Source: Patescibacteria group bacterium (GTDB lineage: Bacteria; Patescibacteriota; Patescibacteriia; JAQUQO01). Taken from it: DNA of 64,000 nt. The notes under the pieces are model-generated. The model ran no database searches, was not told the DNA's origin, and saw nothing but the letters and a program-made list of their open reading frames with translations. Positions within the stretch are counted from its first letter, which is position 1; each line of letters opens with the position of its first letter. The position numbers were made by a program, and so were the translations under genes. This document shows, piece after piece, positions 1 through 64,000 of the stretch. The stretch covers positions 798,343 to 862,342 of the forward strand of contig JAQUQO010000001.1 of the NCBI GenBank assembly GCA_028716045.1, in the 5' to 3' direction.

Positions 1-2325
1 GTTCAGAGCGGCGGCTCATCCATTTCCATAAATTATAATCCGGGCGACTTAGTGATTAACGAACTGGTTTCCGACCCGGCGGACGGCGGCACGGAGTGGA
101 TTGAAGTTTATAATAACACCGGCAGTTCCATTTCTCTTTTTGACTGGAAGATTGAAGACGGCGCGGAAGACATAACCGAACTGGCCGGCGACATTGCCGC
201 GTATGGATTTTTTGTTTTTAAAAATCCCAAAGGACTCTTGAATAATGCCGGAGATAAAATTATTCTAAAATATCAAGATAAAATTATTGATGAAATGACT
301 TACGGCGACTGGGACGATGGTGAAGAGGGGGACAACGCACCCATGGCCAAAGACCCGGCTTCTCTGGCGAGAGTTAAAGACGGGCAGGATTCAAATAATG
401 ACTACCGGGATTTTGCCATCACCGAAAAACCCACGCCCGGGGCGGCGAACATTTTGGAGGACTCGCCGGCTTATTTGGAAAGCTCTGTGGTTATCACCGA
501 ATTTTGTCCTAACCCCGAAGGGGCTGACAATGAAAATGAATTTATTGAAATTGGCAATTTCGGCACCGCGCCCGTTGATTTAACGGGTTGGATTTTGGCT
601 GACGCCAGCTCCAAAAAATATGTCATAAAAAAAGAGGACTTGCCCGCCGACCTTGGCCCCGGCCAGTATCTAGCTTTTTATCGCCGCGCTACCGGAATTG
701 CTTTAAATAATAGCGGCAAAGAGGAGGTTAAACTTTTTGACCCGACCGAACGGCTGGTTTCCTCCGTTACTTACAGCGGAAAAGCGGCGGAAAATGAAGC
801 TTACGCGCGTGATGAAAATAAAAAATGGTTTTGGACAAAAACTCCGACCCCCAGCCAGGCCAATGAGTTTGTCTCGTCAAATCAGAAACCCTTAGCCGTG
901 ATTAACGCCCCGACCGAAGTACTGGTTGGTGAGCTTATCGCTTTTGACGCTTCGGATTCCTCGGACCCTGAAAACGGCGACTTAAAATATCTTTGGGATT
1001 TTGGAGATGGGCAGACCAGCGCCGAAATGAGTCCTTTATATTTTTACAACGCGCCCGGACAATATAAAATTTCTCTGACCGCCACTGACCCGGAAAAACA
1101 AACCGGACAAACTTCCATCTTGATTACCGTGGCGGGCGACGGCGGCGTGGGCGGACCGGAAGAATTTATAGACGACTATTTGGGATTGAGCCAATCAATT
1201 ATCATAAATGAATTTTCCCCCAACCCCGCCGGTTCGGACTCCGCCGAATTTATTGAATTAAAAAATATCGGGGCGACCGCCATAAACCTCGCCGGCTGGA
1301 GCATTGACGATGAAGAAGGCGGAAGTAAACCATATGTTTTCAAAAATGAAACTATTATTGGACCCGGCGGATTTTTTGTTCTTAAAAAATCCGAATCAAA
1401 ACTATCCTTAAATAATGATGCTGATTCTGTTCGATCGCTAAATCCCGTGGGCGGACTCATGGAGTCAATTTCTTATGAAAGCGCTGTGGAGGGCGCGTCT
1501 TATTCGCGAAAAAATAATGACTGGCTTTGGACAACCGAGACCACCCCGGGCGAAGAAAATATACTTAACGTCTTCGTTAAAAAAGCCGTTGCAACCGGCA
1601 GCCAAAACAAAAAGTTTAAACCGACTCTCAATGTGGAACTGGAAAAAATCCGCGAACAAGATGTCGGCGACCGCGTAAAAGTCAAGGGTATCGTAGCGGT
1701 TTTACCCGGCATTCTCGGCCAACAAATTTTTTATCTGGCGGGGAGCGGCGTTCAAATTTATATGTACAATAAGGATTTCCCTAATCTCCAAATTGGGGAT
1801 TTTATAGAAGTTGCCGGAGAACTTTCGGAAAGCGGCGGGGAGGCGAGAATTAAAATTCAAGATAAAAGCGATATCACCATTTTAGAGCAACGCGAACCGC
1901 CCCAGCCGCATCCCCTAAAAATCGGCGAAATTGGCGAGGAAACCGAGGGTTTTCTCGCGACTATTGAGGGCGAAGTGATAGAAAAACGCGGTTCCAGCGT
2001 CTTTATTGATGATGGCAGCGATGAGGCGTTAATTTATATCAAAGACACCACCGGCATAGATAAAAATATTTTTGCGGAGGGCGTAAGGGCAAAAATCACC
2101 GGCATTATCAGCCAGACAAAAACCGGCTACCGCTTGCTCCCACGCTCTGACACGGATATAGAAATTTTAGAAAATACTGCGAAGGATAAATTATCGGAAA
2201 CAAAAATTTTGGAAACAACCACCAAAGGACAAAATACTTTAAAATACTTAAACGTCGCCACCATGGCGCTGGTGGTGGTTCTTGGCGGAATGGTAATGCG
2301 CCTGAAAAAAGAAGTAAAAAAATAA
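1..2325 (+). CDS. Large secreted/surface protein with three lamin-tail-domain (LTD) repeats, a PKD domain and an OB-fold, ending in a C-terminal TM anchor. It is 5-prime partial because the reading frame is open to base 1.
   Basis: The ORF track gives 52..2325, but the frame continues with no stop back to position 1. The LTD motifs 'INE(F/L)..P.....E(F/W)IE(L/V).N.G....L.GW' occur three times, and a PKD-like segment 'DPENGDLKYLWDFGDGQTS...PGQYKISLTATD' is present. The C-terminal hydrophobic stretch is followed by KKEVKK. Confidence 0.7.
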   Translation, partial: VQSGGSSISINYNPGDLVINELVSDPADGGTEWIEVYNNTGSSISLFDWKIEDGAEDITELAGDIAAYGFFVFKNPKGLLNNAGDKIILKYQDKIIDEMTYGDWDDGEEGDNAPMAKDPASLARVKDGQDSNNDYRDFAITEKPTPGAANILEDSPAYLESSVVITEFCPNPEGADNENEFIEIGNFGTAPVDLTGWILADASSKKYVIKKEDLPADLGPGQYLAFYRRATGIALNNSGKEEVKLFDPTERLVSSVTYSGKAAENEAYARDENKKWFWTKTPTPSQANEFVSSNQKPLAVINAPTEVLVGELIAFDASDSSDPENGDLKYLWDFGDGQTSAEMSPLYFYNAPGQYKISLTATDPEKQTGQTSILITVAGDGGVGGPEEFIDDYLGLSQSIIINEFSPNPAGSDSAEFIELKNIGATAINLAGWSIDDEEGGSKPYVFKNETIIGPGGFFVLKKSESKLSLNNDADSVRSLNPVGGLMESISYESAVEGASYSRKNNDWLWTTETTPGEENILNVFVKKAVATGSQNKKFKPTLNVELEKIREQDVGDRVKVKGIVAVLPGILGQQIFYLAGSGVQIYMYNKDFPNLQIGDFIEVAGELSESGGEARIKIQDKSDITILEQREPPQPHPLKIGEIGEETEGFLATIEGEVIEKRGSSVFIDDGSDEALIYIKDTTGIDKNIFAEGVRAKITGIISQTKTGYRLLPRSDTDIEILENTAKDKLSETKILETTTKGQNTLKYLNVATMALVVVLGGMVMRLKKEVKK

Positions 2326-2348
2326 GGGGTTTTAAAAACCCCTTTTGG
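2324..2348. terminator. Bidirectional intrinsic terminator (palindrome aaggggttttt/aaaaacccctt) between convergent genes.
   Basis: A perfect palindrome with flanking T/A runs sits directly after the stop at 2325 and the stop of the minus-strand ORF at 2332. Confidence 0.6.
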
Positions 2349-2619
2349 CTTTGTTAATCCTTAACATCATGATTAACTTTTGTAACTCCCCCGCCCATAT
2401 TGGTGGGGCCAGCGAAAGTAGAAGCCCCTCAAGCTCTGTAATTATTTCTACCAGCCGCTTTTCGGGTATCTCTTTCTCTCTAATCATTTCTTCGCAAAGT
2501 TTTTTTAATTCGGTGGTTTTGTCTTTTGATGCTTTTAAATCTTTCGGATTCTCAACCCAAATTTCTTTTATGGCCGTGAGTAGCGTCTCATATTTGGGCC
2601 CTTGCTTGGTTCCCTCCAT
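2332..2619 (-). CDS. Hypothetical small protein.
   Basis: A 95-aa ORF that converges on the terminator at 2324-2348. No recognisable motif. Confidence 0.35.
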   Translation of the reverse strand: MEGTKQGPKYETLLTAIKEIWVENPKDLKASKDKTTELKKLCEEMIREKEIPEKRLVEIITELEGLLLSLAPPIWAGELQKLIMMLRINKAKRGF

Positions 2620-3075
2620 TTTTTCTCCTTTCCTTATAAAAATATACTAATACCGCATTATATCAGAAGTGCATAATTTTGTCAAGACGCGTCAGGGTTA
2701 AGTAAAATTTTTTTGTGTTTTATCGGCTTCTAGCGCGTCTCTTTTTTAAAAAAATTTACGGCCTTCGCGTCACACAAAGAGGGGGGTATATCTGGTGAAT
2801 AATTTTGTTGATATTTCTGTTTATAAACTTGGTATAAAAAATGGGGACATAAAAAATCTTTTTCTATCCACCGCCAACCAACAATTCTTTCAAAGTTTTA
2901 TTCACCGACGGCACACAGCAAAAAAACGAAAAGCAAATGTTTTTTTAAAAAAACCAAGGTTGTCCCCTCGCTTATTGTTATTACCGTATTTATATATACT
3001 ATAAATAATATAATAGGGGGCACTTTTAAAACGACCCCGGGTGTAGTAAAATAAAGATGTAAATAATTAACTATT

Positions 3076-3264
3076 ATGGGGTATCTTTGCGAGTCCTGCG
3101 GGGAAATTGGAAATTCGGAGGTGATTTTTACCTGTGGACAATGCGGGCACGGGGGTGTTCGTCCGGGGGGTGACAAATATGTTTGTCCGGAATGCGGGGA
3201 GCTGGGAATTGAGGGTTTATCACAAACCTGCCGGAAATGCGGAAACGTGGTGGAGGTGATTTAA
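3076..3264 (+). CDS. Small double zinc-ribbon protein with four CxxC pairs.
   Basis: The 62-aa product carries CESC, CGQC, CPEC and CRKC spaced as two zinc-ribbon units with an internal repeat. Confidence 0.5.
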   Translation: MGYLCESCGEIGNSEVIFTCGQCGHGGVRPGGDKYVCPECGELGIEGLSQTCRKCGNVVEVI

Positions 3265-3272
3265 AAAATTTT

Positions 3273-3782
3273 ATGGAAAACAACAAGACATTTTTTTTAG
3301 GCCTTATTATTTTAGTTATCATTGCTTTAATCATCGTCGGGTTTTTGATTTTTTCCTTGAAATCAGAAGCCCCCGGGGACTTTTTCTCTTTTGATGAAAA
3401 AGCCGATGAAAACGGCCAAAAAACAGCGGGGGACAAAAAACTCGGAGGGGAAACGCTAACCCTAGCGGAGCAAGAAAATAAAAAACTGGTTGATTTTGAG
3501 GGACCCCAAAACGAAATTGTAATAATCGCCCAAAAATGGTCTTTTTCACCAAATGTTATTAGGGTTAAACGGGGCGAAAAGGTAATTTTAAAATTGATAA
3601 GCCAAGATGTTCCCCACGGAATCACCATTCCAGAATTTAAAATAAGAACAACTATAGAGCCGGGTACGGAAACCACAGTAGAATTTATTGCTGACAAAGC
3701 CGGGGAGTTTGATTTTTTCTCACATGTCTATTCTGGCCCAGAATATCGCCAAATGCGCGGCAAATTAATTGTTGAAGAATAA
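3273..3782 (+). CDS. Membrane-anchored cupredoxin-fold (COX2-like periplasmic domain) protein.
   Basis: An N-terminal signal anchor (FFLGLIILVIIALIIVGFLIF) is followed by a beta-sandwich segment 'VKRGEKVILKLISQDVPHGITIPEFKI...FFSHVYSGPEYRQMRGKLIV', typical of cupredoxin/COX-II-like domains. No Cys ligand is seen. The start is chosen at the ATG after a GGAGGTGA RBS; the ORF track starts at 3237. Confidence 0.5.
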   Translation: MENNKTFFLGLIILVIIALIIVGFLIFSLKSEAPGDFFSFDEKADENGQKTAGDKKLGGETLTLAEQENKKLVDFEGPQNEIVIIAQKWSFSPNVIRVKRGEKVILKLISQDVPHGITIPEFKIRTTIEPGTETTVEFIADKAGEFDFFSHVYSGPEYRQMRGKLIVEE

Positions 3783-3786
3783 AAAT

Positions 3787-4233
3787 ATGATTTATTTAGG
3801 AGCTGACCACGCCGGGTTTGATTTAAAAAAGATTATCAAAAATTATCTGGATTCTATTGGTGTGGCCAACAAGGACTTGGGTAATACCAAACTAGACCCG
3901 GATGATGATTATAATGATTTTGCCAAAAAAGTCGCCCAAAAAGTGGCCCGAGAGAAGGGCGCGCGCGGGATTTTAATTTGCGGTACCGGCAACGGGGTTT
4001 GTATTGTGGCTAATAAAATCAGGGGGATACAGGCGGCCATAGCGCATAATGAATTTACCGCTCGTATGGCCAAAAGGCATGGTGATACCAACATACTTTG
4101 TCTGGGGGGCAGGGTGGTTAAGCCAACCAAAGCCAAAAAGTTGGTTAAGATTTGGTTGGAAGAAAAACTTTCCCCTGACCCAAAATATCTTCGTAGAATC
4201 AAAAAGATTTTTGCTTTGGAAAAAAATTTATGA
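3787..4233 (+). CDS. rpiB: Ribose-5-phosphate isomerase B (RpiB/LacAB family).
   Basis: 'MIYLGADHAGFDLK...ILICGTGNGVCIVANK...' is a classic RpiB signature. The ATG at 3787 lies just after the upstream stop. Confidence 0.85.
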   Translation: MIYLGADHAGFDLKKIIKNYLDSIGVANKDLGNTKLDPDDDYNDFAKKVAQKVAREKGARGILICGTGNGVCIVANKIRGIQAAIAHNEFTARMAKRHGDTNILCLGGRVVKPTKAKKLVKIWLEEKLSPDPKYLRRIKKIFALEKNL

Positions 4234-4859
4234 TAGAAATAATCCCGGCCATTTTGGAAAAAACTCGCGCCGGTTTTTTAAATAAGATAAAAATCGCCGT
4301 CAAAATCGCCAAATGGATACAAATTGACATAATGGACGGTAAATTTGTGCCGACCAAAAGCTATTTTGACCTGAAAGTTTTTAAAAAATACCCCCGAAAC
4401 AATTTTGAGGCGCACTTGATGGTGGATTATCCCACAAAGTATCTTAAAAAATTAGCTAATTTTGGTGTAAAAAGAGTTATTTTTCATGTGGAATGTCGTG
4501 AACCGATTGCTAATGTTATAGAAATGGTAAAAAAGCAAAAAATGTCTGCGGGGTTGGCATTTAATCCGCGAACTTTAGTAAAAAAGATTAAGCCGTTTTT
4601 AAATAAAATTGACGTACTGCTCTTTTTGGGGGTGACGCCGGGCAGACAGGGACAGAAATTCCAGCCGAGCGTTTTGAAAAAAGTAAAAGAGGTTAAAAAG
4701 TTAAAACCGCGCTGTAAACTGGCGCTGGACGGCGGAGTAAATGATAAAAATGCTAAACGACTAGTGCGGGCGGGGATTGATATTTTATGTATCGGCAGTT
4801 ATTTGCTAATATCAGCTGATATTAAAAAGACGTTTGCTAAACTAAAATCTATAAACTAA
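4230..4859 (+). CDS. rpe: Ribulose-phosphate 3-epimerase.
   Basis: 'IDIMDGKFVP', 'HLMV' and 'LDGGVN' motifs are present. Its start overlaps the rpiB stop. Confidence 0.85.
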   Translation: MIEIIPAILEKTRAGFLNKIKIAVKIAKWIQIDIMDGKFVPTKSYFDLKVFKKYPRNNFEAHLMVDYPTKYLKKLANFGVKRVIFHVECREPIANVIEMVKKQKMSAGLAFNPRTLVKKIKPFLNKIDVLLFLGVTPGRQGQKFQPSVLKKVKEVKKLKPRCKLALDGGVNDKNAKRLVRAGIDILCIGSYLLISADIKKTFAKLKSIN

Positions 4860-4922
4860 GTATAAAATAAAAATCCCCACTTCATATTTCGCGAAGCGGG
4901 GATTTGTCTTTGGGATATTTTT

Positions 4923-5171
4923 TTATCCTTCTTCTTCGGGGGTTTCGGGCTGTTTTTCTTCTTTAGCGATGTTAAAGTACTTCATGAGTTTTTGTTGGTT
5001 TTTTTCAATCTTTTCCAAGAAATTGAGCACCCACACGAACCCCCCTACTGTAATCACAGTGAGCGACAGAATGCCGTGCATCTGCAATGGAGTCCCCGTT
5101 AGGACAGAAAAAACAAATGACAGCGCCATCCATAGAGTAGCTGCTATAAAAAACCTAGATGTAGAACTCAT
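4923..5171 (-). CDS. Small hydrophobic hypothetical protein.
   Basis: An 82-aa ORF with two predicted TM helices, on the opposite strand between rpe and tkt. Confidence 0.3.
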   Translation of the reverse strand: MSSTSRFFIAATLWMALSFVFSVLTGTPLQMHGILSLTVITVGGFVWVLNFLEKIEKNQQKLMKYFNIAKEEKQPETPEEEG

Positions 5172-5393
5172 TTTTTACCTCCTATTTTGAATGTTTTACT
5201 TCAAAAAACGATAACGTTTTAGTATAGCATAAGTGTAATGGCTTGTCAAGTTCACAAAGACAATTTTTAAATTGTCTTTACTCCGCGCGATATATAAAAA
5301 TTTGTTTACCTGACTTTAGTCAGCGTTATTCCGTTTTTTAGCCGACTAAAGTCGGGTGAACACTTTTGGAGATTTTATGATATAATAAACCTA

Positions 5394-6218
5394 ATGAAAA
5401 CCAACTCAATCGCAAAATTAAAATTGATTGCTAATGATATTCGCCAAGATATTATTCGCATGACAGCAACGGCGGGTTCCGGACATCCGGGCGGGGCTTT
5501 GGGTTTGGCAGATATTTTTGCCGCGCTATATTTTAATATCTTAAAACACAATCCCCAAAAGCCCAACTGGCCGCAACGGGATTTTTTAATTTTATCCAAT
5601 GGACATGTTTGCCCGGTGTTATATTCGTCTTTGGCGCGCGCCGGATATTTTCCGGTTAAAAAATTACAAACTCTGCGCCGTCTGGGCAGTCCTTTGCAGG
5701 GGCATCCGCACCGCGGAACTTTGCCGGGTGTGGAAAATACCAGCGGCCCCCTGGGGCAGGGCCTTGGGCAAGCAGTCGGTCTGGCTTTGGCCTTAAAATT
5801 GGATAAAAAAGCCAATAAAGTTTTTGTGATGATGAGCGATGGCGAGCAGGACTGCGGCTCAATTTGGGAGGCGGCCATGGCAGCCAATAAGTATAAACTT
5901 AAAAATTTAATTGGCATTGTTGATTACAACGGAATCCAATTGAGTGGCAAAACAAAAGATATTATGCCCTTGGGTTCACTTAGAAAAAAATATGAATCTT
6001 TTGGCTGGAAAGTTTTAGAAATTGACGGACATAATTTTGAGGAGATTTTAGGGGCATTCGCCAAAGCGAAAAAGATGAATGGGCCAATTGTTATTATCGC
6101 TCGCACGGTGCTGGGAAAGGGCGTGAGTTTTATGGAAAATAAATACGAGTGGCATGGTAAAGCGCCAGATAAAGAACTCGCGGCTAAAGCCCTTAAAGAA
6201 TTGAGCGCTATAAAATAA
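5394..6218 (+). CDS. tktA: Transketolase, N-terminal (TPP-binding) subunit.
   Basis: 'GSGHPGGALGLADIFAALY...LSNGH' matches the transketolase N-terminal section in the split two-gene arrangement. Confidence 0.9.
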   Translation: MKTNSIAKLKLIANDIRQDIIRMTATAGSGHPGGALGLADIFAALYFNILKHNPQKPNWPQRDFLILSNGHVCPVLYSSLARAGYFPVKKLQTLRRLGSPLQGHPHRGTLPGVENTSGPLGQGLGQAVGLALALKLDKKANKVFVMMSDGEQDCGSIWEAAMAANKYKLKNLIGIVDYNGIQLSGKTKDIMPLGSLRKKYESFGWKVLEIDGHNFEEILGAFAKAKKMNGPIVIIARTVLGKGVSFMENKYEWHGKAPDKELAAKALKELSAIK

Positions 6219-6220
6219 TT

Positions 6221-7204
6221 ATGTTGAATAAGACGTTGAATAAAAAAGTATTTATTAATCCGGAAAAGATTTCCACGCGCGATGGCTATGGCGAGGGCCT
6301 GATTGAAGCCGGAAAGAAAAATAAAAACGTGGTGGCGGTTTCCGCCGACCTCTCTGAATCCGTGCGCGCGCAGTGGTTCGCAAAAAAATTTCCGCAACGG
6401 TTTTTTGAGGTGGGAGTGGCCGAACAGAATTTGGCGCTGGTTGGCGCCGGTCTGGCGCTGGGAGGAAAAATTCCTTTTCTAAATAGCTACGCTGTTTTTT
6501 CGCCCGCCCGCAATTGGGACCATATCCGCACGGCCATTTGTTATAACAATGCCAATGTTAAAATTGTCGGTTCGCATGGGGGCTTGGCTACGGGGCCGGA
6601 CGGCGCAACCCATCAAGCGCTGGAAGACATTGCCATCATGCGAGTTTTGCCCAACATGACAGTGGTGGTTCCTTGCGATGTTGAAGAAGCGAGAGAAGCC
6701 ACATTGGCTATCGCCTCACAAAATGGTCCGGCTTATTTGCGACTTTCCCGTCCTGCCACTCCTGTGATTACTACAAAACGAACACCATTTAAACTCGGGC
6801 AAGCGGAAATTTTTATGTCCGGCAGGGATTTAACTCTAATCGCCTGCGGCCCCTTGGTTTATGAAGCGCTAAAAGCGGCGGAAGAATTAGCCAAAGAAAA
6901 AATACGCGTGGAAGTAATTAACTGCCACACTATAAAACCTTTGGATAAAAAAACAATTCTTCGCTCTGTCCGCAAAACCAAACGGGTAATCACTCTTGAA
7001 GACCACCAAATCGCCGGCGGCCTGGGCGGAGCCGTAGCTGAACTTTTGGCCGAAAATTATCCCGTGCCGATTAAATTTATCGGCATTAAAGACAAGTTTG
7101 GCGAATCGGGAGAAACCGACGCCCTTCTTAAAAAATACGGTCTTACCCGAGAATATATTATCAAAGCTATAAAAAATATTTTAAAGAAAAAAATAATATG
7201 TTAG
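6221..7204 (+). CDS. tktB: Transketolase, C-terminal (pyrimidine-binding) subunit.
   Basis: 'FEVGVAEQN...GPDGATHQALEDIAIMR' starts immediately downstream of the N-terminal subunit. Confidence 0.9.
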   Translation: MLNKTLNKKVFINPEKISTRDGYGEGLIEAGKKNKNVVAVSADLSESVRAQWFAKKFPQRFFEVGVAEQNLALVGAGLALGGKIPFLNSYAVFSPARNWDHIRTAICYNNANVKIVGSHGGLATGPDGATHQALEDIAIMRVLPNMTVVVPCDVEEAREATLAIASQNGPAYLRLSRPATPVITTKRTPFKLGQAEIFMSGRDLTLIACGPLVYEALKAAEELAKEKIRVEVINCHTIKPLDKKTILRSVRKTKRVITLEDHQIAGGLGGAVAELLAENYPVPIKFIGIKDKFGESGETDALLKKYGLTREYIIKAIKNILKKKIIC

Positions 7205-8175
7205 ACATTATCACTATTGGTTCAGCTACCCGAGACGTTTTTTTGGAAAACGTCCCTTTTACAATAGAAAAATCAAAAAAATCTCCGACGGGCTATTTCG
7301 CCTCATTGCCGCTTGGCTCAAAAATAGAAATTAAAAAAATGTTATTTGAAACCGGCGGCGGCGGCACCAATACAGCCGTAACTTTTAGCCGGTTGGGATT
7401 AAACACCGCCACCGTGGCCGCCGTGGGAGATGACCCAGGCGGAAAAGAAATTGTCGCCCGGCTTAAAAAAGAGGGGATAAACACCAACTTCATTACAATA
7501 AACAAAGGAAGTTTGACTGGCTATTCAGTAATTCTTTTGACCCCAAAGGGACAGCGGACAATTTTGGTCCACCGCGGCGCCAGCGGCCTCATGAATGATG
7601 AAATTATCCCCTGGAAAAAATTAAGGGCGAAATGGCTTTATATTTCTTCTTTGGGCGGGAATGTTGAGTTGTTAAAAAAATTGGTTAATTATGCCAGAAG
7701 AAACGAAATTAAAATAGCAGTTAATCCGGGCGCTTTAGAATTAAAAGCAGGATTTAGAAAACTACGGCCCATTTTAAACAAAGCAGAAATACTGCTTTTA
7801 AACAGGGAGGAGGCGGCTGGTTTAAGCGGCCAACGTCTAGAAAATCTGCCGGCAATTCTGAATTTTTTTAAAGCCAAGTTTGAACCAATCACTATTATTA
7901 CCGATGGGGCAAGAGATGCTTTTGTTATTGACTCGCCGCATACTTATCGAACCCGTCCGCTGGATGTGAAAATAGTAAACACTACCGGCGCGGGAGATGC
8001 CTTTGGCTCGGCTTTTACCGCCGGCATAATTTTGAAAAACGACATTGGCTATGCTTTGCGGTTGGCTATTTTTAACTCCACCTCGGTAATAACAGCGATG
8101 GGGGCCAAAAAGGGACTGCTTGCCAAACGGCCCACGGCAGCGGAATTAAATAAAGTTAAAGTAACTATAAAATAA
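7198..8175 (+). CDS. PfkB-family carbohydrate kinase (ribokinase-like).
   Basis: It carries a GG dipeptide region and the C-terminal 'NTTGAGDAFGSAFTAGI' motif of ribokinase/PfkB kinases. Confidence 0.8.
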   Translation: MLDIITIGSATRDVFLENVPFTIEKSKKSPTGYFASLPLGSKIEIKKMLFETGGGGTNTAVTFSRLGLNTATVAAVGDDPGGKEIVARLKKEGINTNFITINKGSLTGYSVILLTPKGQRTILVHRGASGLMNDEIIPWKKLRAKWLYISSLGGNVELLKKLVNYARRNEIKIAVNPGALELKAGFRKLRPILNKAEILLLNREEAAGLSGQRLENLPAILNFFKAKFEPITIITDGARDAFVIDSPHTYRTRPLDVKIVNTTGAGDAFGSAFTAGIILKNDIGYALRLAIFNSTSVITAMGAKKGLLAKRPTAAELNKVKVTIK

Positions 8176-8176
8176 T

Positions 8177-9169
8177 ATGCCCAAACACAAAATATATATC
8201 ACTAGAAAAATTCCGGCAAATGCCATACTTGCCCTGAAAAAGGCGGGGTTTGCAGTGGACTACTTCCCCAGGGCCGATATTCTAATACCTCGCCAAACTT
8301 TGCTTAAAAAAGTTAAAGGGTGTTCGGCGATTCTTTCTCTTCTCACTGACCCTATAGACGCCAAAGTAATGGATGCCGCCGGCCCTAAATTAAAAATCAT
8401 TTCCAATTATGCCGTGGGTTTTGATAATATTGATGTTGCCGAAGCGAAAAAAAGAAAGATTATCGTCACCAACACGCCCTGCGAAGAAGTGAGCGAGGCC
8501 GTAGCTGAAATGGCCATGACTATGGTGATGGCTTTATCGCGAAAAATCATTCCAGCCGATGAATATACCAAGTCCGGAAAATATAAGGGGTGGGACCCAA
8601 TGCTCTTGTTAGGCAATTCTTTGATGGGCAAAACTTTGGGGATAGTCGGGCTGGGCAGAATCGGCGCGGGGCTGGCTCATCGGGCGGCGGATGGTTTTGG
8701 TTTAAAAATAATTTATAACGATATCCGCCGTAATCCTGAATTTGAAAAAAGATACGGGGCAAAATATGTTTCCCAAGAAAAACTATTGCGGACGGCTGAC
8801 TTTGTTTCTCTGCACGTGCCCTTGTTACCTTCCACGCGCCATTTAATTTCCACCAAAGAATTAAAAATGATGGGAAAAACCGCTTATTTAATTAATACCG
8901 CTCGCGGCCCGATTGTTGATGAACTGGCTTTAAATAAGGCCCTGCTCCGCGGTGATATCGCCGGAGCCGCGATTGATGTCTATGAATGCGAACCCACTAT
9001 TGATTGCCGACCCTACGATGCTTATAGCTTAAAAAAACTAGATAATATTATAATGACTCCGCACATTGCTTCGGCTTCTGTGGAAGCGCGAAACAAAATG
9101 TCCGAAATCGCCGTAAAAAATATTATTAATGTCCTTAGGGGTAAAAAACCATTAACGCCGGCAAAGTAA
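8177..9169 (+). CDS. D-isomer-specific 2-hydroxyacid dehydrogenase (glyoxylate/hydroxypyruvate reductase-like).
   Basis: It has the NAD-binding 'GIVGLGRIGAGLA' motif and the catalytic R/E/H layout 'TARG...HIAS'. Confidence 0.8.
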   Translation: MPKHKIYITRKIPANAILALKKAGFAVDYFPRADILIPRQTLLKKVKGCSAILSLLTDPIDAKVMDAAGPKLKIISNYAVGFDNIDVAEAKKRKIIVTNTPCEEVSEAVAEMAMTMVMALSRKIIPADEYTKSGKYKGWDPMLLLGNSLMGKTLGIVGLGRIGAGLAHRAADGFGLKIIYNDIRRNPEFEKRYGAKYVSQEKLLRTADFVSLHVPLLPSTRHLISTKELKMMGKTAYLINTARGPIVDELALNKALLRGDIAGAAIDVYECEPTIDCRPYDAYSLKKLDNIIMTPHIASASVEARNKMSEIAVKNIINVLRGKKPLTPAK

Positions 9170-9390
9170 TGATAACCATAAAAGTAAAAGTCATTCCTCG
9201 CGCCAAACATCAGAAAATAGAAAAGCTGCCAGACGGCAGCTTTAAGGTTTATCTGAACGCTCCACCGCTTGAAGGCCGGGCCAATGAAGCGCTGATTAAA
9301 ATTTTATCTAAAGAATTTGGTGTCAGCAAAAGCGAAGTGGAAATTATACGGGGAGAGAAAGGGAAAGCGAAAGTAGTAAAAATTTTTTAA
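9169..9390 (+). CDS. DUF167 (YggU) family protein.
   Basis: 'KVKVIPRAKHQKIE...GRANEALIKILSKEFGVSKSEVEIIRGEKGKAKVV' matches the YggU/DUF167 pattern. Confidence 0.7.
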   Translation: MITIKVKVIPRAKHQKIEKLPDGSFKVYLNAPPLEGRANEALIKILSKEFGVSKSEVEIIRGEKGKAKVVKIF

Positions 9391-9410
9391 CGATTTGGTA
9401 AGGGGTCTGG

Positions 9411-9716
9411 TCAGATTCTTCGGTCGTCCCGAGAGTTTGGGACTCCCTCAGAATGACAACGGGAAACCGGATCCCATCCGCCTTTAGAAAAAGGATTGCA
9501 ACGCAATACCCGCCACATTGCCTTAAACCCGCCCCTGAGCACTCCCAATTTTTCCACTGCTTCATAGGCGTACTCCGAACAAGTCGGCCGGAAGCGGCAA
9601 TAACCGTGAGGAAATAAATACTTAAACACTCCGTGGTCAAACGAGAGTGTTTTTTGATAGATTTTAATTATTTTCAGAACTAAAAGACGAGTATTATAGG
9701 CGATAAGATTTCTCAT
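9411..9716 (-). CDS. yidD: Membrane protein insertion efficiency factor YidD.
   Basis: '[23 protein letters not shown]...[13 protein letters not shown]' is the YidD signature. The start overlaps the rnpA stop. The overlapping ORF at 9344..9640 is spurious. Confidence 0.8.
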
Positions 9717-10060
9717 AACAGGCGTAACTTAGCGAGAGCTTGCTCCAGTTCCGTTTTCAACTCCTGATAATTTTTTTCTAAAATTCCCTCGCGGGCCAGC
9801 ACCGCGCAGTCATAGCTGGTTTTAATAGATTTTATGTTAAGGCGGATAATTTCCCGAAGCTGTCTTTTCAAATAATTGCGTTTAGTCGCTTTTTTGCTTA
9901 TTTTTACGGGGACAATAAAGCCGAAGCGGGAAATCGCGAGATGATTGGGCGCGCATTTAACCCCCAAAGTTTGCAAATAACAACCCCGCCCTTTTTTGAA
10001 AACAGCGTCAAAATCTCTGGTTTTGGTTAAACGATGATTTTTTGGCAACATATAACGCAA
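9713..10060 (-). CDS. rnpA: Ribonuclease P protein component.
   Basis: '[18 protein letters not shown]...[11 protein letters not shown]' matches RnpA. Its position in the rpmH-rnpA-yidD block supports the call. Confidence 0.85.
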
Positions 10061-10113
10061 AACGAAGCGTTTTTTAATTATACCTCTTCGTTTTGTTATC
10101 TAAAAATGAGTTT

Positions 10114-10254
10114 TTAGACGGTTAATTTTTTTCTTCCCTTGGCTCGGCGGGACTTTAAAACCTTGCGTCCGCCCCTGGTTTTCATTCTCCTTCTAAACCC
10201 ATGGGTTTTCTGTCTTTTCCTCTTTTTTGGCTGGTAAGTTCTTTTAGTAGACAT
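10114..10254 (-). CDS. rpmH: 50S ribosomal protein L34 (not in the ORF track, under 60 aa).
   Basis: I translated the minus strand by hand and got [46 protein letters not shown], which is the canonical L34 sequence. It sits immediately upstream of rnpA. Confidence 0.9.
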
Positions 10255-10511
10255 ACATCCTTGATTAATTTTAACTTTTCTATTATAATAGCAGCGATTT
10301 TAACTTCAGTCAAGTTTGGTGCTTTCCTTCGTTTTGGGGTCAGAGTAACACGGTGTTATCGCAAAAGTAGTTTTAAACATGTAATGCACAGATTATGAAC
10401 ATTTTTTGGCTTGACCCTCGTGGTGGACAATATTTTTGAAATGGTGTATAATACGGGAATTCTTATAGCGTGATTTTCTCAAAAAAATTTAAATTTTCTA
10501 AAATACCAGAT

Positions 10512-11870
10512 ATGCAAAACGATCAACTTTGGCAAGCCGTTTTAGGAGAGTTAGAGCTACAACTTTCCAAAGCAAATTTTACCACGTGGTTTCGCGGGAC
10601 TTTTATTTCTTCTCGCGAAGAAAGTAAGGTCATAGTCGGCGTGCCTAATGCTTTTACTAAAAGTTGGTTGGAAAAAAAATATCACGAATCCATTTTAAAA
10701 GCTTTACAGAGTTTAACCGAAAGACAAATCAGGGAAATATTTTTTAAGGTAGAAACGAAAAAATTAAGCGAGCCGGAAGCGACAAACTTAATCAGGGACA
10801 TAAAAAAAATAGAACAGGAAGAAACGGAACCAGCCCTTTCTTCTTTTGGTCTTAACAATCGCTACACATTTGATAAGTTTATTGTCGGTAAGGGCAATGA
10901 ACTGGCTTATGCCGCCTGCAAAGCAGTAGCCCAAACTCCGGGGAAGACCTATAATCCGCTTTTTATTTACGGCGGAGTCGGTTTAGGTAAGACCCATCTT
11001 TTACAGGCCGTGGGGCACGCTTTGGCCCAATGCCAAAATTGTAAAATAATGTATGTCACCTCCGAAAAGTTTACCAATGAATATATCCAAGCGGTAAAAA
11101 ATGGCCGGGGCAAAGAGTTTAAGGATGCCTATCGCAACGTGGATTTGCTTTTGATTGATGATATCCAGTTTATTGCCGGGAAAGAGGGGACACAAGAAGA
11201 ATTTTTTCATACCTTTAATCATTTACACCAATCAAATAAGCAGATTGTTTTAACTTCAGATCGTCCGCCTAAAGCCATTCCGGCGCTGGAGAAAAGATTG
11301 TTGTCCCGTTTTGAATGGGGGATGATTGCGGACGTGTCCGCTCCCGACTTGGAAACAAGAATTGCTATTTTGGAAGCGAAACTAAAAGAAAAAAATTATG
11401 CCTTGGAAAGAGAGATTGTTTCTTTTATCGCCAGCCATGTGCAGAATAACATCAGGGAGTTAGAAGGAGCCCTAAATCGTATTATGGCTTTTAATCAATT
11501 TAATAATACGCCGATTAATTTGGAGAATGTAAAAAATATTTTAAGCACCATCAGCCGACCCGCCAGCGGTGGACGCGCCAATATCACTCCCAAGACGCTT
11601 ATTAAAACCGTGGCGGAATTTTACGATTTAGCCATTGAGGAGCTTATTGGGAAAAGCCGCGAAAAAAGATTAGCCTATCCCCGCCAGATTATTATGTATT
11701 TAATGCGCGAAGAAGTTCAAAGTTCTTACCCGGCCATTGGTCAGGAGTTGGGGGGCAGGGACCATACCACGGCTATGCATGCTTATCATAAAATTATAGG
11801 CGAAATAGAAAATTGCGAAAAAACCAAGCAGGAAATCAGCGCTATCAAAGAACGGCTTTATAATTGTTAA
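10512..11870 (+). CDS. dnaA: Chromosomal replication initiator protein DnaA.
   Basis: 'GGVGLGKTHLLQAVGH', 'LLIDDIQF' and a C-terminal DnaA-box-binding HTH are present. The start is chosen at MQNDQLWQAVL, the typical DnaA N-terminus; the ORF track starts at a GTG at 10470. Confidence 0.85.
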   Translation: MQNDQLWQAVLGELELQLSKANFTTWFRGTFISSREESKVIVGVPNAFTKSWLEKKYHESILKALQSLTERQIREIFFKVETKKLSEPEATNLIRDIKKIEQEETEPALSSFGLNNRYTFDKFIVGKGNELAYAACKAVAQTPGKTYNPLFIYGGVGLGKTHLLQAVGHALAQCQNCKIMYVTSEKFTNEYIQAVKNGRGKEFKDAYRNVDLLLIDDIQFIAGKEGTQEEFFHTFNHLHQSNKQIVLTSDRPPKAIPALEKRLLSRFEWGMIADVSAPDLETRIAILEAKLKEKNYALEREIVSFIASHVQNNIRELEGALNRIMAFNQFNNTPINLENVKNILSTISRPASGGRANITPKTLIKTVAEFYDLAIEELIGKSREKRLAYPRQIIMYLMREEVQSSYPAIGQELGGRDHTTAMHAYHKIIGEIENCEKTKQEISAIKERLYNC

Positions 11871-11887
11871 ATCATAATAACTTTTAT

Positions 11888-13015
11888 ATGAAACTCTCCT
11901 GTACTCAAGAAAATTTAAATCAAGGTTTATTTGTGGTTGGGCATATCGCCAGTAAAAATACCAATTTGCCGATTCTCGGCAATGTCCTCATCGAGGCCAA
12001 AGAAGGAGGGGTAAAATTACGAGCGACAAATCTGGAAATCGGCGTGAGTTGTATTATCCGCGGCAAAGTTGATGAAGAGGGTGAGTTTACGGTGCAGTCA
12101 AAAGTTTTTTCTGATTATATCGCCCTTCTGCCTAAGGAGAAAGTTGATTTGACGCTTGAAGACCAAGAGTTAATTGTGAGTTGTGATAATTACCATACTA
12201 AAATTAAGGGCGTACCGGCCGTGGATTTCCCCCTGATTCCTCAAATAGATAAAAAAAACCCGATTATTTGCGGCGTCAGAGAGTTGAAAGAGGCCTTGGC
12301 CCAGGTTGGTTTTGCTGTTTCTTTAAGCAATACCAGGCCGGAAATCGGCGGCATCTTTTTTAAAGTCAACGACAGCCAGCTTATTTTAGCCGCTACCGAC
12401 AGCTATCGGCTGGCGGAAAAGAAAATAAAATTAAAGCAGGGATTAAATACCGAAAATAGCGTTATTATCCCCTCTAAAACCATTCAGGAACTGTCGCGCA
12501 TTTTGGGAGGGTTGAAAAAGGAGGGAGAGGAAGAAAGTGAAGATAATGTGGAAATTTATTTTGGAGAGAATCAAATTTTATTTGTTTATAATGGCGTGGA
12601 AATAATTTCCCGTTTAATTGAAGGCCAGTACCCGGATTATAACCAGATTGTGCCGAAAGATTTTAAAACAGAGTGTTTTGTCGGAGTAGCGGATGTTGCT
12701 AATGCCGTAAAGACCGCTAGTTTGTTTGCTCGTTCGGGAATTTATGATGTTACGCTAAATTTTAATCCAGCAGATGACAATGTGGAGGTGAGCGCCGTAA
12801 ATAATCAGCTTGGCGAAAATAAAGCCAAAGTGGTGGCTAAAATTACCGGCGCGGATAATAAAATAGTTTTGAATTATCGTTATCTTTTAGATGGGCTAAA
12901 TAATTTAGGCAAAGAGGAGGCCAAGATGGAATTAATTGATGCAGACAATCCCTGTATTATTCGTCCAGCCAATACCGAGGGGTATCTTTACATTGTTATG
13001 CCCATTAAACAGTAA
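11888..13015 (+). CDS. dnaN: DNA polymerase III beta sliding clamp.
   Basis: It has a beta-clamp three-domain layout. 'MKLSCTQENLNQGL' is a typical DnaN start. It lies directly downstream of dnaA. Confidence 0.85.
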   Translation: MKLSCTQENLNQGLFVVGHIASKNTNLPILGNVLIEAKEGGVKLRATNLEIGVSCIIRGKVDEEGEFTVQSKVFSDYIALLPKEKVDLTLEDQELIVSCDNYHTKIKGVPAVDFPLIPQIDKKNPIICGVRELKEALAQVGFAVSLSNTRPEIGGIFFKVNDSQLILAATDSYRLAEKKIKLKQGLNTENSVIIPSKTIQELSRILGGLKKEGEEESEDNVEIYFGENQILFVYNGVEIISRLIEGQYPDYNQIVPKDFKTECFVGVADVANAVKTASLFARSGIYDVTLNFNPADDNVEVSAVNNQLGENKAKVVAKITGADNKIVLNYRYLLDGLNNLGKEEAKMELIDADNPCIIRPANTEGYLYIVMPIKQ

Positions 13016-13038
13016 GACATATTTAAACATACAAACAG

Positions 13039-13078
13039 AAAACCGTCCCCCGCATTGGCGGCATTAGGACGGTTTTTT
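13039..13078. terminator. Bidirectional intrinsic terminator between dnaN and the convergent PBP gene.
   Basis: Hairpin aaaaccgtcc...ggacggtttttt with an A-run upstream and a T-run downstream. Confidence 0.6.
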
Positions 13079-13088
13079 GTTTGAGCTG

Positions 13089-16016
13089 TTACTGGATGGT
13101 TACATTTATATATTCACTTTGATATTTATTATCCAGTTCGTCAGTGACTTCCATATAAAGTTTGTATTTTCCGGCGGCTGGCGGTTTCACCCAGTGGGCT
13201 TCCAGTATTTCGGAGGCGGGTCTGATAAGAGAATCAATGCGTTGCGGGTTGCCGTTGGCATCTTCATAATAAAAATCAACCTTGGCGACGTTGGCCAGAA
13301 GCGAGAGCTCGGCCGAGAGGGTTAGAGGGAAGCTGGAGGCGTAAAAAGTAGAATTATCTTTCGGCCCGATCCAGTTGATGGTTATCGCTTCAGTCGGCAA
13401 ATTAAAATTAAGGGTGATTTCCGCCGAATTGTTATTATCTACGTCGTCATAAGCCACGGCCTTAATGGTATGAAAGCCGTTACTCACATTTTTCAGGTGG
13501 TAATTAAGAGTAAAGGGGAGAGAATAAACTTTTGTCATTAATTTATTATCTATAAAATATTCCACCCGTCTCATCCCGCGCGGCGCCGAGGTCTGAACTG
13601 TTATAACAATATCTCTCGTACTGACGGTTTCGTTAATATTATGCGAAGTGATGTTAATTACCGGCTGATAGCGGGGCAGATGAACGTCATCATATTCCGT
13701 CGGCGGAGGTTGAGTGATAAATCCTTGCGCCGCCGCCCATTTTTGCACGGCCTCTTCCCAATTTTGGTATTGCGGGTCATCAGCCGGATTGTCCGGCGGC
13801 GGACCCAGCGGGTCGTCTTTGCGGATATAATAAAGCAGGCAGTGCGCCTCCTGAAAGATTTTTTCTTCAATCTGACTTGGCGGCGTGTATTCAGTTGCCA
13901 ATTTGCCGCTGGCCTTATCTATGTTGACCTTAATTTGCCCGAAATTTTCTCCGTCCAGAACTGCCTTGCCAGTTTTGGGTATTTCCGGGTCGTTAAATTT
14001 TTTGACTTCTGTTCCCATCAGCGTTTTTTTCATGTAGGCCTGCCAAATGGGAGCGGCGATTACCGACCCGTCGGCTCCGCGTTTCATTTCCTTATTATTA
14101 TTGTTGCCTACCCAGACGCCGGTGGCGAGATCCGGAGTGTAACCAACTGTCCAGGCATCATGATAGTCGTTAGTCGTTCCGGTTTTAGCGGCCACCGGAC
14201 GGTCTTCCAAATGGAGAAGGTTTTCTGCGCCGAAAATAAAAGTTCGGGCGTTATTGTCAGAAAGAATACTGGTAATTTCTTGGGCGATATTTTTATCTAA
14301 AACATCACGTGATTTTTTGCTAAATTCTTCAAGTATTTTCCCGGTTCGGTCTTCTACTTTAAGAATGGCCGAAGGTTCAAAATAAACACCCTCGTTGGCA
14401 AAGACGGCGTAGGCCGCGGTGTGTTCCAGCAACCTTACTTCCCCGCCGCCGAGTACTAAGGAAAGGCCGAAGCGGCTGCGGTCTTTCAGCGTGGTATAGC
14501 CCATTTTTTCCGCTAAATCCAGAACCTTATCAATGCCGGCCAAGTAAATTGTTTTGACTGCCGGGATATTGAGTGACCCTGCCAGAGCTTGTCTGATAGT
14601 GACGGGCCCGTGTTCTTTAAGGTCATAGTTTTTTGGTTCGTAATCTTTGATTTCTGTTTTAAAAACGGTATTAACGTCATAAAGAACCGTGTTGGGGGTG
14701 TATCCTTTTTCAAAGGCCGCGGCGTAAACTATGGGTTTAAAAGATGACCCGGGCTGGCGCGGGCTTAAGGTGACGTTCACCTGTCCATCGTGTTCATTGT
14801 CAAAATAATCCCGCGAACCAACCATGGCTAAAATTTGTCCGGTAGGGGCGTCCAAAGAAACAAGCGCCGCGTTGTTGCCCCCATACTGCTCTATTTTTTT
14901 AATACCATTAGTTACCGCTTCCTCAGCGTTTTTTTGTTTATCCCAATCAAGTGTAGTGTAAACTTTAAGTCCGCCTTCGGCCACCGATTTTTCCCCATAT
15001 TTATCTGTTAGTAATTCTTTAACATACATCACAAAATGCGGGGCGGTAATATTTTCCGCCTTGTTTTTGAAAGTTATTTTTTCTTCTTTGGCCTTGGCCG
15101 CTTCTTTCTCTTCAAGATGTCCGTATTTTACCATCAAATCAAGAATATATTTTTGGCGGGAGAAAAGTTCATCGGTATGATTGCCGTGAGGAGAAAGATA
15201 TGTCGGGCGTTGAGGCAGTGCGGCTAATAGCGCGGCTTCGGCTAAAGTTAAATCCTTGGCATCTTTGCCGAAAAAATTTTGCGCGGCCGACTGAATACCA
15301 TAAACCGTGGAACCGTAGGGGATTTCATTAAAATACATTTGCAGAATTTCGTCTTTGGAAAACTTTTTTTCTATTTGATAAGCGAGAATCAATTCTTTGA
15401 TTTTTCGGGTGTAAGTTTTTTCGTTGGTGAGTATGGCATTTTTGATAAATTGTTGGGTGATAGTGGAACCGCCCGCCTTTTTATCAAAAAGAATGTTGCT
15501 GACAGTGGTTCGAAAAATCGCCCACAAACTAAAACCGCCGTGTTTATAAAAATTTTTATCTTCAATGTCAATTGTCGCCCACTTAACATATTCCGGCAGT
15601 TCGTTTAATTTAATTACTGTTCTTTTGGCATCGCCATGAATTTCGTAAAGTAGATGTTCTCCGGTCCGGTCATAAATCTTAGTGCTTTGAGCTAAACTGC
15701 GCTCTATTATTTTGTTAGGGTCGGGCAGGTCTTTATTAAACCAAGCGAGTACTCCTACGAAAAAGACGCTTCCCACCAGAATACCTAAAACAATAACAGA
15801 AACAGCCCCTTTCCAAAAGTTATTCCAAAGATTTTTTCGAGGAGAAAATCCTGCGGCCTTGCTTCGCAGAATTTCCCGCATTTTTTTAAACAAAATAATC
15901 CCCAGCGGTTTATTGCGAGGCAGGGGTTTGAGATGAGTACGGTTCGGCTTCTTAAATCTCTCATAAGAGGGCCTTTTCCAGCTTTTAGGGGACTGAATAT
16001 GATGCGGTAGAGCCAT
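13089..16016 (-). CDS. Class A penicillin-binding protein (PBP1A-type transglycosylase/transpeptidase) with C-terminal Ig-like extension domains.
   Basis: An N-terminal TM anchor is followed by the GT51 motif 'GGSTITQQFIKN' and the transpeptidase motifs 'SSFKP', 'SLN' and 'KTGTT'. About 250 extra C-terminal residues are rich in beta structure. Confidence 0.85.
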   Translation of the reverse strand: MALPHHIQSPKSWKRPSYERFKKPNRTHLKPLPRNKPLGIILFKKMREILRSKAAGFSPRKNLWNNFWKGAVSVIVLGILVGSVFFVGVLAWFNKDLPDPNKIIERSLAQSTKIYDRTGEHLLYEIHGDAKRTVIKLNELPEYVKWATIDIEDKNFYKHGGFSLWAIFRTTVSNILFDKKAGGSTITQQFIKNAILTNEKTYTRKIKELILAYQIEKKFSKDEILQMYFNEIPYGSTVYGIQSAAQNFFGKDAKDLTLAEAALLAALPQRPTYLSPHGNHTDELFSRQKYILDLMVKYGHLEEKEAAKAKEEKITFKNKAENITAPHFVMYVKELLTDKYGEKSVAEGGLKVYTTLDWDKQKNAEEAVTNGIKKIEQYGGNNAALVSLDAPTGQILAMVGSRDYFDNEHDGQVNVTLSPRQPGSSFKPIVYAAAFEKGYTPNTVLYDVNTVFKTEIKDYEPKNYDLKEHGPVTIRQALAGSLNIPAVKTIYLAGIDKVLDLAEKMGYTTLKDRSRFGLSLVLGGGEVRLLEHTAAYAVFANEGVYFEPSAILKVEDRTGKILEEFSKKSRDVLDKNIAQEITSILSDNNARTFIFGAENLLHLEDRPVAAKTGTTNDYHDAWTVGYTPDLATGVWVGNNNNKEMKRGADGSVIAAPIWQAYMKKTLMGTEVKKFNDPEIPKTGKAVLDGENFGQIKVNIDKASGKLATEYTPPSQIEEKIFQEAHCLLYYIRKDDPLGPPPDNPADDPQYQNWEEAVQKWAAAQGFITQPPPTEYDDVHLPRYQPVINITSHNINETVSTRDIVITVQTSAPRGMRRVEYFIDNKLMTKVYSLPFTLNYHLKNVSNGFHTIKAVAYDDVDNNNSAEITLNFNLPTEAITINWIGPKDNSTFYASSFPLTLSAELSLLANVAKVDFYYEDANGNPQRIDSLIRPASEILEAHWVKPPAAGKYKLYMEVTDELDNKYQSEYINVTIQ

Positions 16017-16069
16017 AAAATTAGAGGATTTCTTTTATTATACAAAATAATTGCCATTTAGGCGAGGTC

Positions 16070-16098
16070 TTGACAAAATCATCAAAATATGCTATAAT
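16070..16098 (+). promoter_or_regulatory. Sigma70-type promoter (TTGACA-17-TATAAT) upstream of the 3D-domain gene.
   Basis: Perfect consensus hexamers with a 17-nt spacer, about 50 nt upstream of the ATG at 16147. Confidence 0.6.
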
Positions 16099-16146
16099 TT
16101 TTGGTATCCCGTTTTAGTTTAATGGGATTTTTTATTTATAAAAAAT

Positions 16147-16689
16147 ATGAAAAGAAATTTATATTTATTCAAAAAATGGCTGAAATTAGACAAAAAACCT
16201 TTGCTTTTATTGGCGATTTTTATTATGGAATTTTTATTTCCGCAAGTTTCCGTTGCCAAGGATTTAGAAAGATTTGAAGAGCAATCGTTAGCTGAAAGGG
16301 CGGCTGTTTTAGAATGGCCCATCTGCGAGGAAAAGAAAGATTGCGAGGAACGGGAATTTTTATCTCCAGACAAAGAGCTAAAAAAACCAAAAAAAGTTTT
16401 TTATGTTGTGGTTACTGCCTATACCAGCACGCCGGACCAGACCGATAGCACTCCCTGTGTTACCGCTTCCGGGCTGAATGTTTGCGCTCGCGACAAGGAA
16501 AATGTTGTGGCTGCCAATTTTTTGCGTTTTGGCACTAAGGTTAAGATACCCGAAGTTTTTGGTGAGCAGGTTTTTCATGTTGAAGATAGAATGAATCCTC
16601 GCTATACCTATCGCGTAGATGTTTGGATGAAAAGCCGCGAGGCGGCCGAGGAGTTTGGCGTTAAAAAAGTAAAAGTAGAGGTTTATTAA
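16147..16689 (+). CDS. 3D-domain (YuiC/MltA-like) cell-wall-binding protein.
   Basis: A signal peptide is followed by 'VVTAYTSTPDQTDSTPCVTASG...VAAN.LRFGTKVKIP...VEDRM..RYT.RVDVWM', the three-aspartate 3D domain. Confidence 0.65.
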   Translation: MKRNLYLFKKWLKLDKKPLLLLAIFIMEFLFPQVSVAKDLERFEEQSLAERAAVLEWPICEEKKDCEEREFLSPDKELKKPKKVFYVVVTAYTSTPDQTDSTPCVTASGLNVCARDKENVVAANFLRFGTKVKIPEVFGEQVFHVEDRMNPRYTYRVDVWMKSREAAEEFGVKKVKVEVY

Positions 16690-16765
16690 AAGTTGATAAA
16701 ATCAGGCAATTTGATATACTAGAGGCAAGCTGGCTGTTTGCCTCTTTGTTTTTCTGATAAATTTT

Positions 16766-16812
16766 GGCCACGTAGTCCCGAGTGCTCGGGATAAGGCAGG
16801 AGTCAGTCTCCC
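16766..16812 (+). pseudogene. 5-prime fragment of tRNA-Cys with its D-loop replaced by the genome's TCCCGA/TCGGGA hairpin element (tRNA pseudogene or remnant).
   Basis: GGCCACGTAG + TCCCGAGTGCTCGGGA + TAAGGCAGGAGTC shares 10 + 13 nt exactly with the intact tRNA-Cys 107 nt downstream. No T-arm or 3-prime acceptor follows. Confidence 0.55.
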
Positions 16813-16872
16813 CTTGAGAGATTTCCTAATAGGACAAAATTTCCAATAAAAATTTAGCACTTTAAATATTTT

Positions 16873-16944
16873 GGCCACGTAGCCAAGCGGTAAGGCAGGA
16901 GTCTGCAAAACTCCCATTCGCCGGTTCAATCCCGGCCGTGGCCT
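16873..16944 (+). tRNA. tRNA-Cys (anticodon GCA).
   Basis: The acceptor stem GGCCACG/CGTGGCC, anticodon stem-loop GGAGT-CTGCAAA-ACTCC and T-arm GCCGG-TTCAATC-CCGGC are all present, with discriminator T. The ORF-track entry 16702..16947 (minus) is spurious. Confidence 0.85.
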
Positions 16945-16999
16945 CAAAGAAAAAATCCCGTCCTTATATTAAGAACGGGATTTTAGTTTTAAAAAAGTT

Positions 17000-17353
17000 T
17001 TAGGCAGTGAGAAGGGTGATAACCAAATCTTTTATGATTTTAGCGACTATTTTGATTATTGCCTTTTTCAGTTCTTCCTTGGCTTTTTCTTCAACAAGCT
17101 TTGTTTTGAGTATGGCCAGAATGGCTATGTGGTCCAGCGCGGTGTTGCGTTGAATTACGAGAAGACGTTTTTTTGATTCGTTCTTTTCCTTGGCTAGCCG
17201 TTTTTCAATTTTCGCGATGTCTTTAACTCTTAGCGCCAGTATCTCATCTTCTTTTTTGGTCCAAACAACCCCGCCAAGTTTTTTAGTTAAAGCTTTTTTG
17301 ATTTCCGTCCGAACTGTTTCCAAAAATTCTTCGCCGGGGGGTTTATTGCTCAT
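17000..17353 (-). CDS. Hypothetical protein (Lys/Glu-rich, coiled-coil-like).
   Basis: A 117-aa ORF with no recognisable domain. Confidence 0.35.
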   Translation of the reverse strand: MSNKPPGEEFLETVRTEIKKALTKKLGGVVWTKKEDEILALRVKDIAKIEKRLAKEKNESKKRLLVIQRNTALDHIAILAILKTKLVEEKAKEELKKAIIKIVAKIIKDLVITLLTA

Positions 17354-17696
17354 GGCATCCCCCTTTCTTTCTTATTTTTTCTAACCATTCATCGCATTCA
17401 ATAATGCGCTCTGTCTCATCTGCGGCGAAAGCACATTTACACGATTGGGAAGGATTCCCCAGCGTAGAGAGTTTTTTCTCTATGTCCCAGTTACATTCGT
17501 GTGTTGCCACATACATCAGCACTCCGCTTTTTTCGTTGGAGTTGTTGGCGTATTTGTCTGCCACTAACTCGGCGCAAAGCAGCAGAGTATTGTGACACCA
17601 CAAGGTATCGGCCTTCAGATATGCCTCTGAAACTCCAGTCGCGCAGCCGCCAAGCAAAATAGCGGATAAAAGGACTAGGAATATAAGGTTTTTCAT
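17343..17696 (-). CDS. Cys-rich lipoprotein (hypothetical).
   Basis: A signal peptide with lipobox 'LLGGC' is followed by six further Cys. Confidence 0.45.
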   Translation of the reverse strand: MKNLIFLVLLSAILLGGCATGVSEAYLKADTLWCHNTLLLCAELVADKYANNSNEKSGVLMYVATHECNWDIEKKLSTLGNPSQSCKCAFAADETERIIECDEWLEKIRKKGGCHEQ

Positions 17697-17822
17697 TTTT
17701 TACCCTTTCTTTCGTTTATCGTTATAGTTATCAAGGAACATTATATAATGACATTTTTGTTTATTTTTGTCAAGTTTTTCATCTTGTTTTTATCGGCTAA
17801 AAATGGTATTCTTTAATAAAAT

Positions 17823-20528
17823 ATGGCTAAGAAAAAACAGTTTATTATTATTGATGGCTATGCCCTGCTTCATCGGGCGTGGCATGCCATTCCTCCGCTG
17901 ACCACCAAATCCGGGGAGCTGGTTAACGCGGTCTATGGTTTCACTTCAATTCTATTGACAGTGCTCAAAGAATTTAAACCCGAATATGTGGCCGTGGCGC
18001 TGGACCGTAAAGAGCCAACCTTCCGCCATCAAGAATATAAAGAATATAAGGCAACTCGCGAGAAACAGCCAGAAGAGCTTTACGTGCAACTGAACAGAGT
18101 GCGCGAAATTGTCGGGGCATTTGGCATACCGATTTACGAAAAATCCGGGTTTGAAGCCGATGATGTTATTGGCACTATTTGCGCCAAAAAATCAGTGGAC
18201 ACCAAAGAAATTGAATCCGTAATTGTCACCGGTGATATGGACACATTGCAGTTAGTTGATGACAATACCGTGGTTTATACTTTGCGCAAAGGCATTAAAG
18301 ACACGGTTCTTTACGATGAACGCGGGGTGCGCGAAAGATTTGACGGGCTAAATCCCGACCAACTTATTGATTATAAGGCTTTGCGTGGCGACGCTTCTGA
18401 TAATATCTCCGGCGTGCCGGGCATTGGAGAAAAAACAGCGCTGAATTTAGTTAAAGAATTCGGCAATCTGGAAAATCTTTACAAAAATTTAGACAGCGAA
18501 AAGATTAGCGATAAAGTCAGGGGCCTACTGAAAGAAAATAAAGATAAAGCTTTTTTAAGTAAACATCTGGTGACTATTGTCCGTGATGTCCCCCTGGAAC
18601 TTAATCTGGACGCCACGAAATTTGGAGAATTTGACAGAGAAAAAATTAGCAAGATTTTTCAGGAATTACAATTTTCCTCTCTCTTAAAGAGAATACCAGG
18701 ATTGGGAGCAGATGAGAGTGTGGCAGCCAGTAAAAAAAAACTTCAAACCCGGGCCAGTTGGGACTATTCCCTGATTAACGACTCCAAAAGTTTCAAAAAA
18801 TTTTTAGCGGAACTAAAAAAACAGAAGATATTTTGCGTAGATACCGAGACCACCAGCTTGGATTTTCTTCAGGCGCGGTTGCTCGGTATTTCTTTTTGTT
18901 GGAAAGCCAGCCAGGCTTTTTATGTAGTGACCAAACCGGAATTTATTAAAGAGTTAAAGCCCCTTTTGGAAGATGAAAAAGTTAAAAAAGTCGGTCATCA
19001 CCTTAAATACGATTTGGAGATACTGAAAGAAGCGGGAATTAATTTGCGGGGGATGGGTTTTGACACCATGCTTGCTTCTTATCTTTTAAACCCGGGTTCG
19101 CGAGCGCATAAATTGGACACCATTGTTTTTAACGAGCTTGGTCATCGCATGATTTCTTTTGAAGATTTGGTGGGGACCGGCAAAAATAAGGTGATGATTA
19201 CCGATGTTCCAGTGGAAAAATTGGCCGAGTATTCCTGCGAGGATGCGGATTACACTTGGCAACTTAAAAAAAATCTGGAAGCCGGGCTAGTCAAAGAGAA
19301 ACTCGCCGAACTTTTGGAAAAACTGGAAATGCCGCTAATTGAGGTTTTGGCGACTATGGAAAAGTCAGGAGTCAAGATAGATTCACAGTTTTTAAAGAAG
19401 ATGTCCAAAAAAATGAGCGCTCGCCTTGAGGATTTAGCTAAAGAAATTTATAAAATCGCCGGAGTGGCCTTTAATATCAATTCCCCGCTGCAACTTAAAG
19501 AAATTTTATTTGATAAATTGAAGATTTCCACTCAAGGACTAAAAAAAATCAAGACCGGGATTTCTACCGCCGCTCCTGAATTGGAAAAAATGCGCGGCCG
19601 GCATAAAATCATTGATTTAATCTCTGAACATCGTGAGCTGGCCAAATTAAAATCAACTTATCTTGACGCCCTGCCCAAACTAGTCAGCGAAGTTGACGGG
19701 CGGGTGCACACGAGTTTTAACCAAACCATTACTGCCACTGGCCGGCTTTCCTCTTCTGACCCCAATTTGCAGAATATCCCCATTCGCACCGAACTGGGAC
19801 GAGAAATCCGCAAGGCCTTTATTGCCGAAAAGGGCTTTAAGATTTTGTCTGCCGATTATTCACAAATCGAACTGCGGGTTTTAGCTCACATTGCCGATGA
19901 TAAAAATATGATTAAAGCCTTCCGCGAAGGGCAGGACATCCATACGACCACGGCCGCCAAAATTAATAACGTGGCACCAAGCGAGGTAACCGGAGAACAG
20001 CGGCGGGCGGCTAAAGCCGTAAATTTTGGCATTGCTTATGGGATGGGCGCTAATCGCTTGGCGCAAAGCACTGGTATGTCGCGCGAAGAAGCGCAGGAAT
20101 TCATCGGGCGGTATTTTGGTTTGTACCCCAATATAAAAAAATACATAGAAGGTACAAAAAATTTCGCTCTGCGCCATGGTTATGTACAGACACTTTTCGG
20201 CCGCAAGAGATATCTGCCGGATATTACTTCCGGACTGCCCCAGCTGCGGTCCGCGGCGGAGCGCATGGCTATTAATATGCCTATTCAGGGTACGGCGGCG
20301 GATTTGATTAAAATGGCGATGATTGTTATTTATAAAGAATTGCCGGCAATCAGTAAAACGGCGAGGATGCTTTTGCAAGTGCATGATGAGCTGGTTTTTG
20401 AAGTGCCGGAGCAAGAGGCGAAAAAAGTCGGGGAATTTATAAAAGAAAAGATGGAGAACATTTTTAAATTAAAAGTCCCCCTGATTGTTGATGTGACGCT
20501 TGGCGATAATTGGGGAGCCAAGGGATAA
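17823..20528 (+). CDS. polA: DNA polymerase I (5-prime-3-prime exo, 3-prime-5-prime exo and polymerase domains).
   Basis: Motifs present: FEN-like N-terminus, 'DYSQIELR', 'RRAAKAVNFGIAYG' and 'LLQVHDELVFE'. Confidence 0.9.
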   Translation: MAKKKQFIIIDGYALLHRAWHAIPPLTTKSGELVNAVYGFTSILLTVLKEFKPEYVAVALDRKEPTFRHQEYKEYKATREKQPEELYVQLNRVREIVGAFGIPIYEKSGFEADDVIGTICAKKSVDTKEIESVIVTGDMDTLQLVDDNTVVYTLRKGIKDTVLYDERGVRERFDGLNPDQLIDYKALRGDASDNISGVPGIGEKTALNLVKEFGNLENLYKNLDSEKISDKVRGLLKENKDKAFLSKHLVTIVRDVPLELNLDATKFGEFDREKISKIFQELQFSSLLKRIPGLGADESVAASKKKLQTRASWDYSLINDSKSFKKFLAELKKQKIFCVDTETTSLDFLQARLLGISFCWKASQAFYVVTKPEFIKELKPLLEDEKVKKVGHHLKYDLEILKEAGINLRGMGFDTMLASYLLNPGSRAHKLDTIVFNELGHRMISFEDLVGTGKNKVMITDVPVEKLAEYSCEDADYTWQLKKNLEAGLVKEKLAELLEKLEMPLIEVLATMEKSGVKIDSQFLKKMSKKMSARLEDLAKEIYKIAGVAFNINSPLQLKEILFDKLKISTQGLKKIKTGISTAAPELEKMRGRHKIIDLISEHRELAKLKSTYLDALPKLVSEVDGRVHTSFNQTITATGRLSSSDPNLQNIPIRTELGREIRKAFIAEKGFKILSADYSQIELRVLAHIADDKNMIKAFREGQDIHTTTAAKINNVAPSEVTGEQRRAAKAVNFGIAYGMGANRLAQSTGMSREEAQEFIGRYFGLYPNIKKYIEGTKNFALRHGYVQTLFGRKRYLPDITSGLPQLRSAAERMAINMPIQGTAADLIKMAMIVIYKELPAISKTARMLLQVHDELVFEVPEQEAKKVGEFIKEKMENIFKLKVPLIVDVTLGDNWGAKG

Positions 20529-20584
20529 AAGTGTTGTAAAAATACTTTTGCCAACAACTAGGGCGTGTGTTAATATGGGTTCGT

Positions 20585-21514
20585 ATGATTATCTATCTTT
20601 GTGGCGAGGATACTTTTCGCTCAAGACAAAAACAGCAGGAATTAAAAGAAAAATTTATCCGCGAACGGGATAAATCCGGATTGAATGTCGCAGAAATAGA
20701 CGGGGCTAAAATTAGTTTTGGAGAGTTAGAGCAGCAGATACTAACCGCTCCTTTTTTGTCAGAAAAGCGTTTTGTGGCTATCAGCAACCTTTCGGAGAAT
20801 AAAGCCACAGCCGAGGAGATGGTTGAATTTTTAGAAAAACATCAAAAGAGGGACGATGTTATTATGGCGTTTTGGGAAGAAGGGTCTCCCAAAAACAAGC
20901 TGACTAAATTTTTATCCGAACAAAAATATTTTCAGGAATTTGTTCCGCTTGATGATTCGGCTCTCGGTCACTGGATTTCCGAAGAGGTGAAAAAACGCGG
21001 GGGGAGAATCAACTCTTTGGCGGTGCGGACTTTAGTTGAGTATGTCGGCAACAACCTTTGGCAGTTAAGTAATGAATTGGATAAACTTTTGGCTTATAAA
21101 AATAAGCAAGAAATTTTAAAGGAAGACGTGGAAGAGCTGGTTCGCACCAAATTTGATGACAACATTTTCGGTTTAGTGGATGCTTTGGGAAATAAAAATA
21201 AGAAAGAGGCGCTCCGTCTTTTGAAAAATCAGCTATCCTTTGGCTCGTCCGCCAGCTACATAATTTCCATGCTTAATCGCCAGTACAGAATTCTTTTGGA
21301 AGTTCAGGAAGCGCTTGGAGAAACCTCCAATTCTTTGGCCCGTCGCTTGAAGATTCATCCTTTTGTGGCTAAAAAAGCGTTGGTGCAGGCCCGGCGTTAT
21401 AATTTTGAAGAATTAAAAAACATTTATCGGCAATTATTAGAAATAGACAAAAAAACAAAAACTACTTCCTGGGAGCCGGAATTGCTGGTTGACCTTTTGA
21501 TGGCCAAGGTTTAA
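20585..21514 (+). CDS. holA: DNA polymerase III delta subunit.
   Basis: 'MIIYLCGEDTF...' matches the delta-subunit N-terminus, and the product length fits. The start is at the ATG; the ORF track starts at a GTG at 20567. Confidence 0.65.
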   Translation: MIIYLCGEDTFRSRQKQQELKEKFIRERDKSGLNVAEIDGAKISFGELEQQILTAPFLSEKRFVAISNLSENKATAEEMVEFLEKHQKRDDVIMAFWEEGSPKNKLTKFLSEQKYFQEFVPLDDSALGHWISEEVKKRGGRINSLAVRTLVEYVGNNLWQLSNELDKLLAYKNKQEILKEDVEELVRTKFDDNIFGLVDALGNKNKKEALRLLKNQLSFGSSASYIISMLNRQYRILLEVQEALGETSNSLARRLKIHPFVAKKALVQARRYNFEELKNIYRQLLEIDKKTKTTSWEPELLVDLLMAKV

Positions 21515-21661
21515 ATGGCTAAGAATCGATAAAGGGTTTGACTCCAGGGGTCGTTGAAGTGAGGCGCGAGCGAGGAGTATGGGGGCACTTGACAGTTTTT
21601 CCGAATTAGTTTAAATATAACCTTAATGGAAGCACTTTGAAATTTAGAAAGGAATACGACG

Positions 21662-22318
21662 ATGGAGGGAAAAACGTGTGAAGAAAGATTTAGTATGTAT
21701 ATTCTTCAGGGGGAAGGGGCCTTTACGGTAACTTTTGTGTGTTATAAATTAGGAGCCAAGGATTTTGAAAAAAGTTTGTACTGTCACGGATTTTTTGAAG
21801 CATTGGGGTGGGCGATTGGAGCGCAAAAAGCACTGTATAATCACCACAATATAAAAGTGCCGATAGCTATCAATGTTGCTCCGCAAAGTTTTACCCCAGC
21901 CGAGAGGCAATTTAAACTGGGGATGGAAGAATCCGGGAAATTTTGCCCCGCAGAACCGTGGGGGATTAAAATTTTTAAAGAAAGAAATGAAAAAGAATGG
22001 ACTCTCAAACTTTATCATATTATAGATGAGCGGGAAAAAGATTTTTATGAGAAAAAGTTTTCTTTATTTGAAGAAGCGGTATATTATGCTGCCGGATTTC
22101 AAAATGGAGAAGGTTTAACCCTAAGCAGTTTTATCGGCGTAACCTTTTTTTACACCAAGACAATGGTCGCGGGTCGTCCTGAGTTTGCCGAAAAATTTAG
22201 CAAAGGAATTTTTTGGGGCGAAGGCGGTGATGGGGATGTCTATCACTTCATTGAAGATGACGGACTCAGTCTCGCCCCCAAAAAAAGTAAAAATCAAAAG
22301 AACCCCTTTCTAAATTAA
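21662..22318 (+). CDS. Hypothetical protein.
   Basis: A 218-aa ORF with no recognisable motif. A terminator-like hairpin lies at 22293-22330. Confidence 0.35.
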   Translation: MEGKTCEERFSMYILQGEGAFTVTFVCYKLGAKDFEKSLYCHGFFEALGWAIGAQKALYNHHNIKVPIAINVAPQSFTPAERQFKLGMEESGKFCPAEPWGIKIFKERNEKEWTLKLYHIIDEREKDFYEKKFSLFEEAVYYAAGFQNGEGLTLSSFIGVTFFYTKTMVAGRPEFAEKFSKGIFWGEGGDGDVYHFIEDDGLSLAPKKSKNQKNPFLN

Positions 22319-22383
22319 GAAAGGGGTTTTATATTTGATTTTTTTGGCGGAAAAAGTTATTATGCTTTTGATATCTAAACGCG

Positions 22384-22467
22384 CCTTGGTGGTGAAACTG
22401 GCAGACACGCCAGGCCTAGGACCTGGTGGGGGAAACCCCTTGAGAGTTCGACTCTCTCCCAAGGCAC
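22384..22467 (+). tRNA. tRNA-Leu (anticodon TAG), a long-variable-arm class II tRNA.
   Basis: The acceptor stem GCCTTGG/CCAAGGC, D-arm GTG-AAACTGGCAGA-CAC and anticodon arm CCAGG-CCTAGGA-CCTGG are present. The variable arm is TGGGGGAAACCCCTT and the T-arm is GAGAG-TTCGACT-CTCTC. Position 33 is C, which is unusual. The ORF-track entry 22335.. reads through this tRNA and is 5-prime over-extended. Confidence 0.7.
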
Positions 22468-22508
22468 AGTTTCGTTTGCACTTTACACAATTTTATAAGG
22501 AGATAAAA

Positions 22509-23339
22509 ATGGAAAACGAAAAAGGGGAAGAGATTGCCGTGGGTAAAACCAAAATCATTTGGTCAAATTCAGGCAATGTTAATCAGGTGTTGATTGAAAG
22601 TAAGCCAGACATCACCGCCGAAGACGGGGTGAAAAAAGATATTTTAGAGGGCAAAGATATCTTGGCAACGACCACAACCTGCAATGTTTTTACTCTGCTT
22701 AATTCCTCGGGAATTAAAACGCATTTTCTGAAACAGGTGGACGAAAAAACTTTTCTGGCCCGCCGCGTCAGGATGATACCAATAAAAATCGTCCAGCGCC
22801 GTTTGGCCACTGGCTCTTATTTAGAACGCAATCTAGATGTAGCAGAGGGGTTTGTGTTCGAAGAGCTGATTAGCGAACTTTTTTTGAAGGATGATGCCCA
22901 ACACGACCCGTTGATGGTTTGGAATAACGAAGAAAAAGGTTTTGATATTTATGACCCCCAAAAACCATTGTCCGCGGGTAAAAAGAAACATCTCTCCGCC
23001 CGCACGGCGCTTAATTTGCCCTTCAGCCGTGAACAGGTTCTGGAACTGGAGGAGATTGGGAAAAAAGTTTTTCTCGTTTTAGAAAAGGCCTGGGCTAAGG
23101 AAGGTGTCACATTGGTTGACTTCAAAATTGAATGCGGCTTTGATTATGAAACCGGAGAACTGCTGGTCGCGGATGTAATTGACAATGATTCGTGGCGCCT
23201 GTGGCCCGACGGTGATAAGTCCCAAAAAAAAGACAAAGATGTTTATCGCCAGGCCGAAGTTGTTGATGAAGCCAAAAAGGACGAGCTTAAGAAAAATTAC
23301 AAAGAGGTCGCCCTCGCGACCGGAAAATTTGTACTTTAA
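22509..23339 (+). CDS. purC: Phosphoribosylaminoimidazole-succinocarboxamide (SAICAR) synthase-like protein.
   Basis: 'TTTTCNVFTLLNSSGIKTHF', 'MIPIKIVQRRLATGSYLER' and 'LVDFKIECGFD..GELLVADVIDNDSWRLWPDG' match the PurC fold. An AGGAGA RBS precedes the ATG at 22509. Confidence 0.65.
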   Translation: MENEKGEEIAVGKTKIIWSNSGNVNQVLIESKPDITAEDGVKKDILEGKDILATTTTCNVFTLLNSSGIKTHFLKQVDEKTFLARRVRMIPIKIVQRRLATGSYLERNLDVAEGFVFEELISELFLKDDAQHDPLMVWNNEEKGFDIYDPQKPLSAGKKKHLSARTALNLPFSREQVLELEEIGKKVFLVLEKAWAKEGVTLVDFKIECGFDYETGELLVADVIDNDSWRLWPDGDKSQKKDKDVYRQAEVVDEAKKDELKKNYKEVALATGKFVL

Positions 23340-23460
23340 ACGGAGCAAAATTTTTTAAAGGAGAGGCCTTGCCCCTCCTTTTTTATTTGACTAAAAATCC
23401 TTTTTGTATTAAAAAGAAGAGATAGTCAAAAGTTCATTTACAATAAAAGGAGGGTAATTA

Positions 23461-24669
23461 ATGAAAAGTTTACTAACTACCAATAGACCCCATCTTTATA
23501 CCACTTTTAAAAAGGGTGTTATAGATGGGTCTTTAAGCCGTTCGGAGTTTGACGCAAAATATCCAGATTCTTGGGATTCCTTGATGATGTTATGGAATTT
23601 GTATCAAGCGGTGGCGGAAGTTTCTGACGGCGAAGGGGAAATGGAGATTGTTGATTGGCTGGTCAGTACTTTTGGCTGCAAAATACCCGAAGATTCGGTT
23701 TATCGGGAATTTACCGAAGCCATCAAGGCTGCCAAGGGGTTTCGCGCTGGATTAATCAGAGAGTTTGTTTCGGCTATTTATCGTTTTAGGTTTACTTCTG
23801 ATGGTGTTGCCAAACCCACTGATGACCCGCTCAAACTTTTGAAGATTATGTGGGAGCCGGAGGGCGATGAGCGTTATAGTGAAGTCCGGAGTTTTGACGC
23901 CGGACTATTCTGGCATCTGGGCATGCGGTATTTACTGATGAGAGTGATGAATGATAATCGGGTTGGGGAGCAGTTGCGGGAAACTACTCTCACGCTTGAA
24001 GAACGTTTATTTGACGGCAAAGCCGAAAGAAAAATGGCGGCTGACAGTTTACTGGTTCGCTGTGACCCCAAAAATAATTATCGATTTGACCTCAAGGGTT
24101 CACGGCGCGTGATTATTCCCCTGGAATTTCGTTACATTAAAGCCGGTAAAAAAGTTTACAAAGTACTTTATGAAAATCGTGTTAAAACCGAAAATGATGT
24201 TTTCAGGAAATCATTGACCAACAACGCCGCCGATAATCCGCGGGCCAGAGATAGCTGCGCCATTTCTCTGATTTTCTTTTCCGAAGAAGATTTGCGGGCA
24301 GTTTGGGAAGAGCGTCTTTGTAAGGATATTTTTTCCAATCCCGATGCCGTCAGCAATGTTGTTATTAGAGGAAAAAGAAAACCAGAGGAAAAGAATCATC
24401 ATACTTCTCGGGAATTTTTTCCGGAAATGAAGTTTATTTCTTTTTTTTGCGGCGGTATTTTAGAGGTCCAGCTTCATCTTTTCCCCAAATATTTCAATCA
24501 TAAATATTCCATGGGAGAAGAGAACCACCACCTCTATCGTTTGCGTCAAATCCAGTCATTACTTCGGGCGGCTTTCCCCAGCGAGTTTTATATTGATTGG
24601 GATGATAAAAAAATTCAGAACAGCTTGATCGCTAAACAAAAGGGAGCGATTAGCGCCAACTTTATTTAA
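23461..24669 (+). CDS. Hypothetical protein. The C-terminal third resembles a RelA/SpoT-type nucleotidyltransferase (synthetase) core.
   Basis: The C-terminal '...DSCAISLIF...GGILEVQLHLFPKYFNHKYSMGEENHHLYRLRQ' recalls the RSH synthetase motifs syn2 (DxxGhRhI), syn4 (ExQIRT) and syn5 (HxxYK). The N-terminal 250 aa have no match. This is a tentative call. Confidence 0.4.
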   Translation: MKSLLTTNRPHLYTTFKKGVIDGSLSRSEFDAKYPDSWDSLMMLWNLYQAVAEVSDGEGEMEIVDWLVSTFGCKIPEDSVYREFTEAIKAAKGFRAGLIREFVSAIYRFRFTSDGVAKPTDDPLKLLKIMWEPEGDERYSEVRSFDAGLFWHLGMRYLLMRVMNDNRVGEQLRETTLTLEERLFDGKAERKMAADSLLVRCDPKNNYRFDLKGSRRVIIPLEFRYIKAGKKVYKVLYENRVKTENDVFRKSLTNNAADNPRARDSCAISLIFFSEEDLRAVWEERLCKDIFSNPDAVSNVVIRGKRKPEEKNHHTSREFFPEMKFISFFCGGILEVQLHLFPKYFNHKYSMGEENHHLYRLRQIQSLLRAAFPSEFYIDWDDKKIQNSLIAKQKGAISANFI

Positions 24670-24682
24670 AGAGCTTAAAAGT

Positions 24683-24714
24683 AAACCGTCCCAAGTACTC
24701 GGGACGGTTTTTTA
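24683..24714 (+). terminator. Intrinsic terminator (member of the TCCCGA/TCGGGA hairpin family).
   Basis: aaaccgtcccaagtactcgggacggtttttt. Confidence 0.6.
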
Positions 24715-24730
24715 TTAACCGTGTATCTTC

Positions 24731-24759
24731 TTGACATAATTTTTAGGATTATATATAAT
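24731..24759 (+). promoter_or_regulatory. rRNA operon promoter (TTGACA-17-TATAAT).
   Basis: Perfect hexamers with a 17-nt spacer, about 320 nt upstream of the mature 23S 5-prime end. Confidence 0.55.
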
Positions 24760-24832
24760 AAGGATACTGTAAAAAAGAGGGGTTAATTAAGAAGTTTTAA
24801 GCTAATATTAGATAAAAACTGTGAGAGTTTTC

Positions 24833-24850
24833 GCTAACAATTTATCCACA
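24833..24850 (+). promoter_or_regulatory. boxA-like antitermination element in the rRNA leader, overlapping a perfect DnaA-box nonamer TTATCCACA.
   Basis: GCTAACAATTTATCCACA versus E. coli rrn boxA GCTCTTTAACAATTTATCA. A hairpin plus T-run at 24895-24917 lies downstream. Confidence 0.45.
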
Positions 24851-25079
24851 ATTATTTCGGGCGGTTAAAACGCATTATTTGCGAGTTTTTGCGGCCGTCC
24901 GAGAAGGACGGTTTTTTGTATCTTAAAATCTTAGTAATTAAAGAGCGAAACCAAAAAGTTGGTGGCGTTATTTAGCTACTAAGGTAGCGGGACTTTGAAA
25001 ATTCAGGGTAATAAAGCAACGAGCATCTTAAACTTAAGTTTAATTTTATTTGTAAGCCAAATTGTTTATAGAGTGTTTA

Positions 25080-28187
<3,108 letters not shown>

Positions 28188-28264
28188 ATAAACATTGTGT
28201 AAACAATAACTCGTTGCTTTTATTTTAGAGATATCTTCTTGATATAAAAAAGAGGGTATCAGTA

Positions 28265-28373
28265 TCTTGGTGGCTTTGGCGGGAGGGAAACACCTGTTCC
28301 CATCTCGAACACAGCAGTTAAGCCTCCCAGCACCGATGGTAGTCTTTTGTAGGCGAGAGTAGGCCGCCGCCAA
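28265..28373 (+). rRNA. rrf: 5S ribosomal RNA.
   Basis: 'GGUGGCUUUGGCGGGAGGGAAACACCUGUUCCCAUCUCGAACACAG...CCGAUGGUAGU...GCGAGAGUAGG' with terminal helix TTGGTGGC/GCCGCCAA. Confidence 0.85.
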
Positions 28374-28408
28374 GATTTTGATACTCTCTTTTTGTTTTTT
28401 AAAATCGC

Positions 28409-28445
28409 CCCTTTACAAGCAGGCGATTTTATATTATTTTATATA
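28409..28445 (+). terminator. rRNA operon terminator hairpin.
   Basis: aaatcgcc-(13 nt)-ggcgattt followed by a T-rich tract. Confidence 0.45.
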
Positions 28446-28465
28446 AATAAAAGCGGATTAATTTT

Positions 28466-29200
28466 ATGACTCAAGTCGTTATTTTGGCCGCCGGACACGG
28501 CACCAGAATGAAATCAAAATTACCCAAGGTCTTGCAGGAAGTTAAGGGCGTGCCGATTATTCAGCGTCTGGTGGGTTCGGTTATCAATTCCGGAGTGAGC
28601 CAAAAGCCGGTGGTGGTGGTGAGCCATGATGGAGGCGCTATTAAAGATTATTTGGGCGACCTGTGTGATTACGCGGTGCAGGAAGAACAATTGGGAACCG
28701 GCCATGCCGTGGCTTGCGCGCGGGAGAATTTGTCCGACGCCGATAACGTTTTGGTTTTATACGGCGACCATCCTTTTTTAAAACCGGAGACAATCAAAAA
28801 ATTGAGCGAGCTGCACATCTCCTCACCCAGCCCGCTTACCATGATGACTATTAAACTTGATGATTTTAACGATTGGAAAAAAGTTTTTTACGATTTTGGC
28901 AGAATTTTAAGAAATGAAGCCGGACAAATTATCGGCATCAGGGAGAAAAAAGACGCCAATGAAGCGGAGCTTCAGATTAAAGAAGTGAATCCCGCGCTAT
29001 TTTGTTTCAATGGCGCGTGGCTGTGGGATAATATCTTAAAAATAAACAGAAACAATAATCAGGGGGAGTATTATTTGACCGACCTGGTGGCTTTGGCTAT
29101 GTCTGATGGACACAGTATTGATTCTCTGGAGGTTGACCCGCGGGAAAGTTTGGGATTGAATACGCCGGAACATCTGCAAATCGCGGAAGAATTATTTTAA
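28466..29200 (+). CDS. Sugar-1-phosphate nucleotidyltransferase (GlmU N-terminal-domain-like UDP-GlcNAc pyrophosphorylase).
   Basis: 'VVILAAGHGTRMKSKLPKVL' and 'GTGHAV' motifs are present. The GlmU acetyltransferase left-handed beta-helix is absent. Confidence 0.75.
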   Translation: MTQVVILAAGHGTRMKSKLPKVLQEVKGVPIIQRLVGSVINSGVSQKPVVVVSHDGGAIKDYLGDLCDYAVQEEQLGTGHAVACARENLSDADNVLVLYGDHPFLKPETIKKLSELHISSPSPLTMMTIKLDDFNDWKKVFYDFGRILRNEAGQIIGIREKKDANEAELQIKEVNPALFCFNGAWLWDNILKINRNNNQGEYYLTDLVALAMSDGHSIDSLEVDPRESLGLNTPEHLQIAEELF

Positions 29201-29352
29201 TCTAAACAATTTTTTAATAAACATAAAAGCCGCCGGCATTCTTCAAATAGGATTTTCGGTTTAACATTGACTATTTTTGATATTAATGATAATTTTTTGT
29301 AATAAAAAAGGACGAGGAGATGTAATTTAATAACTAGGAAAGGAGAAAAAAC

Positions 29353-29802
29353 GTGGATAAGCTTATCATTGTAAGACATGGCGATTACGATAGCGGAGCT
29401 CATCTCAGTAATCTCGGTTGTGAACAGATGAAAGCACTCGCCGAGAAATTAAAAACCGTAGTAAATGGGTCGTCGGTTTGTATTCTCACTTCGCCAATCG
29501 GTCGTGCCCTTGAGAGCGCAGAGATTCTCAATTCTGTTTTTAATGTCGGTTGCGAACAACATAAGGTTCTTTGGTCCGAGAGTCGCCATCCAGAGGATTT
29601 TCCCGTGGCTCTTGACCTCGTTCGGTCTCACAAAGATAGGGCCGAGGTGCTTATTCTTGTTACTCATTATGAGTACGCTGAGGGTTTCCCTAGGTATTTC
29701 GCCAAGGAAGAGCTTGATGTTCAGTTGCGTTCGGAATCAATCCAAAAGGGAGAAGCACTGGTTATTGACTGTCAGCAAAAGACCTGGTCCCATATCTCCT
29801 GA
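29353..29802 (+). CDS. Histidine phosphatase superfamily protein (SixA/phosphoglycerate-mutase-like).
   Basis: A GTG start follows a GGAGAAAAAAC RBS. The N-terminal 'IVRHGDYD' RHG motif is present with a downstream His. A stem-loop terminator lies at 29822-29860. Confidence 0.6.
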   Translation: MDKLIIVRHGDYDSGAHLSNLGCEQMKALAEKLKTVVNGSSVCILTSPIGRALESAEILNSVFNVGCEQHKVLWSESRHPEDFPVALDLVRSHKDRAEVLILVTHYEYAEGFPRYFAKEELDVQLRSESIQKGEALVIDCQQKTWSHIS

Positions 29803-29864
29803 AACTTTCGCAGCATCTATAAGCCTCGCTAGTCACAAATGTGATATAGTGAGGCTTTTTCTTT

Positions 29865-30428
29865 TTATTTCAACAATAACATCGCCGCCTCATATTTAGG
29901 CCTGATAATTTCTTTGGACTTATCAAAATGTAATTGTTTCCATTTATTTTCCAATTTTTTTCTGGCAGCTATTTTTGCCTCACCTTGGTCCAGATTTTCA
30001 TAAACAAAGGCCGCTTTGAAAATTCCGGCGATATTATCAAAATTATTCATAACATCGGCTTCGGCCAGAATTTGTTCTTCAATACTTTCACGGGAATTTT
30101 GCTGGGAACCCCGATGATTAAGAATGCACTTTTTAACCAACTCAATTTTTTCAGCAGGATACCCGAGTTCTTTTAATTTTTCTTCCGCAATTTTAGCGCC
30201 GGTCAGGTGATGGTTTTCACGGCCATAAATTATGGAACCTATATCATGCAACCACGCGGCAATCAACATAACCTCTTTATCACCCCCTAATTCATCTGCT
30301 AATTTTTCTACATAGTTGATAACTGGTATAAAATGAAAAATAAAGGGCTCGTAGCCATATTTACTGCTTGGTTTTTTACACTCATTCTCAACAAAATTTT
30401 TAATTTCCTGGACAATATCCATAAACAA
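29865..30428 (-). CDS. HD-domain metal-dependent phosphohydrolase.
   Basis: 'AAWLHDIGS' (H...HD) and a downstream 'D' fit the HD superfamily. The product is 187 aa. Confidence 0.7.
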   Translation of the reverse strand: MFMDIVQEIKNFVENECKKPSSKYGYEPFIFHFIPVINYVEKLADELGGDKEVMLIAAWLHDIGSIIYGRENHHLTGAKIAEEKLKELGYPAEKIELVKKCILNHRGSQQNSRESIEEQILAEADVMNNFDNIAGIFKAAFVYENLDQGEAKIAARKKLENKWKQLHFDKSKEIIRPKYEAAMLLLK

Positions 30429-30469
30429 AGCTAAATTTATTCTTTAGCGGGTAGACAAATCTGTGTTCT

Positions 30470-30958
30470 TTAAACCTGGGCAAAAATAATCATATAATTG
30501 TTGCCATATTTTTTGGCGCATTTCGGGCAATAAGCGTAATGAACATAATAATCTTTAGCTTTCTCTCCTTTGGTGGCCAAGTATTCATCAAGTTGTTTTA
30601 CAAATTTCGGCACCGCGTTATATGGGCCAGCGAAAACTTTGCCGATAAATGTGCCCGAGATATTGGCATTATTCGCGTTCGGCACCGGGCCGGTTACCGA
30701 TAAATAGATTTCCGATTTAAAGGCGCTGGGGTCGCGAAATAATAGCAAAGCATCTTCATGGTTAGTTTCTGCCCTTTTTGAATCTTCAACCATTTTGCAC
30801 ATTTTGGTAACTTTTTTGTTAATCATCGGAGGGAAAGGCATATGAAATAAGGTGGGGATAGTTTCTTTTATAAATGGTTTATTATCCCAATTATATGTTT
30901 TTTGGTCCCATTTTTCGGGATTAAATTTGGGGCAACATTCTTGGTTTTCGTTGGTCAT
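30470..30958 (-). CDS. Hypothetical protein with N-terminal CC and C-terminal CPKC, possibly zinc-binding.
   Basis: A 162-aa ORF with no confident family assignment. Confidence 0.35.
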   Translation of the reverse strand: MTNENQECCPKFNPEKWDQKTYNWDNKPFIKETIPTLFHMPFPPMINKKVTKMCKMVEDSKRAETNHEDALLLFRDPSAFKSEIYLSVTGPVPNANNANISGTFIGKVFAGPYNAVPKFVKQLDEYLATKGEKAKDYYVHYAYCPKCAKKYGNNYMIIFAQV

Positions 30959-30997
30959 ATTTTAGTTATTTTTAAGATTTTGGATTAACACGATTTT

Positions 30998-31055
30998 GTT
31001 TAACGTTTGCGTGTATGTGATGTCGTAGAGTACTCAGGATAGAACCACATATGGG
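30998..31055 (+). repeat. Cassette-junction repeat, copy 1 (TTTAACGTTTGCGTGTATGTGATGTCGTA...ATATGGG).
   Basis: It shares a TAACGTnnGCGTrTATnTGATGTyGTA core and a downstream ATATGGG with copies at 32683 and 33957. It abuts the stop codon of the nucleotidyltransferase gene. Confidence 0.7.
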
Positions 31056-31058
31056 ATG

Positions 31059-31826
31059 TTAGGTTAAAGTTAATTTTGGGCGCAATGTTTTTATCACCTT
31101 AAAATCAAAGATATTTTTTGTTATGTTAAGTTTTTTGGTTAATTTTCTAGCTTCTTTTTCTCCGCCCACGTAATCAAACAACTTTTGCACGTTCCTTTTA
31201 TATCTAGATTTTTCTAGCGAACGGAGCGCAATTAATAAGTTATCAATTTCTTTTTTTGAAGGTTGTTTAAACCCTTTAGACATAAATTTAAGACAGGCAA
31301 AAAGATTTGCCGGATGAGCGATGACGTTTACCCTGAGTTTTTTATTTTTTAAATCCGACATGGCATTTGGTAATGAAACAACTTTTTTAGGCCAGTTTTT
31401 TGAGGTGGCCTCTTTCAGAGATAAGGCGAATCCATTAATAGTAAAGTTGGCGTTATTTTTAAGGTTTTTAAAAATACTTTTTTCTCGTGAAATATGTATG
31501 TCAAGAATTAGATAATCGTTGAACCGGTGTTTTGGTTTTTCAACTAATTTCTTTTTTAATACAACCTCATTTTTTCTTTTTATTTTGCCGTAGATAAATC
31601 CCCGCTTTCTTAAATTCTCTATAAATTTTTTCTTATCACCAATAAGGACTAAGTCATAATCACGTTGGGGGAGAGTGGCGCCAAAAATGTTAAAATAGAG
31701 CGCATTTCTTAGAGCGCCCCCTATTAAAAAGATTTTTGTATTTTTAGGGATAGCCGACTTAACATCAACGAGTATGTTAAATATTTTTAAATTTTTCATG
31801 AAAACCGGCAGTTTTTTTAATTCCAT
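31059..31826 (-). CDS. Minimal nucleotidyltransferase of the polyA-polymerase/CCA-adding-enzyme head family.
   Basis: 'IFLIGGALRNALYFNIFG...RDYDLVL' matches GGxxRD...DxD, and 'NANFTINGFAL' matches the RRDFTINA motif of CCA/polyA polymerases. The product is only 255 aa. Confidence 0.6.
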   Translation of the reverse strand: MELKKLPVFMKNLKIFNILVDVKSAIPKNTKIFLIGGALRNALYFNIFGATLPQRDYDLVLIGDKKKFIENLRKRGFIYGKIKRKNEVVLKKKLVEKPKHRFNDYLILDIHISREKSIFKNLKNNANFTINGFALSLKEATSKNWPKKVVSLPNAMSDLKNKKLRVNVIAHPANLFACLKFMSKGFKQPSKKEIDNLLIALRSLEKSRYKRNVQKLFDYVGGEKEARKLTKKLNITKNIFDFKVIKTLRPKLTLT

Positions 31827-31867
31827 ACGGAGTATTTATAAATTAACTTTTTATTAAATTGGCGTCA

Positions 31868-31900
31868 GCGCGTAACGTATGCGATGAAGAAAGGTCGCGC
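31868..31900 (+). repeat. Truncated cassette-junction repeat (copy 5) embedded in a GCGCG/CGCGC hairpin.
   Basis: GCGCG-TAACGTATGCGATGAAGAAAGGT-CGCGC carries the TAACGTATGCG core of the repeat family. Confidence 0.5.
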
Positions 31901-31911
31901 GCATTTCGTTT

Positions 31912-32280
31912 TTAATTTTTTTTCTTTTTGCACCAGCCAACCAGAAATAAAATCCCGATGAGGAATGCCGGCCCGGCAATTATTAAAGAATAAGACAATG
32001 CAGACCATTGAAATTTTGGGGTTATTACGATGTCCGCTAAATACAACAGTCCGGCCAGAATAAAAGTTACTCCTCCCACTATTTCGTATTTCCACGATAT
32101 CAGCAGGACAATTAATAAAATAAGCGCTGGGATATTGTGCATAAATAATCCTAAAATCGTCCCCCAAAATCCATAATTTCCATCAAAAATATCCAATGAA
32201 AACAGCATTAGGAATAAAATAAAGATGATTGATAAAATTCTTGGCGTCCAGTAGATAAATTGGTTAATCTTTTTTTCCAT
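31912..32280 (-). CDS. Integral membrane protein (hypothetical, four TM helices).
   Basis: A hydrophobic ORF. The start is taken at MEKKINQF, the internal Met of the 31912..32373 track ORF. Confidence 0.4.
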   Translation of the reverse strand: MEKKINQFIYWTPRILSIIFILFLMLFSLDIFDGNYGFWGTILGLFMHNIPALILLIVLLISWKYEIVGGVTFILAGLLYLADIVITPKFQWSALSYSLIIAGPAFLIGILFLVGWCKKKKN

Positions 32281-32391
32281 TTTAAAATGGGTTATTTGAT
32301 AAACAGTATATTGCCTTTTCTTTTTTATACAAAATGCTTTTAGAGAGGGGGTGGCGAGCGTGTTACTTGCCACCCCGTTTTTGTCGGGTTT

Positions 32392-32613
32392 TCAATCAAA
32401 GGCGGCGGCGAAACCCACCAGCACCGTGACCAGCACGACGCAGAGGCCTACGCAGAGACCCCATGGGCCAGGAATGATTAGAGCGGTAAAGGTGCCGACC
32501 ACCAGCCCTTTGGCAAGGTTGGTTCTTAGCACCTTCAACTCGGAATCGTTGGGGGTTATTCCCCAATCAAGATACCATACTAATATCCCAGCAAGATAGC
32601 ATAAAATTTTCAT
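32392..32613 (-). CDS. Small membrane protein (hypothetical).
   Basis: A 73-aa ORF with two TM helices. Confidence 0.35.
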   Translation of the reverse strand: MKILCYLAGILVWYLDWGITPNDSELKVLRTNLAKGLVVGTFTALIIPGPWGLCVGLCVVLVTVLVGFAAAFD

Positions 32614-32682
32614 GGATTCCTCCTGGTTACAGGTTTCATAATTGCGGACCCTCTAAAAGCATTTTGTAAAAGAGCAATATTT

Positions 32683-32766
32683 CCGATAACGTATGCGTGT
32701 ATCTGATGTCGTATTAGCAATATGGGCGAAAGGTAGAGAGGAATTAAAGGGGTGAAGGCCCGTAGC
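32683..32766 (+). repeat. Cassette-junction repeat copy 2 plus the conserved 43-nt GC-rich element directly downstream of the fic stop codon.
   Basis: CCGATAACGTATGCGTGTATCTGATGTCGTATTAGCAATATGGG is followed by GGGCGAAAGGTAGAGAGGAATTAAAGGGGTGAAGGCCCGTAGCC. The 43-nt element is about 85% identical to 34129-34171. Confidence 0.7.
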
Positions 32767-32784
32767 CAGTACTCCAATTTAGTT

Positions 32785-33732
32785 TTAGTTTTTTCTTTGC
32801 CGAGTTCTATTTTTCAGATACCGCTCAGTAGTTTCTTTTGACGTTAACCAATTTCTACCTTCTTTATATGCTTCTAATTTTCCCTGTCTAGCCAACAAGT
32901 TTAGATATTTGGCAGAAAAAGGTGTGGTTTTAGATATTTCAGCTAGTGGTACAAATTTCTCCTGTTTTTGGGTTGAAGGAGTTAAAGTTTTGAGGTAAAT
33001 ATCAAGAGAGCGCTCAATGGATTGAGCGATAAATTTTACCAGTGGTTCATACTTACCGCTGTCTGCCTTTTCCAGCACGTCATAATATTTTTTGCGGTCA
33101 TTCTTCAATATAATCACCAACGGATAGCCGGCTTGCATCAATAGTAAATTCATAGTTAGTCGTGCCGTTCTGCCGTTACCGTCAAAAAATGGGTGAATGT
33201 GTACTAATTTGTGATGGAGCAAAGCAGTCAGCTCAACAACGCCAATCTTATTCTTTTGCGCATTGAGCCAATTAATTAAATCCCTCATTTTTTGTGGCAC
33301 TTGCAAGGCGTCTGGTGGCGTGTGTTTTGCTCCGCCGATAATTACATTGGCGTTTCTGTATCGGCCAGCCCACTCTTTGTCCGTTTCTTGAGTAATAATT
33401 TGATGCAAATTTCGTATGAGCATTTCAGAGATAGTGCGCTTTTTATCCTTATCTACCAGGTCGTACAAATATTCCAACGCGGCTTGATGGTCTTTGGCCT
33501 CCAAATGGTCTTTTAAGGGCTTTCCTTTTATAGTTATGCCCTCGTTGATAACTAAAAAGGTCTCTTTTAAAGTTAAAGAGTTTCCTTCAATAGCATTTGA
33601 GTTGTAGGTCATTTCAATTTGAAACTTTTCTCGAAGTTTTTGTACCGCAGATTTCGGTAGGGGACGAAGTTTGTTGAGTTTGGCTAGTTTTTCTTCCAGT
33701 CGAGCTTTTATTATTGGCGATAGGTAAGTCAT
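32785..33732 (-). CDS. fic: Fic-family AMPylase (class II, with N-terminal inhibitory helix) carrying a C-terminal wHTH-like tail.
   Basis: It has the canonical Fic motif 'HPFFDGNGRTARL' and the inhibitory motif 'SNAIEGN' (S/TxxxE(G/N)). A minus-strand promoter (TTGACC-16-TATACT) lies at 33768-33795. Confidence 0.85.
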   Translation of the reverse strand: MTYLSPIIKARLEEKLAKLNKLRPLPKSAVQKLREKFQIEMTYNSNAIEGNSLTLKETFLVINEGITIKGKPLKDHLEAKDHQAALEYLYDLVDKDKKRTISEMLIRNLHQIITQETDKEWAGRYRNANVIIGGAKHTPPDALQVPQKMRDLINWLNAQKNKIGVVELTALLHHKLVHIHPFFDGNGRTARLTMNLLLMQAGYPLVIILKNDRKKYYDVLEKADSGKYEPLVKFIAQSIERSLDIYLKTLTPSTQKQEKFVPLAEISKTTPFSAKYLNLLARQGKLEAYKEGRNWLTSKETTERYLKNRTRQRKN

Positions 33733-33767
33733 AGAAAATGCTTAATATGGTTTAGGTAAGTATTCAT

Positions 33768-33795
33768 AGTATACCATATTAAGGAATTAGGTCAA
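33768..33795 (-). promoter_or_regulatory. Sigma70-like promoter for fic (TTGACC-16-TATACT on the minus strand).
   Basis: I read it on the reverse complement, about 36 nt upstream of the fic ATG. Confidence 0.5.
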
Positions 33796-33938
33796 GTTTG
33801 AGTATTTATTTGTCATTTTTGAGCGACCCCGAGCTGGGTCGAGGGGGGAGCAAAAAAATACCTTTTCCCCTTTATAAAATAAAGATAAAAATAAAATCGT
33901 TAATTTTTTAAAGCCACGCCCGCTCAAAGCGGGCGAAA

Positions 33939-34171
33939 GAAAAGGAATATTTCAGCTAACGTCCGCGTATATCTGATGTTTTACGGAGCGTAGCGGAGCA
34001 AAATATGGGTGGAGGCTCTGGAAGAGCCGAAACCAGATATACGCTGTTATATGATGTACATGTTTTCCTTTGATTTCTGAAAGAAATTGCTTTTACAAAA
34101 GAAAGATCCGATTTTGTTTTTCCGTTTTGGGCGAAGGGCAGAGGGGAATTAAAGGGGTGAATGCCCGAGCC
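33939..34171 (+). repeat. Cassette-junction repeat copy 3 (elaborated) with the 43-nt GC-rich element abutting the helicase-fusion stop codon.
   Basis: GAAAAGGAATATTTCAGCTAAC (an exact 22-mer shared with 37329-37350) + GTCCGCGTATATCTGATGT...ATATGGG. Internal hairpins follow, including GCGTATATCTG/CAGATATACGC, then GGGCGAAGGGCAGAGGGGAATTAAAGGGGTGAATGCCCGAGCC. Confidence 0.7.
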
Positions 34172-34183
34172 CCAAACACCTTA

Positions 34184-37100
34184 TTATTTTACTTTCTGTT
34201 TTGCTGTTTTCCATCTCTCCAAACTACTTGGTCCAAAGATTTTAATAGCATTTTCCTCTGTTATTTTTAGAAGCTCAGTACTTGAAATAATACCTTCTTT
34301 AAATAGAACTAAATATTCACCTCTTTCTAGATTCAATCCTGCTTCAAGTAAATCAAGAGCTTCGGTTGGTATGCCAACTTCAAGTTGTTTTAAGAGTTTT
34401 TCCATTTCTTCCTCACTCAACCCCCCACCTAAGAACATCACGTTGGAAATTTCATATGCTGACCTAAGATAAAAACGTGTTCCATCTGCAAATTTAATAA
34501 TATCACCATACCCAATTTTACCTTGATAAGGTGTTGTGGAATAATTCGTTTCAATTGTTTCTACTGGTGCCCCATGAATCCAGTCGAATAAAATTGCCGC
34601 TCGTTTACATCTTGCGTAGTAACTAAATTGATCAGGTACAAAATTTTGTAGTGCACGCACTCTGTCACTACCATATTTTTGGACAGCTTCTTGTTGTCTA
34701 CTACTTTCTTTTGTTCCACGCTTCATTACTGGTGTGTAAATTCTGTCTAAATCTGGTAACGCCTGTATCAGGATCATCAGTCCTTCAGCATTGAGTTTTT
34801 TAGGATCTTCTTTTTTTAGCATTTCTACCAGTCTCATCGCAGATGGAAAGGATAATGCTGAACGCCCGCATGCCCTGCCAAGTAACGTTAATTGGACCAA
34901 GAGGCCTTCTTGTTCAATAAGTTGTAATTGGATCATTTGGCCAAGAAGATCCGTAACTCTTTGGTTAATTTCAGCGTGCCAATTAGGATTTGCTTTGGTT
35001 GCTAAGTAGCCGCCATATGTATTTGCCAACAACCTCGGTATTTCATTTTTTGGAATTTGATTAATTTGGGCGAGCAACCGAATGATCCAAGTTTCTATAT
35101 GATTAGGATCAAATGATGAAGTTAACTTCTCTAATTCGCCTACAACGTAGCTGTTAAATAAACGTTCTCTATCGTAGCTTGTTTTTGCGTAAATTATTGA
35201 TTTACCTTCTTCGTGGAAACCAACTCTACCGGCACGGCCAGCCATGTTTTTATATTCTGCTACTGTGAAATTGCGTCCATCTTCACCCAAAAATTCTTGC
35301 TCTGCGATAATTACTGTTGATGCAGGTGTGTTAATCCCTGCTGCTACCGTTGTTGTTGCGCCTAAAACACGAACTTTGCTTTTTGGATTACGGTAGAATT
35401 GTTCAACAATATTTTTTTCTTCACGACTCAAGTTTGTATTGTGAAATGCAGTACCTCCTTGAAGACATTGTCTTAACTTCTCTGATGTTGATGATAAATC
35501 CTGATTTGGTAATTTCGAAAGCGCATCAAGTGCTGGCGGCAGGTGAAGATCGTTGGCCAGATAATTTGCAACACCTTCTGAATTGCCTCGCATGTTTCTG
35601 AAAACAATAATTTTTTCATTTTCGTTGGTGAGTAATATTTTTTTCACCAGAGGCACGATAACATCCTGCGCGCTTGGTTGATCACGTCTTTGTTGTATTT
35701 CGTGGGGCTGGAGTAACTGTTCTGTTTTTCTGTTGCCATCCTTATCAATAAATTCATAGGTACCACTTCTGTCTATTACTCCCTCTATTAAAGGAACGGG
35801 GCGATTAGTGGTTACCAATTTATCGCATTGCAACCATTTATCTAGGTCATTAATTCCCCCGATTACAGCTGATAAAGCTATGACTTGTGGCTGTATTCCC
35901 TTTTCGCGACTAGTTAGTAAATAGGTTAATAACAACTCTACAACTATCCCCCTATTCGGATCTGCAATAAATTGCGCTTCATCAATTACAATTAACCCGA
36001 TATTGTTTAGAACCCACGGATTGCCAATGGCAAGATTTAAAAACATTTCGTAGGTTAAAAGTGCTATGTCATATTTCCCGCTTACGAATGGTTTTGTCTG
36101 GTCAACATAGTCACCAGTACATCGCACTATACGCATACCGAGTTCCTTTCCGTATAATTCTTCAAATTGTTCGTATTTTTCGCTTGTTAATGCGCGATAT
36201 GGAAACAGGAAAACAGTTTTTCTTCCTTCGGTAATGGCTTTTGTAGCTGCTAATTCGCCAATGAAGGTTTTACCAGAGCTTGTAGGCGCTACTACTACCA
36301 AAGAATTATTTTCGAAAATGCGCTTTTCGTTAACTGCCAGAAGTTGTAAATCGTTGAGGCCATCCTTAAAATTTGATTCCCATATATTAAGGATATTTTG
36401 AGGGATTCCAAAAATTTTAAGATCTTTAATTGCTTTTGTAATTTTAGTACCTACTGCTTCTGGAAAATACTTAAAATAGTTTTTACCTTTTTTGAGGACT
36501 GGTATTTTAAATCCACCTTTTATTGAGCCAAATAAAACGGGCGTTTGCGTTATACCTAATCGATTCGCTTCAGCATTTACATGCTCCATTACTTTAGAAA
36601 CAATACTCACCACATCGATTTGTGTACCACCATCCTGTAAAATGTCTATTAGTGCTTTTGTTAAGAGGCCATGACCACTGCCAGGAGTTTCATAGGCCAA
36701 TTGATTTACATCCGAGGCTGCTATTAGAATTCTTCCTTCCCCAGTAAATTGTTTGAAAGTATTACCTGGATCCCTCGGTATAGGGCTATTTTCAAGTACT
36801 TTTGCTGGTGCTCCGCCGCTAAAACAGCAATCAAGTACAAATAATATCGTCTTTGCTTTAGAAGACTTAAATAGATTAGCAATTTCTTCAACTGATATTG
36901 TGGATTTTTCCAAATTAGCTAAAGCCGTATTGTATGTTACAAGTTGGTGAGCATGTGTGCCATGACCAGAAAAAGATATTATTACAGCATCTTCTTCTCC
37001 TGCTTTGTTCAATGTCTCTGCGAGCATTGATTGAATGGCTTCTATGGTAGCATTTTCATCAACCAATAAACTCGCCTGCATGTCCGCTATAGTATCGCTA

Positions 37101-37204
37101 AAGAGCGAGAAGAGTGCGGTTGCATCTTTGCGTGCACCTGTTAGGTCTCGAATGTTGGGGTCGATGTGTTTATCGATTCCTATAAAATTTCCGTATATTG
37201 CCAT
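34184..37204 (-). CDS. Fusion of an N-terminal caspase-like (peptidase C14/CHAT-type, His-Cys dyad) domain to an SF2 Ski2/Hel308-family helicase, with a C-terminal winged-helix/HhH-like region. Candidate defence or abortive-infection effector.
   Basis: The caspase region has 'ISFSGHGTH' (His) and 'ILFVLDCCFSGG' (Cys). The helicase has Walker A 'APTSSGKT', DExx 'VIDEAQF' and motif VI 'MAGRAGRVG', plus the Hel308/Ski2-like 'AFHNTNLSREEK...GATTTVAAGINTPASTVII'. About 300 C-terminal residues resemble Hel308 domains 4-5. Confidence 0.75.
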   Translation of the reverse strand: MAIYGNFIGIDKHIDPNIRDLTGARKDATALFSLFSDTIADMQASLLVDENATIEAIQSMLAETLNKAGEEDAVIISFSGHGTHAHQLVTYNTALANLEKSTISVEEIANLFKSSKAKTILFVLDCCFSGGAPAKVLENSPIPRDPGNTFKQFTGEGRILIAASDVNQLAYETPGSGHGLLTKALIDILQDGGTQIDVVSIVSKVMEHVNAEANRLGITQTPVLFGSIKGGFKIPVLKKGKNYFKYFPEAVGTKITKAIKDLKIFGIPQNILNIWESNFKDGLNDLQLLAVNEKRIFENNSLVVVAPTSSGKTFIGELAATKAITEGRKTVFLFPYRALTSEKYEQFEELYGKELGMRIVRCTGDYVDQTKPFVSGKYDIALLTYEMFLNLAIGNPWVLNNIGLIVIDEAQFIADPNRGIVVELLLTYLLTSREKGIQPQVIALSAVIGGINDLDKWLQCDKLVTTNRPVPLIEGVIDRSGTYEFIDKDGNRKTEQLLQPHEIQQRRDQPSAQDVIVPLVKKILLTNENEKIIVFRNMRGNSEGVANYLANDLHLPPALDALSKLPNQDLSSTSEKLRQCLQGGTAFHNTNLSREEKNIVEQFYRNPKSKVRVLGATTTVAAGINTPASTVIIAEQEFLGEDGRNFTVAEYKNMAGRAGRVGFHEEGKSIIYAKTSYDRERLFNSYVVGELEKLTSSFDPNHIETWIIRLLAQINQIPKNEIPRLLANTYGGYLATKANPNWHAEINQRVTDLLGQMIQLQLIEQEGLLVQLTLLGRACGRSALSFPSAMRLVEMLKKEDPKKLNAEGLMILIQALPDLDRIYTPVMKRGTKESSRQQEAVQKYGSDRVRALQNFVPDQFSYYARCKRAAILFDWIHGAPVETIETNYSTTPYQGKIGYGDIIKFADGTRFYLRSAYEISNVMFLGGGLSEEEMEKLLKQLEVGIPTEALDLLEAGLNLERGEYLVLFKEGIISSTELLKITEENAIKIFGPSSLERWKTAKQKVK

Positions 37205-37328
37205 GTTGTGTGGATTTGGTTTATTTAAAATCGTTTTCGGAGCGAAGCGTAGAAAACACCTTATACCCCTCTATAATTAATGAAAAAGAAATTTTAAAAT
37301 TTTTTAAAACAATTGGGCGATAGCCCAA

Positions 37329-37360
37329 AAAAGAAAAGGAATATTTCAGCTAACTACCTA
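37329..37360 (+). repeat. Truncated/diverged cassette-junction repeat (copy 4) adjacent to the recombinase gene. Candidate primary attachment site.
   Basis: It is identical to copy 3 over GAAAAGGAATATTTCAGCTAAC, then diverges (TACCTATATCCTAAC). It lies 70 nt upstream of the tyrosine recombinase ATG. Confidence 0.55.
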
Positions 37361-37432
37361 TATCCTAACTTGTTTAAAATTTGCTTTATTTATGCTATAA
37401 TTTTAACATAAATGTGAAATCAAAAGCAAGTT

Positions 37433-38272
37433 ATGAATACACATTATCGGCCGAGTCGGGACCCGATAATTTTGTTAAAACAAGAGATGAAGTTACGTGG
37501 TTTCAGCGACAAAACAATCAAAAGCTATATCCATTATATTAATGATTGCTTGCGTTTTGCTGGTACGGACCCGCGCAGCGCGTCTCAAAAAGATGTGCGG
37601 GCATATTTGGAATACTTAGCGGACGAGAATCTTTCTGCTTCCACTATTAATACTGCTTATAGCGCCCTGCTGTTTTATTTTGGCAAAATTCTAAACCGTA
37701 ATTTTTTTGTCAAAATACCGCGCATTAAGAAAGAAAAACATTTGCCCGTTGTATTGTCTCACGAAGAAATTAATAGAATGATTGGGCTGTCTGTTAATCC
37801 TAAGCATAGATGTATTTTATCCCTTCTTTATGGCACCGGCGTGCGGGTGAGCGAATTGACGCATATCAAAATGTGCGATATTGATTTGGACCGTATGGTT
37901 TTGCGGATATATCAAGGCAAGGGGAAAAAAGATCGCTTAACAATTTTGCCGGCAACTTTGAAAAAAATATTATCCCAGCAGCAGGGATTGAAAACATCGG
38001 AAGATTTTTTGTTTACCAATGGCCGGGGCGGAAGATTAACCGAGGCCAGCATCCAAAAAATTGTCGCTTTGGCTGCCGCCAAGGCCGGAATAGGGAAAAC
38101 AGTGTCGCCCCATACCCTGCGCCACAGTTTTGCCACCCATTTGCTTGAAAATGGAACTGATATAAGGTATATTCAGGAATTATTGGGGCATGCCAAATTG
38201 CAGACCACCCAAATTTACACGCATGTGGCGAGCAATAATATTAAAAACATAACAAGTCCGCCGGATTTATAA
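37433..38272 (+). CDS. Tyrosine site-specific recombinase (XerC/XerD-like).
   Basis: It has an N-terminal SAM-like core-binding domain and the catalytic R..HxxR..Y region 'SPHTLRHSFATHLLENGTDIRYIQELLGH...TQIYTHV'. It lacks the extra IntI-specific insertion. An extended -10 TGCTATAAT lies at 37394-37402. Confidence 0.85.
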   Translation: MNTHYRPSRDPIILLKQEMKLRGFSDKTIKSYIHYINDCLRFAGTDPRSASQKDVRAYLEYLADENLSASTINTAYSALLFYFGKILNRNFFVKIPRIKKEKHLPVVLSHEEINRMIGLSVNPKHRCILSLLYGTGVRVSELTHIKMCDIDLDRMVLRIYQGKGKKDRLTILPATLKKILSQQQGLKTSEDFLFTNGRGGRLTEASIQKIVALAAAKAGIGKTVSPHTLRHSFATHLLENGTDIRYIQELLGHAKLQTTQIYTHVASNNIKNITSPPDL

Positions 38273-38283
38273 AAAATAATTTT

Positions 38284-39537
38284 ATGCAATACATTGCCGA
38301 TTTACATATTCATTCTAAATACTCCCGCGCCTGCTCTAAAGAACTGGAAGCGCCGATGATAGAAAAGTGGTGCAAAAAGAAGGGCGTGGCCATTATCGCC
38401 ACCAGTGATTTTACTCATCCGGCGTGGTTTAAGCATTTGCGGGAAAATTTGGAAGACGAGGGCAACGGCCTTTATGTTTTAAAAGGAAGCGACGGCAAAG
38501 TAAAATTTTTTTGCGCCACGGAAATTTCCTGCATTTATTCGCAGGGCGGCCAGACGCGCCGGTTGCACATTGTAGTTTTTGCTCCCTCGCTTGGAGTCGT
38601 GGAAAAAATAAATAAGGCGCTGGAAGCGCGCGGGTGTAATATCAAATCCGACGGCCGGCCGATTATTGGGTTGTCGGCCAAAGAGCTCGCCAAAATGGTT
38701 TTGGACATTGACCCCGCCTGCATGGTTATTCCGGCGCACGCTTGGACGCCGTGGTTCGCGGTTTTTGGCTCTAAATCCGGCTTTGATTCGCCGGAAGAAT
38801 GCTTTGAAGAGCTTACTCCGCAGATTTTTGCCATTGAAACCGGCCTTTCCAGCGACCCGGCCATGAATTGGCGCTGTTCCATGCTGGATAATATTACTTT
38901 AATCTCCAATTCCGACGCTCATTCGCCTTCTAACATTGCCCGCGAAGCTAATGTTTTTGATTTGGCCGAGCCAAGTTACAAAAATATCTGCGAGGCGATT
39001 AAATCTCATGACCCAAAAAAGTTTTTATACACCATTGAGTTTTATCCGGAAGAAGGGATGTATCATTTTGACGGCCATCGGGCCTGTGGAGTGAGTTTTG
39101 CTCCGGAGGAAACAAAAAAAAGGAGAAATCTTTGTCCGGAATGCGGCAAGGAGCTTACTATTGGCGTTTTGCACCGTGTGGATAACTTGGCAGACCAAAC
39201 CACGGAAAAGGGTCAAAAAGGCAAAATTCCGTTCAAAAGGTTGGTGGGGCTGGATGATGTTATTTCCGAAGCGCTTAATGTTAAGGGTAAAAAATCCAAG
39301 GCGGTGCTGGCCGAATACGAAAGTTTAATCGCTAAGGGCGGGAGTGAATTTAATGTGCTTTTAAATTTAAATTACGATGAACTGGCAAAAATTACTTTGC
39401 CAATGGTGGTGGAGGGTATCCGCCGCAATCGCGAAGGACGAGTTCAAATCAAACCCGGCTTTGACGGCCAATACGGCGAGGTGACGCTTTTTAGCGATAA
39501 AGAAAAATGTCTGGCGGAACAGAAAAAATTGTTCTAA
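38284..39537 (+). CDS. PHP-domain metal-dependent phosphoesterase with a C-terminal CxxC...C zinc ribbon.
   Basis: The N-terminal 'ADLHIHSKYS' is the HxH PHP motif, with further His/Asp residues downstream. 'CPECGKELTIGVLH' is also present. Confidence 0.55.
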   Translation: MQYIADLHIHSKYSRACSKELEAPMIEKWCKKKGVAIIATSDFTHPAWFKHLRENLEDEGNGLYVLKGSDGKVKFFCATEISCIYSQGGQTRRLHIVVFAPSLGVVEKINKALEARGCNIKSDGRPIIGLSAKELAKMVLDIDPACMVIPAHAWTPWFAVFGSKSGFDSPEECFEELTPQIFAIETGLSSDPAMNWRCSMLDNITLISNSDAHSPSNIAREANVFDLAEPSYKNICEAIKSHDPKKFLYTIEFYPEEGMYHFDGHRACGVSFAPEETKKRRNLCPECGKELTIGVLHRVDNLADQTTEKGQKGKIPFKRLVGLDDVISEALNVKGKKSKAVLAEYESLIAKGGSEFNVLLNLNYDELAKITLPMVVEGIRRNREGRVQIKPGFDGQYGEVTLFSDKEKCLAEQKKLF

Positions 39538-39564
39538 TTTTTGGCTAAGATAAAACAAAAATCC

Positions 39565-39603
39565 CCATAGTTCAATACTCGGGGATTTTTGTTTTTCGTT
39601 TTA
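39565..39603 (-). terminator. Intrinsic terminator for the small basic-protein gene, and possibly bidirectional for the PHP gene.
   Basis: aaaaatccccatagttcaatactcggggatttttgtttt. Confidence 0.55.
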
Positions 39604-39624
39604 AACTTAAAACAAAATTTAAGT

Positions 39625-39723
39625 TTATCTCCTTCTTTTTTTAGCAGCTTTTCTTTTTTTCGTGGCTTTTCTTTTCTTAGCCACCTTTTTTGTCTTCTTG
39701 GCTGCTTTTCTCTTTTTTGCCAT
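39625..39723 (-). CDS. Tiny Lys/Arg-rich protein of 32 aa (not in the ORF track).
   Basis: The minus strand reads ATGGCAAAAAAGAGAAAAGCAGCCAAG..., giving MAKKRKAAKKTKKVAKKRKATKKRKAAKKRRR*. A strong RBS GAAAGGAGGTG lies 7 nt upstream, and the terminator hairpin follows directly downstream. Confidence 0.45.
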   Translation of the reverse strand: MAKKRKAAKKTKKVAKKRKATKKRKAAKKRRR

Positions 39724-39904
39724 AGTTCTCACCTCCTTTCATATTTGAGATAGAAAATTTTTACCGCTTAATCGCGAAAAAATTTTTCTTAATAAAACTA
39801 AAGGGTAAGGAACGGGGATATTTTTTAATTTTTGAATTGAGAAACAACTTAATAATATCCACTAGTATTATTATAACACTTTTTTAGGCAAGCGGGAAGA
39901 GATT

Positions 39905-41140
39905 TTAGCGGTCAAGAAGATTTTTGGACGCAAGTTTGACGTTTTCAATTTTGCCCTTGAGATTTTTTCCCGACACCTTTTTGATTTTCAAAAAGTTTTC
40001 CAAGTGTCCGAACCAGATTTTTTTGATATTTCCTTCCCACAGCACGGAAAATTTTTTTTCCAGCAATTTTTTTTGCCAATTTTTTCTTAATTTTTTGTCC
40101 AGCGCCATTATTTTTACAAGCCGTCGGCGGATAATTTTTTTTGAAATTTGGTTGGGAAGTTTTTCGGCAGTCGTTCCGGGACGATTGGAATAAGGAAAGG
40201 CGTGGATTTTGAAAAAGCTGTTTTGGGTAATAAAATTCAGGGTTTTTTGAAAATCCCCCTCCGTTTCTCCCGGAAAACCCACAATAATATCGCAGGAAAA
40301 GCCAAAAAAGGGAATAATTCTTTGAAATTTTTTAATGTTTTCGGAAATTTTTTGGAGAGAACAGGGGCGAATCATTTTTTTAAGAATCTCCGCACTGCCG
40401 CTTTGAAGAGAAAGATGAACGTGCGGCAAGAGCCGGGGATTTTCCCAAAGCGCAATAATTTTGTCATTAATGAGCCGCGGGTCAAGCGAACCAAAGCGAA
40501 TTCTGGGAATGGCGGTTTCTTTAAGGATTTTTTTTATCAAAGCGGCGAAATCCGTCTTTTTATAGTTATATAAAAGGATATTAATGCCGGTTAAAGTTAT
40601 TTCCGGATAGCCTTCGTGTTCGCGGGCTTTGATTTTTTTAATAATAACCGCCGGCGCGACGCTTCGTGAGCGGCCACGCAAAAGGCGGGTGAGGCAGTAG
40701 GCGCAATTAAAATCGCACCCATCCTGGATTTTTACAAACGATTTAACGAGATATTTATTGTTATTTTGACGCCTTGCGACTGACCGGAGATTCGGCGAGA
40801 TATCGGATTTTTGTAGAGACGCGATTAATTGCGTCTTTACTTTACGAATGAAGCCCTGCCAATTTTTAAAATACCCGTCAATTTGGGGCTGTTTTTTGTC
40901 GCGCAGGCAGCCCAAAACGTAGATTTTAGCTCGCGGATTTCGGTTTTTAATTTGATTAAACATCCGTCGCGTATCGCGCTCCGCGCCGGCAGTCACCGAG
41001 CAGGAATTAATAATATAAATATCTGCCGGCTCTTTGGGGCCGACAAAAATCACACCTTTCTTTTGGGAAAGGTGGTCGCGCAATTCTTCAATTTCCGCTT
41101 GGTTGGCCCGGCAACCAAGCGCGCGCAGAGAGATTCGCAT
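39905..41140 (-). CDS. MiaB/RimO/MtaB-family radical-SAM methylthiotransferase.
   Basis: It has an N-terminal MTTase domain with Cys residues, the radical SAM motif 'CDFNCAYC' and a TRAM-like C-terminus. Confidence 0.8.
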   Translation of the reverse strand: MRISLRALGCRANQAEIEELRDHLSQKKGVIFVGPKEPADIYIINSCSVTAGAERDTRRMFNQIKNRNPRAKIYVLGCLRDKKQPQIDGYFKNWQGFIRKVKTQLIASLQKSDISPNLRSVARRQNNNKYLVKSFVKIQDGCDFNCAYCLTRLLRGRSRSVAPAVIIKKIKAREHEGYPEITLTGINILLYNYKKTDFAALIKKILKETAIPRIRFGSLDPRLINDKIIALWENPRLLPHVHLSLQSGSAEILKKMIRPCSLQKISENIKKFQRIIPFFGFSCDIIVGFPGETEGDFQKTLNFITQNSFFKIHAFPYSNRPGTTAEKLPNQISKKIIRRRLVKIMALDKKLRKNWQKKLLEKKFSVLWEGNIKKIWFGHLENFLKIKKVSGKNLKGKIENVKLASKNLLDR

Positions 41141-41207
41141 ACTTAATTATAGAAACATAAAATATTATGTCCGAGTATCCGTTTAAATTGATAGATTTTT
41201 AAAGTAT

Positions 41208-41236
41208 TTGACAAAAAAATGTTATGGGTGTATATT
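41208..41236 (+). promoter_or_regulatory. Sigma70-type promoter (TTGACA-17-TATATT) for the DUF5320/DUF134 pair.
   Basis: It is followed by an 8-bp hairpin ATAGATAG/CTATCTAT in the 5-prime UTR and the RBS AAGGGGGTG. Confidence 0.5.
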
Positions 41237-41297
41237 CATAATAGATAGTGGATAAAGGCCGAGCTATCTATTAAAATTAAGAAAGGGGGTGAATAAT

Positions 41298-41537
41298 ATG
41301 CCAAAATTAGATGGAACTGGCCCAATGGGGCAAGGCGCTGGAACCGGACGAGGATTAGGCCCTTGCGGAGGCGGGATGAAACGAGGTTGGGGTTGCTGGG
41401 GCAGAGGTTTAGGATTTAGGAGATTTATTTCTCCTAAAAATGAACTGGCTGCCCTGAAAGATGAAGAAAAAATACTTGAGGAAGAATTGGCGGCGATCAA
41501 AGAAGAAAAAGCAGCCCTAAAAGACCAGCAAAAGTAA
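41298..41537 (+). CDS. Gly/Arg-rich small protein (DUF5320-like) with a C-terminal coiled coil.
   Basis: 'MPKLDGTGPMGQGAGTGRGLGPCGGGM' resembles the N-terminus of DUF5320 proteins that pair with DUF134. A terminator lies at 41536-41570. Confidence 0.45.
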   Translation: MPKLDGTGPMGQGAGTGRGLGPCGGGMKRGWGCWGRGLGFRRFISPKNELAALKDEEKILEEELAAIKEEKAALKDQQK

Positions 41538-41636
41538 AAGAAGGCACGGGACTGGCCCTTCGTTTTTGGCGGAGGGCCGAGTGGCCTTCTCTTACATAAG
41601 AGAGAATAACAAATTTATTATAATTTTTCAATATCT

Positions 41637-41912
41637 ATGCCGCGACCGAGACTTTGCAGAAAAATAATGTTTGATCCCAAGATAACTTATTTTAAACCCC
41701 AAGGCGTGCCTATGAGGTTTCTTGAGATTGCGGAATTAACAACCGAAGAAATGGAATCTTTCCGCTTGCGCCATATCAATGATTTAGAACAAAAAGAAGC
41801 CGCTAAAAAAATGCATACTTCCCAAAGTACATATCAAAGGATACTATATTCGGCGTATAAAAAAATCGCCGATGCTTTAATAAATGGGAAAGCAATTAAA
41901 ATAATAAAATAA
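41637..41912 (+). CDS. DUF134 (UPF0251) predicted DNA-binding protein.
   Basis: 'MPRPRLCRKI...FKPQGVP...LTTEEMESFRLRHINDLEQKEAAKKM.TSQSTYQRIL..AYKKIADALINGKAIKI' fits the DUF134 pattern. Confidence 0.65.
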   Translation: MPRPRLCRKIMFDPKITYFKPQGVPMRFLEIAELTTEEMESFRLRHINDLEQKEAAKKMHTSQSTYQRILYSAYKKIADALINGKAIKIIK

Positions 41913-41915
41913 AAT

Positions 41916-43019
41916 ATGAAAATCAAGGCGCTGCTGTTAATTTTTTTCTTTCTTTTGTTGCCCGCAGCATTATTTGCTCAAAATAACCCAGAACAAAAAG
42001 AGGAAGAAATTTTTAAAGCTCGGGTGGTTGATATTCTTGAACAAAAAAATGTTACTCGTGATGATGGTTCAATTTCAACTCAACAAAAATTGAAACTTAA
42101 GGGGCTGGGAGAAGATTGGAAAGATAAAGAAATAATTTTTGACGGAATAGGATTTGATGTTTTGTCAGCCAGTGAATATAAAGTCGGGGACAAGGTATTA
42201 GTCAATTATAGTCCCGGACTGGAGGGGGAGGAAAATTTTTATGTGATCGGTTTTTCCCGCACTCGTCCTGTTTATTGGTTGGTGTTCTTGTTTGCCTTGA
42301 TTGTAACAGCAGTCGGCAGATTAAAAGGATTCCGGGCGCTGATTGTCTTGTTGCTGACTTTTTTAATCATTTTAAAATTCATTGTTCCAAAAATATTATC
42401 CGGCAGCAACCCGCTTTTAATTAGTATTATTGGTTCGTTCTTTATTTTAATTTTGGCTGTTTATATCACAGAAGGATTTAAACGGACATCAACAGTCGCT
42501 ATTTTTTCCATCTTAATTTCTCTAATAATTACTGGCTTGTTATCTGTCTGGTTTTCAGCCATAACAAAATTGACGGGATTTGCCAGTGAGGAAGCGGCAT
42601 ACTTAATCGAATTATCGGGCGGCGATATAAATATTAAAGGTCTCTTGCTCGCGGGAATTATTATCGGAGCACTCGGCGTTTTAGATGACGTAATTATTTC
42701 TCAAGTGGCGTTAGTTAAGGAATTGAGAATTTTGAACCCGCAACTGGCAAAAATCCAAATTTACCGCCAAGCCATGAGAGTTGGAATCTCACACTTGAGT
42801 TCAATGGTTAATACTTTGTTTTTAGCTTATGCTGGAGCTTCTTTGCCCCTACTTATTTTATTTAGCGTAAAACAACCGCCATTTTTAACTTTTAATCAAG
42901 TGATAGACAACGAAATGATTGCCACGGAAATTGTCAGAACTTTTACTGGCAGTATTGGATTGGTTTTAGCCGTTCCAATCGCGACATTTTTAGCCGTTCA
43001 GTTTATAAAAAACAAATAG
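41916..43019 (+). CDS. YibE/F-family integral membrane protein.
   Basis: A signal peptide and an extracytoplasmic N-terminal domain are followed by the polytopic YibE/F region (GVLDDVIISQV...). Confidence 0.7.
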   Translation: MKIKALLLIFFFLLLPAALFAQNNPEQKEEEIFKARVVDILEQKNVTRDDGSISTQQKLKLKGLGEDWKDKEIIFDGIGFDVLSASEYKVGDKVLVNYSPGLEGEENFYVIGFSRTRPVYWLVFLFALIVTAVGRLKGFRALIVLLLTFLIILKFIVPKILSGSNPLLISIIGSFFILILAVYITEGFKRTSTVAIFSILISLIITGLLSVWFSAITKLTGFASEEAAYLIELSGGDINIKGLLLAGIIIGALGVLDDVIISQVALVKELRILNPQLAKIQIYRQAMRVGISHLSSMVNTLFLAYAGASLPLLILFSVKQPPFLTFNQVIDNEMIATEIVRTFTGSIGLVLAVPIATFLAVQFIKNK

Positions 43020-43042
43020 CTATTAATAGCTATTTGTTTTTT
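43010..43042 (+). terminator. Intrinsic terminator after the YibE/F gene.
   Basis: aaatagctat-taa-tagctattt followed by gtttttt. Confidence 0.55.
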
Positions 43043-43071
43043 CAACCCCTCAAGGGGCGACTAATTCAATA

Positions 43072-43147
43072 TGGTGGACCCGAGCGGATTCGAACCGCTT
43101 ACCTCCTCATTGCAAATGAGGCGTTCTACCAACTGAACTACGGGCCC
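43072..43147 (-). tRNA. tRNA-Ala (anticodon TGC) with encoded CCA.
   Basis: The reverse complement reads GGGCCCGTAGTTCAGTTGGTAGAACGCCTCATTTGCAATGAGGAGGTAAGCGGTTCGAATCCGCTCGGGTCCACCA. It has the G3:U70 Ala identity pair and a 76-nt cloverleaf. Confidence 0.9.
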
Positions 43148-43308
43148 AAAATCAACCAACAACTAACAACTTTGAGCATTTTGTTTTTTAAATATGTATA
43201 TTATAGCAGTAAAAGCGCGAATTGTCAATGCGCTTGACAGCCGTGGCTTTTTATAATAAAATGTTTTCTAAGTTTGTTCTGTGGGCAATTTAACAAAAGG
43301 AGGCAGAA

Positions 43309-43818
43309 ATGAAAGAGAAAAAATCGAGGTGCAAAGTTTCTTCGTTCGAGGAACTGTTTTTTATCCAAAATAAGTTGCTCCGCTGGAAAAGTCGTAGCTG
43401 CAAGCCAGACGGTTTACCCAAAGTTTTAAATAAATTTCTTCCGATGTGGAAGAAAAAGGTGAACCAGGCAGCTGTCATTGAATTTTACAAGAGTTTTTTC
43501 GGAGTAATCAGTGGGGAGATGCACAGATTGAAAGTGAAGGCGGTTTTAATTAGGCCGTCAGAAAAAGTTCCGTTTTTTGAATTTTTTGCACTGGAAGTTC
43601 GGAGAAAAAACGGAACCAATAATACAAAATCACTGGGCTTTAAGTTCGGAGAAAAAATCAACAAGACCAAATTAAAGCCCAATAGTGATTATGCCCAGAA
43701 AGAAATTTTTTTGCGTTTCGGAGTAGCTTCGCTTTTGAATCTGGACGCTTCAGACACCCCGATTTTCGGCTTGAGAGTTGCCCCGCACGATGGCCACAGC
43801 GCCAAGATATTTTTTTGA
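43309..43818 (+). CDS. Hypothetical protein.
   Basis: A 169-aa ORF behind an AAAGGAGG RBS, with no recognisable domain. Confidence 0.4.
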   Translation: MKEKKSRCKVSSFEELFFIQNKLLRWKSRSCKPDGLPKVLNKFLPMWKKKVNQAAVIEFYKSFFGVISGEMHRLKVKAVLIRPSEKVPFFEFFALEVRRKNGTNNTKSLGFKFGEKINKTKLKPNSDYAQKEIFLRFGVASLLNLDASDTPIFGLRVAPHDGHSAKIFF

Positions 43819-43883
43819 TTTTATTCACCAAGCCCGTCCCGACAAAATATCGGAACGGGCTTTTTTTATGACTAGTTAACCGA

Positions 43884-44294
43884 TTAGACAGTCGGCGTTT
43901 CTTTTTTACCTTTCCACAAAAAGCTGATGCCGCAAACATCTTTAGCTTTGGCGGCAAAATAAACAGACAATAAAAGCAGCAGAGAATTATATTCTATACT
44001 GATGGTCGGCAGAACCACTTTTTCGCTCAACAGTCCGGCTAAAATTACCGCCACCATTTCTAAGGCAAAAAGCGAACCGATAACTTTAACCCCCAAGCCA
44101 AGGAGTAGGAGCGCCCCGCCGATAATTTCAAAGTAAGCCAAGATCGTCGCCATAATAAGGGGCAGGGGGATAGAAATTAGTTCCAGCAGACCGCTAAACT
44201 CGGATAGGTTAGTGGCCTTGCTGATTCCGTGGAGAATAAAAATCAACCCCACAAAAACGCGCAATAAGAGCAGGATAATGTCCGGCAAGCGCAT
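43884..44294 (-). CDS. DoxX-family membrane protein.
   Basis: 'LLLLRVFVGLIFILHGISK' and a four-TM layout fit DoxX. The start is taken at MRLPDIILL, the internal Met of the track ORF. Confidence 0.55.
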   Translation of the reverse strand: MRLPDIILLLLRVFVGLIFILHGISKATNLSEFSGLLELISIPLPLIMATILAYFEIIGGALLLLGLGVKVIGSLFALEMVAVILAGLLSEKVVLPTISIEYNSLLLLLSVYFAAKAKDVCGISFLWKGKKETPTV

Positions 44295-44608
44295 CCCGCA
44301 CTTTGAGCTTTCGCATTTAAACATAGGTTTTGCTTATTTAATTAGGATTATTTTATTATAGCATATTTTATTGACTAAAAACCATTTATTTGTTAAGCTA
44401 AAAATACAATTTTAAAAGCGTTTAATCCCGGTAATCGTCGGGAAAGCTTTCGGAAGAAATCCGTTGATGAAGCGGAAAGTAGAACCGAACGGGCGGCCCG
44501 TTATAGCTCCCAATTAAGCATAATGCCGAGATGGTACCTCCCGAGCGTTCGGGATCTTGGTAACAAGTCGGCTTTTTTGTTTAATTAATTTTAGTAGATA
44601 ATAAAATT

Positions 44609-47506
44609 ATGTCAGAAGGTAAAATAAAGAAATCATTTCCCGAAATTGAAGAAGAAATACTCAAGTTTTGGGAAGAAAATAAAACTTTTGAGAAATCCGT
44701 GGCGCAAAGAGATGAAAAAAATCTTTACGTTTTTTATGATGGTCCGCCGTTCGCCACCGGCCTGCCCCACTACGGGCATATTGTGGCCGGAACCATGAAA
44801 GACGTGGTGCCGCGCTATTGGACGATGAGGGGCAAACGCGTGGAGCGCCGCTGGGGGTGGGATTGCCATGGTTTGCCGATTGAGAACATTGTGGAAAAAG
44901 AATTAAATTTAAAAAGCCGTAAGGATATTGAAGCGCTCGGCGTGGCTAAATTCAATGAGGCCTGTCGCAGCAAGGTTTTGATGTACGCCGATGAATGGAA
45001 AAAAATCGTCAAACGGCTGGGGCGTTGGGTGGACATGGAAAACGATTACAAAACCATGGACGTTTCTTTTATGGAATCCGTCTGGTGGGTGTTTAAAAGT
45101 TTATGGGAGAAGGGTTTGGTTTACGAGGGTTATAAAAGTATGCACATTTGTCCGCGCTGCGAGACCACTTTAAGCAACATAGAAGTAAGCGATGGTTATA
45201 AAGATATCAGCGATATTTCCGTCATAGTTAAATTCAAATTAGTCGGAGAAAAAAATGTCTATGCTTTAGCGTGGACTACCACTCCCTGGACTTTGCCGGG
45301 CAACGTGGCTTTGGCCGTGGGAGCCGATATAGATTACGCCAAAGTAAAAATAGGCGGAGAGTTTTATATTTTAGCCACGGAACTTTTAGAAGAAGTTTTA
45401 AACGGCAAAAAGTACGAGGTCACGGAAAGAATGAAGGGCAAGGATTTGGAAAATAAAAAATATGAACCGTTATTTCCATTCTTTTTGGATAAAGATTTAC
45501 CCCATAAAGATAATTTGTATAAAATTGTCACCGCCGGATTCGTTTCCACCGACGACGGTACGGGCATTGTCCATATCGCGCCGGCTTTTGGCGAAGACGA
45601 TATGAATTTAGGTCGCGAGAAAAATTTATCTTTTATTCAGCATGTCAAAACCGATGGACGTTTTACCGATGATATCACCCCTTGGGCCGGCAGGGAAGTA
45701 AAACCCAAAGTTGACCCGACGGGCACCGATGCTTTAGTGGTGGAGTATTTAGCCAAAGCTGGTCTGCTTTTTTCCCAGCAAAGATACGAGCATAGTTATC
45801 CTCATTGCTGGCGTTGTGAATCTCCGCTGTTGAATTATGCAGCTTCTTCCTGGTTTATTAAAGTGACGGCCGTCGAAGAAGAGATGTTAAAATTAGCCAA
45901 AGAAATTAATTGGGTGCCGGCGCATTTAAAGGAAGGCCGATTCGGGCAGTGGTTGGAAAGCACCAAAGATTGGTCAATCTCCCGCTCGCGCTATTGGGGT
46001 AACCCTATGCCGGTTTGGAGATGCGATTCCTGTAAAAAAATCAGAGTTATTGGCAGCAAAGAAGAGCTGGAAAAATTAAGTCAGAAGAAGGTTTCCGACA
46101 TCCATAAGCATTTTATTGATGAAATAACGTTTAAATGTGAAAAGTGTTCCGGTCAAATGCGCCGCATCCCGGAGGTCTTTGATTGCTGGGTGGAAAGCGG
46201 TTCTATGCCCTATGGACAGATGCATTATCCCTTTGAGAACAAAAAGAAATTTGAAGAAAATTTTCCCGCCGAGTTTATCGGCGAAGGGGTTGACCAGACG
46301 CGCGGTTGGTTTTATACGCTTCATGTTTTAAGCACGGCGCTTTTTGCCCGGCCGGCCTACAAAAACGTTATTGCTAACGGCATTGTGCTGGCGGAAGACG
46401 GGCAAAAGATGTCCAAAAGTAAAAATAATTACCCCGACCCCATGGCCTTAGTGAATAAATATGGCGCTGACGCTTTGCGTTATTATCTGACCACTTCGGC
46501 GGTGATGAAAGCCGAGGATTTGTGTTTTTCCGAAAAGCAGGTGGATGAGGTTTATAAAAAAGTGATTTTGATTTTGGAGAACGTTCTTAGTTTTTATGAG
46601 ATGTATAAGGAAAAAAAGATTAAAGAGGTGAAGAGCAGACATATTTTGGACCGTTGGGTTTTATCCAAGGTTAACGAATTAGTCCGCGATGTTACCGTTG
46701 CCATGGAAGCGTATGATTTGCCGGCGGCCGCCAAACCCATCGCAGAGTTTATTAACGAGCTTTCCACCTGGTATATCCGCCGCAGTCGGGACCGTTTTAA
46801 ATCCGCGGACTCTGAAGATAAAAAAGCGGCCTTAAGCACACTGGATACCATTTTAAAAAAGTTGGCTTTGGTGGCAGCGCCTTTTACTCCCTTTTTAGCC
46901 GAAGAAATTTGGCGAAAGGTCGGGAATAAAGAGTCGGTTCATTTGGAGAAGTGGCCGGAAAGTGGAGAAATTTTGCCGGAAGTTTTGGAGCAAATGGGAA
47001 AAGTTAAAAAAATAGTGGAAGAAGTTTTGGCCGGCCGCGACGAGGTGGGCATCAAAATCAGACAGCCGCTCGCCGAACTGGTTATTGCCGAAAAAATAGG
47101 CGAAGAATATCTGGAGATATTAAAAGACGAAGTGAATGTTAAAACCGTGAAGATGGTGGCTAAGGACGAGCTTCCTAAGGGAGAAAAGTGGCTGGAGAAA
47201 GCGGGGATTTTTTCGCTTAATCTGGAAATCTCCGAGGAGTTGAAAAAAGAAGGCCTCATCAGGGATTTGACGAGGCAGGTGAATGCTTTGCGCAAAAAAG
47301 CGGGGCTGACCATCAAAGACCAGGTGGATATTTTTTATGAGACCGTGGACGAACTGATAATGGGAGCAATTGCTGACCATGAAGAGAAATTGAAAAATGA
47401 TACCTTGTCCCGAGCCATTAAGCCCGGCAAGGGGGATTTTGACGCCGAAGCGGAATTGGAGCTTAACGGCGCCAAGTTTTGGCTGGGCATTAAAAAGTTT
47501 AATTAA
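44609..47506 (+). CDS. ileS: Isoleucyl-tRNA synthetase, type 2 (eukaryote/archaeal-like).
   Basis: 'YDGPPFATGLPHYGHI' is the type-2 IleRS HIGH region. 'KMSKSKNN' and an editing CP1 domain are present, along with a C-terminal Zn-binding 'CxxC...CxxC'. Confidence 0.85.
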   Translation: MSEGKIKKSFPEIEEEILKFWEENKTFEKSVAQRDEKNLYVFYDGPPFATGLPHYGHIVAGTMKDVVPRYWTMRGKRVERRWGWDCHGLPIENIVEKELNLKSRKDIEALGVAKFNEACRSKVLMYADEWKKIVKRLGRWVDMENDYKTMDVSFMESVWWVFKSLWEKGLVYEGYKSMHICPRCETTLSNIEVSDGYKDISDISVIVKFKLVGEKNVYALAWTTTPWTLPGNVALAVGADIDYAKVKIGGEFYILATELLEEVLNGKKYEVTERMKGKDLENKKYEPLFPFFLDKDLPHKDNLYKIVTAGFVSTDDGTGIVHIAPAFGEDDMNLGREKNLSFIQHVKTDGRFTDDITPWAGREVKPKVDPTGTDALVVEYLAKAGLLFSQQRYEHSYPHCWRCESPLLNYAASSWFIKVTAVEEEMLKLAKEINWVPAHLKEGRFGQWLESTKDWSISRSRYWGNPMPVWRCDSCKKIRVIGSKEELEKLSQKKVSDIHKHFIDEITFKCEKCSGQMRRIPEVFDCWVESGSMPYGQMHYPFENKKKFEENFPAEFIGEGVDQTRGWFYTLHVLSTALFARPAYKNVIANGIVLAEDGQKMSKSKNNYPDPMALVNKYGADALRYYLTTSAVMKAEDLCFSEKQVDEVYKKVILILENVLSFYEMYKEKKIKEVKSRHILDRWVLSKVNELVRDVTVAMEAYDLPAAAKPIAEFINELSTWYIRRSRDRFKSADSEDKKAALSTLDTILKKLALVAAPFTPFLAEEIWRKVGNKESVHLEKWPESGEILPEVLEQMGKVKKIVEEVLAGRDEVGIKIRQPLAELVIAEKIGEEYLEILKDEVNVKTVKMVAKDELPKGEKWLEKAGIFSLNLEISEELKKEGLIRDLTRQVNALRKKAGLTIKDQVDIFYETVDELIMGAIADHEEKLKNDTLSRAIKPGKGDFDAEAELELNGAKFWLGIKKFN

Positions 47507-47520
47507 AATAAGTTACCTCT

Positions 47521-48495
47521 ATGATGACCATCAAACAAATTTATGATTTAGCCATAAAAATGGGGATTAAAAACGACTTGCGCGGAGAACGGGCCGTGGC
47601 TAAACGTTTGAAAAAATTGAATGAGAAATATGCCAAACTCTCCGGAGAAGAAAAAGCGGATTTTGATAAAGAGAGTTTAGTCAATCCTTACGCCGATTCC
47701 CGGGTTTATTGCGGCCATCCAGCAAAACCGGTAAAGAGAATTTTGGCCGGCATTGATATTGATACCGGTGAGTTGATGCTGGCCAAAGAGCTTTCCAAGA
47801 TTAAGCCGATTGACTTGGTTATCAGCCATCATCCGCTCGGGTGCGGGTTGGCGGGTTTGAGCGAAGTGATGGATTTACAGGCCGAAGTTTATGCTATGTA
47901 TGGCGTGCCTATTCATATTGCCGAGAGTTTAATCAAGCCGCGAATTGCCGAAGTTTCCCGCTCGGTTTCCGGCTCTAACCATAATAAAACCGTGGACGCC
48001 GCCAAACTTCTGGGTTTGTCGTTGATGTCGCTTCATACAGCAGCGGATAATCTGGTGGCTAATTTTTTAAAGAAATATGTAGAAAAAAATAAAAGCAAAA
48101 TAGAAATCGTCGGCGATTTAGTAAAACTTTTAAAAGAAATTCCCGAATACCAAGAAGCCTGTAAAATTAAAGCCGGCCCGTCTATTTTTGCGGGAAGCAA
48201 GGAGAAAAGAACCGGCAAAATCGCTTTGACAGAAATCACTGGCGGAACATCCGGTTCCAAGGATGTTTACGAAAAACTTTCCAATGCCGGCATTGGCACG
48301 ATTGTGGGAATGCATATGCAGGAGCAATGGAAGAACGAGGCCGAGAAAGCTCATCTAAGCGTAGTCATCGCCGGGCACATGTCTTCGGATTCCCTCGGCA
48401 TGAATTTATTTTTAGATGAATTGGAAAAAAGAGGGATAGAGGTTTTAACCTGTTCGGGATTAATCAGGATTTCCAGAAATAAAAAAAGAAAATAA
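47521..48495 (+). CDS. NIF3 (YqfO/YbgI) family dinuclear-metal-centre protein.
   Basis: 'SHHP' and a C-terminal 'GHMSSD' His cluster are typical of Nif3-like proteins. Confidence 0.75.
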   Translation: MMTIKQIYDLAIKMGIKNDLRGERAVAKRLKKLNEKYAKLSGEEKADFDKESLVNPYADSRVYCGHPAKPVKRILAGIDIDTGELMLAKELSKIKPIDLVISHHPLGCGLAGLSEVMDLQAEVYAMYGVPIHIAESLIKPRIAEVSRSVSGSNHNKTVDAAKLLGLSLMSLHTAADNLVANFLKKYVEKNKSKIEIVGDLVKLLKEIPEYQEACKIKAGPSIFAGSKEKRTGKIALTEITGGTSGSKDVYEKLSNAGIGTIVGMHMQEQWKNEAEKAHLSVVIAGHMSSDSLGMNLFLDELEKRGIEVLTCSGLIRISRNKKRK

Positions 48496-48515
48496 AATTA
48501 GCAGGAGGAAAAAAA

Positions 48516-49076
48516 ATGATTTTCAGCGCAGGAGAAATCGTGGCGTATCTATCTTATGGTCTTTGTGAAATTAAAGAGGCCGTGGAAACAAAAAATGGTG
48601 AGAAGGATATCGTTTGTTTGGTGCTCGTTCCTCTTTTTAGAAACGGCAGCAAAACAAGGGTAAGTATGTCTTTTTATGCCAAAGACCCCCGCCGGGGGTT
48701 GCGGTATCCTGTTGGCAAGGAAGAGGCAGAGAAGATTTTGCGTCTGCTGGGGGATAAAAGAAAGAAGTTGAATTTAAAAAATGAATGGTCTGCCAAGTGG
48801 AAAGAATGCGACAGAATTCTGAATTCCGGAGATTTAGCAAGGATTGCCCAGCTGGCGCTTTACCTTTCCTTTCTTAAAAAAATGAACCCGAAAAATCTGT
48901 CTTTTGGCAACGAGCGCCGTTTAGAAAAAGCCTGGTTTCTATTATCAAGTGAAATTGCTTATGTCCTTGGCAAAGGGGCAGATCAAGTGAAAGAAGAAAT
49001 CAGGGCAATTGTTGATAAGCATTGGTCTAAAAAACCCCCGCGCAAAAAGGTCAAAAAACATAAAAAGCGCCGCTAA
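48516..49076 (+). CDS. CarD/CdnL-family RNA-polymerase-binding transcription factor.
   Basis: It has the N-terminal Tudor-like 'FSAGEIVAYLSYGLCEIKE' RNAP-interaction domain and a basic C-terminal tail. A terminator lies at 49066-49095. Confidence 0.55.
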   Translation: MIFSAGEIVAYLSYGLCEIKEAVETKNGEKDIVCLVLVPLFRNGSKTRVSMSFYAKDPRRGLRYPVGKEEAEKILRLLGDKRKKLNLKNEWSAKWKECDRILNSGDLARIAQLALYLSFLKKMNPKNLSFGNERRLEKAWFLLSSEIAYVLGKGADQVKEEIRAIVDKHWSKKPPRKKVKKHKKRR

Positions 49077-49365
49077 TAACCGGCGCTTTTTTATTGGGTA
49101 AGGCGTGGGTTTGGGTTATGGCAATAGGCCCTTACCCATTGACAAATTGGCAGAATTATGCTATAATAATTTGTTTATGTTATAATAGAAAAAAGAAATA
49201 GGAGGGAAAGGGAAGGCGGCGGAATTTAACCCCAAAATACAGGAGGTCCAAAATGAAGAAGAATCAATTTATTATTTTTTTGGAATTGAGGGGTATTAAT
49301 AACCGCGAGAGGAGGTGATCCGGGGATTTCTGAACCCTTACGGTGGGTTCAAATATGAAATTTTT

Positions 49366-49394
49366 CGGTCCCGAGTAATCGGGACCGTTTTTTG
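49366..49394 (+). terminator. Intrinsic terminator (TCCCGA/TCGGGA family) upstream of ruvA, following a possible 21-codon uORF.
   Basis: cggtcccgagtaatcgggaccgtttttt. Confidence 0.5.
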
Positions 49395-49428
49395 CTTTTT
49401 AAGGGCCAAAATGATATTATAGTTTAAT

Positions 49429-49986
49429 ATGTTAGCGTATTTAAAAGGGAAAATAGTTTATTTGGGATTTAACTCGGTAATTATAGAAAACGGGCAGGGC
49501 CTTGGCTATGAAATTTTTTTATTGCCCAAGCAGGCCGTCCGGCTGAAAGCCGGCGCAATAGCGGAATTTTATCTTTATGAGAATATCCGTGAAGATGCTT
49601 ATGATTTGTACGGCTTTTTGACCATGGAAGAGCTGGCTTTTTTTAAAAAATTAATCAATGTCAGCGGCGTCGGGCCGAAATCAGCCCAGCTTATTTTGGG
49701 CTTGGGGAAAATTGCCGAGATAGAGTCGGCCATAGACAGCGGTAACGTGGATTTTTTGACCCGTGTTTCCGGCATCGGGACCAAGACCGCCGAACGAATA
49801 ATTTTGGAGTTGAAGGGAAAACTTATTTTTAGCAATAAGCCCAAAGAAGAAAGCGACATTGAAGCCATCGACGCGTTGATGAAGTTGGGATATACTAAAG
49901 TCCAAGCCGGCGAGGCGGTCGGGGGAGTGAGCGAGGCCAAAACCACCGAAGAAAAAATAAAAATGGCGTTAAAAAATTTAGGGTAA
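49429..49986 (+). CDS. ruvA: Holliday junction DNA helicase RuvA.
   Basis: It has an OB-fold N-terminus and the tandem HhH 'LINVSGVGPKSAQLIL...VSGIGTKTAERIILELK'. Confidence 0.85.
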   Translation: MLAYLKGKIVYLGFNSVIIENGQGLGYEIFLLPKQAVRLKAGAIAEFYLYENIREDAYDLYGFLTMEELAFFKKLINVSGVGPKSAQLILGLGKIAEIESAIDSGNVDFLTRVSGIGTKTAERIILELKGKLIFSNKPKEESDIEAIDALMKLGYTKVQAGEAVGGVSEAKTTEEKIKMALKNLG

Positions 49987-49994
49987 TATTAAAA

Positions 49995-50978
49995 ATGAAA
50001 ATTGTTGAAATAAAAGATAAAATTTTTTGGAATAATTTTGTAAAGCAGAATGGAGAATATTCTGCTTTTTTGCAGTCATGGGAATGGGGCGAGTTTCAGA
50101 AAAATTTAGGTCGAAAATTTTGGAGATTGGGAGGAGAAGAAGACGGTCAGCTTATTGGGGTGGCATTAGTTATTAAAAATAATTTACCACTGGGGAAAAG
50201 TTATTTGTATATACCGAGAGGGCCGATAACAACTTATAACTCACAACTTGAAACTCATAACTTTTTAGAAAAAATTATTGAGTATATTAATGACAAGAGC
50301 ATTATTTTTATGAGATTTGAGCCGCCACAGCAATTTACAATTGACAATTTACAATTGACAGCCAAAAAAGTTGGCGCTGTTCAACCTGAGCATTCCTTGA
50401 TTTTGGATTTAGGCAAGAGTGAGGAAGAATTATTGGGAGCGATGCATCCTAAAACCCGTTACAATATTCATTTAGCCGAGAAAAGGGGAGTAAAGGTTTA
50501 TTTTCGGAAAGAAAAAGAAGACGCAGAGAATTTTTGGCGGCTGCTTCAGGAAACCGCCAGCCGCGATGAATTTAGAGCTCACGATAAAAATTATTATCAG
50601 AGGATGTTGGAATTAGAAAATGTTTATGTGGCGACAGCGGAATATCAGGGTAAGGTTTTAGCGGCGAATATAATTATCAATTGGGGCGAGACAGCCACAT
50701 ATTTACACGGCGCTTCTTCTAATCAAGAACGGCAGGTAATGGCGCCGCATCTTTTGCAATGGGAGACAATTAAAAGAGCCAAAGCCGAGGGGTATAAATA
50801 TTATGATTTTTGGGGCATTGCTCCCCCGGGTTCTTCTAAAGCCAAATCCTGGGCGGGAATAACTAGATTTAAAAAAGGTTTCGGAGGAGAAGAAGTAAAA
50901 TATCCCGGAACCTACGATAAAGTTATTAGTGCTTGGTGGTACCAATTTTATAATTTAGGGAGAAAAGTCATCTTTTAA
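49995..50978 (+). CDS. FemAB-family peptidoglycan interpeptide-bridge aminoacyltransferase (tRNA-dependent).
   Basis: 'FLQSWEWGEFQ' and the duplicated GNAT-like layout of FemX/FemAB are present. Confidence 0.7.
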   Translation: MKIVEIKDKIFWNNFVKQNGEYSAFLQSWEWGEFQKNLGRKFWRLGGEEDGQLIGVALVIKNNLPLGKSYLYIPRGPITTYNSQLETHNFLEKIIEYINDKSIIFMRFEPPQQFTIDNLQLTAKKVGAVQPEHSLILDLGKSEEELLGAMHPKTRYNIHLAEKRGVKVYFRKEKEDAENFWRLLQETASRDEFRAHDKNYYQRMLELENVYVATAEYQGKVLAANIIINWGETATYLHGASSNQERQVMAPHLLQWETIKRAKAEGYKYYDFWGIAPPGSSKAKSWAGITRFKKGFGGEEVKYPGTYDKVISAWWYQFYNLGRKVIF

Positions 50979-51040
50979 AATTTTGGGTAAAAAATAAAAA
51001 CTCCCCCGTATTCCGCCGGGGGAGTTTTTGAAATAGAAAA

Positions 51041-52948
51041 TTATTTACTTACGATTCCCTTACCCTCGGCCATGGGGTCACTGTCTAAATTAGTGGTAAC
51101 GGGTCCGGCGGTAAGGAGAATTTGAGCGTTAGTTTTTTTATCATAGGCCTCCAGCGCGGTTTCGGGCGTGAGTTTGATAAAATTACCGGCCTCGGCAGGT
51201 GTGGGGGTAATACTGACTTCAAAACTCCCCTCCAGCTCTCTTACTGAAAGCGGGAGGCGATTGATAGTCCAGATTATTTCCCTGGTATTGACGTTAAAAT
51301 TTAACTGCCCGGCGGAAACTACCGATTTGCCGGTCCAATAAACATTGTCCGGCAGGATAGTTTTAACCTTGACATTGGAAATTTCATGGACAGAATTAGA
51401 GAGTTTCCAGATGACGCGGTAGCTAGTGGCTTTATTGACTTCGGGCGGTAAAGGGCCGGAACCGAGCGCGATATTGTCATCGTTAAAATAGCGGCCCATA
51501 ACTTCCAGCGCCAAATCAGAATTCAGCTCATTGGCGATTGTTTTGGAAGTAATAGTCGTGCCGGTTTTGGAATCACCTACTTCCCCGATTTCTATATCTA
51601 CCCAACTTAATAATGAACTGGCGATTTCTCCTTCTCCCTTGAAATCAGCCCGATTTTTTATTTTAATTTGCCAATTTATTGTGCCTTCTTCGTCTGGTTT
51701 AAGCGTGGCCAAAGATTTAATTTCTTCGCTGGTCCAGATTATTTTTTGGCCCTCTATTTTGCCCTCGTTTTCATCGACTAAACTTTTCCAATCGGGGAGA
51801 TCGCCGGACAGATTAGCTTTAATTACTAAATCTTTAATCGTCGTTTGCCCTTTGTTTTTATAGACCAAAGAATAATTTAAAGTATCGCCGAAGTTGATTG
51901 TTTGATTGTCAGTTGAACCGTTGATGATTAAATTAGCGATTAGTTCACCCTTGAGCACTTCCAAGAGAAAGGTTTTTTCTTGCTGTAAATACCATTCACC
52001 GGTGGCGTTTTGCAAACTGACTTGCAGGGTGATTTCTTGTTTGCCGCTGGTATCAGAAAGAAAGGTTCCGGAGAAATCTATTTTTTGCTCTTCTGCCGGT
52101 TTGAGTTCCGGAATTATCCAGGCATTTTCCTCGGCCGGTTCAACAATAGCCTTGAGAGATAGATTATCTGGTTTGCGAATGGATATTTTGATATTAGTAA
52201 GCGCTTCCGGAGAATTGTTTTTATACTTTATGGAAAAATCAGTCGGTTCGCCGGCGATAATCTCCTCCGGAGAATCAAGCGCCACGTCAATTACCGAGGA
52301 AGTTATTTTAGTATTTAAGGAAGCCACTTCTTGAAAGTCAGCGTTGAAATTAGAGGGGCGATAATCAAAATAAATAGTGATGGTTTTGTCGGAATTGATA
52401 TTACCGAGAAGCTTGCCGGTAATTTTTATTTCACCTTCGGAGCGAGAGGCGATAGTGCCCAGCGACCAGCGGTTTTTATTTTCATTCAGAGGCTGGGGCG
52501 TGGCGGAAGCGAAAACAAACCCTTGGGGATATTGGGCGGTAATTTCCACTTTAGAGATGGGGATTTTTTCCTCATTGCGATATTTAACGATATAATTTAT
52601 TTCTTGACCGGAGGAAAAAGTTTCCGGGCCGGTTATTTCCACGCGGATATTTTCCCCTTTAAATTTTGTTAAACCGCCAAAAACAAAAAACCCCAGCCAG
52701 GCGGCGATGGCCAGCAGACCGAGAAAGGAGCCGGTCAGTATCAGGGTATTCCTTAGACGATGAGATTTGATTTTTTCCAGCTTAGACATGTCCGGCAAGC
52801 CATTTTCGTCTTTATAGATGCCGATAAGTTCTTCCGGCACAGACCGTTTGCCGTTTTTTTGAGTTTTTATTTTGGCCAGAGTTTTATTCTTTCCTATCTC
52901 GGTAGCGATGTCTCGGGGCGTAATTTTGGGTTTACTATTTTTAGCCAT
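51041..52948 (-). CDS. Membrane-anchored surface protein with repeated beta-sandwich (DUF11/CARDB-like) domains.
   Basis: An N-terminal TM anchor is followed by about 550 residues of beta-rich repeats. The start is taken at MAKNSKPK to avoid overlap with the upstream gene. Confidence 0.45.
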   Translation of the reverse strand: MAKNSKPKITPRDIATEIGKNKTLAKIKTQKNGKRSVPEELIGIYKDENGLPDMSKLEKIKSHRLRNTLILTGSFLGLLAIAAWLGFFVFGGLTKFKGENIRVEITGPETFSSGQEINYIVKYRNEEKIPISKVEITAQYPQGFVFASATPQPLNENKNRWSLGTIASRSEGEIKITGKLLGNINSDKTITIYFDYRPSNFNADFQEVASLNTKITSSVIDVALDSPEEIIAGEPTDFSIKYKNNSPEALTNIKISIRKPDNLSLKAIVEPAEENAWIIPELKPAEEQKIDFSGTFLSDTSGKQEITLQVSLQNATGEWYLQQEKTFLLEVLKGELIANLIINGSTDNQTINFGDTLNYSLVYKNKGQTTIKDLVIKANLSGDLPDWKSLVDENEGKIEGQKIIWTSEEIKSLATLKPDEEGTINWQIKIKNRADFKGEGEIASSLLSWVDIEIGEVGDSKTGTTITSKTIANELNSDLALEVMGRYFNDDNIALGSGPLPPEVNKATSYRVIWKLSNSVHEISNVKVKTILPDNVYWTGKSVVSAGQLNFNVNTREIIWTINRLPLSVRELEGSFEVSITPTPAEAGNFIKLTPETALEAYDKKTNAQILLTAGPVTTNLDSDPMAEGKGIVSK

Positions 52949-52971
52949 ATTTTTATAAGTAGCGATAAAAA

Positions 52972-55755
52972 TTATTTTTGGAGAATAAAGGCAGTCACCC
53001 GGTCGGTGGAGAGCGGGAAGGAAGCTTTCCAAATATCATCCGCCGCCACCTGCAAAGCGTGAGGATATTTCCAGAACATTTTCAAATTATTCGGAAGTTT
53101 TATGGTTTGGGAAAAATGTCCGTTAGTGCCAGCCTGTTTTTGGATAAGCAGCGTGTAGAGATATTTTTCCGCTTTACTATCTTTTAAAAAGCTCAAAAAA
53201 CTTTTATTTTGTCCTTTACTTTTCAAAACAAACGGCAGGCGATATTTAAAAGTAAGAGAACGAGAGTGCCCGGGCTTAACCTGAAGCCAATTGGCAAAAG
53301 CCGTCTTGCCAAATTCGGTCGTTATTTCCGTCCCCGTCGCCTTATCGATTGCTGCGGGCCCGATAATTTTTTGGAGATCTGGGTCGGAAATTAAATTATC
53401 AGCCGGCTTTTCAAAAAGTTCATTTTCCGGTTTACTTTGCCCTTCTACCGCTAAAAGCTCACTGCCTTGCGGCACGTATATTTTTAAATAATCTATATTT
53501 TTAGTTCCGACAAATTCCTCCCCCTCTGCCCCGCGATGCGTTTTAGTAATTTTCACCGTATTAATTATTTCTCCGTTTTTGTTTATCTCCGTGGAGAGTG
53601 AAATTTCTTCATCAATGACGCGGTCGCTTTTACCTCCCGCGATATTGGTGTGAACTACCGCTAAATAGTCGCAGGGAGCGGTTTGTAGGCTTCCGCTCCA
53701 GCCCAAATTATCTACAAGTTTTTCCAATTGCGGTTCGTTAAAATACAGCTGAATGTCTTTCTCGTCCAGCGCTTCATTAATTATTCGCAGCATACGAAGA
53801 TATTGCCCCTGATCGCTTTGCAGAATTTTTTCTAACAGTTCGCCGGTTAAATCGCCGATAATTTTTTTAGATTTAGCGGTTTCGGCGAATTTTTTTTCGG
53901 CCTCTTTTTGGGCGATTCGCCAGAAATTTCCGCTGTTAATGGTCGCGCCATATTCTGACTCCATACTAATGGGTCCAGTAATCTCCAGAAGTTTTTCCAC
54001 TACTGACGGCGTAATAGCGATTACTCCGTCAATCGTCGGGCCGCCGCTTTTTTCGTAGAACCACATCATTTTTTGAGCGGAAGTTGGAAAGTCAGCAAAC
54101 CAATTGGAGTCCTGAAATTGCCAGCGCGTGTTAACAAGATGCAACGGTTCCGGCGCCAAAACAAATTCTTTCAATCCGCCATTCATATCATAGGTCCCGC
54201 CCCCGGGGATTTTCAGTTTTTTTATTTCTCCACGGTCAAGGTCTAAAAGAGCAAAACTGCCTAAAAACCCGCCGGTCGGGCGAAGTTCGGCGTTATTTTG
54301 AAAAAATATCAAATATCTTTTTCCTTCTTCGTGCCCCAAAACGCGGAGCAGGGCGTCGGAAAATTTGGTGAAATTTTTAATGTTGACGATTAAAAGGGGT
54401 AATGATTTTTGAGTAAGTTTAAAAGTTTCGCGGTACTCCAATGGTATAGTTTCACTTTTAATTTCAGAGATATTAAGGCCGGCTTCTTCGAGGAGCGGCA
54501 AGGATTTTTTAATAGAACTATCCAGCAAACTAAGTTTTTGAGTAAGATGTAGGCCGGGTTTTTTTTCTAAAGAAGAAAAAACATTGGTTAGAATTTTCCC
54601 GGCGGCCGCGATGTTTTCTCCGGCTTTGATGAGTTTAGCCCCGGCAGTTATTTGGTTATCAACCGGTAAGATGTTAGCCATGGCGTTAAGAGCGGAGTTT
54701 AAACCGCCAAGTTCCTGCCGGACGGTTTCAAAATTTTTAAGAGCCAGCGCAAATTCTTCCCCCGCTTGCCCGGGATTTTTAAAACTTTCATTTTTACCTC
54801 CTTCAAGATGCGCCAAGGCCTCGGAGCTGATGCCTAAAATTTTTCCTTTAGTTTCTTTTAAAGATTCGTAATAAGCGATGCCTCGGAGCGGCAGAACAAT
54901 CATTATTCCCAAAAGGCAGAAAGAGATTAGTTTTCTTCCCCATCCTTCCGGCGGGACAATTTCCAGCGCCAGCAGGCGGTTATTAATTTGTTTAAAGAAC
55001 CAGGCGCAGAAAATAAACGGCGCAGCGATAATTCCGCCGATAATTTTTAGAATACTGCCGGCAGTTGCCAGATATCCCCTGGCGTTTTTTTTAACCGCCG
55101 GGGGAAAGAAAAAATTTCCTAAAAAACGGAACGCGGCGGTTAGGGTTTTAGCCAAATAAATAAAGCCGCGGAAAATTTTATAAAACCCTAGTCCGACAAG
55201 TTCAAATAAATTAACAATAAGAAGTTCTTTTTTGATTGGTTCTTCCCAAGTTTTCAGATGGTCCTTAGTCACGGAGGCGGCCGGCAATTTAATTTTTGGC
55301 CAAAAAATTCCCTTTTTATTCAGGTTGCCTGTTAACGGGGAAGCATTTTTACTAAGTAGCGGCTGTTCGGCGGAAGAAGTTTTTTTCAAATCAATAATAT
55401 ATGGGGATTTTTTGTGAAGATAAGAATTGTCGCGGATTATTTTGATTTCCGTTTTTACCGTTGGTTTAGTTGTGTAGCCGCGCGGCGGGGTTTCTTTTTT
55501 TTCGGAAACAAAGTTTAGGGCTTTGGTAATCGGCAGGTTATAGAGAGTTTTCCGAGGGGAGATTCTAAGTGATTTAATGGTTTGATATTTTTTTAATTTT
55601 TTTTCCGCCCAAAGCAAGGCTTCTTCAAGAGTTTGTCTTTTGGGAGCTGTTTCCTTTTTACTAAGTTTATTTAATTTTAGAGCCTTCCTCTTTTTTGCCA
55701 GCAAGGTTTTTCTTTTAATTTTCTTTGGGCTTTTTTGTTTTTTAGTTTTAGCCAT
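52972..55755 (-). CDS. Large membrane-anchored protein, DUF4012-like.
   Basis: A basic N-terminus is followed by a TM region, then a large extracytoplasmic domain with 'GGGTYDMNGGL' and 'NTRWQFQDSNWFADFP' segments reminiscent of DUF4012. Confidence 0.45.
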   Translation of the reverse strand: MAKTKKQKSPKKIKRKTLLAKKRKALKLNKLSKKETAPKRQTLEEALLWAEKKLKKYQTIKSLRISPRKTLYNLPITKALNFVSEKKETPPRGYTTKPTVKTEIKIIRDNSYLHKKSPYIIDLKKTSSAEQPLLSKNASPLTGNLNKKGIFWPKIKLPAASVTKDHLKTWEEPIKKELLIVNLFELVGLGFYKIFRGFIYLAKTLTAAFRFLGNFFFPPAVKKNARGYLATAGSILKIIGGIIAAPFIFCAWFFKQINNRLLALEIVPPEGWGRKLISFCLLGIMIVLPLRGIAYYESLKETKGKILGISSEALAHLEGGKNESFKNPGQAGEEFALALKNFETVRQELGGLNSALNAMANILPVDNQITAGAKLIKAGENIAAAGKILTNVFSSLEKKPGLHLTQKLSLLDSSIKKSLPLLEEAGLNISEIKSETIPLEYRETFKLTQKSLPLLIVNIKNFTKFSDALLRVLGHEEGKRYLIFFQNNAELRPTGGFLGSFALLDLDRGEIKKLKIPGGGTYDMNGGLKEFVLAPEPLHLVNTRWQFQDSNWFADFPTSAQKMMWFYEKSGGPTIDGVIAITPSVVEKLLEITGPISMESEYGATINSGNFWRIAQKEAEKKFAETAKSKKIIGDLTGELLEKILQSDQGQYLRMLRIINEALDEKDIQLYFNEPQLEKLVDNLGWSGSLQTAPCDYLAVVHTNIAGGKSDRVIDEEISLSTEINKNGEIINTVKITKTHRGAEGEEFVGTKNIDYLKIYVPQGSELLAVEGQSKPENELFEKPADNLISDPDLQKIIGPAAIDKATGTEITTEFGKTAFANWLQVKPGHSRSLTFKYRLPFVLKSKGQNKSFLSFLKDSKAEKYLYTLLIQKQAGTNGHFSQTIKLPNNLKMFWKYPHALQVAADDIWKASFPLSTDRVTAFILQK

Positions 55756-56899
55756 GAAATTGGTTTTTGAGGCTATTATAGGCGATTAAAGTTTTGTGCG
55801 CTGTTTCCCGCCAGCTGTACTTTTTTATTTGTTCAAATCCTTTTTTCTTTAAGTCGGCGCGGAACCCTTCGTCTTTTAGAGCGCGGGTTATCACTTCCGC
55901 AGTATTTTCCAGATTTTGAGGGTCAAAGTAAACGGCCGCTTCGCCCAGCACTTCGGGCAGGGATGAGGTCTTGGCGGCCGCTACCGGCAGGCCGTAAATC
56001 ATGGCTTCCAGCGGAGGCAGGCCAAAACCTTCAAACATAGAGGGGAAAACATATAACTGGGCGTGGCGATAAAGGTCGGCGAGAATGGCTTCCGGCGCAA
56101 AACCGAAAAAGATAACGTCGGGGTCATTATTTCCTTTTTCTAATCTTTCATAGAAATAATCTTTTTTGCCGACCAATACCAATTGTAGATTATCGTTAAA
56201 CCCACCCTTTATTTTTTTGAAAATTTGGATTAAGAGTTCCAGATTTTTGTGAGGATAGGCATTGCCGACGTAAAGTAAAAATGGTTTGGATATTCCACAT
56301 TCGCCAAGAAATTTTTTTTCCGGCATTTTCAGCTGGCCGTGTTCCACCCCGTCGCAGGCGCAGTAAGTGACGATAATTTTTTCCGCCGGAACTTTAAAAT
56401 GTTTTAGAATATCCTGCTTGGTAAATTCCGAAACGGCAAAAATTTTTTCTGCTTTGTTTACCGCCCGTCTAATCACTTTTTTATAGACCCAGTATTTTAT
56501 TTTATAAAACAGCGGCGAAAGAGTGGTGGCCCGCACGGTGGGGAAGCGATAAAGAATCAGGTCATGGATGGTGACAACGAACGGCCGGTTATAAAAAATC
56601 GGAATGTTGAAATGAGGAAAGTGCATCAGGTCAACTTGGGCGCGGCGGATGACGCGGGGCATCAGCAATTGTTCCGCCATGGTGTACCAGCGGTAATCGG
56701 CCAGAACTTTTTTAAAGCGAGGATTGCTCGGCTGGTAAGAATTCCAGTTTTCTTTTCGTAAAAAAATAACATATTGGTTTTCTTGGTCAAGACGTTCCAA
56801 ATTTTCAATCAGCCGCTCGGTGTAGCGCCCGAGGCCTTTGCCGACTGGACCAAAAAATCTAGCATCAATTCCTATTTTCATAGGGTTATTATAGCACAA
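55748..56899 (-). CDS. GT4-family glycosyltransferase.
   Basis: It has the C-terminal 'EGFGLPPLEAM' motif and a GT-B fold. Confidence 0.8.
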   Translation of the reverse strand: MCYNNPMKIGIDARFFGPVGKGLGRYTERLIENLERLDQENQYVIFLRKENWNSYQPSNPRFKKVLADYRWYTMAEQLLMPRVIRRAQVDLMHFPHFNIPIFYNRPFVVTIHDLILYRFPTVRATTLSPLFYKIKYWVYKKVIRRAVNKAEKIFAVSEFTKQDILKHFKVPAEKIIVTYCACDGVEHGQLKMPEKKFLGECGISKPFLLYVGNAYPHKNLELLIQIFKKIKGGFNDNLQLVLVGKKDYFYERLEKGNNDPDVIFFGFAPEAILADLYRHAQLYVFPSMFEGFGLPPLEAMIYGLPVAAAKTSSLPEVLGEAAVYFDPQNLENTAEVITRALKDEGFRADLKKKGFEQIKKYSWRETAHKTLIAYNSLKNQFHG

Positions 56900-57113
56900 A
56901 TGTTAAAATCGTTAAAGCTGTTCGGTCGTACTAGGCGTCAGTTTAGAATGACACGTTAAAATGTGGCGAACATATTATTCCCCTCCTTAGACAAGCCTGC
57001 CTGCGGTTCGACTGAGCTCACCGAAGTCCGGCAGACAGGGTGGTTGAATTTTTGTTTTTTTAAAATAAAAACGGCGTCTGATTTCAGACGCCGGTAGTTT
57101 TTTGAGGAATTTT

Positions 57114-57929
57114 TTAGCTGGCCGGGGTGAGGTGGAATTTGAACAGCCGCTTGGAAATAATCTCGTAATTGACTATTCCAAACCCTGCTCCAAAGATTCC
57201 GCCGCAGATGACGAGAAAGATAAAAGTCGCGGTAGTAAGCGGGGCAAGGTTTAAGCTTAAGAAATAGGCAATCATTGTCCCTAACCCCGCGTCCACTCCG
57301 CAGAGCAGCCGTTCGTTAGAATGGATGAGTTTGAAGAGGGTCCAGGGGAATTTTACTGCAAATTTTAATACGCCGATAATTATGGCAGAGGATAAAACCA
57401 AAGTACCCTGAAGTAAGAATATTATTCTCCGCCCCGACATTCGGACAATTTTACCGTAAGGGAGTGAGAAAATGTCATTTATGTTTATTTTATCCCCACT
57501 TTCAGACGCCACAAGAAGCATTGTGACAATAAATAGGGCAAACCCACAAAGGAGAGAAAGGAAGATGAAGAGGAAAGTTATAACCGGAATTCCTTCTGGG
57601 ATTATCGGGTTTGACGTAAAAGATGGGAGAAATGTTAAAGTAGTGAAAAAGACAGAGCTATAAAATAACCCCAAGAAGAAAGCCGGCCGTTCCTCGAAAA
57701 AAAATTCCTTTAGTTCCATAAATATTGGGGAGAATATTTTTTTAGCTGTCATCTCCCACGCTTCCGGTATAGCCGCCAGCACTGCGCGGAATTCGTAAGC
57801 AAGGTACCCGGCGGCAAAGCCGGCGAATACTCCCAGCCACCAAAACATGGGGGCGACAAGCAGTGCCACGATTGTGCCAATCACTCCGCCGATAAAGCAG
57901 GCCAAGCCAATCTTATAAGTTTTTCTCAT
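57114..57929 (-). CDS. Polytopic membrane protein (hypothetical).
   Basis: A 271-aa ORF with about eight TM helices. Confidence 0.4.
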   Translation of the reverse strand: MRKTYKIGLACFIGGVIGTIVALLVAPMFWWLGVFAGFAAGYLAYEFRAVLAAIPEAWEMTAKKIFSPIFMELKEFFFEERPAFFLGLFYSSVFFTTLTFLPSFTSNPIIPEGIPVITFLFIFLSLLCGFALFIVTMLLVASESGDKININDIFSLPYGKIVRMSGRRIIFLLQGTLVLSSAIIIGVLKFAVKFPWTLFKLIHSNERLLCGVDAGLGTMIAYFLSLNLAPLTTATFIFLVICGGIFGAGFGIVNYEIISKRLFKFHLTPAS

Positions 57930-58197
57930 TTTTCGTTCCTTTCTTATGTTGTTTAATTTTCAATTTACGTTATTTTAACCTTAAAATAGTTATTTTCAAG
58001 GATTTTTTATTGTATATTTTTTATGAAAATTTGTCAAGGGCTATATAGTTTATTTATGGATTTAATAAGTCATCGTAAAAACACCTCTCTGCCTCTCCCT
58101 TTTTCAAAGGGAGAGAACGCGCTAAATTTTTTTATCCCCCCTTGAAAAAGGGGGTGCTCCGATCCCGAGGACTCGGGATCGGAGCGGGGGATTTTAG

Positions 58198-59343
58198 CTA
58201 TTGTAAATTTTTTAATATTTCTTCCCCGCATTTTCCCCACGAGTATCTTTTTACCAATTCTCGCCCCCGTTCTATTAATTTATTTTTTAGCCCCTCATCA
58301 GTTAAGATTTGTTCCATGGCTCCAGCGATTTCGTTGGTATTATAAGGGTCAACGAGAAGAGCGGCGTCACCTAAAATTTCCCCAACCGAAGAGCCCAGAG
58401 AAGCAACTACCGGCGTGCCGGCGGCCATGGCCTCCAGCGGAGGGAAACCGAAGCCTTCATAAAAACTGGGGAAAATAAAAAGTTCCGCGGCGGCATAGAA
58501 TGTCGGTTTATCATCTTCGGCTACGTAATTGATAAACCGGATTTTATCCGCCACCGGACTTTGCTTAGCCGCCCGATAAATATCTTCGTAGAGCCAACCG
58601 CGGGGACCGGCGAGAATTAACTGGCAACCGGCAACTGGCAACCGGCAATTGATTAATTTTTCAAAGGCCGTAATGATGCCAATAATGTTTTTTCTCGGTT
58701 CCAAGGTTCCGAGATATAAAATGAATTTATCAGGCAAATTATACTTTGTTTTTATCGTTTCAAGTTTCAAGTTGTGAGTTTCAAGCTGCGAGTTTGTCCC
58801 GGGATAAACAACCGTGACTTTTTCTTCGGATAAACCCAGAGTTTTTATCAAATCGTTTTTAGTATTTTCCGAAACGGCAATCAGCCGGTCGAAAGTTCGG
58901 CAGAGTTTAGGGGTATTTATTAATTTATGCCACAGTCGGCGTTTTAGAGAAAAAAAATCCGGATAAAGCAAGGGCGACAGGTCGTGGACCGTGAGAATTT
59001 TTTTAATATTTTTAGATAGAGCGATAAATTGCCAGTTGGGCATCCAAAAAACATCCGCTTTGATATGAAATTTTTTGCCGACCATTTTGTCCACCTTCGG
59101 CCAGCCTAAAAATCTCATGGTCAGGTTCAGAATTTTATTGGGGTAACGAAAGCCGCAATAAAAAACATCGGAGCGATTGAATTTCGGCAAATCGGCGGGG
59201 GATTTAAAAGAATTATAAAAAAGAAAGTATTTATTTTTTTGGTCGCGCTCCAAGACGCTGCGTAAAGTGTTTTCCGTATAAACGGAAACGCCGGTGCGGT
59301 GGCGTTCCATCAATGGCCTGATATCCACGATTACATTTGCCAT
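58198..59343 (-). CDS. GT4-family glycosyltransferase.
   Basis: 'EGFGFPPLEAMAAGTPVV' is present. Confidence 0.8.
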   Translation of the reverse strand: MANVIVDIRPLMERHRTGVSVYTENTLRSVLERDQKNKYFLFYNSFKSPADLPKFNRSDVFYCGFRYPNKILNLTMRFLGWPKVDKMVGKKFHIKADVFWMPNWQFIALSKNIKKILTVHDLSPLLYPDFFSLKRRLWHKLINTPKLCRTFDRLIAVSENTKNDLIKTLGLSEEKVTVVYPGTNSQLETHNLKLETIKTKYNLPDKFILYLGTLEPRKNIIGIITAFEKLINCRLPVAGCQLILAGPRGWLYEDIYRAAKQSPVADKIRFINYVAEDDKPTFYAAAELFIFPSFYEGFGFPPLEAMAAGTPVVASLGSSVGEILGDAALLVDPYNTNEIAGAMEQILTDEGLKNKLIERGRELVKRYSWGKCGEEILKNLQ

Positions 59344-59927
59344 AGTGAGCGATAATTTAAAAAGTGAGCGATAAAAACCCCCGTCCCCAGACCGAAAAAT
59401 AATCCGATAAGAATAGCGGCTGATATTTTTCTCTCTATTGGAACAATGGTTAATTCTCCGGCCGAGACGTTGAATGATTTTGCTTCGGGCAAACCGGACA
59501 TTTTTCCCGTTAGGGTTGTTTTTAAGCTGTCGCCGAGTTTGCGGAGCGTTGTTTCATTCGTCCCGGAAAATTTTATCACAATATTTTGCGGGGCATATCT
59601 TCTGGCGCGGAACATTTTTATTAAGACCGTTGAATTTTGGGGAGTGGCAATTCCTGCCCGTTGATAAATGTCCTCTACAATCTCGGGCGTGATAGTCAAA
59701 CTCATCAGGGTGTCGCCGAGGAGTTCGGCCGATTTACTTTCATCATAAGCGTCGTGCGGAGCTTCAACATTTTGATTTTTGGAAGTAATAAAAAAAGCCA
59801 GGGAGGCCTCTTGCTTCTCGGCTGGCAAATAAGCGACAAAAAAACCGGCGAGCATTCCCAAAATAGCGCCGGCAACAATTATCCACAAATGGCTTTTGAT
59901 AATTTGCCAATGGGCCCGGAGTTCCAT
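59331..59927 (-). CDS. Wzz/CpsC-like polysaccharide chain-length determinant.
   Basis: It has an N-terminal TM, a periplasmic loop and a C-terminal TM, with a 'PEAK' -like Wzz layout. Confidence 0.45.
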   Translation of the reverse strand: MELRAHWQIIKSHLWIIVAGAILGMLAGFFVAYLPAEKQEASLAFFITSKNQNVEAPHDAYDESKSAELLGDTLMSLTITPEIVEDIYQRAGIATPQNSTVLIKMFRARRYAPQNIVIKFSGTNETTLRKLGDSLKTTLTGKMSGLPEAKSFNVSAGELTIVPIERKISAAILIGLFFGLGTGVFIAHFLNYRSLWQM

Positions 59928-59931
59928 AAAA

Positions 59932-61035
59932 TTAAATTATTTTTTGTTCCAAAGATGACTGAACAAAATTTCTGATTTTAGTTTTAAAATTTTCCGTGTC
60001 AAATTGTTCGGCGTATTTTTTGATTTGTTCCGGATTATATTTTTCCGGCTGGAAGCGGATGATTTTATCTCCGAGTTCTTCCCAGATTTGTTCGTCAAAA
60101 AATTCTCCGCTCAATCCCGGGACCACGGTTTCCAGCGCTCCGCCAGCCTTGTAGGCGATTACCGGCCGGCCGGAAGCCATGGCCTCCACCGCCGTGATGC
60201 CGAAATCTTCTTCCTGTGGGTGGAGATAAGCCAGACATTGGGAGTAAAGCTCGCGAAGCTCATCAAAAGAAACCGCGCCCAAAAATTTTATATTGGGTTT
60301 GGCGCGTTCCTTTAATTTCTCAAAATCGCGTCCCTCGCCGAAAATTTTTAAAGGAAGTCCGAGGCGATTGAAGGCCTCAATAATAACATCAAAACGTTTG
60401 TAGGGGACAAGGCGCCCGCCGGCCAGATAATAATTGCCGATATTTTTAGAAATGTAGAATTTTTTTGTTTCCACCGGAGGATGGATGACCTCGCTGGGTT
60501 TATTGTAGTATTTTTGGATTCGTTGTCGGACAGTCTCCGAATTGGCGATAAATTTATCCACGCGGTCGGCCGCTAATCTGTCCCAGGACCGCAGCCGATT
60601 TAAAACTATGGGCATGGCTTTTTTGACGAGCCGATTATAAGAAAGTTCCTCTATATATTTATGAGTGTCACTCCAGAGGTAGCGCGTGGGAGTATGGCAA
60701 TAGCAGACGTGGAGAGTGCGCGGTTGGGTAATGACGCCCTTGGCCAAAGCCGAGGAGCTGGAAAGCACTACGTCGTAGTCGGCTAAATTGTAGCTTTCGG
60801 TGGCGGCAGGCATCAGCGGCAGCAGCCATTGGTATTTGGTTTTAGCGCCGGGGATATTTTGCAAAAAAGAAGTCCGGATATCTTTGGCGGCAAAATCCTG
60901 GCCCACGGTTTTGGGGTTGTAAATTAAAGTAAAAATCGGCGCCGCGGGAAAAATTTCATGCAATACCCGTAGCACTTTTTCCGCCCCGCCCTCTTGAGTT
61001 AGGTGATCGTGGACCAACGCTATTTTTAAAGCCAT
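59932..61035 (-). CDS. GT4-family glycosyltransferase.
   Basis: 'EDFGITAVEAMASGRPVIA' is present. Confidence 0.8.
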   Translation of the reverse strand: MALKIALVHDHLTQEGGAEKVLRVLHEIFPAAPIFTLIYNPKTVGQDFAAKDIRTSFLQNIPGAKTKYQWLLPLMPAATESYNLADYDVVLSSSSALAKGVITQPRTLHVCYCHTPTRYLWSDTHKYIEELSYNRLVKKAMPIVLNRLRSWDRLAADRVDKFIANSETVRQRIQKYYNKPSEVIHPPVETKKFYISKNIGNYYLAGGRLVPYKRFDVIIEAFNRLGLPLKIFGEGRDFEKLKERAKPNIKFLGAVSFDELRELYSQCLAYLHPQEEDFGITAVEAMASGRPVIAYKAGGALETVVPGLSGEFFDEQIWEELGDKIIRFQPEKYNPEQIKKYAEQFDTENFKTKIRNFVQSSLEQKII

Positions 61036-61094
61036 AATTGAAGAGTGTGTAGTTTGATATAGTATAACATTATTAGAGTTTAGTCAAAAATAAA

Positions 61095-61123
61095 AAACCG
61101 TCTCGAGTGTTCGGGACGGTTTA
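61095..61123 (-). terminator. Intrinsic terminator (TCTCGA/TCGGGA family variant).
   Basis: aaaaccgtctcgagtgttcgggacggttt. Confidence 0.45.
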
Positions 61124-61141
61124 AATTGTGGATTTTGTTTT

Positions 61142-61510
61142 TTATTGAGTTCGAAATCCGAGGCGTTTAACCAGGGAGATAATCATTTGTTTCATTTCCG
61201 GAGGAGCGACAAATTGTTCAAGAAAAATTATTTCCCCGGAATATCTCACCAGATAACGATGATAACCTCCCCAACCGTAGATAGCATTTTCTTTATTCAC
61301 CGAAATTCCCCCGTATTTGTCAGCAACATTTTTTAGTTCAGGATTTTGAGCGACAACTTCTTCCCACCTCTTTTTGAAAGCGGAGAAAGAACAATCGCCC
61401 AAAGCTTCTTGAATTCCGGGAGTCCCATATTCCGCACCTTCAACTTGGCACATTTTAGAAAGAGCGTTGGGTTCAAAAATAAATACCGGCATTTTATTAG
61501 ATCCCTCCAT
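61142..61510 (-). CDS. Hypothetical protein.
   Basis: A 122-aa ORF with no recognisable domain. Confidence 0.35.
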   Translation of the reverse strand: MEGSNKMPVFIFEPNALSKMCQVEGAEYGTPGIQEALGDCSFSAFKKRWEEVVAQNPELKNVADKYGGISVNKENAIYGWGGYHRYLVRYSGEIIFLEQFVAPPEMKQMIISLVKRLGFRTQ

Positions 61511-61611
61511 TTAGTTTTGGTTGTAAACTATACAAGTTTATATATTATTCTAAGTTAGAAGATTTGTCAAGATTAAATATATTTTACGGTTTTGTTTACT
61601 GTTTAGTCAAA

Positions 61612-61645
61612 AATAAAAAACCGCCGGATTGAGTGGCGGTTTTGA
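61612..61645. terminator. Bidirectional intrinsic terminator.
   Basis: aaaaaccgcc-ggattgagt-ggcggttttga. Confidence 0.5.
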
Positions 61646-61666
61646 GTTCAGATTTGGAGGTATTTT

Positions 61667-61849
61667 TTATTCCCCCTCATCTTCCCCCTCGTGTTGGGAG
61701 TCGGAAGTTTCGTTTTTTTCCGATTCCGGGCAAAACGGATCAAACGGTCCGCAGGCGTCTCTATTGGCTCGGCGGAGGCGTTCTCTGAGCTTCTTTGCCT
61801 CCTCTTGCGCTTCTTCAAAACTTTGTTCGCTCGGTAATTTTTTTGGCAT
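61667..61849 (-). CDS. Small acidic hypothetical protein.
   Basis: A 60-aa ORF with an RRANRDACGPFDPFCPE segment. Confidence 0.3.
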   Translation of the reverse strand: MPKKLPSEQSFEEAQEEAKKLRERLRRANRDACGPFDPFCPESEKNETSDSQHEGEDEGE

Positions 61850-61961
61850 TTTTTACCTATCTGTTAAATGTTCGTGAAAATAACAACTTTTAAAATTAAC
61901 ATTATATAATAACACAAATTACAAATTTTGTCAAGCCCCCGAGATGAACCCGCGCCAGGCC

Positions 61962-63365
61962 TTACGCCGCACCCCTTTTTTTAGTCACCGCCAGGGGAGT
62001 TTTGAGCAAAATAATTATATCCAAAATTAAAGACCATTCTTCTATATATAAAGTATCTAAACGAACCTCATCTTCAAAACTTAAATCGCTGCGGCCGCTC
62101 ACTTGAGCCATACCGGTCATACCCGGTTTTATATCCAAGACCCTTTTATGACCTTTTTGATATTTAGCCACTTCTTCAATCTCGTGGGGTCGCGGCCCGA
62201 CCAGACTCATCCGGCCGATAAAGACATTAAAAAGTTCGGCCAGCTCATCTAAACTCCAGCGGCGGATAAATCTGCCGACGCGAGTAATGCGCGGGTCATT
62301 TTTAAATTTTTTAAGCGGCGTGCCGGCCCGGACATCTTGGTATTTTTCTTTAAATTCTTCGCTATAACGCATCCAATGAGTGCCGTGTTTCATGGAGCGG
62401 AATTTGAAATATTTAAAAGACCGGCCTTTTTCTCCGACTCTTTCATAGGAAAAAAATATCGGACCGGGAGAATCTAATTTAATAGCAATGGCCATGAGAA
62501 GCATCAGGGGAGAAAGAATTATAATCAGCGCTCCGGAAATTATAATGTCAAAAATTCTTTTTATTATTTTCCCCCAGCCGTCCAGCGGCGTCTTTTTCAG
62601 CTCAATCACCGGAATGCCGGCAATGGGCGCTACTTCAATGTTGGTGGCTTGAGTTTTGTGGATATCGGCGGCATAGCGAAAAGCGTAATGGTGTTCATTG
62701 GCGTAATCAATAAGAGCCCAGTTTTCTTCTTGGGGCAGATTGGGGTCGGCTTGAATTATTTCATCAATGCCGAATTTTTCAGCGATTTTTTCCATCTGTT
62801 TTTGCGAGGCCTCCTCAAAATTTTTTAAATGTTCCACCACGCGGAATCCTAATTTTTTATTCTGATATAACTCCCCGGCGATGATATCAGAGGTGGCATC
62901 GCCGCCGACAATGACCACCCGATGGACTCCGTAGCCCCTTTTAAAAAATTGCTGCTGAATGATTTTTATAATTATTCTTCCCGCCCCCACAAAAAGTATT
63001 CCGAGCACCCAAGTGGCGATAATAATAAAGCGCGAAGAAAAAAGTTCGCGTTTAAAGAAGAAAGCTAAAATAATAATGAGCACCGCCGTGGAAGAAGCCA
63101 GGAATAATTTACTTAATTCTTGCCTGAATTTTCTGGTGGCGGTCATGGCATAGAGGCCAGCCACGGCAAAACAAATAATCCAGATGATGCCGATGACCAA
63201 AGCGATATTTAAAAAATTTAAAAAAGGCAATTCATAAATTACCGGCCTTAGTTCGCTGACCGTTTCTCCAAAGCGCAGATGATAAGCGGCGAGCGCCGCC
63301 AAAATTATCATTAAATAATCCAGGGGGACTAAGGCAATAGAAAATAAAACTTCAGACCTTTTCAT
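61962..63365 (-). CDS. Polyprenyl-phosphate sugar phosphotransferase (WbaP/bacterial sugar transferase family).
   Basis: 'FKFRSM...PRITRVGRFIRRWSLDELAELFNVFIGRMSLVGPRP' is present. Confidence 0.85.
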   Translation of the reverse strand: MKRSEVLFSIALVPLDYLMIILAALAAYHLRFGETVSELRPVIYELPFLNFLNIALVIGIIWIICFAVAGLYAMTATRKFRQELSKLFLASSTAVLIIILAFFFKRELFSSRFIIIATWVLGILFVGAGRIIIKIIQQQFFKRGYGVHRVVIVGGDATSDIIAGELYQNKKLGFRVVEHLKNFEEASQKQMEKIAEKFGIDEIIQADPNLPQEENWALIDYANEHHYAFRYAADIHKTQATNIEVAPIAGIPVIELKKTPLDGWGKIIKRIFDIIISGALIIILSPLMLLMAIAIKLDSPGPIFFSYERVGEKGRSFKYFKFRSMKHGTHWMRYSEEFKEKYQDVRAGTPLKKFKNDPRITRVGRFIRRWSLDELAELFNVFIGRMSLVGPRPHEIEEVAKYQKGHKRVLDIKPGMTGMAQVSGRSDLSFEDEVRLDTLYIEEWSLILDIIILLKTPLAVTKKRGAA

Positions 63366-63455
63366 AAGATACGATTTACAAAATTAAGTGGCGGTTATAT
63401 GTAAATTATTTATATTATATCACAAATCCCGGGCTTTAACCCGGGATTTGTGTCG

Positions 63456-63968
63456 ATTGTAAGCAATCCTGTAAGCCGAATTTTGTACCGATTTTGTTGT
63501 TTTCGCAGACAAAATCAGCGATAATCATCTATCTGGTTCCGATATTGCTATCGGAATCAAGCGAGCTACTTTTAATCCTGCCGCTCACAGGCGACGGGAC
63601 TTTGCTCTTGCGCCGGACAGGGTTTGCCGCTGCACCTTGTCACCAAGGGCAGAATAGAGTGGCCTGACGACCTCTCTATACTTTTCACCTTTGTCCTGTC
63701 ACTCGTGAGTGACGGGATAGTATTGTCTCTGTGGCACTTTCCCTGGGCTTAGGAAACAACGCAAACATCTCGAGAATGTTTAGGTTATTTCTTGCTCCCG
63801 GTTGCCGTTAGCAACTGTCCTTTTGACGGCGTTCGGACTTTCCTCCCCCACGCCCTTCAGCTTTTAGTTATATAATTTATTACTTGTATTTTACTTTTTA
63901 AGACATAAAGATTTACATCTAGCTGCAAAAGCTGAAAGGTGTGGGGGCGATTATCCGGATTACTTATA
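63456..63968 (-). ncRNA. rnpB: RNase P RNA (bacterial type, with an AT-rich insertion in the P3 region).
   Basis: The reverse complement has the P4 5-prime strand GGGGGAGGAAAGTCCGAAC and the P4 3-prime strand ACAAAATTCGGCTTACAGG. AAGCCGAA and TTCGGCTT pair exactly around a bulged U. P1 pairs TAAGTAATCCGG with CAGGATTGCTTAC. A GGTGAAAAG (P10-12-like) element is present. The region is GC-rich and free of ORFs. Confidence 0.8.
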
Positions 63969-64000
63969 AAAGAGCCAATTAATGGCTCCTTTATAATAGC

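Follow-up and report, generated by a model that had tools for sequence, protein, structure and literature searches.

The region from 29.9 to 37.4 kb of the analysed stretch of DNA (64 kb, below called the window), which comes from an ultra-small CPR bacterium, is very probably an integron-like gene-capture platform, and such platforms also occur in related bacteria and archaea. All cargo genes of this region lie on the minus strand, and the array is ended by the divergent plus-strand gene of a tyrosine recombinase (Table 1). We found no description of such a platform in the literature searched.

The recombinase (37433-38272) would most likely join two kinds of site: a primary site in double-stranded form, TAA|C-TACCTATATCC-TAAC (37351-37369), next to the promoter of the recombinase itself, and a folded single-stranded site at the far end of each circular cassette. 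After integration at TAA|C the cargo gene would point away from the recombinase, its own site lying distally, and repeated integrations would yield stacked cassettes. Cassettes would probably be expressed from a conserved leader that they carry themselves, and a manner of junction resolution is presumed.

Recombinase and gene array

The recombinase scores 248.9 bits against the NCBIfam model XerA_Arch (NF040815, product name "site-specific tyrosine recombinase/integron integrase"), above the cutoff of 220, and 233 bits against the integron-integrase model TIGR02249, under the cutoff of 265 and with the alignment in two stretches. Its closest matches in both sequence and fold are VchIntIA and XerA, VchIntIA being the best sequence match among solved structures and XerA (5hxy) the top fold match; it resembles IntI and XerA equally. 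The IntI-specific additional domain (the I2 helix around patch III), whose absence had been claimed in the initial annotation, was indeed not found with the family models, in the alignment to VchIntIA (2a3v), where IntI residues 184-240 have no counterpart, or in the AlphaFold model, where residues 187-203 of the recombinase form short strands only. It is by this domain that canonical integrases read folded attC sites. The catalytic residues R138, K163/K166, H227, R230, H253 and Y262 are invariant among 24 homologues, and the catalytic set is complete. It is from its association with the sites described below that we infer it to be the catalyst of the cassette reactions. Since it exceeds the curated XerA cutoff, it might also, or solely, be a chromosome-dimer resolvase; the two roles are mutually compatible.

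Table 1. Features of the array region and of the adjoining recombinase locus (positions in the window).
Feature	Position	Strand	Evidence and remarks
HD protein	29865-30428	-	Pfam
Bact_hydrolase (PF20603)	30470-30958	-	Pfam
Bact_hydrolase and HD pair	29865-30958	-	Pfam; adjoins array
Decayed distal site	30989-31076	+	30.6 bits; crossover 31003|31004
Composite third unit	31004-32689
PolyA_pol-type NTase	31059-31826	-	Pfam, weak match
DUF7670 membrane protein and NTase-like protein	31059-32280	-	Pfam
Possible half-site remnant GCGTAACGTATGCGATGAAG	31866-31905		Read from sequence
DUF7670 membrane protein	31912-32280	-	Pfam
Former single-gene cassette with 73-aa membrane protein	32286-32690	-	Both strands of extended outer helix flank gene
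73-aa membrane protein	32392-32613	-	GC 0.52
Decayed site, 5' half intact, 3' arm lost	32675-32796	+	32.7 bits; crossover 32689|32690
Cassette 2 (Fic)	32690-33959
Fic-domain protein, cargo of cassette 2	32785-33732	-	Pfam Fic 1.5e-23; PADLOC SoFic 1.7e-38
Cassette 2 5' leader	33733-33959	-	Ends in 25-mer
Intact attC-like folded site, the only one in the window	33945-34064	+	108 bits, E 2.6e-26; R boxes 33957-33960 and 34049-34052; crossover 33959|33960
Cassette 1 (caspase-helicase)	33960-37353
Second conserved motif, stem with loop AGAGGGGAATTAAAGGGGTGAAT, 3' of ORF stop	34106-34190	+	72% identical to 32701-32785
Caspase (Peptidase_C14) and DEAD/Hel308-like helicase fusion, 1006 aa, cargo of cassette 1	34184-37204	-	Pfam, NCBIfam
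Cassette 1 5' leader	37205-37353	-	Includes 25-mer at 37330-37354
attI-like primary site TAAC TACC TATATCC TAAC	37351-37369	+	Putative crossover 37353/37354, TAA|C
Promoter-like site for recombinase (TTTAAA, 17 nt, TG-extended TATAAT)	37373-37401	+	Consensus scan
Tyrosine recombinase, 279 aa, IntI/XerA-like	37433-38272	+	Pfam Phage_integrase 1.3e-40; SAM-like N-terminal domains

Gene calls and Pfam matches agree with the gene order, strand and coordinates given initially, and the AT-richness of the array relative to its flanks holds as well: its GC content of 0.374 is below that of every sliding 7.5-kb window of the 64 kb (n = 113; minimum 0.375, median 0.42). The initial annotation had read the locus as a non-canonical cassette system with the geometry of an integron, that is, a divergent recombinase, an adjoining primary site and, beyond it, cassettes that each bring a junction element. 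The geometry, the recombinase and the cargo bear this reading out; its denial of hairpin sites (see below) and its unit count do not stand, the five units being an over-count, as only three site boundaries and the recombinase-proximal junction are demonstrable.

The third unit is composite, and remnants within it suggest a fusion of former cassettes. The gene of the 73-aa membrane protein is flanked by the two strands of the extended outer helix of a site, seen as a 21-nt inverted repeat, 95% complementary (32325-32345 and 32651-32671); the site at the left end of this former cassette is truncated, since the inner stem is absent there. Our confidence in the possible half-site remnant at 31866-31905 is low because the covariance model described below misses it. 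The HD hydrolase and the hypothetical protein, identified here as a Bact_hydrolase, had been counted as a unit; neither the covariance model nor the sequence revealed a site beyond the HD gene, where only a bidirectional terminator-like hairpin is seen (at about 29821-29858), and because the distal site is absent the pair is not demonstrated as a cassette.

The conflict-type character ascribed to the cargo is borne out by the PADLOC match of the Fic protein to SoFic and by those of the fusion protein to a HamB-like helicase (1.5e-31) and a caspase (3.7e-18). Platforms of this type in general stock mostly anti-virus genes, and the cargo here may act in anti-phage defence. DNA-level matches of the window to relatives cover the leader, the site and attI, and among the cargo only the DUF7670 gene.

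Folded sites in the window and in relatives

The repeats between the cargo genes are real and restricted to the array region. The core TAACGTnnGCGTrTATnTGATGT occurs in three copies (31001, 32687 and 33957; 0 expected), the 25-mer AAAGAAAAGGAATATTTCAGCTAAC in exact copies at 33936 (33936-33960) and 37330, and a 39-nt motif at 32724 and 34129. The two cores, previously taken to be separate repeats, in fact belong to a single site: the 25-mer makes up the 5' strand of the extended outer helix, and the TAACGT..GATGT core supplies the R box together with the inner helix's 5' arm. A covariance model derived from relatives has exactly three matches in the window, all of them within the array. The site at 33945-34064 is a strong hairpin, with folding z-scores of -4.1 (RNA parameters) and -2.5 (DNA parameters) and arms GCGTATATCTG and CAGATATACGC that pair at all 11 positions. 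For the site at 32675-32796, whose 5' flank matches a relative (locus L009, 9242-9293) at 92.6% identity across 54 nt, folding tests gave no significant fold, and the inner stem of the site at 30989-31076 retains six of 11 Watson-Crick pairs. As only the first site is intact, most of the array is probably no longer mobile. The second conserved motif has counterparts with different stems in four relatives (L011, L014, L016 and L098).

The hallmarks of the site family in the covariance model are the R boxes TAAC/GTTA, an 11-bp covarying stem and a three-way junction. On the strand antisense to the cargo, the 5' part of the site reads ATTTC-xyz-TAA|C, GTnn, an 11-nt arm, RWGT, a hairpin and ATTTGGG, after which come nGRAG, a second hairpin, yGWARCC, the complementary arm, T and GTTA-x'y'z'-GATGT. 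The fold consists of an outer R-box helix; an asymmetric 4-nt/1-nt internal loop, probably the counterpart of the extrahelical bases of attC; an inner 11-bp helix; and the three-way junction, which holds the conserved unpaired motifs AAGT, ATTTGGG, GRAG and GWARCC.

The pairing is maintained by compensatory changes. In 15 seed sites 97.8% of the cells are paired, as against 26-43% when the partners are slid, and nine of the 11 inner-stem pairs show compensatory changes; in the 42 sites aligned by the model the corresponding values are 95.5% and ten of 11 pairs (155 cells), and the observed covariation score was matched by none of 500 shuffles. G·T cells outnumber A·C cells by 25 to 5, the latter being confined to the outermost pair, so the strand that folds is the one antisense to the ORFs and not the mRNA. 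The sites are imperfect palindromes in which structure rather than sequence is conserved and the bottom strand folds, as in attC, and the earlier statement that the repeats are not attC-like hairpins was wrong: they form a family of covarying, strand-specific folded sites.

The covariance search covered 1.15 Mb (the window, 80 homologue loci and L006, a locus fetched in reverse by the site motif, with a tblastn match to the recombinase on the plus strand) and gave 43 matches, one of them in L006. The remaining 42 come from the window and from 17 further homologue loci; 38 of these are upstream of the recombinase homologue and on its strand, the four exceptions being in L053 and L054; this placement argues against dispersed REP/MITE repeats. 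The sites are 55-230 nt long and all in one orientation, and the loci that bear them belong to Magasanikbacteria-type CPR bacteria and DPANN archaea. Site clusters that lack long ORFs occur as well, for example in L113.

Could the elements be a family of folded antisense RNAs, or small mobile repeats of the non-autonomous MITE/REP kind, that have gathered by chance in a variable region? The conserved unpaired nucleotides of the three-way junction look RNA-like, the sites have no match in Rfam, so that an undescribed RNA is possible, and clusters such as that in L113 would fit. However, the elements are not dispersed (0 copies in the window outside the array), their orientation is fixed relative to the recombinase, and variant breakpoints fall exactly in the R box while the R-box triplets of unit ends match (see below), which is the signature of a recombination site and not of an RNA gene. 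We therefore consider this explanation very unlikely. A folded DNA strand and an antisense RNA are indistinguishable by sequence alone; for the gene-capture platform, single-stranded DNA rather than RNA is the presumed substrate.

Cassette ends and the junction beside the recombinase

In the junctions of 15 recombinase lineages, conservation steps up at the same base: positions right of the C of TAA|C have an identity of 0.61, as against 0.30 for positions -40 to -13 on its left, and in two pairs of loci with identical recombinases the sequences agree at 100% on the right and at 38-40% on the left. The insertion point thus appears to be fixed in a GTT/AAC box beside the recombinase, as would be expected of a primary site. 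The TGnTAtAAT element of the promoter-like site is kept in relatives, and this site may serve as the promoter of the recombinase gene. An outward promoter was not identified at attI. A conserved leader with a promoter-like sequence comes with many cassettes: that of cassette 1 shares 92% identity with L004 over 203 nt and 86% with L010, both of which have different cargo, and that of cassette 2 is homologous to it over about 95 nt. At its 3' end, the L010 cassette's own site has the reverse complement of the 25-mer, with 2 mismatches.

The same junction bears on another explanation, in which the recombinase is the single housekeeping Xer (XerA-like) of the lineage, the site is dif, and the cargo consists of Xer-exploiting elements (IMEX-like or pdif-like) piled up at dif. 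In XerS systems dif adjoins the recombinase gene, as the site does here. The XerA_Arch score and the top fold match point the same way, and Xer-like recombinases of "Candidate phyla" have been classed as presumed Xer (PMC8138268). However, the junction consists of two direct AAC boxes, 15 nt apart, rather than an 11-6-11 inverted pair; cumulative GC skew climbs to either side of the locus and does not turn within the 64-kb window; covarying, G·T-biased folded sites of such length are not expected of double-stranded Xer sites; and all sites share one orientation, whereas pdif modules alternate. We judge this explanation unlikely. A dif site as such (two inverted arms of about 11 bp, a 6-8-bp centre, a position at the terminus) was considered for this junction and rejected, as there is no dyad and the sign of the GC skew does not change across the locus in the window.

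The ends of cassettes are complementary. When a site is compared with the next junction on its recombinase side, the triplet there is the reverse complement of the site's 3' R-box triplet in 20 of 29 cases, as compared with 4/33 for the site's own 5' triplet and 4/23 for the neighbour on the other side, and none of 10,000 shuffles reaches 20 (maximum 11). All six cases in L010 are complementary; in the window's own array neither of two is. As two of its three sites are decayed as well, activity in this genome is doubtful, and the array looks partly fossilised.

Contigs with identical recombinases differ in their cassettes. In L104 and L100, which share the 287-aa recombinase P0070, the junction reads ...ATA-TAA|C-AGGCTATATC; in L098, L099 and L102, with the same P0070, a 5.7-kb Type III restriction-modification (Mod+Res) unit is inserted exactly at that TAA|C of the conserved attI-like site. 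This unit has a complete site at its start and GTA-TAA, complementary to its own GTTA-TAC, at its end, and just 7 nt are common to its two junctions. Contigs with the identical recombinase P0054 have three different first cassettes; because these are flanked by repeats of about 200 nt, homologous recombination could explain this polymorphism, and MAG assemblies across repeats may be chimeric. An invariant gene order among relatives, which had been named as grounds for abandoning the cassette reading, is therefore not what is seen; cassettes are gained and lost as units beside identical recombinases. A second sample of the window's own species was sought for the same comparison, and none was found.

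These observations also bear on the explanation by which the repeats would be nothing more than paralogous regulatory sequences of a genomic island (promoters, terminators or UTR structures), with an incidental recombinase beside them. The leader does carry promoter-like and terminator-like features, the second motif directly follows ORF stops, and two of the window's three copies do not fold. Nevertheless, the folded strand is antisense to the genes, the sites accompany recombinase homologues across CPR and DPANN, cassette ends are complementary, and the R box next to an identical recombinase is the exact insertion point of the 5.7-kb unit, which makes this explanation highly improbable.

For the gene-capture platform, a broader reading is about evenly balanced when its parts are taken together: a distinct CPR and DPANN lineage of integron type, in which an I2-less Xer/IntI-like recombinase recombines three-way-junction ssDNA sites, either as a surviving pre-IntI stage or as an independent invention, and which is a main route of defence-gene exchange for these ultra-small symbionts, possibly across domains.

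Comparison with known systems

Sedentary chromosomal integrons, such as the Vibrio cholerae superintegron with VchIntIA, share with this locus a recombinase gene divergent from an array whose members all point one way; entry of cassettes at AA|C (G|TT on the opposite strand) in a primary site that adjoins this gene; RYYYAAC/GTTRRRY-like R boxes with structure kept and sequence variable; folding of the cargo-antisense strand with asymmetric unpaired bases adjoining the R box; complementary cassette ends; and a cargo rich in defence and toxin-type genes. They differ in that the recombinase here lacks the I2 domain and falls below the integron-integrase cutoff, many cassettes have their own conserved leader, and the hosts are CPR and DPANN. 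The sites resemble attC in logic and not in detailed geometry: the spacers are 4 nt/1 nt instead of about 5/5 (by eye, attCs of the PMC9668308 supplement), the inner helix is a regular 11 bp, the outer helix is extendable to about 25 bp, and a three-way junction takes the place of the free variable loop, its conserved unpaired motifs having no counterpart in attC.

Archaeal integrons (Ghaly et al. 2022, PMC9668308) likewise include cassette arrays in DPANN and other archaea, with 6 IntIs and 539 attCs in 75 genomes, so that most arrays are without IntI. The attCs reported there have canonical geometry and all six integrases carry the IntI domain, whereas the sites described here lie beside XerA-like recombinases without it; TAACGT is absent from the examined part of the supplementary text of PMC9668308.

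XerA/dif, XerS/difSL and XerH/difH agree with this system in recombinase size, fold and family score and differ from it in the 11-6-11 palindrome and the GC-skew turning point, neither of which is present here; the partner sites here are folded and borne by cargo units. Acinetobacter pdif modules and IMEX also involve gene modules bounded by sites of Xer-type enzymes. Their sites are 28-bp double-stranded sequences in alternating orientation, or they are single integrated phages, and we know of no structural covariation, strand-specific folding or dedicated adjacent recombinase in them. The length of the sites described here, their structure and their single orientation argue against pdif modules and IMEX.

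Layout of the locus and its cargo

The nearest relatives of the genome are Candidatus Magasanikbacteria, and the array sits between housekeeping genes (see the table). Gene calls, GC windows and repeat searches bear out the initial annotation's description of an AT-rich, all-minus-strand array with a divergent recombinase and real repeats. At 0.374, the GC content of the array undercuts that of all 7.5-kb windows across the 64 kb (lowest 0.375, median 0.42), with individual array genes ranging from 0.31 to 0.52; the repeats are far above chance expectation and restricted to the array region. The gene of the 73-aa membrane protein has a GC content of 0.52 versus 0.37 for the array and lies between the arms of a 21-nt inverted repeat, suggesting that it was acquired separately from a foreign source.

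The cargo matches SoFic (1.7e-38), a HamB-like helicase (about 1e-31) joined to a caspase and, weakly, Cas3-HD; judged by these matches, it has a defence flavour. The cargo in relatives includes restriction-modification systems, Fic, HicA, an Apyc1-like gene and an acetyltransferase.

Outside the array, the matches to 23S rRNA (3109 nt versus a 2925-position model) and RNase P (511 nt versus 367 model positions) imply sizeable insertions in both genes. The tRNA-Leu gene was found by ARAGORN, with no Rfam report at the gathering threshold.

Features of the window, with crossovers placed at TAA|C
Feature	Position	Remarks
tRNA-Leu (anticodon tag)	22383-22467	
23S rRNA	25081-28189	one flank
5S rRNA	28266-28375	same flank
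Nucleotidyltransferase and His-phosphatase-like gene		same flank
Array genes	29865-37204	minus strand; HD, Bact_hydrolase, weak NTase, DUF7670, 73-aa membrane protein, Fic, 1006-aa caspase-helicase fusion
Site	30989-31076	31 bits
Crossover	31003|31004	
Third unit	31004-32689	1686 nt; three genes
Possible half-site	31866-31905	third unit
21-nt inverted repeat	32325-32345 / 32651-32671	third unit
73-aa membrane-protein gene	32392-32613	third unit
Site	32675-32796	33 bits
Crossover	32689|32690	
Cassette 2	32690-33959	1270 nt; Fic
Site	33945-34064	108 bits
Crossover	33959|33960	
Cassette 1	33960-37353	3394 nt; caspase-helicase
Crossover	37353|37354	primary site
Tyrosine recombinase	37433-38272	279 aa; transcribed opposite to array
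TIGR00375-family gene and MiaB		other flank
RNase P RNA	63456-63966	

Folded sites and the primary site

Strong folding was found in one window copy of the repeats only, at 33957-34052 (z = -4.1 with RNA and -2.5 with DNA parameters), where TAAC-GTCC-GCGTATATCTG pairs with CAGATATACGC-T-GTTA. Rfam contains no family for the repeats at either gathering or permissive thresholds. A diversity-generating retroelement was rejected for the 85-nt repeat pair, as the differences are not adenine-specific.

Eighty loci encoding recombinase homologues were fetched for comparison. In all CPR loci with enough upstream sequence (L005, L009, L010, L011, L012, L014 and L016), the genes upstream of the recombinase are small, lie on the opposite strand and are unrelated to the window cargo, and the intergenic spacers of these seven loci share one element family of about 55-230 nt. 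Read on the recombinase strand, the element consists of ATTTC-xyz-TAAC, GTnn, an 11-nt arm, RWGT, a variable hairpin, ATTTGGG, nGRAG, a second variable hairpin, yGWARCC, the complementary arm, T and GTTA-x'y'z'-GATGT. Across 15 seed sites, pairing holds for 97.8% of the cells of the two helices, and sliding the partner by 1-3 columns lowers this to 26-43%. Compensatory changes are seen at nine of the eleven inner-stem pairs.

The covariance model derived from the 15 sites gave 43 matches when run over 1.15 Mb. One lies in L006, a locus fetched in reverse with its tblastn recombinase match on the plus strand; the remaining 42 are distributed over the window and 17 more homologue loci, from Magasanikbacteria-type CPR and eight DPANN archaea (Woesearchaeota, Nanoarchaeota and Aenigmatarchaeota). 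Thirty eight of the 42 are upstream of the recombinase and on its strand, and the window has exactly three, all within the array. In the alignment of the 42 matches 95.5% of the cells are paired and ten of eleven inner-stem pairs are compensatory (155 cells); this alignment was fitted to the model, but its arms are ungapped and the slid controls remain at 30-45%. The observed covariation score was reached by none of 500 shuffles. RNAalifold added a three-way junction with conserved unpaired nucleotides.

The four exceptions in placement are all in L053 (12129-13032) and L054 (12946-15423), from MAGs labelled Bacillota and Parvicellaceae, where the sites lie downstream of the recombinase on the opposite strand; this may be an inverted arrangement. 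Model-positive sites also occur on three contigs classed as viral in IMG/VR (L111 1721-2637, L112 11714-11865 and L113 9563-10509, the last with four sites within 1 kb), antisense to neighbouring ORFs and with no recombinase within the fetched parts. Positions 510-629 of L052, a MAG from Saanich Inlet labelled Woesearchaeota, hold a site with 82% identity over 125 nt to that of a Type III RM cassette on CPR contigs L098, L099 and L102 (e.g. L102 2790-2913); some of the matching CPR contigs are also from Saanich Inlet, and the likeness could reflect either cross-domain exchange of cassette sites or mis-binning.

The paired columns contain 25 G·T cells versus five A·C cells, the latter exclusively at the outermost pair. 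A G·T pair on one strand is an A·C mismatch on the other. The excess therefore indicates selection on the strand antisense to the cargo genes, which excludes an mRNA terminator or UTR structure. The folding strand agrees with the integron rule that the bottom strand of attC is the substrate (PMC4792948, PMC9668308).

When 15 lineages were aligned over the 260 nt that precede the recombinase, identity was 0.61 on the recombinase side of the AAC box; on the cargo side, more than 12 nt away, it was 0.30. This primary site has the consensus yAA|C-TACCTTTATnCC-AAC; a promoter-like element of the TG-extended -10 type comes next. The spacing of the primary site, TAAC-N-NNNNN-TAT, matches that of the complementary strand of the folded site's 3' half, so that, as far as sequence can tell, the two sites, one double-stranded and the other folded, would present similar surfaces.

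Cassette ends, gain and loss

For a cassette to circularise, the R-box flanks of its two ends would have to pair; in an array, a site's 3' triplet would then be reverse-complementary to the 5' triplet of the adjacent junction on the recombinase side. Such complementarity was found in 20 of 29 junctions (6/6 in L010, 5/6 in L009), compared with 4/33 for a site's own 5' triplet and 4/23 for the other-side neighbour; no shuffle out of 10,000 reached 20, the maximum being 11. In L010 it extends across the entire 25-mer; the 25-nt core of the initial annotation is thus a real repeat that has to be re-read as one strand of the site's extended outer helix. Ordinary regulatory repeats, an antisense RNA family or dispersed repeats do not explain these elements, leaving unaccounted for their fixed linkage and orientation, the breakpoints at R boxes and the matching cassette ends. 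For 33957-34052, a MITE with terminal inverted repeats was also considered, but rejected in view of the junction rule and the linkage to the recombinase.

Some relatives (L006, L008, L011, L012, L013 and L088-L095) have another type of site that is rich in GC, TAA|T-GGGGCCGCG...CGCGGCCCC-ATT, as well as hairpin units lacking ORFs that lie between the cassettes and the primary site; both follow the end-matching rule too. Another conserved motif, a stem of variable sequence with the conserved loop AGAGGGG..AGGGGTGAAT, lies between the cargo-gene stop and the site (window 32724-32762 and 34129-34167; L011 ~700-745, L014 ~8350-8400, L016 ~140-175, L098 ~4960-5010). Cassettes with unrelated cargo also share a 5' leader of ~130 nt (window 37205-37353 and 33733-33959; aligned with L004, L010, L011, L014, L089, L098 and L104), in which AGGGG..A.A..G is invariant and a T-run comes after a covarying hairpin; the leader may serve as promoter, 5'UTR or attenuator.

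All results, those on gain and loss included, come from sequence comparison of metagenome assemblies, in which chimeras across repeats are possible. Proteins identical to two recombinase homologues, P0070 (287 aa) and P0054 (280 aa), were found on many public contigs. Downstream of P0070 the genes YebC, RuvC, GAPDH and PGK are constant. In L104 and L100 the junction reads ...ATA-TAA|C-AGGCTATATC; in L098, L099 and L102 a unit of 5.7 kb that encodes Type III Mod and Res is inserted exactly at TAA|C. The unit has a complete site at its start and ends with GTA-TAA, the complement of its own GTTA-TAC, and its two junctions have only TATAACA in common; two contigs from other samples start exactly at TATAAC. 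The states with and without the unit are found together in Saanich Inlet samples. Judged from these junctions, this is a clean site-specific insertion. The invariant order in relatives that the initial annotation held would speak against a cassette system is thus contradicted, in relatives rather than in this species. In the P0070 lineage (L098 10928-12396) the recombinase is directly followed on the same strand by YebC and the Holliday-junction resolvase RuvC, an adjacency that may bear on junction resolution.

The P0054 contigs have three different first cassettes: acetyltransferase then hydrolase in some, hydrolase alone in one, and methyltransferase with MutH in others. Since ~200-nt repeats flank the difference between the first two of these, it possibly arose by homologous recombination.

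In the window itself, two of three sites have lost the 3' arm, end complementarity holds at 0/2 junctions, and the covariance-model scan found no distal site for Bact_hydrolase and HD. The inverted repeat around the GC-rich 73-aa gene and the possible half-site point to the third unit being a fusion of former cassettes. We read the array as built by the system and now largely fixed. Excision looks feasible for cassette 1 only; it would create the junction GCGGGCGAAAGAAAAGGAATATTTCAGCTAA|CTACCTATATCC, and a circle or duplication would create TTGGGCGATAGCCCAAAAAAGAAAAGGAATATTTCAGCTAA|CGTCCGCGTATATCTG.

Metagenome scans gave no match to a 30-mer specific to the window, taken from the junction's recombinase side, and four chance matches to a degenerate junction pattern, all lacking recombinase and sites. 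The closest recombinase is 76% identical to that of the window, and the Fic and helicase proteins were found nowhere but in this genome and two short-read assemblies of the same genome. These carry the helicase gene on contigs of its own (spanning 34118-37294 and 34137-37303); population heterogeneity as a reading of the short-read contig ends at 37326/37327 was dropped, both assemblies being fragmented throughout.

The recombinase and comparison with known systems

None of the six catalytic residues varies among 24 homologues. Of the solved structures, the Vibrio integron integrase 2a3v matches best (E 2.5e-48), aligned in two pieces that skip IntI residues 184-240, followed by XerA (5e-45). 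In NCBIfam the protein scores 248.9 bits with XerA_Arch (cutoff 220) and 233 bits with the integron integrase (cutoff 265), and all 24 homologues hit both models about equally. The AlphaFold model (pLDDT 82.8) has only short strands at the position of the extra IntI helix, and Foldseek ranks XerA and IntI together. The recombinase is therefore IntI/Xer-like without the IntI-defining domain, and the initial annotation was right that the IntI-specific insertion is missing. We infer catalysis by this recombinase, a single-stranded DNA substrate and current activity.

The strongest rival explanation is a Xer/dif system with piled-up elements: the recombinase exceeds the XerA cutoff, and such CPR proteins are treated as Xer in the literature. 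However, the junction has no dyad, the GC skew does not turn at the locus, and the partner sites fold into structures specific to one strand. A dual role of the recombinase, in Xer function and cassette capture, is possible.

The genomes of CPR and DPANN are tiny, and few mobile elements have been recognised in them. A dedicated capture site that holds systems of the restriction-modification, Fic, toxin-antitoxin and helicase types would be important in their biology. It would also suggest a partner enzyme for some cassette clusters without an integrase, and the recombinase and its site form a compact pair of possible use as a tool. Such recombinases are now annotated or classified as Xer, and tools that need the IntI domain would presumably not call such arrays complete integrons, given the archaeal IntI definition in PMC9668308.

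Literature on integrons or attC in Patescibacteria, CPR and DPANN yielded no description of such a system, coverage being incomplete and an earlier description possible; in the part of the PMC9668308 supplement that was accessible, neither the DPANN accessions of these loci nor the site motif occurs. The IntI-specific domain is held to enable a tyrosine recombinase to use folded single-stranded attC (PMC4792948, PMC9668308); integron logic without it would, if real, make the origin of integrons directly testable. The geometry of the sites differs from that of canonical attC, including the archaeal attCs in the accessible part of PMC9668308. Judged from sequence, the system is an integron in its logic but lies outside the family as now defined, because the integrase-defining domain was tested for and is absent.

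Follow-up and report, generated by a model that had tools for sequence, protein, structure and literature searches.

Junction repeats beside a tyrosine recombinase as probable recombination sites of an integron-like platform in a CPR bacterium with a tiny genome

The window analysed here is a stretch of 64,000 nucleotides on contig JAQUQO010000001.1 of a Patescibacteria group bacterium. It contains a low-GC island (GC 0.37-0.39, against 0.41-0.46 in the flanks), and the features of the island and its surroundings are, in order (arrows mark exchange points; R1 is the family model of the repeats):

29353-29860, + strand: convergent gene and hairpin, beyond the island's distal end
29865-30958, - strand: distal end of the island, Bact_hydrolase and HD-domain genes (Pfam)
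30989-31074, + strand: copy 1, short, partly degraded attC-like element (R1 23.9 bits, E = 7e-4; core motif at 31001)
31059-31826, - strand: nucleotidyltransferase-like gene, adjoining copy 1
31873-31911, + strand: possible remnant site following the DUF7670 gene (TAACGTATGCG and a short hairpin)
31912-32283/32373, - strand: DUF7670 gene, upstream of the possible remnant site
32325-32671, - strand: small cassette with a 73-aa ORF (32392-32613), bracketed by a 21-nt inverted repeat
32675-32793, + strand: copy 2, degraded attC-like element (R1 22.4 bits, E = 0.0017)
32785-33732, - strand: cassette 2 gene, Fic protein of SoFic type (Pfam Fic; PADLOC SoFic E = 1.7e-38)
33733-33959, - strand: leader of cassette 2, an M-like inverted module with a 25-mer identical to the attI side
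33945-34061, + strand: copy 3, intact attC-like element (R1 115.2 bits, E = 2.5e-28; member of alignment A1)
34062-34183, + strand: module M, trailer of cassette 1 (blastn, alignment A2, covariation)
34184-37204, - strand: cassette 1 gene, caspase fused to a HamB/Hel308-like helicase, 1006 aa (Peptidase_C14, DEAD, Helicase_C)
37205-37353, - strand: leader of cassette 1, an inverted, diverged copy of module M that includes the 25-mer
37343-37369, + strand: attI-like insertion site, ATTTCAGCTAA↓C TACC TATATCCTAAC, a layout that recurs in other loci
37373-37401, + strand: predicted sigma-70-like promoter of the recombinase gene (TTTAAA-17-TATAAT with TG, 10/12, consensus match only)
37433-38272, + strand: tyrosine recombinase, 279 aa (Pfam Phage_integrase plus SAM-like domains)

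The core repeat TAACGTNNGCGTRTATNTGATGT lies at 31001, 32687 and 33957, each time on the + strand, against none expected in 100 shuffles with three mismatches permitted. The sequence features listed in a first-pass annotation of this DNA were all found in the window, and several of them have acquired a different meaning. Copies 2 and 3 and the copy at the recombinase share the upstream sequence AATATTTC; copy 1 has GATTTTGT instead. The 25-mer AAAGAAAAGGAATATTTCAGCTAAC at 33936-33960 recurs exactly at 37330-37354, with divergence immediately 3' of TAAC; it had been thought confined to the integrase-proximal copies, but represents the consensus of the whole family on the left side of the exchange point and occurs in loci L033, L044, L046 and L069 as well.

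The TAACGT core forms the 5' portion of a folded element of about 105-120 nt, which in the window is intact only as copy 3. On the + strand this copy folds into an R box (TAAC/GTTA), a GTCC x T loop, an 11-bp L stem and, where hairpins P1 and P2 branch off, a three-way junction, and its exchange point falls between 33959 and 33960. It is the only junction of the window that folds significantly better than shuffles (z -2.4 on the + strand, -2.7 on the - strand). The 11-bp stem GCGTATATCTG/CAGATATACGC described earlier in copy 3 is present; the extra hairpins that this copy was said to have acquired, however, are part of the complete canonical element (115 bits). Copy 3 represents the ancestral state; decay has affected the remaining copies, with the 3' arm lost or degraded in copies 1 and 2. 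Copy 2 (exchange point between 32689 and 32690) retains an intact 5' arm and has a 43-nt hairpin (32724-32766) in the P2 position, with many non-pairs in the 3' arm; its 3' L arm and R'' are decayed, abutting the Fic stop codon, and its fold is not significant against shuffles. Copy 1 follows the nucleotidyltransferase-like gene, and its R'' GTTA overlaps the stop codon. The copy noted at 31868 keeps, as described, an 11-mer inside a GCGCG/CGCGC hairpin. This 11-mer, TAACGTATGCG (31873-31883), is an exact match to copy 2 and its sole match to it; together with a small hairpin (AACG/CGTT plus ATGCG/CGCAT) it may represent a remnant recombination site, one that R1 did not recognise in a 641-nt search (2.3 bits, E = 4). 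Since the distal sites are decaying and only the first cassette has kept an intact one, the distal-site cassettes are probably fixed. In copies 1 and 2 a conserved 5' half stands without a foldable partner, which a double-stranded site could explain equally well.

Further copies with compensatory changes exist outside the window, in species genomes and metagenomes, as the reading given in the first-pass annotation requires. The core motif was found in 93 stretches of 185,579 species-representative genomes, where chance would give about 2 for a motif with 19.5 specified bases, and at least 120 times in metagenomes; 207 model hits are spread over 93 loci. Near-identical cores occur across many CPR classes and in MAGs labelled as archaea, many of the contig taxon labels being unverified. 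The elements follow the 3' ends of genes and form same-orientation arrays, which flank a tyrosine recombinase of 270-290 aa on one side; in L060, nine same-strand copies are followed by the recombinase. In 60 of 66 cases the gene to the right of the element is on the opposite strand, with its end at the element. When five loci were chosen by recombinase homology alone, four yielded 4-5 hits apiece at E <= 0.005; every one of these hits lay upstream of the recombinase gene, on the + strand, and none of the five loci had a hit at this threshold downstream of it. Comparison demonstrates a family of sites with its structure, strand asymmetry, position after genes, one-sided linkage to a recombinase clade, exchange point and cassette unit.

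The element folds on the strand opposite the genes, with an outer TAAC/GTTA stem, a 4x1 internal loop in which GT is invariant, an 11-bp stem and a tight three-way junction. In the R box, AT.TC...TAA↓C pairs with GTTA...GA.GT, and the L box is the 11-bp stem, which runs on into the base of hairpin P1. An ATWTC/GAWGT motif is common to both boxes, and each has a conserved G.T wobble confined to the folded bottom strand. Paired cells amount to 88.7% in alignment A1 (64 sequences; 28-44% in slid controls) and 87.9% in alignment A3 (150 model hits; 30-45%), and A3 contains 908 double-change cells against 330 in shuffles, its score being reached by 0/500 shuffles. G.T is conserved at A3 columns 45-179 in 138/150 sequences and T.G at columns 6-282 in 112/150. 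G.T is commoner than A.C (207 against 55). No bulged bases were seen in the 18-bp L+P1 stem of the 150 hits.

Could this structure act mainly as RNA, either as an antisense small RNA running from the leader through the core to the first M hairpin, or as a 3'-UTR element of the cassette mRNA? The wobbles are G.U-compatible on the + strand, where a -10-like CCCCTCTATAAT is conserved in the leaders and the first M hairpin is followed by TTGTTTT. However, on the mRNA strand the conserved wobbles turn into C.A mismatches, the element has no match among Rfam families, and the leader is present at only about a fifth of junctions. This explanation also leaves the attI junctions, the exchange point and the pairing with the far end of the same cassette unaccounted for, and we consider it very unlikely.

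The 43-nt element occurs exactly twice in the window (32724-32766 and 34129-34171; 0 expected), the two copies differing by four substitutions plus small indels. From the end of the element to the stop codon the distance is about 17 nt in the first copy (stop at 32785) and about 12 nt in the second (stop at 34184). The element had been offered as a possible free-standing 3'-UTR or Rho-type signal; covariation indicates instead that it is a hairpin of an accessory module of about 125 nt, module M, rather than an independent 3'-UTR signal. In cassette 1, module M consists of a first hairpin, a TTGTTTT-like T-rich sequence and the 43-nt hairpin (34129-34171), and core plus M gives blastn matches of about 240 nt at 85-88% identity to L025, L067 and L069. 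Both M hairpins covary in alignment A2 (22 sequences), with 91% of cells paired against 13-57% in slid controls and the observed score reached in 0/500 shuffles. Spacing from the core is about 77 nt and is locked in most copies: of the 35 loop-motif matches in loci with mapped copies, 32 lie on the same strand 73-145 nt past the core, and 24 of these at 73-80 nt. In copy 2 the 43-nt element takes the place of the second hairpin arm of the core itself.

The exchange point is supported as TAA↓C, and cassettes as the mobile units, by the first cassettes of L094 and L095, by own-cassette pairing and by the arrays at recombinase-chosen loci. L094 and L095 possess an identical recombinase and identical sequence from AAC↓TCCTG rightward, with unrelated sequence and first cassettes leftward; this divergence at AAC agrees with the crossover at or near TAAC↓GT proposed earlier. 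Between the variable R'' bases of the R box and the 5' flank of the site that comes next on the recombinase side, 3.28 of 4 positions pair (46/86 perfect), compared with 2.62 within the same junction and 2.50 +/- 0.095 at random, the observed value being reached in 0/2000 draws. The 60-nt flanks likewise pair across their own cassette (13.1 vs 7.2, p = 9e-9). Stem bases and flanks of the sites thus pair with the far end of the same cassette and not with the neighbouring cassette, in agreement with the earlier proposal that the repeats are recombination sites of a cassette array beside a tyrosine recombinase. Miniature palindromic repeats of MITE or REP type, inserting between genes independently of the recombinase, would also appear as long palindromes of near-identical sequence in many genomes. 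A self-contained palindrome should show the opposite pattern of pairing, though, as the arms flanking one junction are complementary at random level and those across a gene more so; given also the strict orientation relative to genes and the one-sided linkage of array and recombinase, we regard this origin as extremely unlikely. In cassette 1 itself, R'' (GTTATAT) and the cassette's own 5' end (AGCTAAC) pair at 2/4 positions, which we counted against an integron reading.

The exchange point of the attI-like site lies between 37353 and 37354, and the predicted recombinase promoter directly adjoins this site. Some 13 other loci have the layout ...nnyTAAC↓T(A/C)C..TAT.C.AAC, located 40-132 nt ahead of the start of the recombinase. 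The top-scoring model for the recombinase is the NCBIfam XerA/'integron integrase' model (XerA_Arch; 249, cutoff 220), and with TIGR02249 (integron integrase) it scores 233, under the cutoff of 265, in a match split into two stretches. Its best solved relative is VchIntIA (2a3v), which aligns over query 14-186 (IntI 8-183) and query 201-276 (IntI 241-316); because IntI residues 184-240 match just 14 recombinase residues, the IntI-specific inserted domain is missing. The XerA structures 5hxy and 4a8e align end to end. Every near-full-length array-adjacent homologue resembling the recombinase aligns with no insertion; no homologue with the inserted domain was found among 218 loci. The recombinase is integron-integrase-like, closest to integron integrases and without their inserted domain. 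It could in principle be a housekeeping Xer, being under the curated integron-integrase threshold and lacking the defining domain.

Single-recombinase Xer systems (XerS, XerH) have dif beside the gene. If the recombinase were such a dimer resolvase and the attI-like site its dif, the cassettes might integrate through a folded single strand in the manner of CTX phage, the folded site imitating a two-arm dif-like site. Smyshlyaev et al. place the candidate-phyla 'Cand' recombinases with Xer (PMC8138268), and these and archaeal XerA match the present enzyme in size, domain layout and catalytic motifs; they are, however, assumed to resolve chromosome dimers at a single dif, whereas the clade described here stands beside variable cassette arrays with dozens of folded sites. 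GC skew remains positive to the left and right of 37.3 kb without switching, and the genes of both flanks are mostly on the + strand, which argues against a replication terminus at this locus. To the right of the recombinase, the neighbouring genes vary among related genomes (YchF, Dus, UvrC, SpoU), L054 has a separate XerC/D-like enzyme of 303 aa, and IntI models outscore XerC/D models. We therefore judge the dimer-resolvase explanation to be improbable.

CTX phage carries two inverted half-sites about 90 nt apart that fold a single strand into a dif-like target with an imperfect central region; XerCD exchanges one strand, and insertions pile up in tandem at one site. The resemblance lies in a folded single-strand, dif-like target for a Xer-type recombinase. 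In the present system, by contrast, single-gene cassettes take the place of phage genomes, no skew switch coincides with the site, the enzyme resembles IntI and not XerC/D, and the core motif was absent from the viral contigs searched. The VCR arrays of Vibrio are likewise sedentary and chromosomal, with highly similar sites and decaying distal cassettes; VCR similarity is not known beyond one genus, whereas the near-identical cores reported here span many CPR classes and MAGs labelled as archaea.

Taken together, the junction repeats are probably attC-type recombination sites of an integron-like platform in a CPR bacterium with a tiny genome. Classical integrons (Nivina 2020, PMC7439510; Ghaly 2022, PMC9668308) share with it a recombinase gene divergent from same-orientation, mostly single-gene cassettes, an insertion site adjoining the recombinase promoter (predicted here), an imperfect palindrome after each gene, exchange at AA↓C of a 5'-...yTAAC R box on a folded bottom strand, first cassette bases that pair with the cassette's own far end, and cargo of toxin, defence and acetyltransferase type. 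Unlike them, the platform has a recombinase of 270-290 aa without the inserted domain, and a stem without extrahelical G/T, whose place is taken by a 4x1 loop in which GT is invariant and by two conserved G.T wobbles. A three-way junction of conserved sequence forms the terminal structure of its sites, instead of a free variable loop, the primary sequence hardly differs between phyla, and many cassettes have paired M arms of about 125 nt and apparently their own promoter or terminator signals. It would thus appear to be an integron variant with a large, highly conserved and apparently undescribed family of sites and a recombinase without the hallmark IntI domain.

An ordinary integron remnant would have standard attC sites next to an unrelated Xer-type enzyme, with a canonical IntI, encoded at another place in the genome or in the community, acting on them; it would share the gene orientation, the AAC/GTT triplets and the folding of the bottom strand. 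The majority of archaeal integrons described to date are integrase-less attC clusters (PMC9668308), and the adjacent enzyme does pass the XerA-type model. Against this, the recombinase clade never changes side or orientation with respect to the arrays, recombinase-selected loci carry arrays on that side only, cassette turnover occurs exactly at the recombinase-proximal AAC, and both inserted-domain homologues and bulged L+P1 stems are missing from the loci and hits described above. The nine published archaeal attC sequences differ in layout, and none of three family motifs was found in the supplementary files of the same paper (PMC9668308). Such a remnant is unlikely, in our opinion.

For the integron-like platform, we propose that the divergent tyrosine recombinase (37433-38272) would insert and excise circular gene cassettes at the attI-like site (37353↓37354), just upstream of its own promoter. 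Each cassette would terminate in an element of about 105-120 nt, whose folded bottom strand (+ here, opposite the genes) may imitate a two-arm recombinase site. A single strand would be cleaved between A and C and the product resolved by replication, while the wobbles and the asymmetric loop may replace the extrahelical bases that classical integrases read through the domain missing here.

The cassettes of the window have some features of their own. The cassette 1 protein matches Hel308-type helicase models and the PADLOC HamB and caspase models. Its leader is homologous to those of L008, L012, L021, L023, L045 and L096, and over about 75 nt its reverse complement keeps to the M consensus of A2, as read off the alignment. 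A terminator-like hairpin (37328-37313) in this leader stands between attI and the first gene, and the leader of the Fic cassette has its own predicted sigma-70-like promoter (33795-33768, TTGACC-16-TATACT, 10/12), unlike the promoterless cassettes driven by Pc in classical integrons; both were counted against an integron reading. At the distal end, no R1 match was found between or after the Bact_hydrolase and HD-domain genes, and the R1 search found no core element after the small cassette, which contains a terminator-like palindrome (32348-32376). The 21-nt inverted repeat of this cassette (32325-32345 / 32651-32671) is 95% complementary and is consistent with the family rule that the leader and trailer of one cassette pair together.

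The core TAACGTNNGCGTRTATNTGATGT, which the first-pass annotation had placed at three gene junctions, occurs three times on the + strand, at 31001, 32687 and 33957; allowing 3 mismatches adds no further site in the window, and none would be expected by chance. The features concerned are the following:

30989-31074 (+), copy 1 of an attC-like element
32675-32793 (+), copy 2
33945-34061 (+), copy 3, intact
37353|37354, exchange point of an attI-like insertion site upstream of the recombinase gene
37433-38272 (+), gene for a tyrosine recombinase of 279 aa

The remnant described at 31868 has nothing beyond one 11-mer in common with copy 2. The expectation that further copies exist was borne out: among genomes taken one per species (596 Gb), 93 stretches carry the core, where about 2 were expected from its 19.5 specified bases. 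Metagenomes hold at least 120 matches to the core motif, and a scan of IMG/VR viral contigs for it gave no match.

Alignment of the flanks shows a far longer conserved element of which the core makes up the 5' third; a complementary 3' arm follows 60-180 nt downstream in 78 of 100 motif occurrences. On the + strand of the window the consensus reads AATATTTCnnyTAAC GTyy GCGTATATCTG ATGT[hairpin P1]ATAT GG GT[hairpin P2]AC CAGATATACGC T GTTAGCTGATGTATT. Its outer stem pairs TAAC with GTTA, both conserved at a level of at least 83-99%, and is lengthened by ATTTC../..GATGT; inside it lie a 4x1 internal loop and an 11-bp stem (L), and the tip is a tight three-way junction in which the base of P1 pairs ATGT with ATAT. 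The 11-bp stem reported earlier in copy 3 holds up, the junction at 33925-34060 being the only one that folds better than shuffled sequence. When the copies were aligned across genomes and a covariance model was built, compensatory changes were found in both sets analysed. In the 64-sequence set, 88.7% of cells are paired, against 28-44% with partners slid; for 150 model matches, a set not limited to the exact motif, the values are 87.9% and 30-45%, and a covariance-model alignment is biased toward its own structure, the slid controls being nonetheless far lower. Among the 150 matches, double-change cells number 908, compared with 330 after shuffling; in the 11-bp stem, GC, CG, AU and UA interchange at the majority of positions. 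Pairing reaches 96.6-97.5% in the L stem and P1 base, which lack a consensus bulge, and the spacer is asymmetric (4 nt vs 1 nt). Against Rfam 15 the window array gave no match at the gathering score, and the four matches at E <= 5 lie far below it and are consistent with chance. A hammerhead ribozyme, suggested by CUGAUG and compared by eye at the junction, was rejected, the GAAA strand being missing.

Wobble pairs are conserved at two places, a G.T at the P1 base (138/150) and a T.G in the outer stem (112/150). Since G.T exceeds A.C overall (207 vs 55), the folding strand is the + strand. With the element so oriented, the right-hand neighbour gene lies on the opposite strand and ends at the element in 60 of 66 cases; the element therefore follows genes, and the strand that folds is non-coding.

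The 25-mer AAAGAAAAGGAATATTTCAGCTAAC, said to be shared by copy 3 and the recombinase end, occurs without a mismatch at both 33936-33960 and 37330-37354, and divergence starts directly after TAAC. In about 13 loci the start codon is preceded, at a distance of 40-132 nt, by a junction of the form ...nnyTAAC|T(A/C)C..TAT.C.AAC. Two of the loci compared, L094 and L095, have an identical recombinase and are identical rightward from AAC|TCCTGTTATACC, whereas leftward of AAC their flanks and first genes are unrelated (regions compared: L094 9700-10000, L095 2040-2340). Their first cassettes differ, one contig having an acetyltransferase and a hydrolase and the other an N6_N4 methylase plus MutH, so that the two show cassette turnover as a natural before-and-after pair. 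The boundary maps to AAC; as for attC sites, the folded bottom strand would be exchanged at A|C.

All-against-all blastn yielded too few long matches for direct mapping of cassette ends. In arrays, the four variable R-box positions of a 3' arm have their partners among the bases left of TAAC at the neighbouring site on the recombinase side: on average 3.28 of 4 positions pair, and in 46 of 86 cases all do. Pairing within the same junction reaches just 2.62, near the random value of 2.50 +/- 0.095, and 0 of 2000 draws reach 3.28. The 60-nt flanks outside the element behave likewise, scoring 13.1 within the own cassette vs 7.2 (59 cases vs 19; p = 9e-9). Such pairing is expected if the unit spans TAA|C to the next TAA|C and closes on itself as a circle; from a self-contained palindromic repeat the reverse would be expected. 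A MITE-like repeat is accordingly contradicted, because stem bases and flanks pair with the far end of their own cassette and not across the junction. The element could conceivably have a role as RNA, but this would leave the junction data unexplained. A long palindrome without ORF in L091 (about 2610-2700), with the tip ATTTCGGATAAC-CAT-GTTATCCGATGT, has the outer stem without inner stem or junction and possibly represents a cassette site that is minimal or empty.

Across the 93 loci the model finds 207 matches, many in same-strand arrays with a spacing of 400-1500 nt; in one locus (L060) nine matches are followed by a recombinase gene. Homologues of the window recombinase occur in twelve loci at 35-47% identity, on the same side and in the same orientation as in the window in 9-10 of the 11 loci checked. 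Reciprocally, five loci were picked purely by recombinase homology (64-69% identity). In four of them the model matches 4-5 times at E <= 0.005; every such match is on the + strand and upstream of the recombinase, and none at that threshold is downstream. The upstream genes are mixed (Fic, HicA, acetyltransferase, anti-Pycsar-like protein, MutH plus methylase), and the downstream genes are housekeeping and vary from genome to genome. It is unlikely that the site at the recombinase is a dif site with hitch-hiking elements, because cumulative GC skew goes on rising across 37.3 kb with no switch and the flanking genes keep a single orientation. Xer/dif resolution of chromosome dimers uses one site at the replication terminus, where GC skew switches, and a recombinase that segregation requires and that interacts with FtsK; here there are dozens of sites per genome.

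The recombinase matches Pfam Phage_integrase (E = 1e-40) with the tyrosine-recombinase domains present, and its RVSEL, GKGKKDR, HTLRHSFATHLL and LLGH...IYTHV motifs align with solved enzymes. The best solved match, the Vibrio integron integrase 2a3v, is obtained in two pieces, residues 184-240 of IntI having just 14 counterparts. The integron integrase model TIGR02249 likewise matches in two stretches, scoring 233, under the cutoff of 265; six other array-adjacent enzymes behave in the same way (205-260). The XerA/'integron integrase' model is passed, and IntI models outscore those of XerC and XerD. By sequence the enzyme is a tyrosine recombinase and is closest to IntI. A 303-aa protein of L054 is XerC/D-like and behaves unlike the array-adjacent enzymes. 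Relatives at E <= 1e-20 number more than 7,900, mostly of 273-290 aa, and are named 'site-specific tyrosine recombinase/integron integrase' or XerD at source. In 218 loci, no homologue carries an insertion as long as 30 aa or longer. That the arrays are remnants of canonical integrons is unlikely, given the one-sided linkage of recombinase and array and the lack of any IntI with the domain among those homologues.

In classical attC sites, an imperfect inverted repeat carries an R box (5'-AAC-3'/GTT), with A|C exchange on the folded bottom strand (PMC7439510). The sites described here resemble them in the TAAC/GTTA R box, the covarying fold, the wobble bias of the bottom strand and the boundary at AAC. 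As in classical integrons, attI adjoins the recombinase gene and cassettes enter there (about 13 loci; L094/L095), and cassettes are discrete, their 5' end completing their own attC in a circle, as the own-cassette pairing indicates. Two differences stand against this. The additional domain around patch III is a feature specific to integron integrases (PMC9668308; PMC8138268), and the window recombinase is without it. The stem of attC has two extrahelical bases, typically G and T, and a roughly symmetric unpaired central spacer (PMC7439510), whereas the present family has no bulge and a spacer of 4 vs 1 nt. On evidence that is comparative throughout, the system seems to work as integrons do, yet fails two features that define them. 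Integrons are known in Bacteria and, since 2022, in Archaea, where integrases have the additional domain and the attC layout is canonical (PMC9668308); the published archaeal attC sequences are of that type and differ from the window family. Smyshlyaev et al. placed candidate-phyla recombinases in a Xer-related 'Cand' group with an assumed Xer function (PMC8138268). For CPR/Patescibacteria and DPANN, the integron literature searched, from which most subscription journals fall outside, holds no description of this site family and no link from such an enzyme to a cassette array; the motifs, sought as text in papers, gave unrelated primers only.

The folded hairpin may mimic two inverted half-sites with a common ATWTC/GAWGT and a conserved wobble in each. 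In the outer stem AT.TC...TAA is paired with TTA...GA.GT, and in the inner stem plus P1 base ATaT|C..ATA with TAT..GA.GT; a two-half-site architecture would explain the invariance of the P1 base. The attI side resembles an ordinary double-stranded site, with the left half-site, then about 6 bp, then a TAT.C.AA arm that is weaker. The inserted domain of IntI reads the extrahelical bases of attC. These bases are required by classical attC sites (PMC7439510). Here both bases and domain are absent, and strand marking would be taken over by the wobbles and the GTyy loop. Copies 1 and 2 may instead be double-stranded and consist of 'site A only' (ATTTCAGCTAA, 9 bp, ATATCTGATGT), a reading that leaves the covariation unexplained.

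The 43-nt GC-rich element was confirmed at two positions, 32724 and 34129, and belongs to a larger accessory module, M. The module came to light in the all-against-all blastn, in which inter-locus matches of about 240 nt exceed the core. Module M covers about 125 nt past the core 3' end. Its proximal part has GATGTATTCCTTTTCTTTT, a first hairpin, TTGTTTT and an A/T-rich stretch; its distal part, GGGC-GAA-GGGCA [GAGGGGAATTAAAGGGGTGAA] TGCCC-GAA-GCCC, ends at the stop codon. Both hairpins covary (GGGC/GCCC vs GGAT/ATCC vs GGGGG/CCCCC, for example), with 91% of cells paired vs 13-57% in slid controls. The loop motif has 48 matches in 768 kb, 35 of them in loci with mapped model copies; in 32 of these 35 the motif is on the strand of a core and 73-145 nt beyond it, in 24 of them at 73-80 nt. 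The region left of the exchange point, 25-mer included, is an inverted copy of M, and because this leader is inverted M the 25-mer recurs in L033, L044, L046 and L069. The paired M arms extend the cassette's own hairpin. The first hairpin resembles an outward-facing terminator in a consensus scan. In copy 2 the 43-nt hairpin occupies the P2 arm of the core, and over 85 nt that core is matched at 72% by the distal half of M, so that M may derive from a duplicated core.

It is possible, at slightly less than even confidence, that these arrays represent a second and perhaps ancestral integron lineage, with a domain-less IntI-like enzyme, G.T wobbles and an asymmetric loop that mark the strand, and a shared palindromic cassette chassis, pervasive in CPR and also found in DPANN and other archaea. 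If so, the integron lifestyle would be independent of the domain that reads extrahelical bases, and the system would offer a plausible intermediate linking IntI to Xer-type enzymes. For thousands of CPR 'XerD/integron integrase' annotations and the variable islands adjoining them, the housekeeping category would no longer apply; the islands here have defence-like genes as cargo. The chassis, a core plus paired M arms around unrelated genes, could reveal how cassettes are made and bears on the old question of their assembly. Near-identical cores occur among L001-L093 in MAGs labelled Altarchaeum, Woesearchaeota, Thermoplasmatota, Methanoregula, Omnitrophota and Thiomargarita, and in many labelled 'Gammaproteobacteria', one of them an 886-kb chromosome; all these labels, archaeal ones included, are as deposited. 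This spread reflects either a common cassette pool or mis-binned or mislabelled contigs. If the binning holds, near-identical sites in distant phyla and archaea would mean a common pool in groundwater communities.

Leftward from the recombinase, the window array runs as follows:

1, attI, 37353|37354
2, cassette 1, caspase-HamB/Hel308 helicase, with M and an intact site (115 bits)
3, Fic cassette, degraded site (22 bits)
4, 73-aa cassette, a 21-nt inverted repeat around it, core absent
5, DUF7670 gene, remnant unrecognisable
6, nucleotidyltransferase-like cassette, short degraded site (24 bits)
7, Bact_hydrolase and HD genes, site absent

With the model and a small search space, neither the 31868 copy nor the junction between the 73-aa ORF and DUF7670 scores. 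From these scores and states, copy 3 is the ancestral form and the other copies are decayed. GC of the island is below that of its flanks. Classical integron cassettes are promoterless and share a common Pc promoter. Consensus scans of the window array gave no Pc-like match directed into it; their matches include a terminator-like hairpin (37328-37313) and, ahead of Fic, a site resembling a promoter.

The product of the first cassette (34184-37204, -) is a 1006-aa caspase (Peptidase_C14) fused to a HamB/Hel308-like helicase, which can be likened to Hachiman-type defence helicases, the protease head being the difference. A conserved -10-like CCCCTCTATAAT at 37250-37277 (+), also present in the matching leaders of L008, L023 and L045, sits on the folding strand, directed through the core toward the first hairpin of M, and could drive a small antisense transcript. 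At 32325-32671 the 21-nt inverted repeat (20/21 complementary) encloses a GC-richer 305-nt segment with the 73-aa ORF and a terminator-like palindrome (32348-32376), and has the look of a tiny cassette that has kept its leader and trailer arms and lost its core site. Two further regions, 25081-28375 and 63456-63966, hold rRNA and RNase P RNA matches. 23S and 5S rRNA genes are present, and the 25 kb upstream contain no 16S. The 23S match runs over 3109 nt where its model has 2925 positions, and that of the RNase P RNA over 511 nt where its model has 367, which suggests insertions in both.

Follow-up and report, generated by a model that had tools for sequence, protein, structure and literature searches.

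A candidate one-gene immune system: a Hel308-type helicase that may gate a caspase-like protease on the same chain, carried as an integron-like cassette in Patescibacteria

In Hachiman, the Ski2/Hel308-like helicase HamB senses DNA and then releases an effector (PMC12278908, PMC12799240), and in the protease-fused Hachiman HamMAB proteolysis is switched on by DNA plus ATP hydrolysis (PMC12799240). Bacteria have been reported to lack Hel308 itself (PMC12278908), a DNA helicase of archaea and metazoans. Phage defence by a partner-less caspase-like protease of E. coli depends on the catalytic Cys (PMC12642450), and the defence conferred by the caspase-like effector of type IV Thoeris is lost on Cys mutation (PMC13069673). 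Helicase-linked metacaspases were already counted in a 2012 survey (PMC3501461), and integron cassettes are known carriers of phage defence (10.1101/2024.07.02.601719, PMC12614218). Here we describe a fusion of a caspase-like protease to a Hel308-type helicase, encoded in a 64,000-nucleotide stretch of DNA (the window) from a Patescibacteria group bacterium (GCA_028716045.1, JAQUQO010000001.1:798343-862342).

The fusion gene (34184..37204, on the minus strand, as are all features below unless stated otherwise) is an uninterrupted ORF for a protein of 1006 aa, with domain matches in Pfam, NCBIfam and PADLOC. A database entry 100% identical to this protein is labelled 'caspase family protein [Patescibacteria group bacterium]', and GC content dips at the locus. 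A first-pass annotation had read the product as a caspase-like protease joined to a Hel308-type helicase, an assignment borne out by matches to Peptidase_C14, DEAD, Helicase_C and Hel308 profiles; every motif it had quoted (SFSGHGTH, FVLDCCFSGG, SSGKTF, IDEAQF, LSAVIG, NMAGRAGR, AFHNTNLSREEK and TTTVAAGINTPA) is present in the translation.

The C14 caspase-like protease domain occupies residues 1 to ~240 (36485..37204). In a profile search, PF00656 (Peptidase_C14) matched residues 17-225 with an E-value of 6.5e-16 and 59.2 bits against a cutoff of 21.4; the domain adopts the caspase-hemoglobinase fold, and its top structural match is MALT1. Profile and structural match thus both identify a true C14 fold, and not the fold outside C14/CHAT that the annotation had named as fatal to its proposal. 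A CHAT protease was considered and rejected, the best structural and profile match being C14. The catalytic histidine, His81 in SFSGHG (36962..36964), aligns with the histidine of the caspase-7 SHG motif and is invariant both in 84 homologues and in a deep set (57/57) of representatives that were drawn from clusters at 50% identity and reach down to ~28% identity. The D125-C126-C127 segment (36824..36832) contains the nucleophile, C127, and a predicted S1-pocket residue, Asp125. Since C127 is present in 57/57 deep representatives, compared with 45/57 for C126, and aligns with the Cys of caspase-7 QACRG, we assign it rather than C126 as the nucleophile. D125, found in 56/57, aligns with the Gln preceding that Cys, which we take to be the position of the metacaspase S1 Asp. 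The D-C-C region presumably fits the metacaspase D-x-C-x-S-G motif, and a preference for basic P1 residues is predicted; the metacaspase-like protease probably cleaves after Arg or Lys. Among the S1 and catalytic residues, E172, like H81, C127 and D125, is kept across the deep family as strictly as the ATPase site. The catalytic Cys is followed by a flexible loop (residues 129-150; 36755..36820) that corresponds to the caspase intersubunit linker, bears the sequence S140-P141-x-x-R144 and may contain an autoprocessing site. In the predicted structure its pLDDT of 47-63 is the lowest in the protease domain. Both P141 and R144 show no variation in A1 and reach at least 90% conservation among the 84 close homologues. 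Over the deep family R144 is not retained: 26/57 representatives have Arg at this position and 4/57 have Lys.

A linker (residues ~241-265; 36410..36484), delimited by conservation and by the secondary structure of the model and containing an invariant F247-P248, connects the protease to the helicase. RecA1 (residues ~266-465, approximate limits; 35810..36409) was placed by the DEAD match (PF00270, residues 295-448, E 2e-21) and alignment to Hjm/Hel308, and RecA2 (residues ~466-690, approximate limits; 35135..35809) by the Helicase_C match (PF00271, residues 585-662, E 2e-8) and alignment to 2zj2, 2va8 and 2p6r. RecA1 carries the Walker A GKT (residues 311-313; 36266-36274), DEAQ (408-411; 35972-35983) and SAV (445-447), and RecA2 carries motif VI, MAGRAGR (654-660; 35225-35245), and a region aligned to the Hel308 beta-hairpin. 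Alignment to Hjm and Sso Hel308, together with whole-chain superposition, locates winged-helix domain 3 (residues ~691-785, approximate limits; 34850..35134). Ratchet domain 4 (residues ~786-925; 34430..34849) includes a match to archaeal helicase domain 4 (PF21280) over residues 808-925 at 25 bits, slightly below the cutoff of 27, and its ratchet helix (859-876; 34577-34630) displays K867/R868 and W875, with K867...W875 aligned to the K...W of the Hjm and Sso Hel308 helix. The C-terminal helical domain 5, which is HhH-like (residues ~926-1006; 34187..34429), is covered by the Hjm alignment through residue ~991 and by the NCBIfam Hel308 models.

All five Hel308 domains (RecA1, RecA2, WH, ratchet and HhH) are therefore present, with Foldseek TM values of 0.78-0.84 against whole chains and a residue alignment to Hjm/Hel308 that extends through domains 4 and 5. 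NCBIfam Hel308 models run the whole length of residues 266-992 (E 1e-73 to 9e-88), aligning profile positions 8-693 of 739. Their equivalog cutoffs are missed (NF002654, 295.4 against 887; NF040935, 248.2 against 1200), so we regard the protein as belonging to a Hel308-like paralogous family and not as Hel308 proper. By sequence it matches archaeal Hel308/Hjm at E 1e-57 to 1e-60 and the HamB structure 8vx9 at 2e-19. Motifs I, II, III and VI and the ratchet Trp are conserved: K312, D408, E409, R657 and R660 each occur in 57/57 deep representatives, W875 in 53/57 and K/R867 in 52/57. The C-terminal 740 residues are predicted to work as a Hel308-type helicase that unwinds DNA in the 3'->5' direction.

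More than 120 full-length homologues appear among the matches listed, and relatives are found in at least 258 of 185,579 species genomes from ~17 phyla, plus one archaeon. The distribution is sporadic; a DNA search with a proteobacterial copy gave no match in 5,426 complete E. coli genomes, and cultured carriers include Bordetella bronchiseptica, Pseudomonas luteola, Cupriavidus and the Acaryochloris plasmid pREB8. Copies from unrelated phyla share 55-67% identity, 17 full-length copies lie on plasmids, and of the 20 plasmid records with a match, 10 are conjugative or mobilizable; no phage-borne copies of the fusion were found. The gene moves between phyla, plasmids, islands and, in the window, an integron-like array rich in defence genes. 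Databases label family members 'caspase family protein' or 'DEAD/DEAH box helicase'. We found no description of the fusion protein in the literature searched, and no PADLOC model spans it whole, the hits being partial HamB-core matches and a separate caspase match. The earlier view that this is not a characterised system therefore stands, as does that of an unrecognised architecture in the sense of an uncharacterised one; in the sense of a rare or unseen one it does not, the family being large and named in databases.

Mean column identity is 64% across the 84 homologues, which come from many phyla. Caspase and helicase halves co-diverge (r=0.95 between their identities in 172 proteins), and in nearly every representative with a ~260-aa N-extension this extension is a caspase domain. 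Both domains and both active sites are present and under strong purifying selection, and the fusion is ancient and stable. For an arms-race gene, conservation of the fusion family is unusually high. No hypervariable sensor region was seen in it. A caspase-less sister clade of the helicase exists, which indicates that the helicase chassis is possible without the protease. Effector swapping is a hallmark of defence modules; on this chassis it is not demonstrated, the C-terminal domain of the sister clade giving one weak Mrr_cat match (E 3e-4) and the one alternative N-terminus no match at all.

Across 80 loci the fusion gene has no conserved neighbour: no gene is common to more than 12 of them, at least 12 have the genes on either side encoded on the other strand, and every orientation of the flanks is represented. 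The fusion gene does not depend on a conserved partner and is solitary in many copies, in agreement with its description as a single-protein system. Neighbours within two genes on either side include QatA/B, type I and II R-M, Mokosh, AbiEii and PDC candidates, and the flanks are also rich in recombinases and transposases; these are raw counts with no matched background, those from PADLOC covering the top-25 family list of one half of the neighbours. The hsdR gene lies 18-58 bp upstream of the fusion gene in 4 loci. Most copies are chromosomal, beside classical anti-phage systems. Plasmid copies are found near NB-ARC/TIR/TPR, PLD/Fic-VbhA and UvrD/multiubiquitin-E1 genes and some, for example that of pREB8, beside partition genes; other DNA-metabolism genes (exonuclease, UvrD, SNF2) occur in several plasmid and island contexts. 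No link of the fusion gene to repair or replication operons was found, and homologues are linked to islands, plasmids or cassettes rather than to housekeeping genes, a consistent housekeeping linkage being what the annotation had considered adverse.

In the window, the fusion gene forms cassette 1 (3394 bp) of the array, reaching from an attI-like core to an attC-type site. The attI-like junction that forms the upstream boundary (R' box GTTAGCT plus 18 nt; 37330..37354) is a perfect 25-nt repeat of 33936-33960 and lies 79 nt from the recombinase start; 6 metagenome contigs likewise have this core at a distance of 56-106 nt from a divergent xer/IntI-like gene. The attC-type site that closes the cassette (R''-L''...centre CCACCCATATTT...L'-R'; 33936..34076) is an imperfect palindrome with a bulge, for which ssDNA folding gives z values of -2.2 and -2.35, and homologous ~165-nt palindromes at two other loci fold at -46 to -57 kcal/mol. 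Its 22-mer core recurs in more than 120 metagenome contigs, and elsewhere the site is placed between diverse genes on the same strand. Cassette 1 is thus bounded by attC- and attI-type sites as in an integron; later sites in the window (32666-32709 and 30984-31023) keep the R' half alone. Right after the fusion stop codon lies a conserved 3' cassette module, D1 (34106..34190), with a 72% identical copy after the Fic stop codon (32701-32785). D1 is partly retained after an 88% homologue at another locus, its 30-nt core recurs in 26 of the site-bearing contigs examined, and it has no significant fold.

Divergent from cassette 1 is a gene for an IntI/XerA-like tyrosine recombinase (37433..38272, plus strand; PF00589 and a SAM-like N domain), which presumably inserted the caspase-helicase cassette. 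At 279 aa it is shorter than classical IntI; it scores 248.9 bits against NF040815 'tyrosine recombinase/integron integrase' (cutoff 220) and 233 bits against the integron integrase model TIGR02249 (cutoff 265), the latter match being split in two and passing over profile positions after ~177. The next cassette encodes a SoFic-like Fic protein (32785..33732; PF02661; PADLOC SoFic E 1.7e-38 over residues 11-307) and has its R' half-site at 32666-32709. The same Fic, at 88-89% identity, follows the attC-type site at two further loci, and other cassettes of the array family hold R-M, Mokosh/Hhe-like and SoFic genes. The perfect 25-nt repeat, the family of attC-type sites and the SoFic match uphold the earlier placing of the gene as the integrase-proximal cassette next to Fic. 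This context is limited to the window's lineage, the other 80+ fusion loci being without the site. What also emerges from the locus is an attC/cassette system of Patescibacteria that is conserved in sequence and stockpiles defence genes.

The family is widespread, horizontally spread, uncharacterised and found in the company of mobile and anti-phage genes, which makes the fusion a good candidate for a new immune system consisting of one gene. We assign a probability of about 0.6 to the protein being a self-contained, horizontally mobile conflict protein, most likely anti-phage or anti-mobile-element, in which the helicase senses DNA and licenses the caspase. The stricter proposal, a one-gene immune system in which a true Hel308-type helicase gates a caspase on the same chain, spread by transfer to at least 17 phyla and carried as an integron cassette in CPR, strikes us as evenly balanced. 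The Hel308-type helicase would serve as sensor and ATP-driven switch, loading on 3' single-stranded tails, forks and other replication or recombination intermediates, either made by an invader or arising from DNA damage. Once loaded and hydrolysing ATP, the helicase would set free or dimerise the N-terminal C14 protease; in the window's subfamily this protease might begin by cutting itself in the loop that follows the catalytic Cys. In its active form it would then cleave host proteins, invader proteins or both, and growth would stop or the cell would die before the invader spreads.

The same apparatus could instead assist DNA repair or replication rescue on mobile elements, with Hel308 translocating 3'->5' while the protease clears protein roadblocks such as DNA-protein crosslinks and stalled complexes, much as in the helicase-assisted proteolysis of eukaryotic crosslink repair. 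Such a role would suit a helicase nearer to archaeal Hel308/Hjm than to HamB that has kept the full five-domain apparatus, as well as the very high cross-phylum conservation, the lack of a visible variable sensor region and the exonuclease, UvrD and SNF2 genes in several plasmid and island contexts. We nevertheless consider it unlikely given the sporadic occurrence (258 of 185,579 species genomes, and no match in the DNA search of E. coli genomes), the distance from the Hel308 equivalog cutoffs (295 against 887), the position of the window copy in a cassette array beside SoFic, and neighbours that are recombinases, transposases, R-M, Qat, Mokosh and AbiE rather than repair or replication operons.

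No more probable is a conflict gene directed at competing mobile elements or at carrier stability (exclusion, addiction), which would sense conjugative ssDNA or rolling-circle intermediates and arrest the cell through the protease. At sequence level nothing tells this apart from anti-phage defence, and the chromosomal location of most copies beside classical anti-phage systems argues against it; the plasmid copies and their often conjugative or mobilizable records, the adjoining partition genes, the integron-like array, the lack of phage-borne copies and the preference of Hel308 for 3'-tailed ssDNA substrates (PMC12278908) are what it would explain. Lower still we rate a scheme in which the effector role falls to the helicase, for example through unwinding or displacement of the invader's replication intermediates, and the caspase is a cis-regulatory pro-domain that is removed by self-cleavage and has no substrates in trans. 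The flexible, partly conserved Arg-bearing loop and the sister clade, in effect the helicase chassis without its protease, point that way, but H81, C127, D125 and E172 are as strictly kept as the ATPase site whereas the candidate self-cleavage Arg is not conserved. Moreover, a complete caspase fold would be unusual as a purely cis-acting pro-domain, and the caspase-like proteases known from bacterial immunity work in trans (PMC12799240, PMC12642450).

If the helicase does license the caspase, the fusion would be a single-chain bacterial counterpart of the eukaryotic logic that leads from a nucleic-acid-sensing helicase to a caspase. In eukaryotes this path runs from a RIG-I-like receptor through CARD to the caspase. 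Activation by DNA ends or forks would make the fusion a genome-integrity sensor whose output is proteolysis, not DNA cleavage. Complete Hel308-type helicases occur in bacteria as mobile genes, which is relevant to how HamB and eukaryotic helicase-caspase signalling arose.

Among known systems, Hachiman likewise couples an SF2 Ski2/Hel308-like helicase to a lethal effector, and PADLOC HamB models match the fusion core at ~1e-31. Membership of Hachiman was rejected (no DUF1837 in the protein and no conserved neighbour in 80 loci), as was a full-length HamB-type helicase, HamB models matching the core alone (for example 292-489 or 294-721) and the C-terminus being Hel308-like. The fusion helicase is nearer to true Hel308 (1e-60) than to HamB 8vx9 (2e-19), and has Hel308 WH, ratchet and HhH domains where HamB has NAH, degenerate WH and OB-like parts. 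In HamMAB the protease is a trypsin fused to HamA, whereas here a caspase is fused to the helicase itself and the MBL pro-nuclease partner is absent from the locus. With archaeal Hel308/Hjm the fusion shares five domains, all SF2 motifs and the ratchet K/R...W, but it adds a ~260-aa N-terminal caspase and is bacterial, sporadic and mobile. EACC1-associated caspases and caspase-fused Avs/STAND proteins also join a caspase to a variable NTPase or sensor module (PMC7159879, PMC12642450), the sensor of the fusion being an SF2 helicase instead of a STAND NTPase. By score the closest named caspase subfamily is NF047832 'caspase, EACC1-associated type' (E 1.2e-26; 93.6 bits against a cutoff of 140); an EACC1-caspase system was rejected, this match being below cutoff and no EACC1 gene lying beside the fusion. 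No EACC1-like ORF is found in 37205-37432 or 33733-34183 of the window, and across loci, where the gene upstream is frequently encoded on the other strand and very divergent ORFs of <70 aa were not searched exhaustively, no upstream gene for the single-TM EACC1 membrane protein is conserved.

The type IV Thoeris effector and the E. coli 27-18K caspase system resemble the fusion in having a terminal caspase-fold effector without a dedicated pro-toxin partner; they differ in a trigger that is a TIR-made signal or an unknown route, and none is described as helicase-fused. Canu, a caspase-nuclease system of several genes, provides a bacterial MALT1-like caspase in phage defence (PMC12799240), and MALT1 is the top structural match here; the Ig-like domain, CanB partner and gated MBL pro-nuclease substrate of Canu have no equivalent at the fusion. 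With defence-carrying integron cassettes the locus shares attI-like and attC-type bounds, a divergent tyrosine recombinase and SoFic, R-M and Mokosh-like sister cassettes, differing in a recombinase under the TIGR02249 cutoff and in the very large size of the cassette (3394 bp). If the model holds, this compact, partner-free design, with an ATP-driven DNA helicase wired straight to a caspase, would join genome-integrity sensing by Hachiman-type Ski2/Hel308-like helicases with the protease-executed immunity of caspase-like effectors, gasdermin, Thoeris IV and Canu.

The caspase-helicase gene is an intact open reading frame on the reverse strand (34184..37204) encoding 1006 residues, and all of the motifs quoted in the first-pass annotation, the caspase/metacaspase dyad as well as those of the SF2 helicase, are found in its translation. 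The N-terminal region matches Peptidase_C14 in Pfam (residues 17–225, E 6.5e-16), and among the named caspase subfamilies of NCBIfam it scores best with 'caspase, EACC1-associated type' (93.6 bits; cutoff 140). Together with the structure matches, these profiles identify a C14 fold and not the look-alike against which the annotation had cautioned; CHAT in place of C14 was ruled out by the Pfam profile and structure comparison. By profile, fold and dyad, the window protein is a C14 protease. H81 and D125-C126-C127 are invariant in 34, then 84 close homologues. In a deeper set of 57 full-length representatives, one per 50%-identity cluster and extending to ~28% identity with the window protein, H81, G82 and C127 are universal (57/57), D125 occurs in 56 and E172 in 55, and C126 in only 45. 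In an alignment with caspase-7, C127 coincides with the cysteine of QACRG, H81 with the histidine of SHG, and D125 with the Gln preceding that cysteine; given this alignment and the variability of C126, C127 is the predicted nucleophile. The D-C-C-F-S-G segment fits the D-x-C-x-S-G pattern of metacaspases, in which an acidic S1 pocket is lined by the Asp, and we infer a basic P1 specificity (Arg/Lys). The loop directly after the cysteine (residues 129–150), which has the lowest model confidence of the domain, corresponds to the caspase intersubunit linker. Within it, S140-P141-x-x-R144 is kept in the window protein's subfamily and not in the deep family (Arg in 26/57), and may provide an autoprocessing site in that subfamily only.

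In the helicase half, Pfam assigns DEAD to residues 295–448, Helicase_C to 585–662 and the archaeal helicase domain 4 to 808–925. NCBIfam Hel308 models span residues 266–992 end to end, with E-values down to 9e-88 and scores far under the equivalog cutoffs. The nearest solved structures are those of archaeal Hjm/Hel308 (E 7e-60 and 4e-57), followed by Pol theta, Brr2 and Ski2/Mtr4, with HamB at only 2e-19. Walker A GKT (311–313), D408-E409-Q411, S445-A446-V447 and G656-R657-A658-G659-R660 are invariant in the same 34, then 84 close homologues, and K312, D408, E409, R657 and R660 are present in all 57 deep representatives. When aligned with Hjm and with Hel308 of S. solfataricus, the protein is matched across the winged-helix, ratchet and C-terminal helical domains, and its K867/R868...W875 fall on the K...W of the ratchet helix in Hel308. 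With the ratchet helix included in this alignment and W875 kept in 53/57, the protein is predicted to retain the machinery for 3'->5' translocation on single-stranded DNA. The proposed SF2 core and Hel308-like C-terminal domains are thus upheld by Pfam, NCBIfam and the Hjm/Hel308 alignment.

A 100% identical record, 'caspase family protein [Patescibacteria group bacterium]', is located on a 927-kb contig. The best 120 database matches share the length and C14-plus-helicase Pfam content of the window protein at 55–88% identity, and derive from Nitrospirota, Acidobacteriota, Planctomycetota, Gammaproteobacteria, Bacilli and others. A scan of 185,579 species, one genome each, found relatives in at least 258, a lower bound because the scan was pattern-based; the 80 loci retained cover ~17 bacterial phyla and one Methanotrichaceae archaeon. 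Cultured carriers include Bordetella bronchiseptica, Pseudomonas luteola, Cupriavidus, Niastella, Spirosoma, Scytonema, Bradyrhizobium and, on its plasmid pREB8, Acaryochloris marina. Full-length copies reside on 17 plasmids, and 20 plasmid records match (6 conjugative, 4 mobilizable). No full-length copy was found in the phage records searched, and none in E. coli genomes by DNA search with the Bordetella homologue, a weak test. At the window locus, GC content dips to 0.37–0.39 versus 0.42–0.47. Horizontal spread of the gene is indicated by the high identity between copies in unrelated phyla, by their sporadic occurrence and presence on plasmids, and by the GC dip. The family is large, and the window gene is therefore not unique.

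When the helicase half alone was searched exhaustively against 1.84 billion cluster representatives, 1030 matches at E<=1e-30 were obtained; among the best 150 of these, essentially all proteins with an N-terminal extension of ~255–300 residues have a caspase domain. Across 172 two-domain proteins, moreover, identity to the window protein in the caspase half correlates tightly with that in the helicase half (r=0.95). The caspase on nearly all N-extended helicases and this co-divergence argue for an old, stable and co-evolving fusion and lead us to reject a recent accident. Only one representative, P0160 (1020 aa), carries a non-caspase extension of caspase length (residues 1–246) with 'IGIDIKDFS' and 'GGDGFMA' motifs, cyclase-like by eye, which finds no Pfam match even at E<=10. 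The nearest caspase-less helicase relatives (P0178, P0182, P0192, P0197, P0203, P0209 and P0230, alignment A7; loci L086–L088) are 875–966 residues long at 28–36% identity, with the helicase running from the very start. They share a conserved C-terminal domain of ~200 residues bearing the motifs G-E-P-D-x-L-L and V-V-G-R-P-D-F, which gave a single weak Mrr_cat match in Pfam (E 3e-4) and nothing meaningful in a PDB profile search. This clade may represent a nuclease-bearing sister system. At L086 and L088, the next gene encodes a Schlafen AlbA_2/HATPase_c_4 protein. Effector swapping on the helicase chassis, sought in the sister clade and in P0160, yielded only the weak Mrr_cat match.

Open reading frames were called and clustered in the 80 loci. 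No neighbour is common to more than 12 of them, and those 12 belong to one proteobacterial clade. Recurring neighbours are serine recombinases (11), tyrosine integrases (9), HsdM (6) and HsdR (6), and a KAP-NTPase/QueC-like/TatD set, recognized by PADLOC as QatA/QatB, lies beside the gene in 7–8 loci. Flanking genes occur in all orientations; at least 12 loci have both neighbours on the other strand, so the caspase-helicase gene can work as a lone transcription unit. At four loci (L020, L021, L054 and L059, gene at ~10001), it starts 18–58 bp past a type I hsdR, and a position beside type I hsdR or inside a type I R-M locus is seen in several unrelated phyla (also L043, L005, L017, L042 and L055). 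In a proteobacterial clade (L053, L058, L062, L067, L070, L071, L072 and L075), a complete Qat-like set directly follows the gene (+1 to +5), comprising the KAP NTPase QatA (E=0), QatB, a QueC-like protein and TatD. The pair upstream in this Qat-bearing clade (378 and 298 aa, one AbiEii match) resembles an AbiE-type module. Among the +-2 neighbours, at least 20 of 137 scanned match PADLOC defence models at E<=1e-8, a descriptive count without matched control: QatA (7), PDC-S32 (3), type I REase, PDC-S54, PDC-S16, Aga HEPN and PD-Lambda-3 (2 each), and MkoA, MkoB, QatB, type II REase, AbiEii and PDC-S02 (one each). On plasmids, the gene keeps company with NB-ARC, TIR and TPR proteins (pREB8), with a Tn3 transposase, PLD and Fic/VbhA (Hymenobacter), and with UvrD and a multiubiquitin/ThiF system (Agrobacterium). 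Across the 80 loci and plasmid contexts, homologues are thus linked to islands, plasmids or cassettes rather than to housekeeping genes, the distinction on which the first-pass annotation had let its proposal depend.

In the window itself, a 279-aa tyrosine recombinase (37433–38272) is encoded divergently from the caspase-helicase gene. It scores 248.9 bits against 220 for NF040815 ('tyrosine recombinase/integron integrase') and, in two stretches, 233 against a cutoff of 265 for the integron integrase model TIGR02249. A perfect 25-nt repeat, AAAGAAAAGGAATATTTCAGCTAAC (plus strand; 37330–37354 and 33936–33960), flanks the caspase-helicase gene and delimits a unit of 3394 bp; after the Fic gene comes a third copy, with 3 mismatches, and a weaker one lies at ~31000. 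On the gene's strand, the repeat core ...AC/GTTAGCTGAAATATTCC is similar to the integron GTTRRRY box. Downstream of the caspase-helicase gene, the site folds into a bulged imperfect palindrome (z about -2.3); those after the Fic gene and the NTase-like gene show no attC fold and the right half-site only.

An exact 22-mer from this site, GTTAGCTGAAATATTCCTTTTC, occurs in more than 120 metagenome contigs, where the site separates consecutive same-strand genes of very diverse kinds (60–1705 aa) and the following gene starts ~120–160 nt downstream. It lies 56–106 nt from a divergent recombinase homologue in six contigs, and 557 nt away in a seventh. In two of the site-bearing contigs (L104:240–420 and L105:8455–8630, in the orientation of the site), the full inter-cassette site is a palindrome of ~165 nt, AAAAGAAAAGGAATACATCAGCTAAC/AGCGCATAAGCG...CCACCCATATTTGCC...CGCTTATGCGCGGAC/GTTAGCTGAAATATTCCTTTTCTTTT, in which the 22-mer is the 3' arm. 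As single-stranded DNA these palindromes fold at -46 to -57 kcal/mol with unpaired bases in the 3' arm, which is attC architecture. The site in the window (34076->33936) is homologous to these, though slightly decayed, and has the central CCACCCATATTT motif in common with them. A dif/IMEX arrangement (an Xer site beside a single xer gene) was considered for the 25-nt repeats after the 22-mer proved widespread, and was dropped because conservation reaches ~85 nt and full ~165-nt attC-type palindromes lie between cassettes. R-M, Mokosh/Hhe-like and SoFic genes are abundant around the site in metagenome contigs, where the products encoded include EcoRI-type and other DNA methylases, EcoRV, Eco57I, control proteins, Mokosh/Hhe-like helicase-nucleases and SoFic. 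Positions 30984–38272 of the window and loci L089–L168 together display a sequence-conserved attC/cassette system of Patescibacteria-type genomes. Our literature search found no paper on such integrons in CPR bacteria; carriage of phage defence by integron cassettes is documented (10.1101/2024.07.02.601719; PMC12614218).

The neighbouring SoFic-like Fic protein (32785–33732, reverse strand; E 1.7e-38 over residues 11–307 for SoFic, a single-gene defence model of PADLOC) has a promoter-like site of its own at 33795–33768. Copies at 88–89% identity follow the same attC core in contigs L113 and L135, marking it as a shared cassette. Flanking repeats, attC-type site and SoFic match all support the earlier description of the caspase-helicase gene as the integrase-proximal cassette beside a Fic gene. 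Directly after the stop codons of the caspase-helicase and Fic genes, between gene and attC palindrome, lies an element of ~60–85 nt termed D1 (34106–34190 and 32701–32785; L085:11019–11075), whose 30-nt core GGGCATTCACCCCTTTAATTCCCCTCTGCC recurs, often exactly, in 26 of the site-bearing contigs examined. As a structured RNA or terminator D1 was rejected, its fold being no better than that of shuffles, and Rfam finds no RNA family within or near the caspase-helicase gene. The third array unit (30984–32690, reverse strand), with half an attC only at either end, holds three genes on that strand: a 73-aa hydrophobic ORF read by eye (~32392–32613), a DUF7670 protein (31912–32373) and a weakly matching PolyA_pol-like nucleotidyltransferase (31059–31826). 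A 21-nt inverted repeat (32325–32345/32651–32671, 95% complementary) surrounds the 73-aa ORF. The site is absent from the other caspase-helicase loci; L085, which carries an 88% homologue, has neither site nor recombinase and keeps part of D1. The cassette is therefore one lineage's mode of carriage, and the gene travels by several vehicles.

Elsewhere in the window, the 23S rRNA match (25081–28189) covers 3109 nt versus a 2925-position model, which suggests an insertion; 5S rRNA (28266–28375) follows, and no 16S precedes the 23S within the window. The RNase P RNA match (63456–63966) is likewise long, at 511 nt versus 367 positions. Enlarged matches of both kinds are frequent in CPR genomes. 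A tRNA-Leu(tag) called by ARAGORN (22383–22467), absent from the Rfam gathering list, lies inside a mechanically called 334-aa ORF (22335–23339) that is probably spurious.

Two conserved catalytic engines on a single chain, combined with autonomy, mobility and the company of defence genes and mobile elements, are consistent with a self-contained defence or conflict protein containing a helicase-gated protease, a reading to which we assign a probability of 0.6. The architecture reported at first pass is confirmed, and the defence effector proposed from it stands as a sequence-supported candidate. In such a protein, the Hel308 module would serve as sensor and switch and the caspase as effector. 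More tentatively, loading of the helicase on invader-derived 3'-tailed or branched DNA could release the caspase from autoinhibition or place two caspase domains side by side; the activated caspase would then cleave after basic residues, leading to growth arrest or death. Caspases and MALT1 are activated by proximity-induced dimerization. The model of a helicase sensor with a caspase effector is proposed by analogy with Hachiman, in which the Ski2/Hel308-like HamB monitors DNA and releases HamA once it detects damage or 3' ends (PMC12278908), with protease-fused Hachiman, whose proteolysis is turned on by DNA together with ATP hydrolysis (PMC12799240), and with caspase-like proteases that can carry out the last step of immunity unaided by any pro-toxin partner (PMC12642450).

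A mobile enzyme for DNA repair or roadblock removal is an alternative favoured by the very strong conservation of the family and the repair-type character of its helicase; distribution and genomic context make it unlikely. An anti-plasmid or addiction role, inseparable by sequence from anti-phage defence, seems to us about equally improbable. Less credible still is a helicase effector with the caspase as a purely cis-acting pro-domain, disfavoured because the protease pocket is as strictly conserved as the ATPase site, whereas the candidate self-cleavage Arg is not.

A sensor NTPase or helicase coupled to a protease effector is a known type, of which the putative helicase-gated protease considered here is a variant uncharacterized as a functional type. 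No PADLOC-DB v2 model covers the whole protein, and full-text literature searches found the fusion described nowhere; the sole trace is a 2012 census that lists helicase domains in 12 prokaryotic metacaspases (PMC3501461). The protein resembles Hachiman in its presumed working but is not a member: Hachiman has HamA and HamB-specific domains, whereas the caspase-helicase protein has neither, lacking HamA and matching HamB by its helicase core only. Caspase-fused sensors are likewise similar in working without including it. In contrast to the EACC1-caspase system, the window protein falls below the cutoff for that caspase subfamily and has no EACC1 gene; a partner of this kind was rejected, as neither flank of the gene holds a small TM ORF and the 80 loci share no conserved neighbour. 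With Hel308 it shares its architecture, but by score it is not an orthologue. Hel308 has been described as absent from bacteria (PMC12278908); the present family puts a complete, though mobile, Hel308-type helicase into many bacterial phyla.
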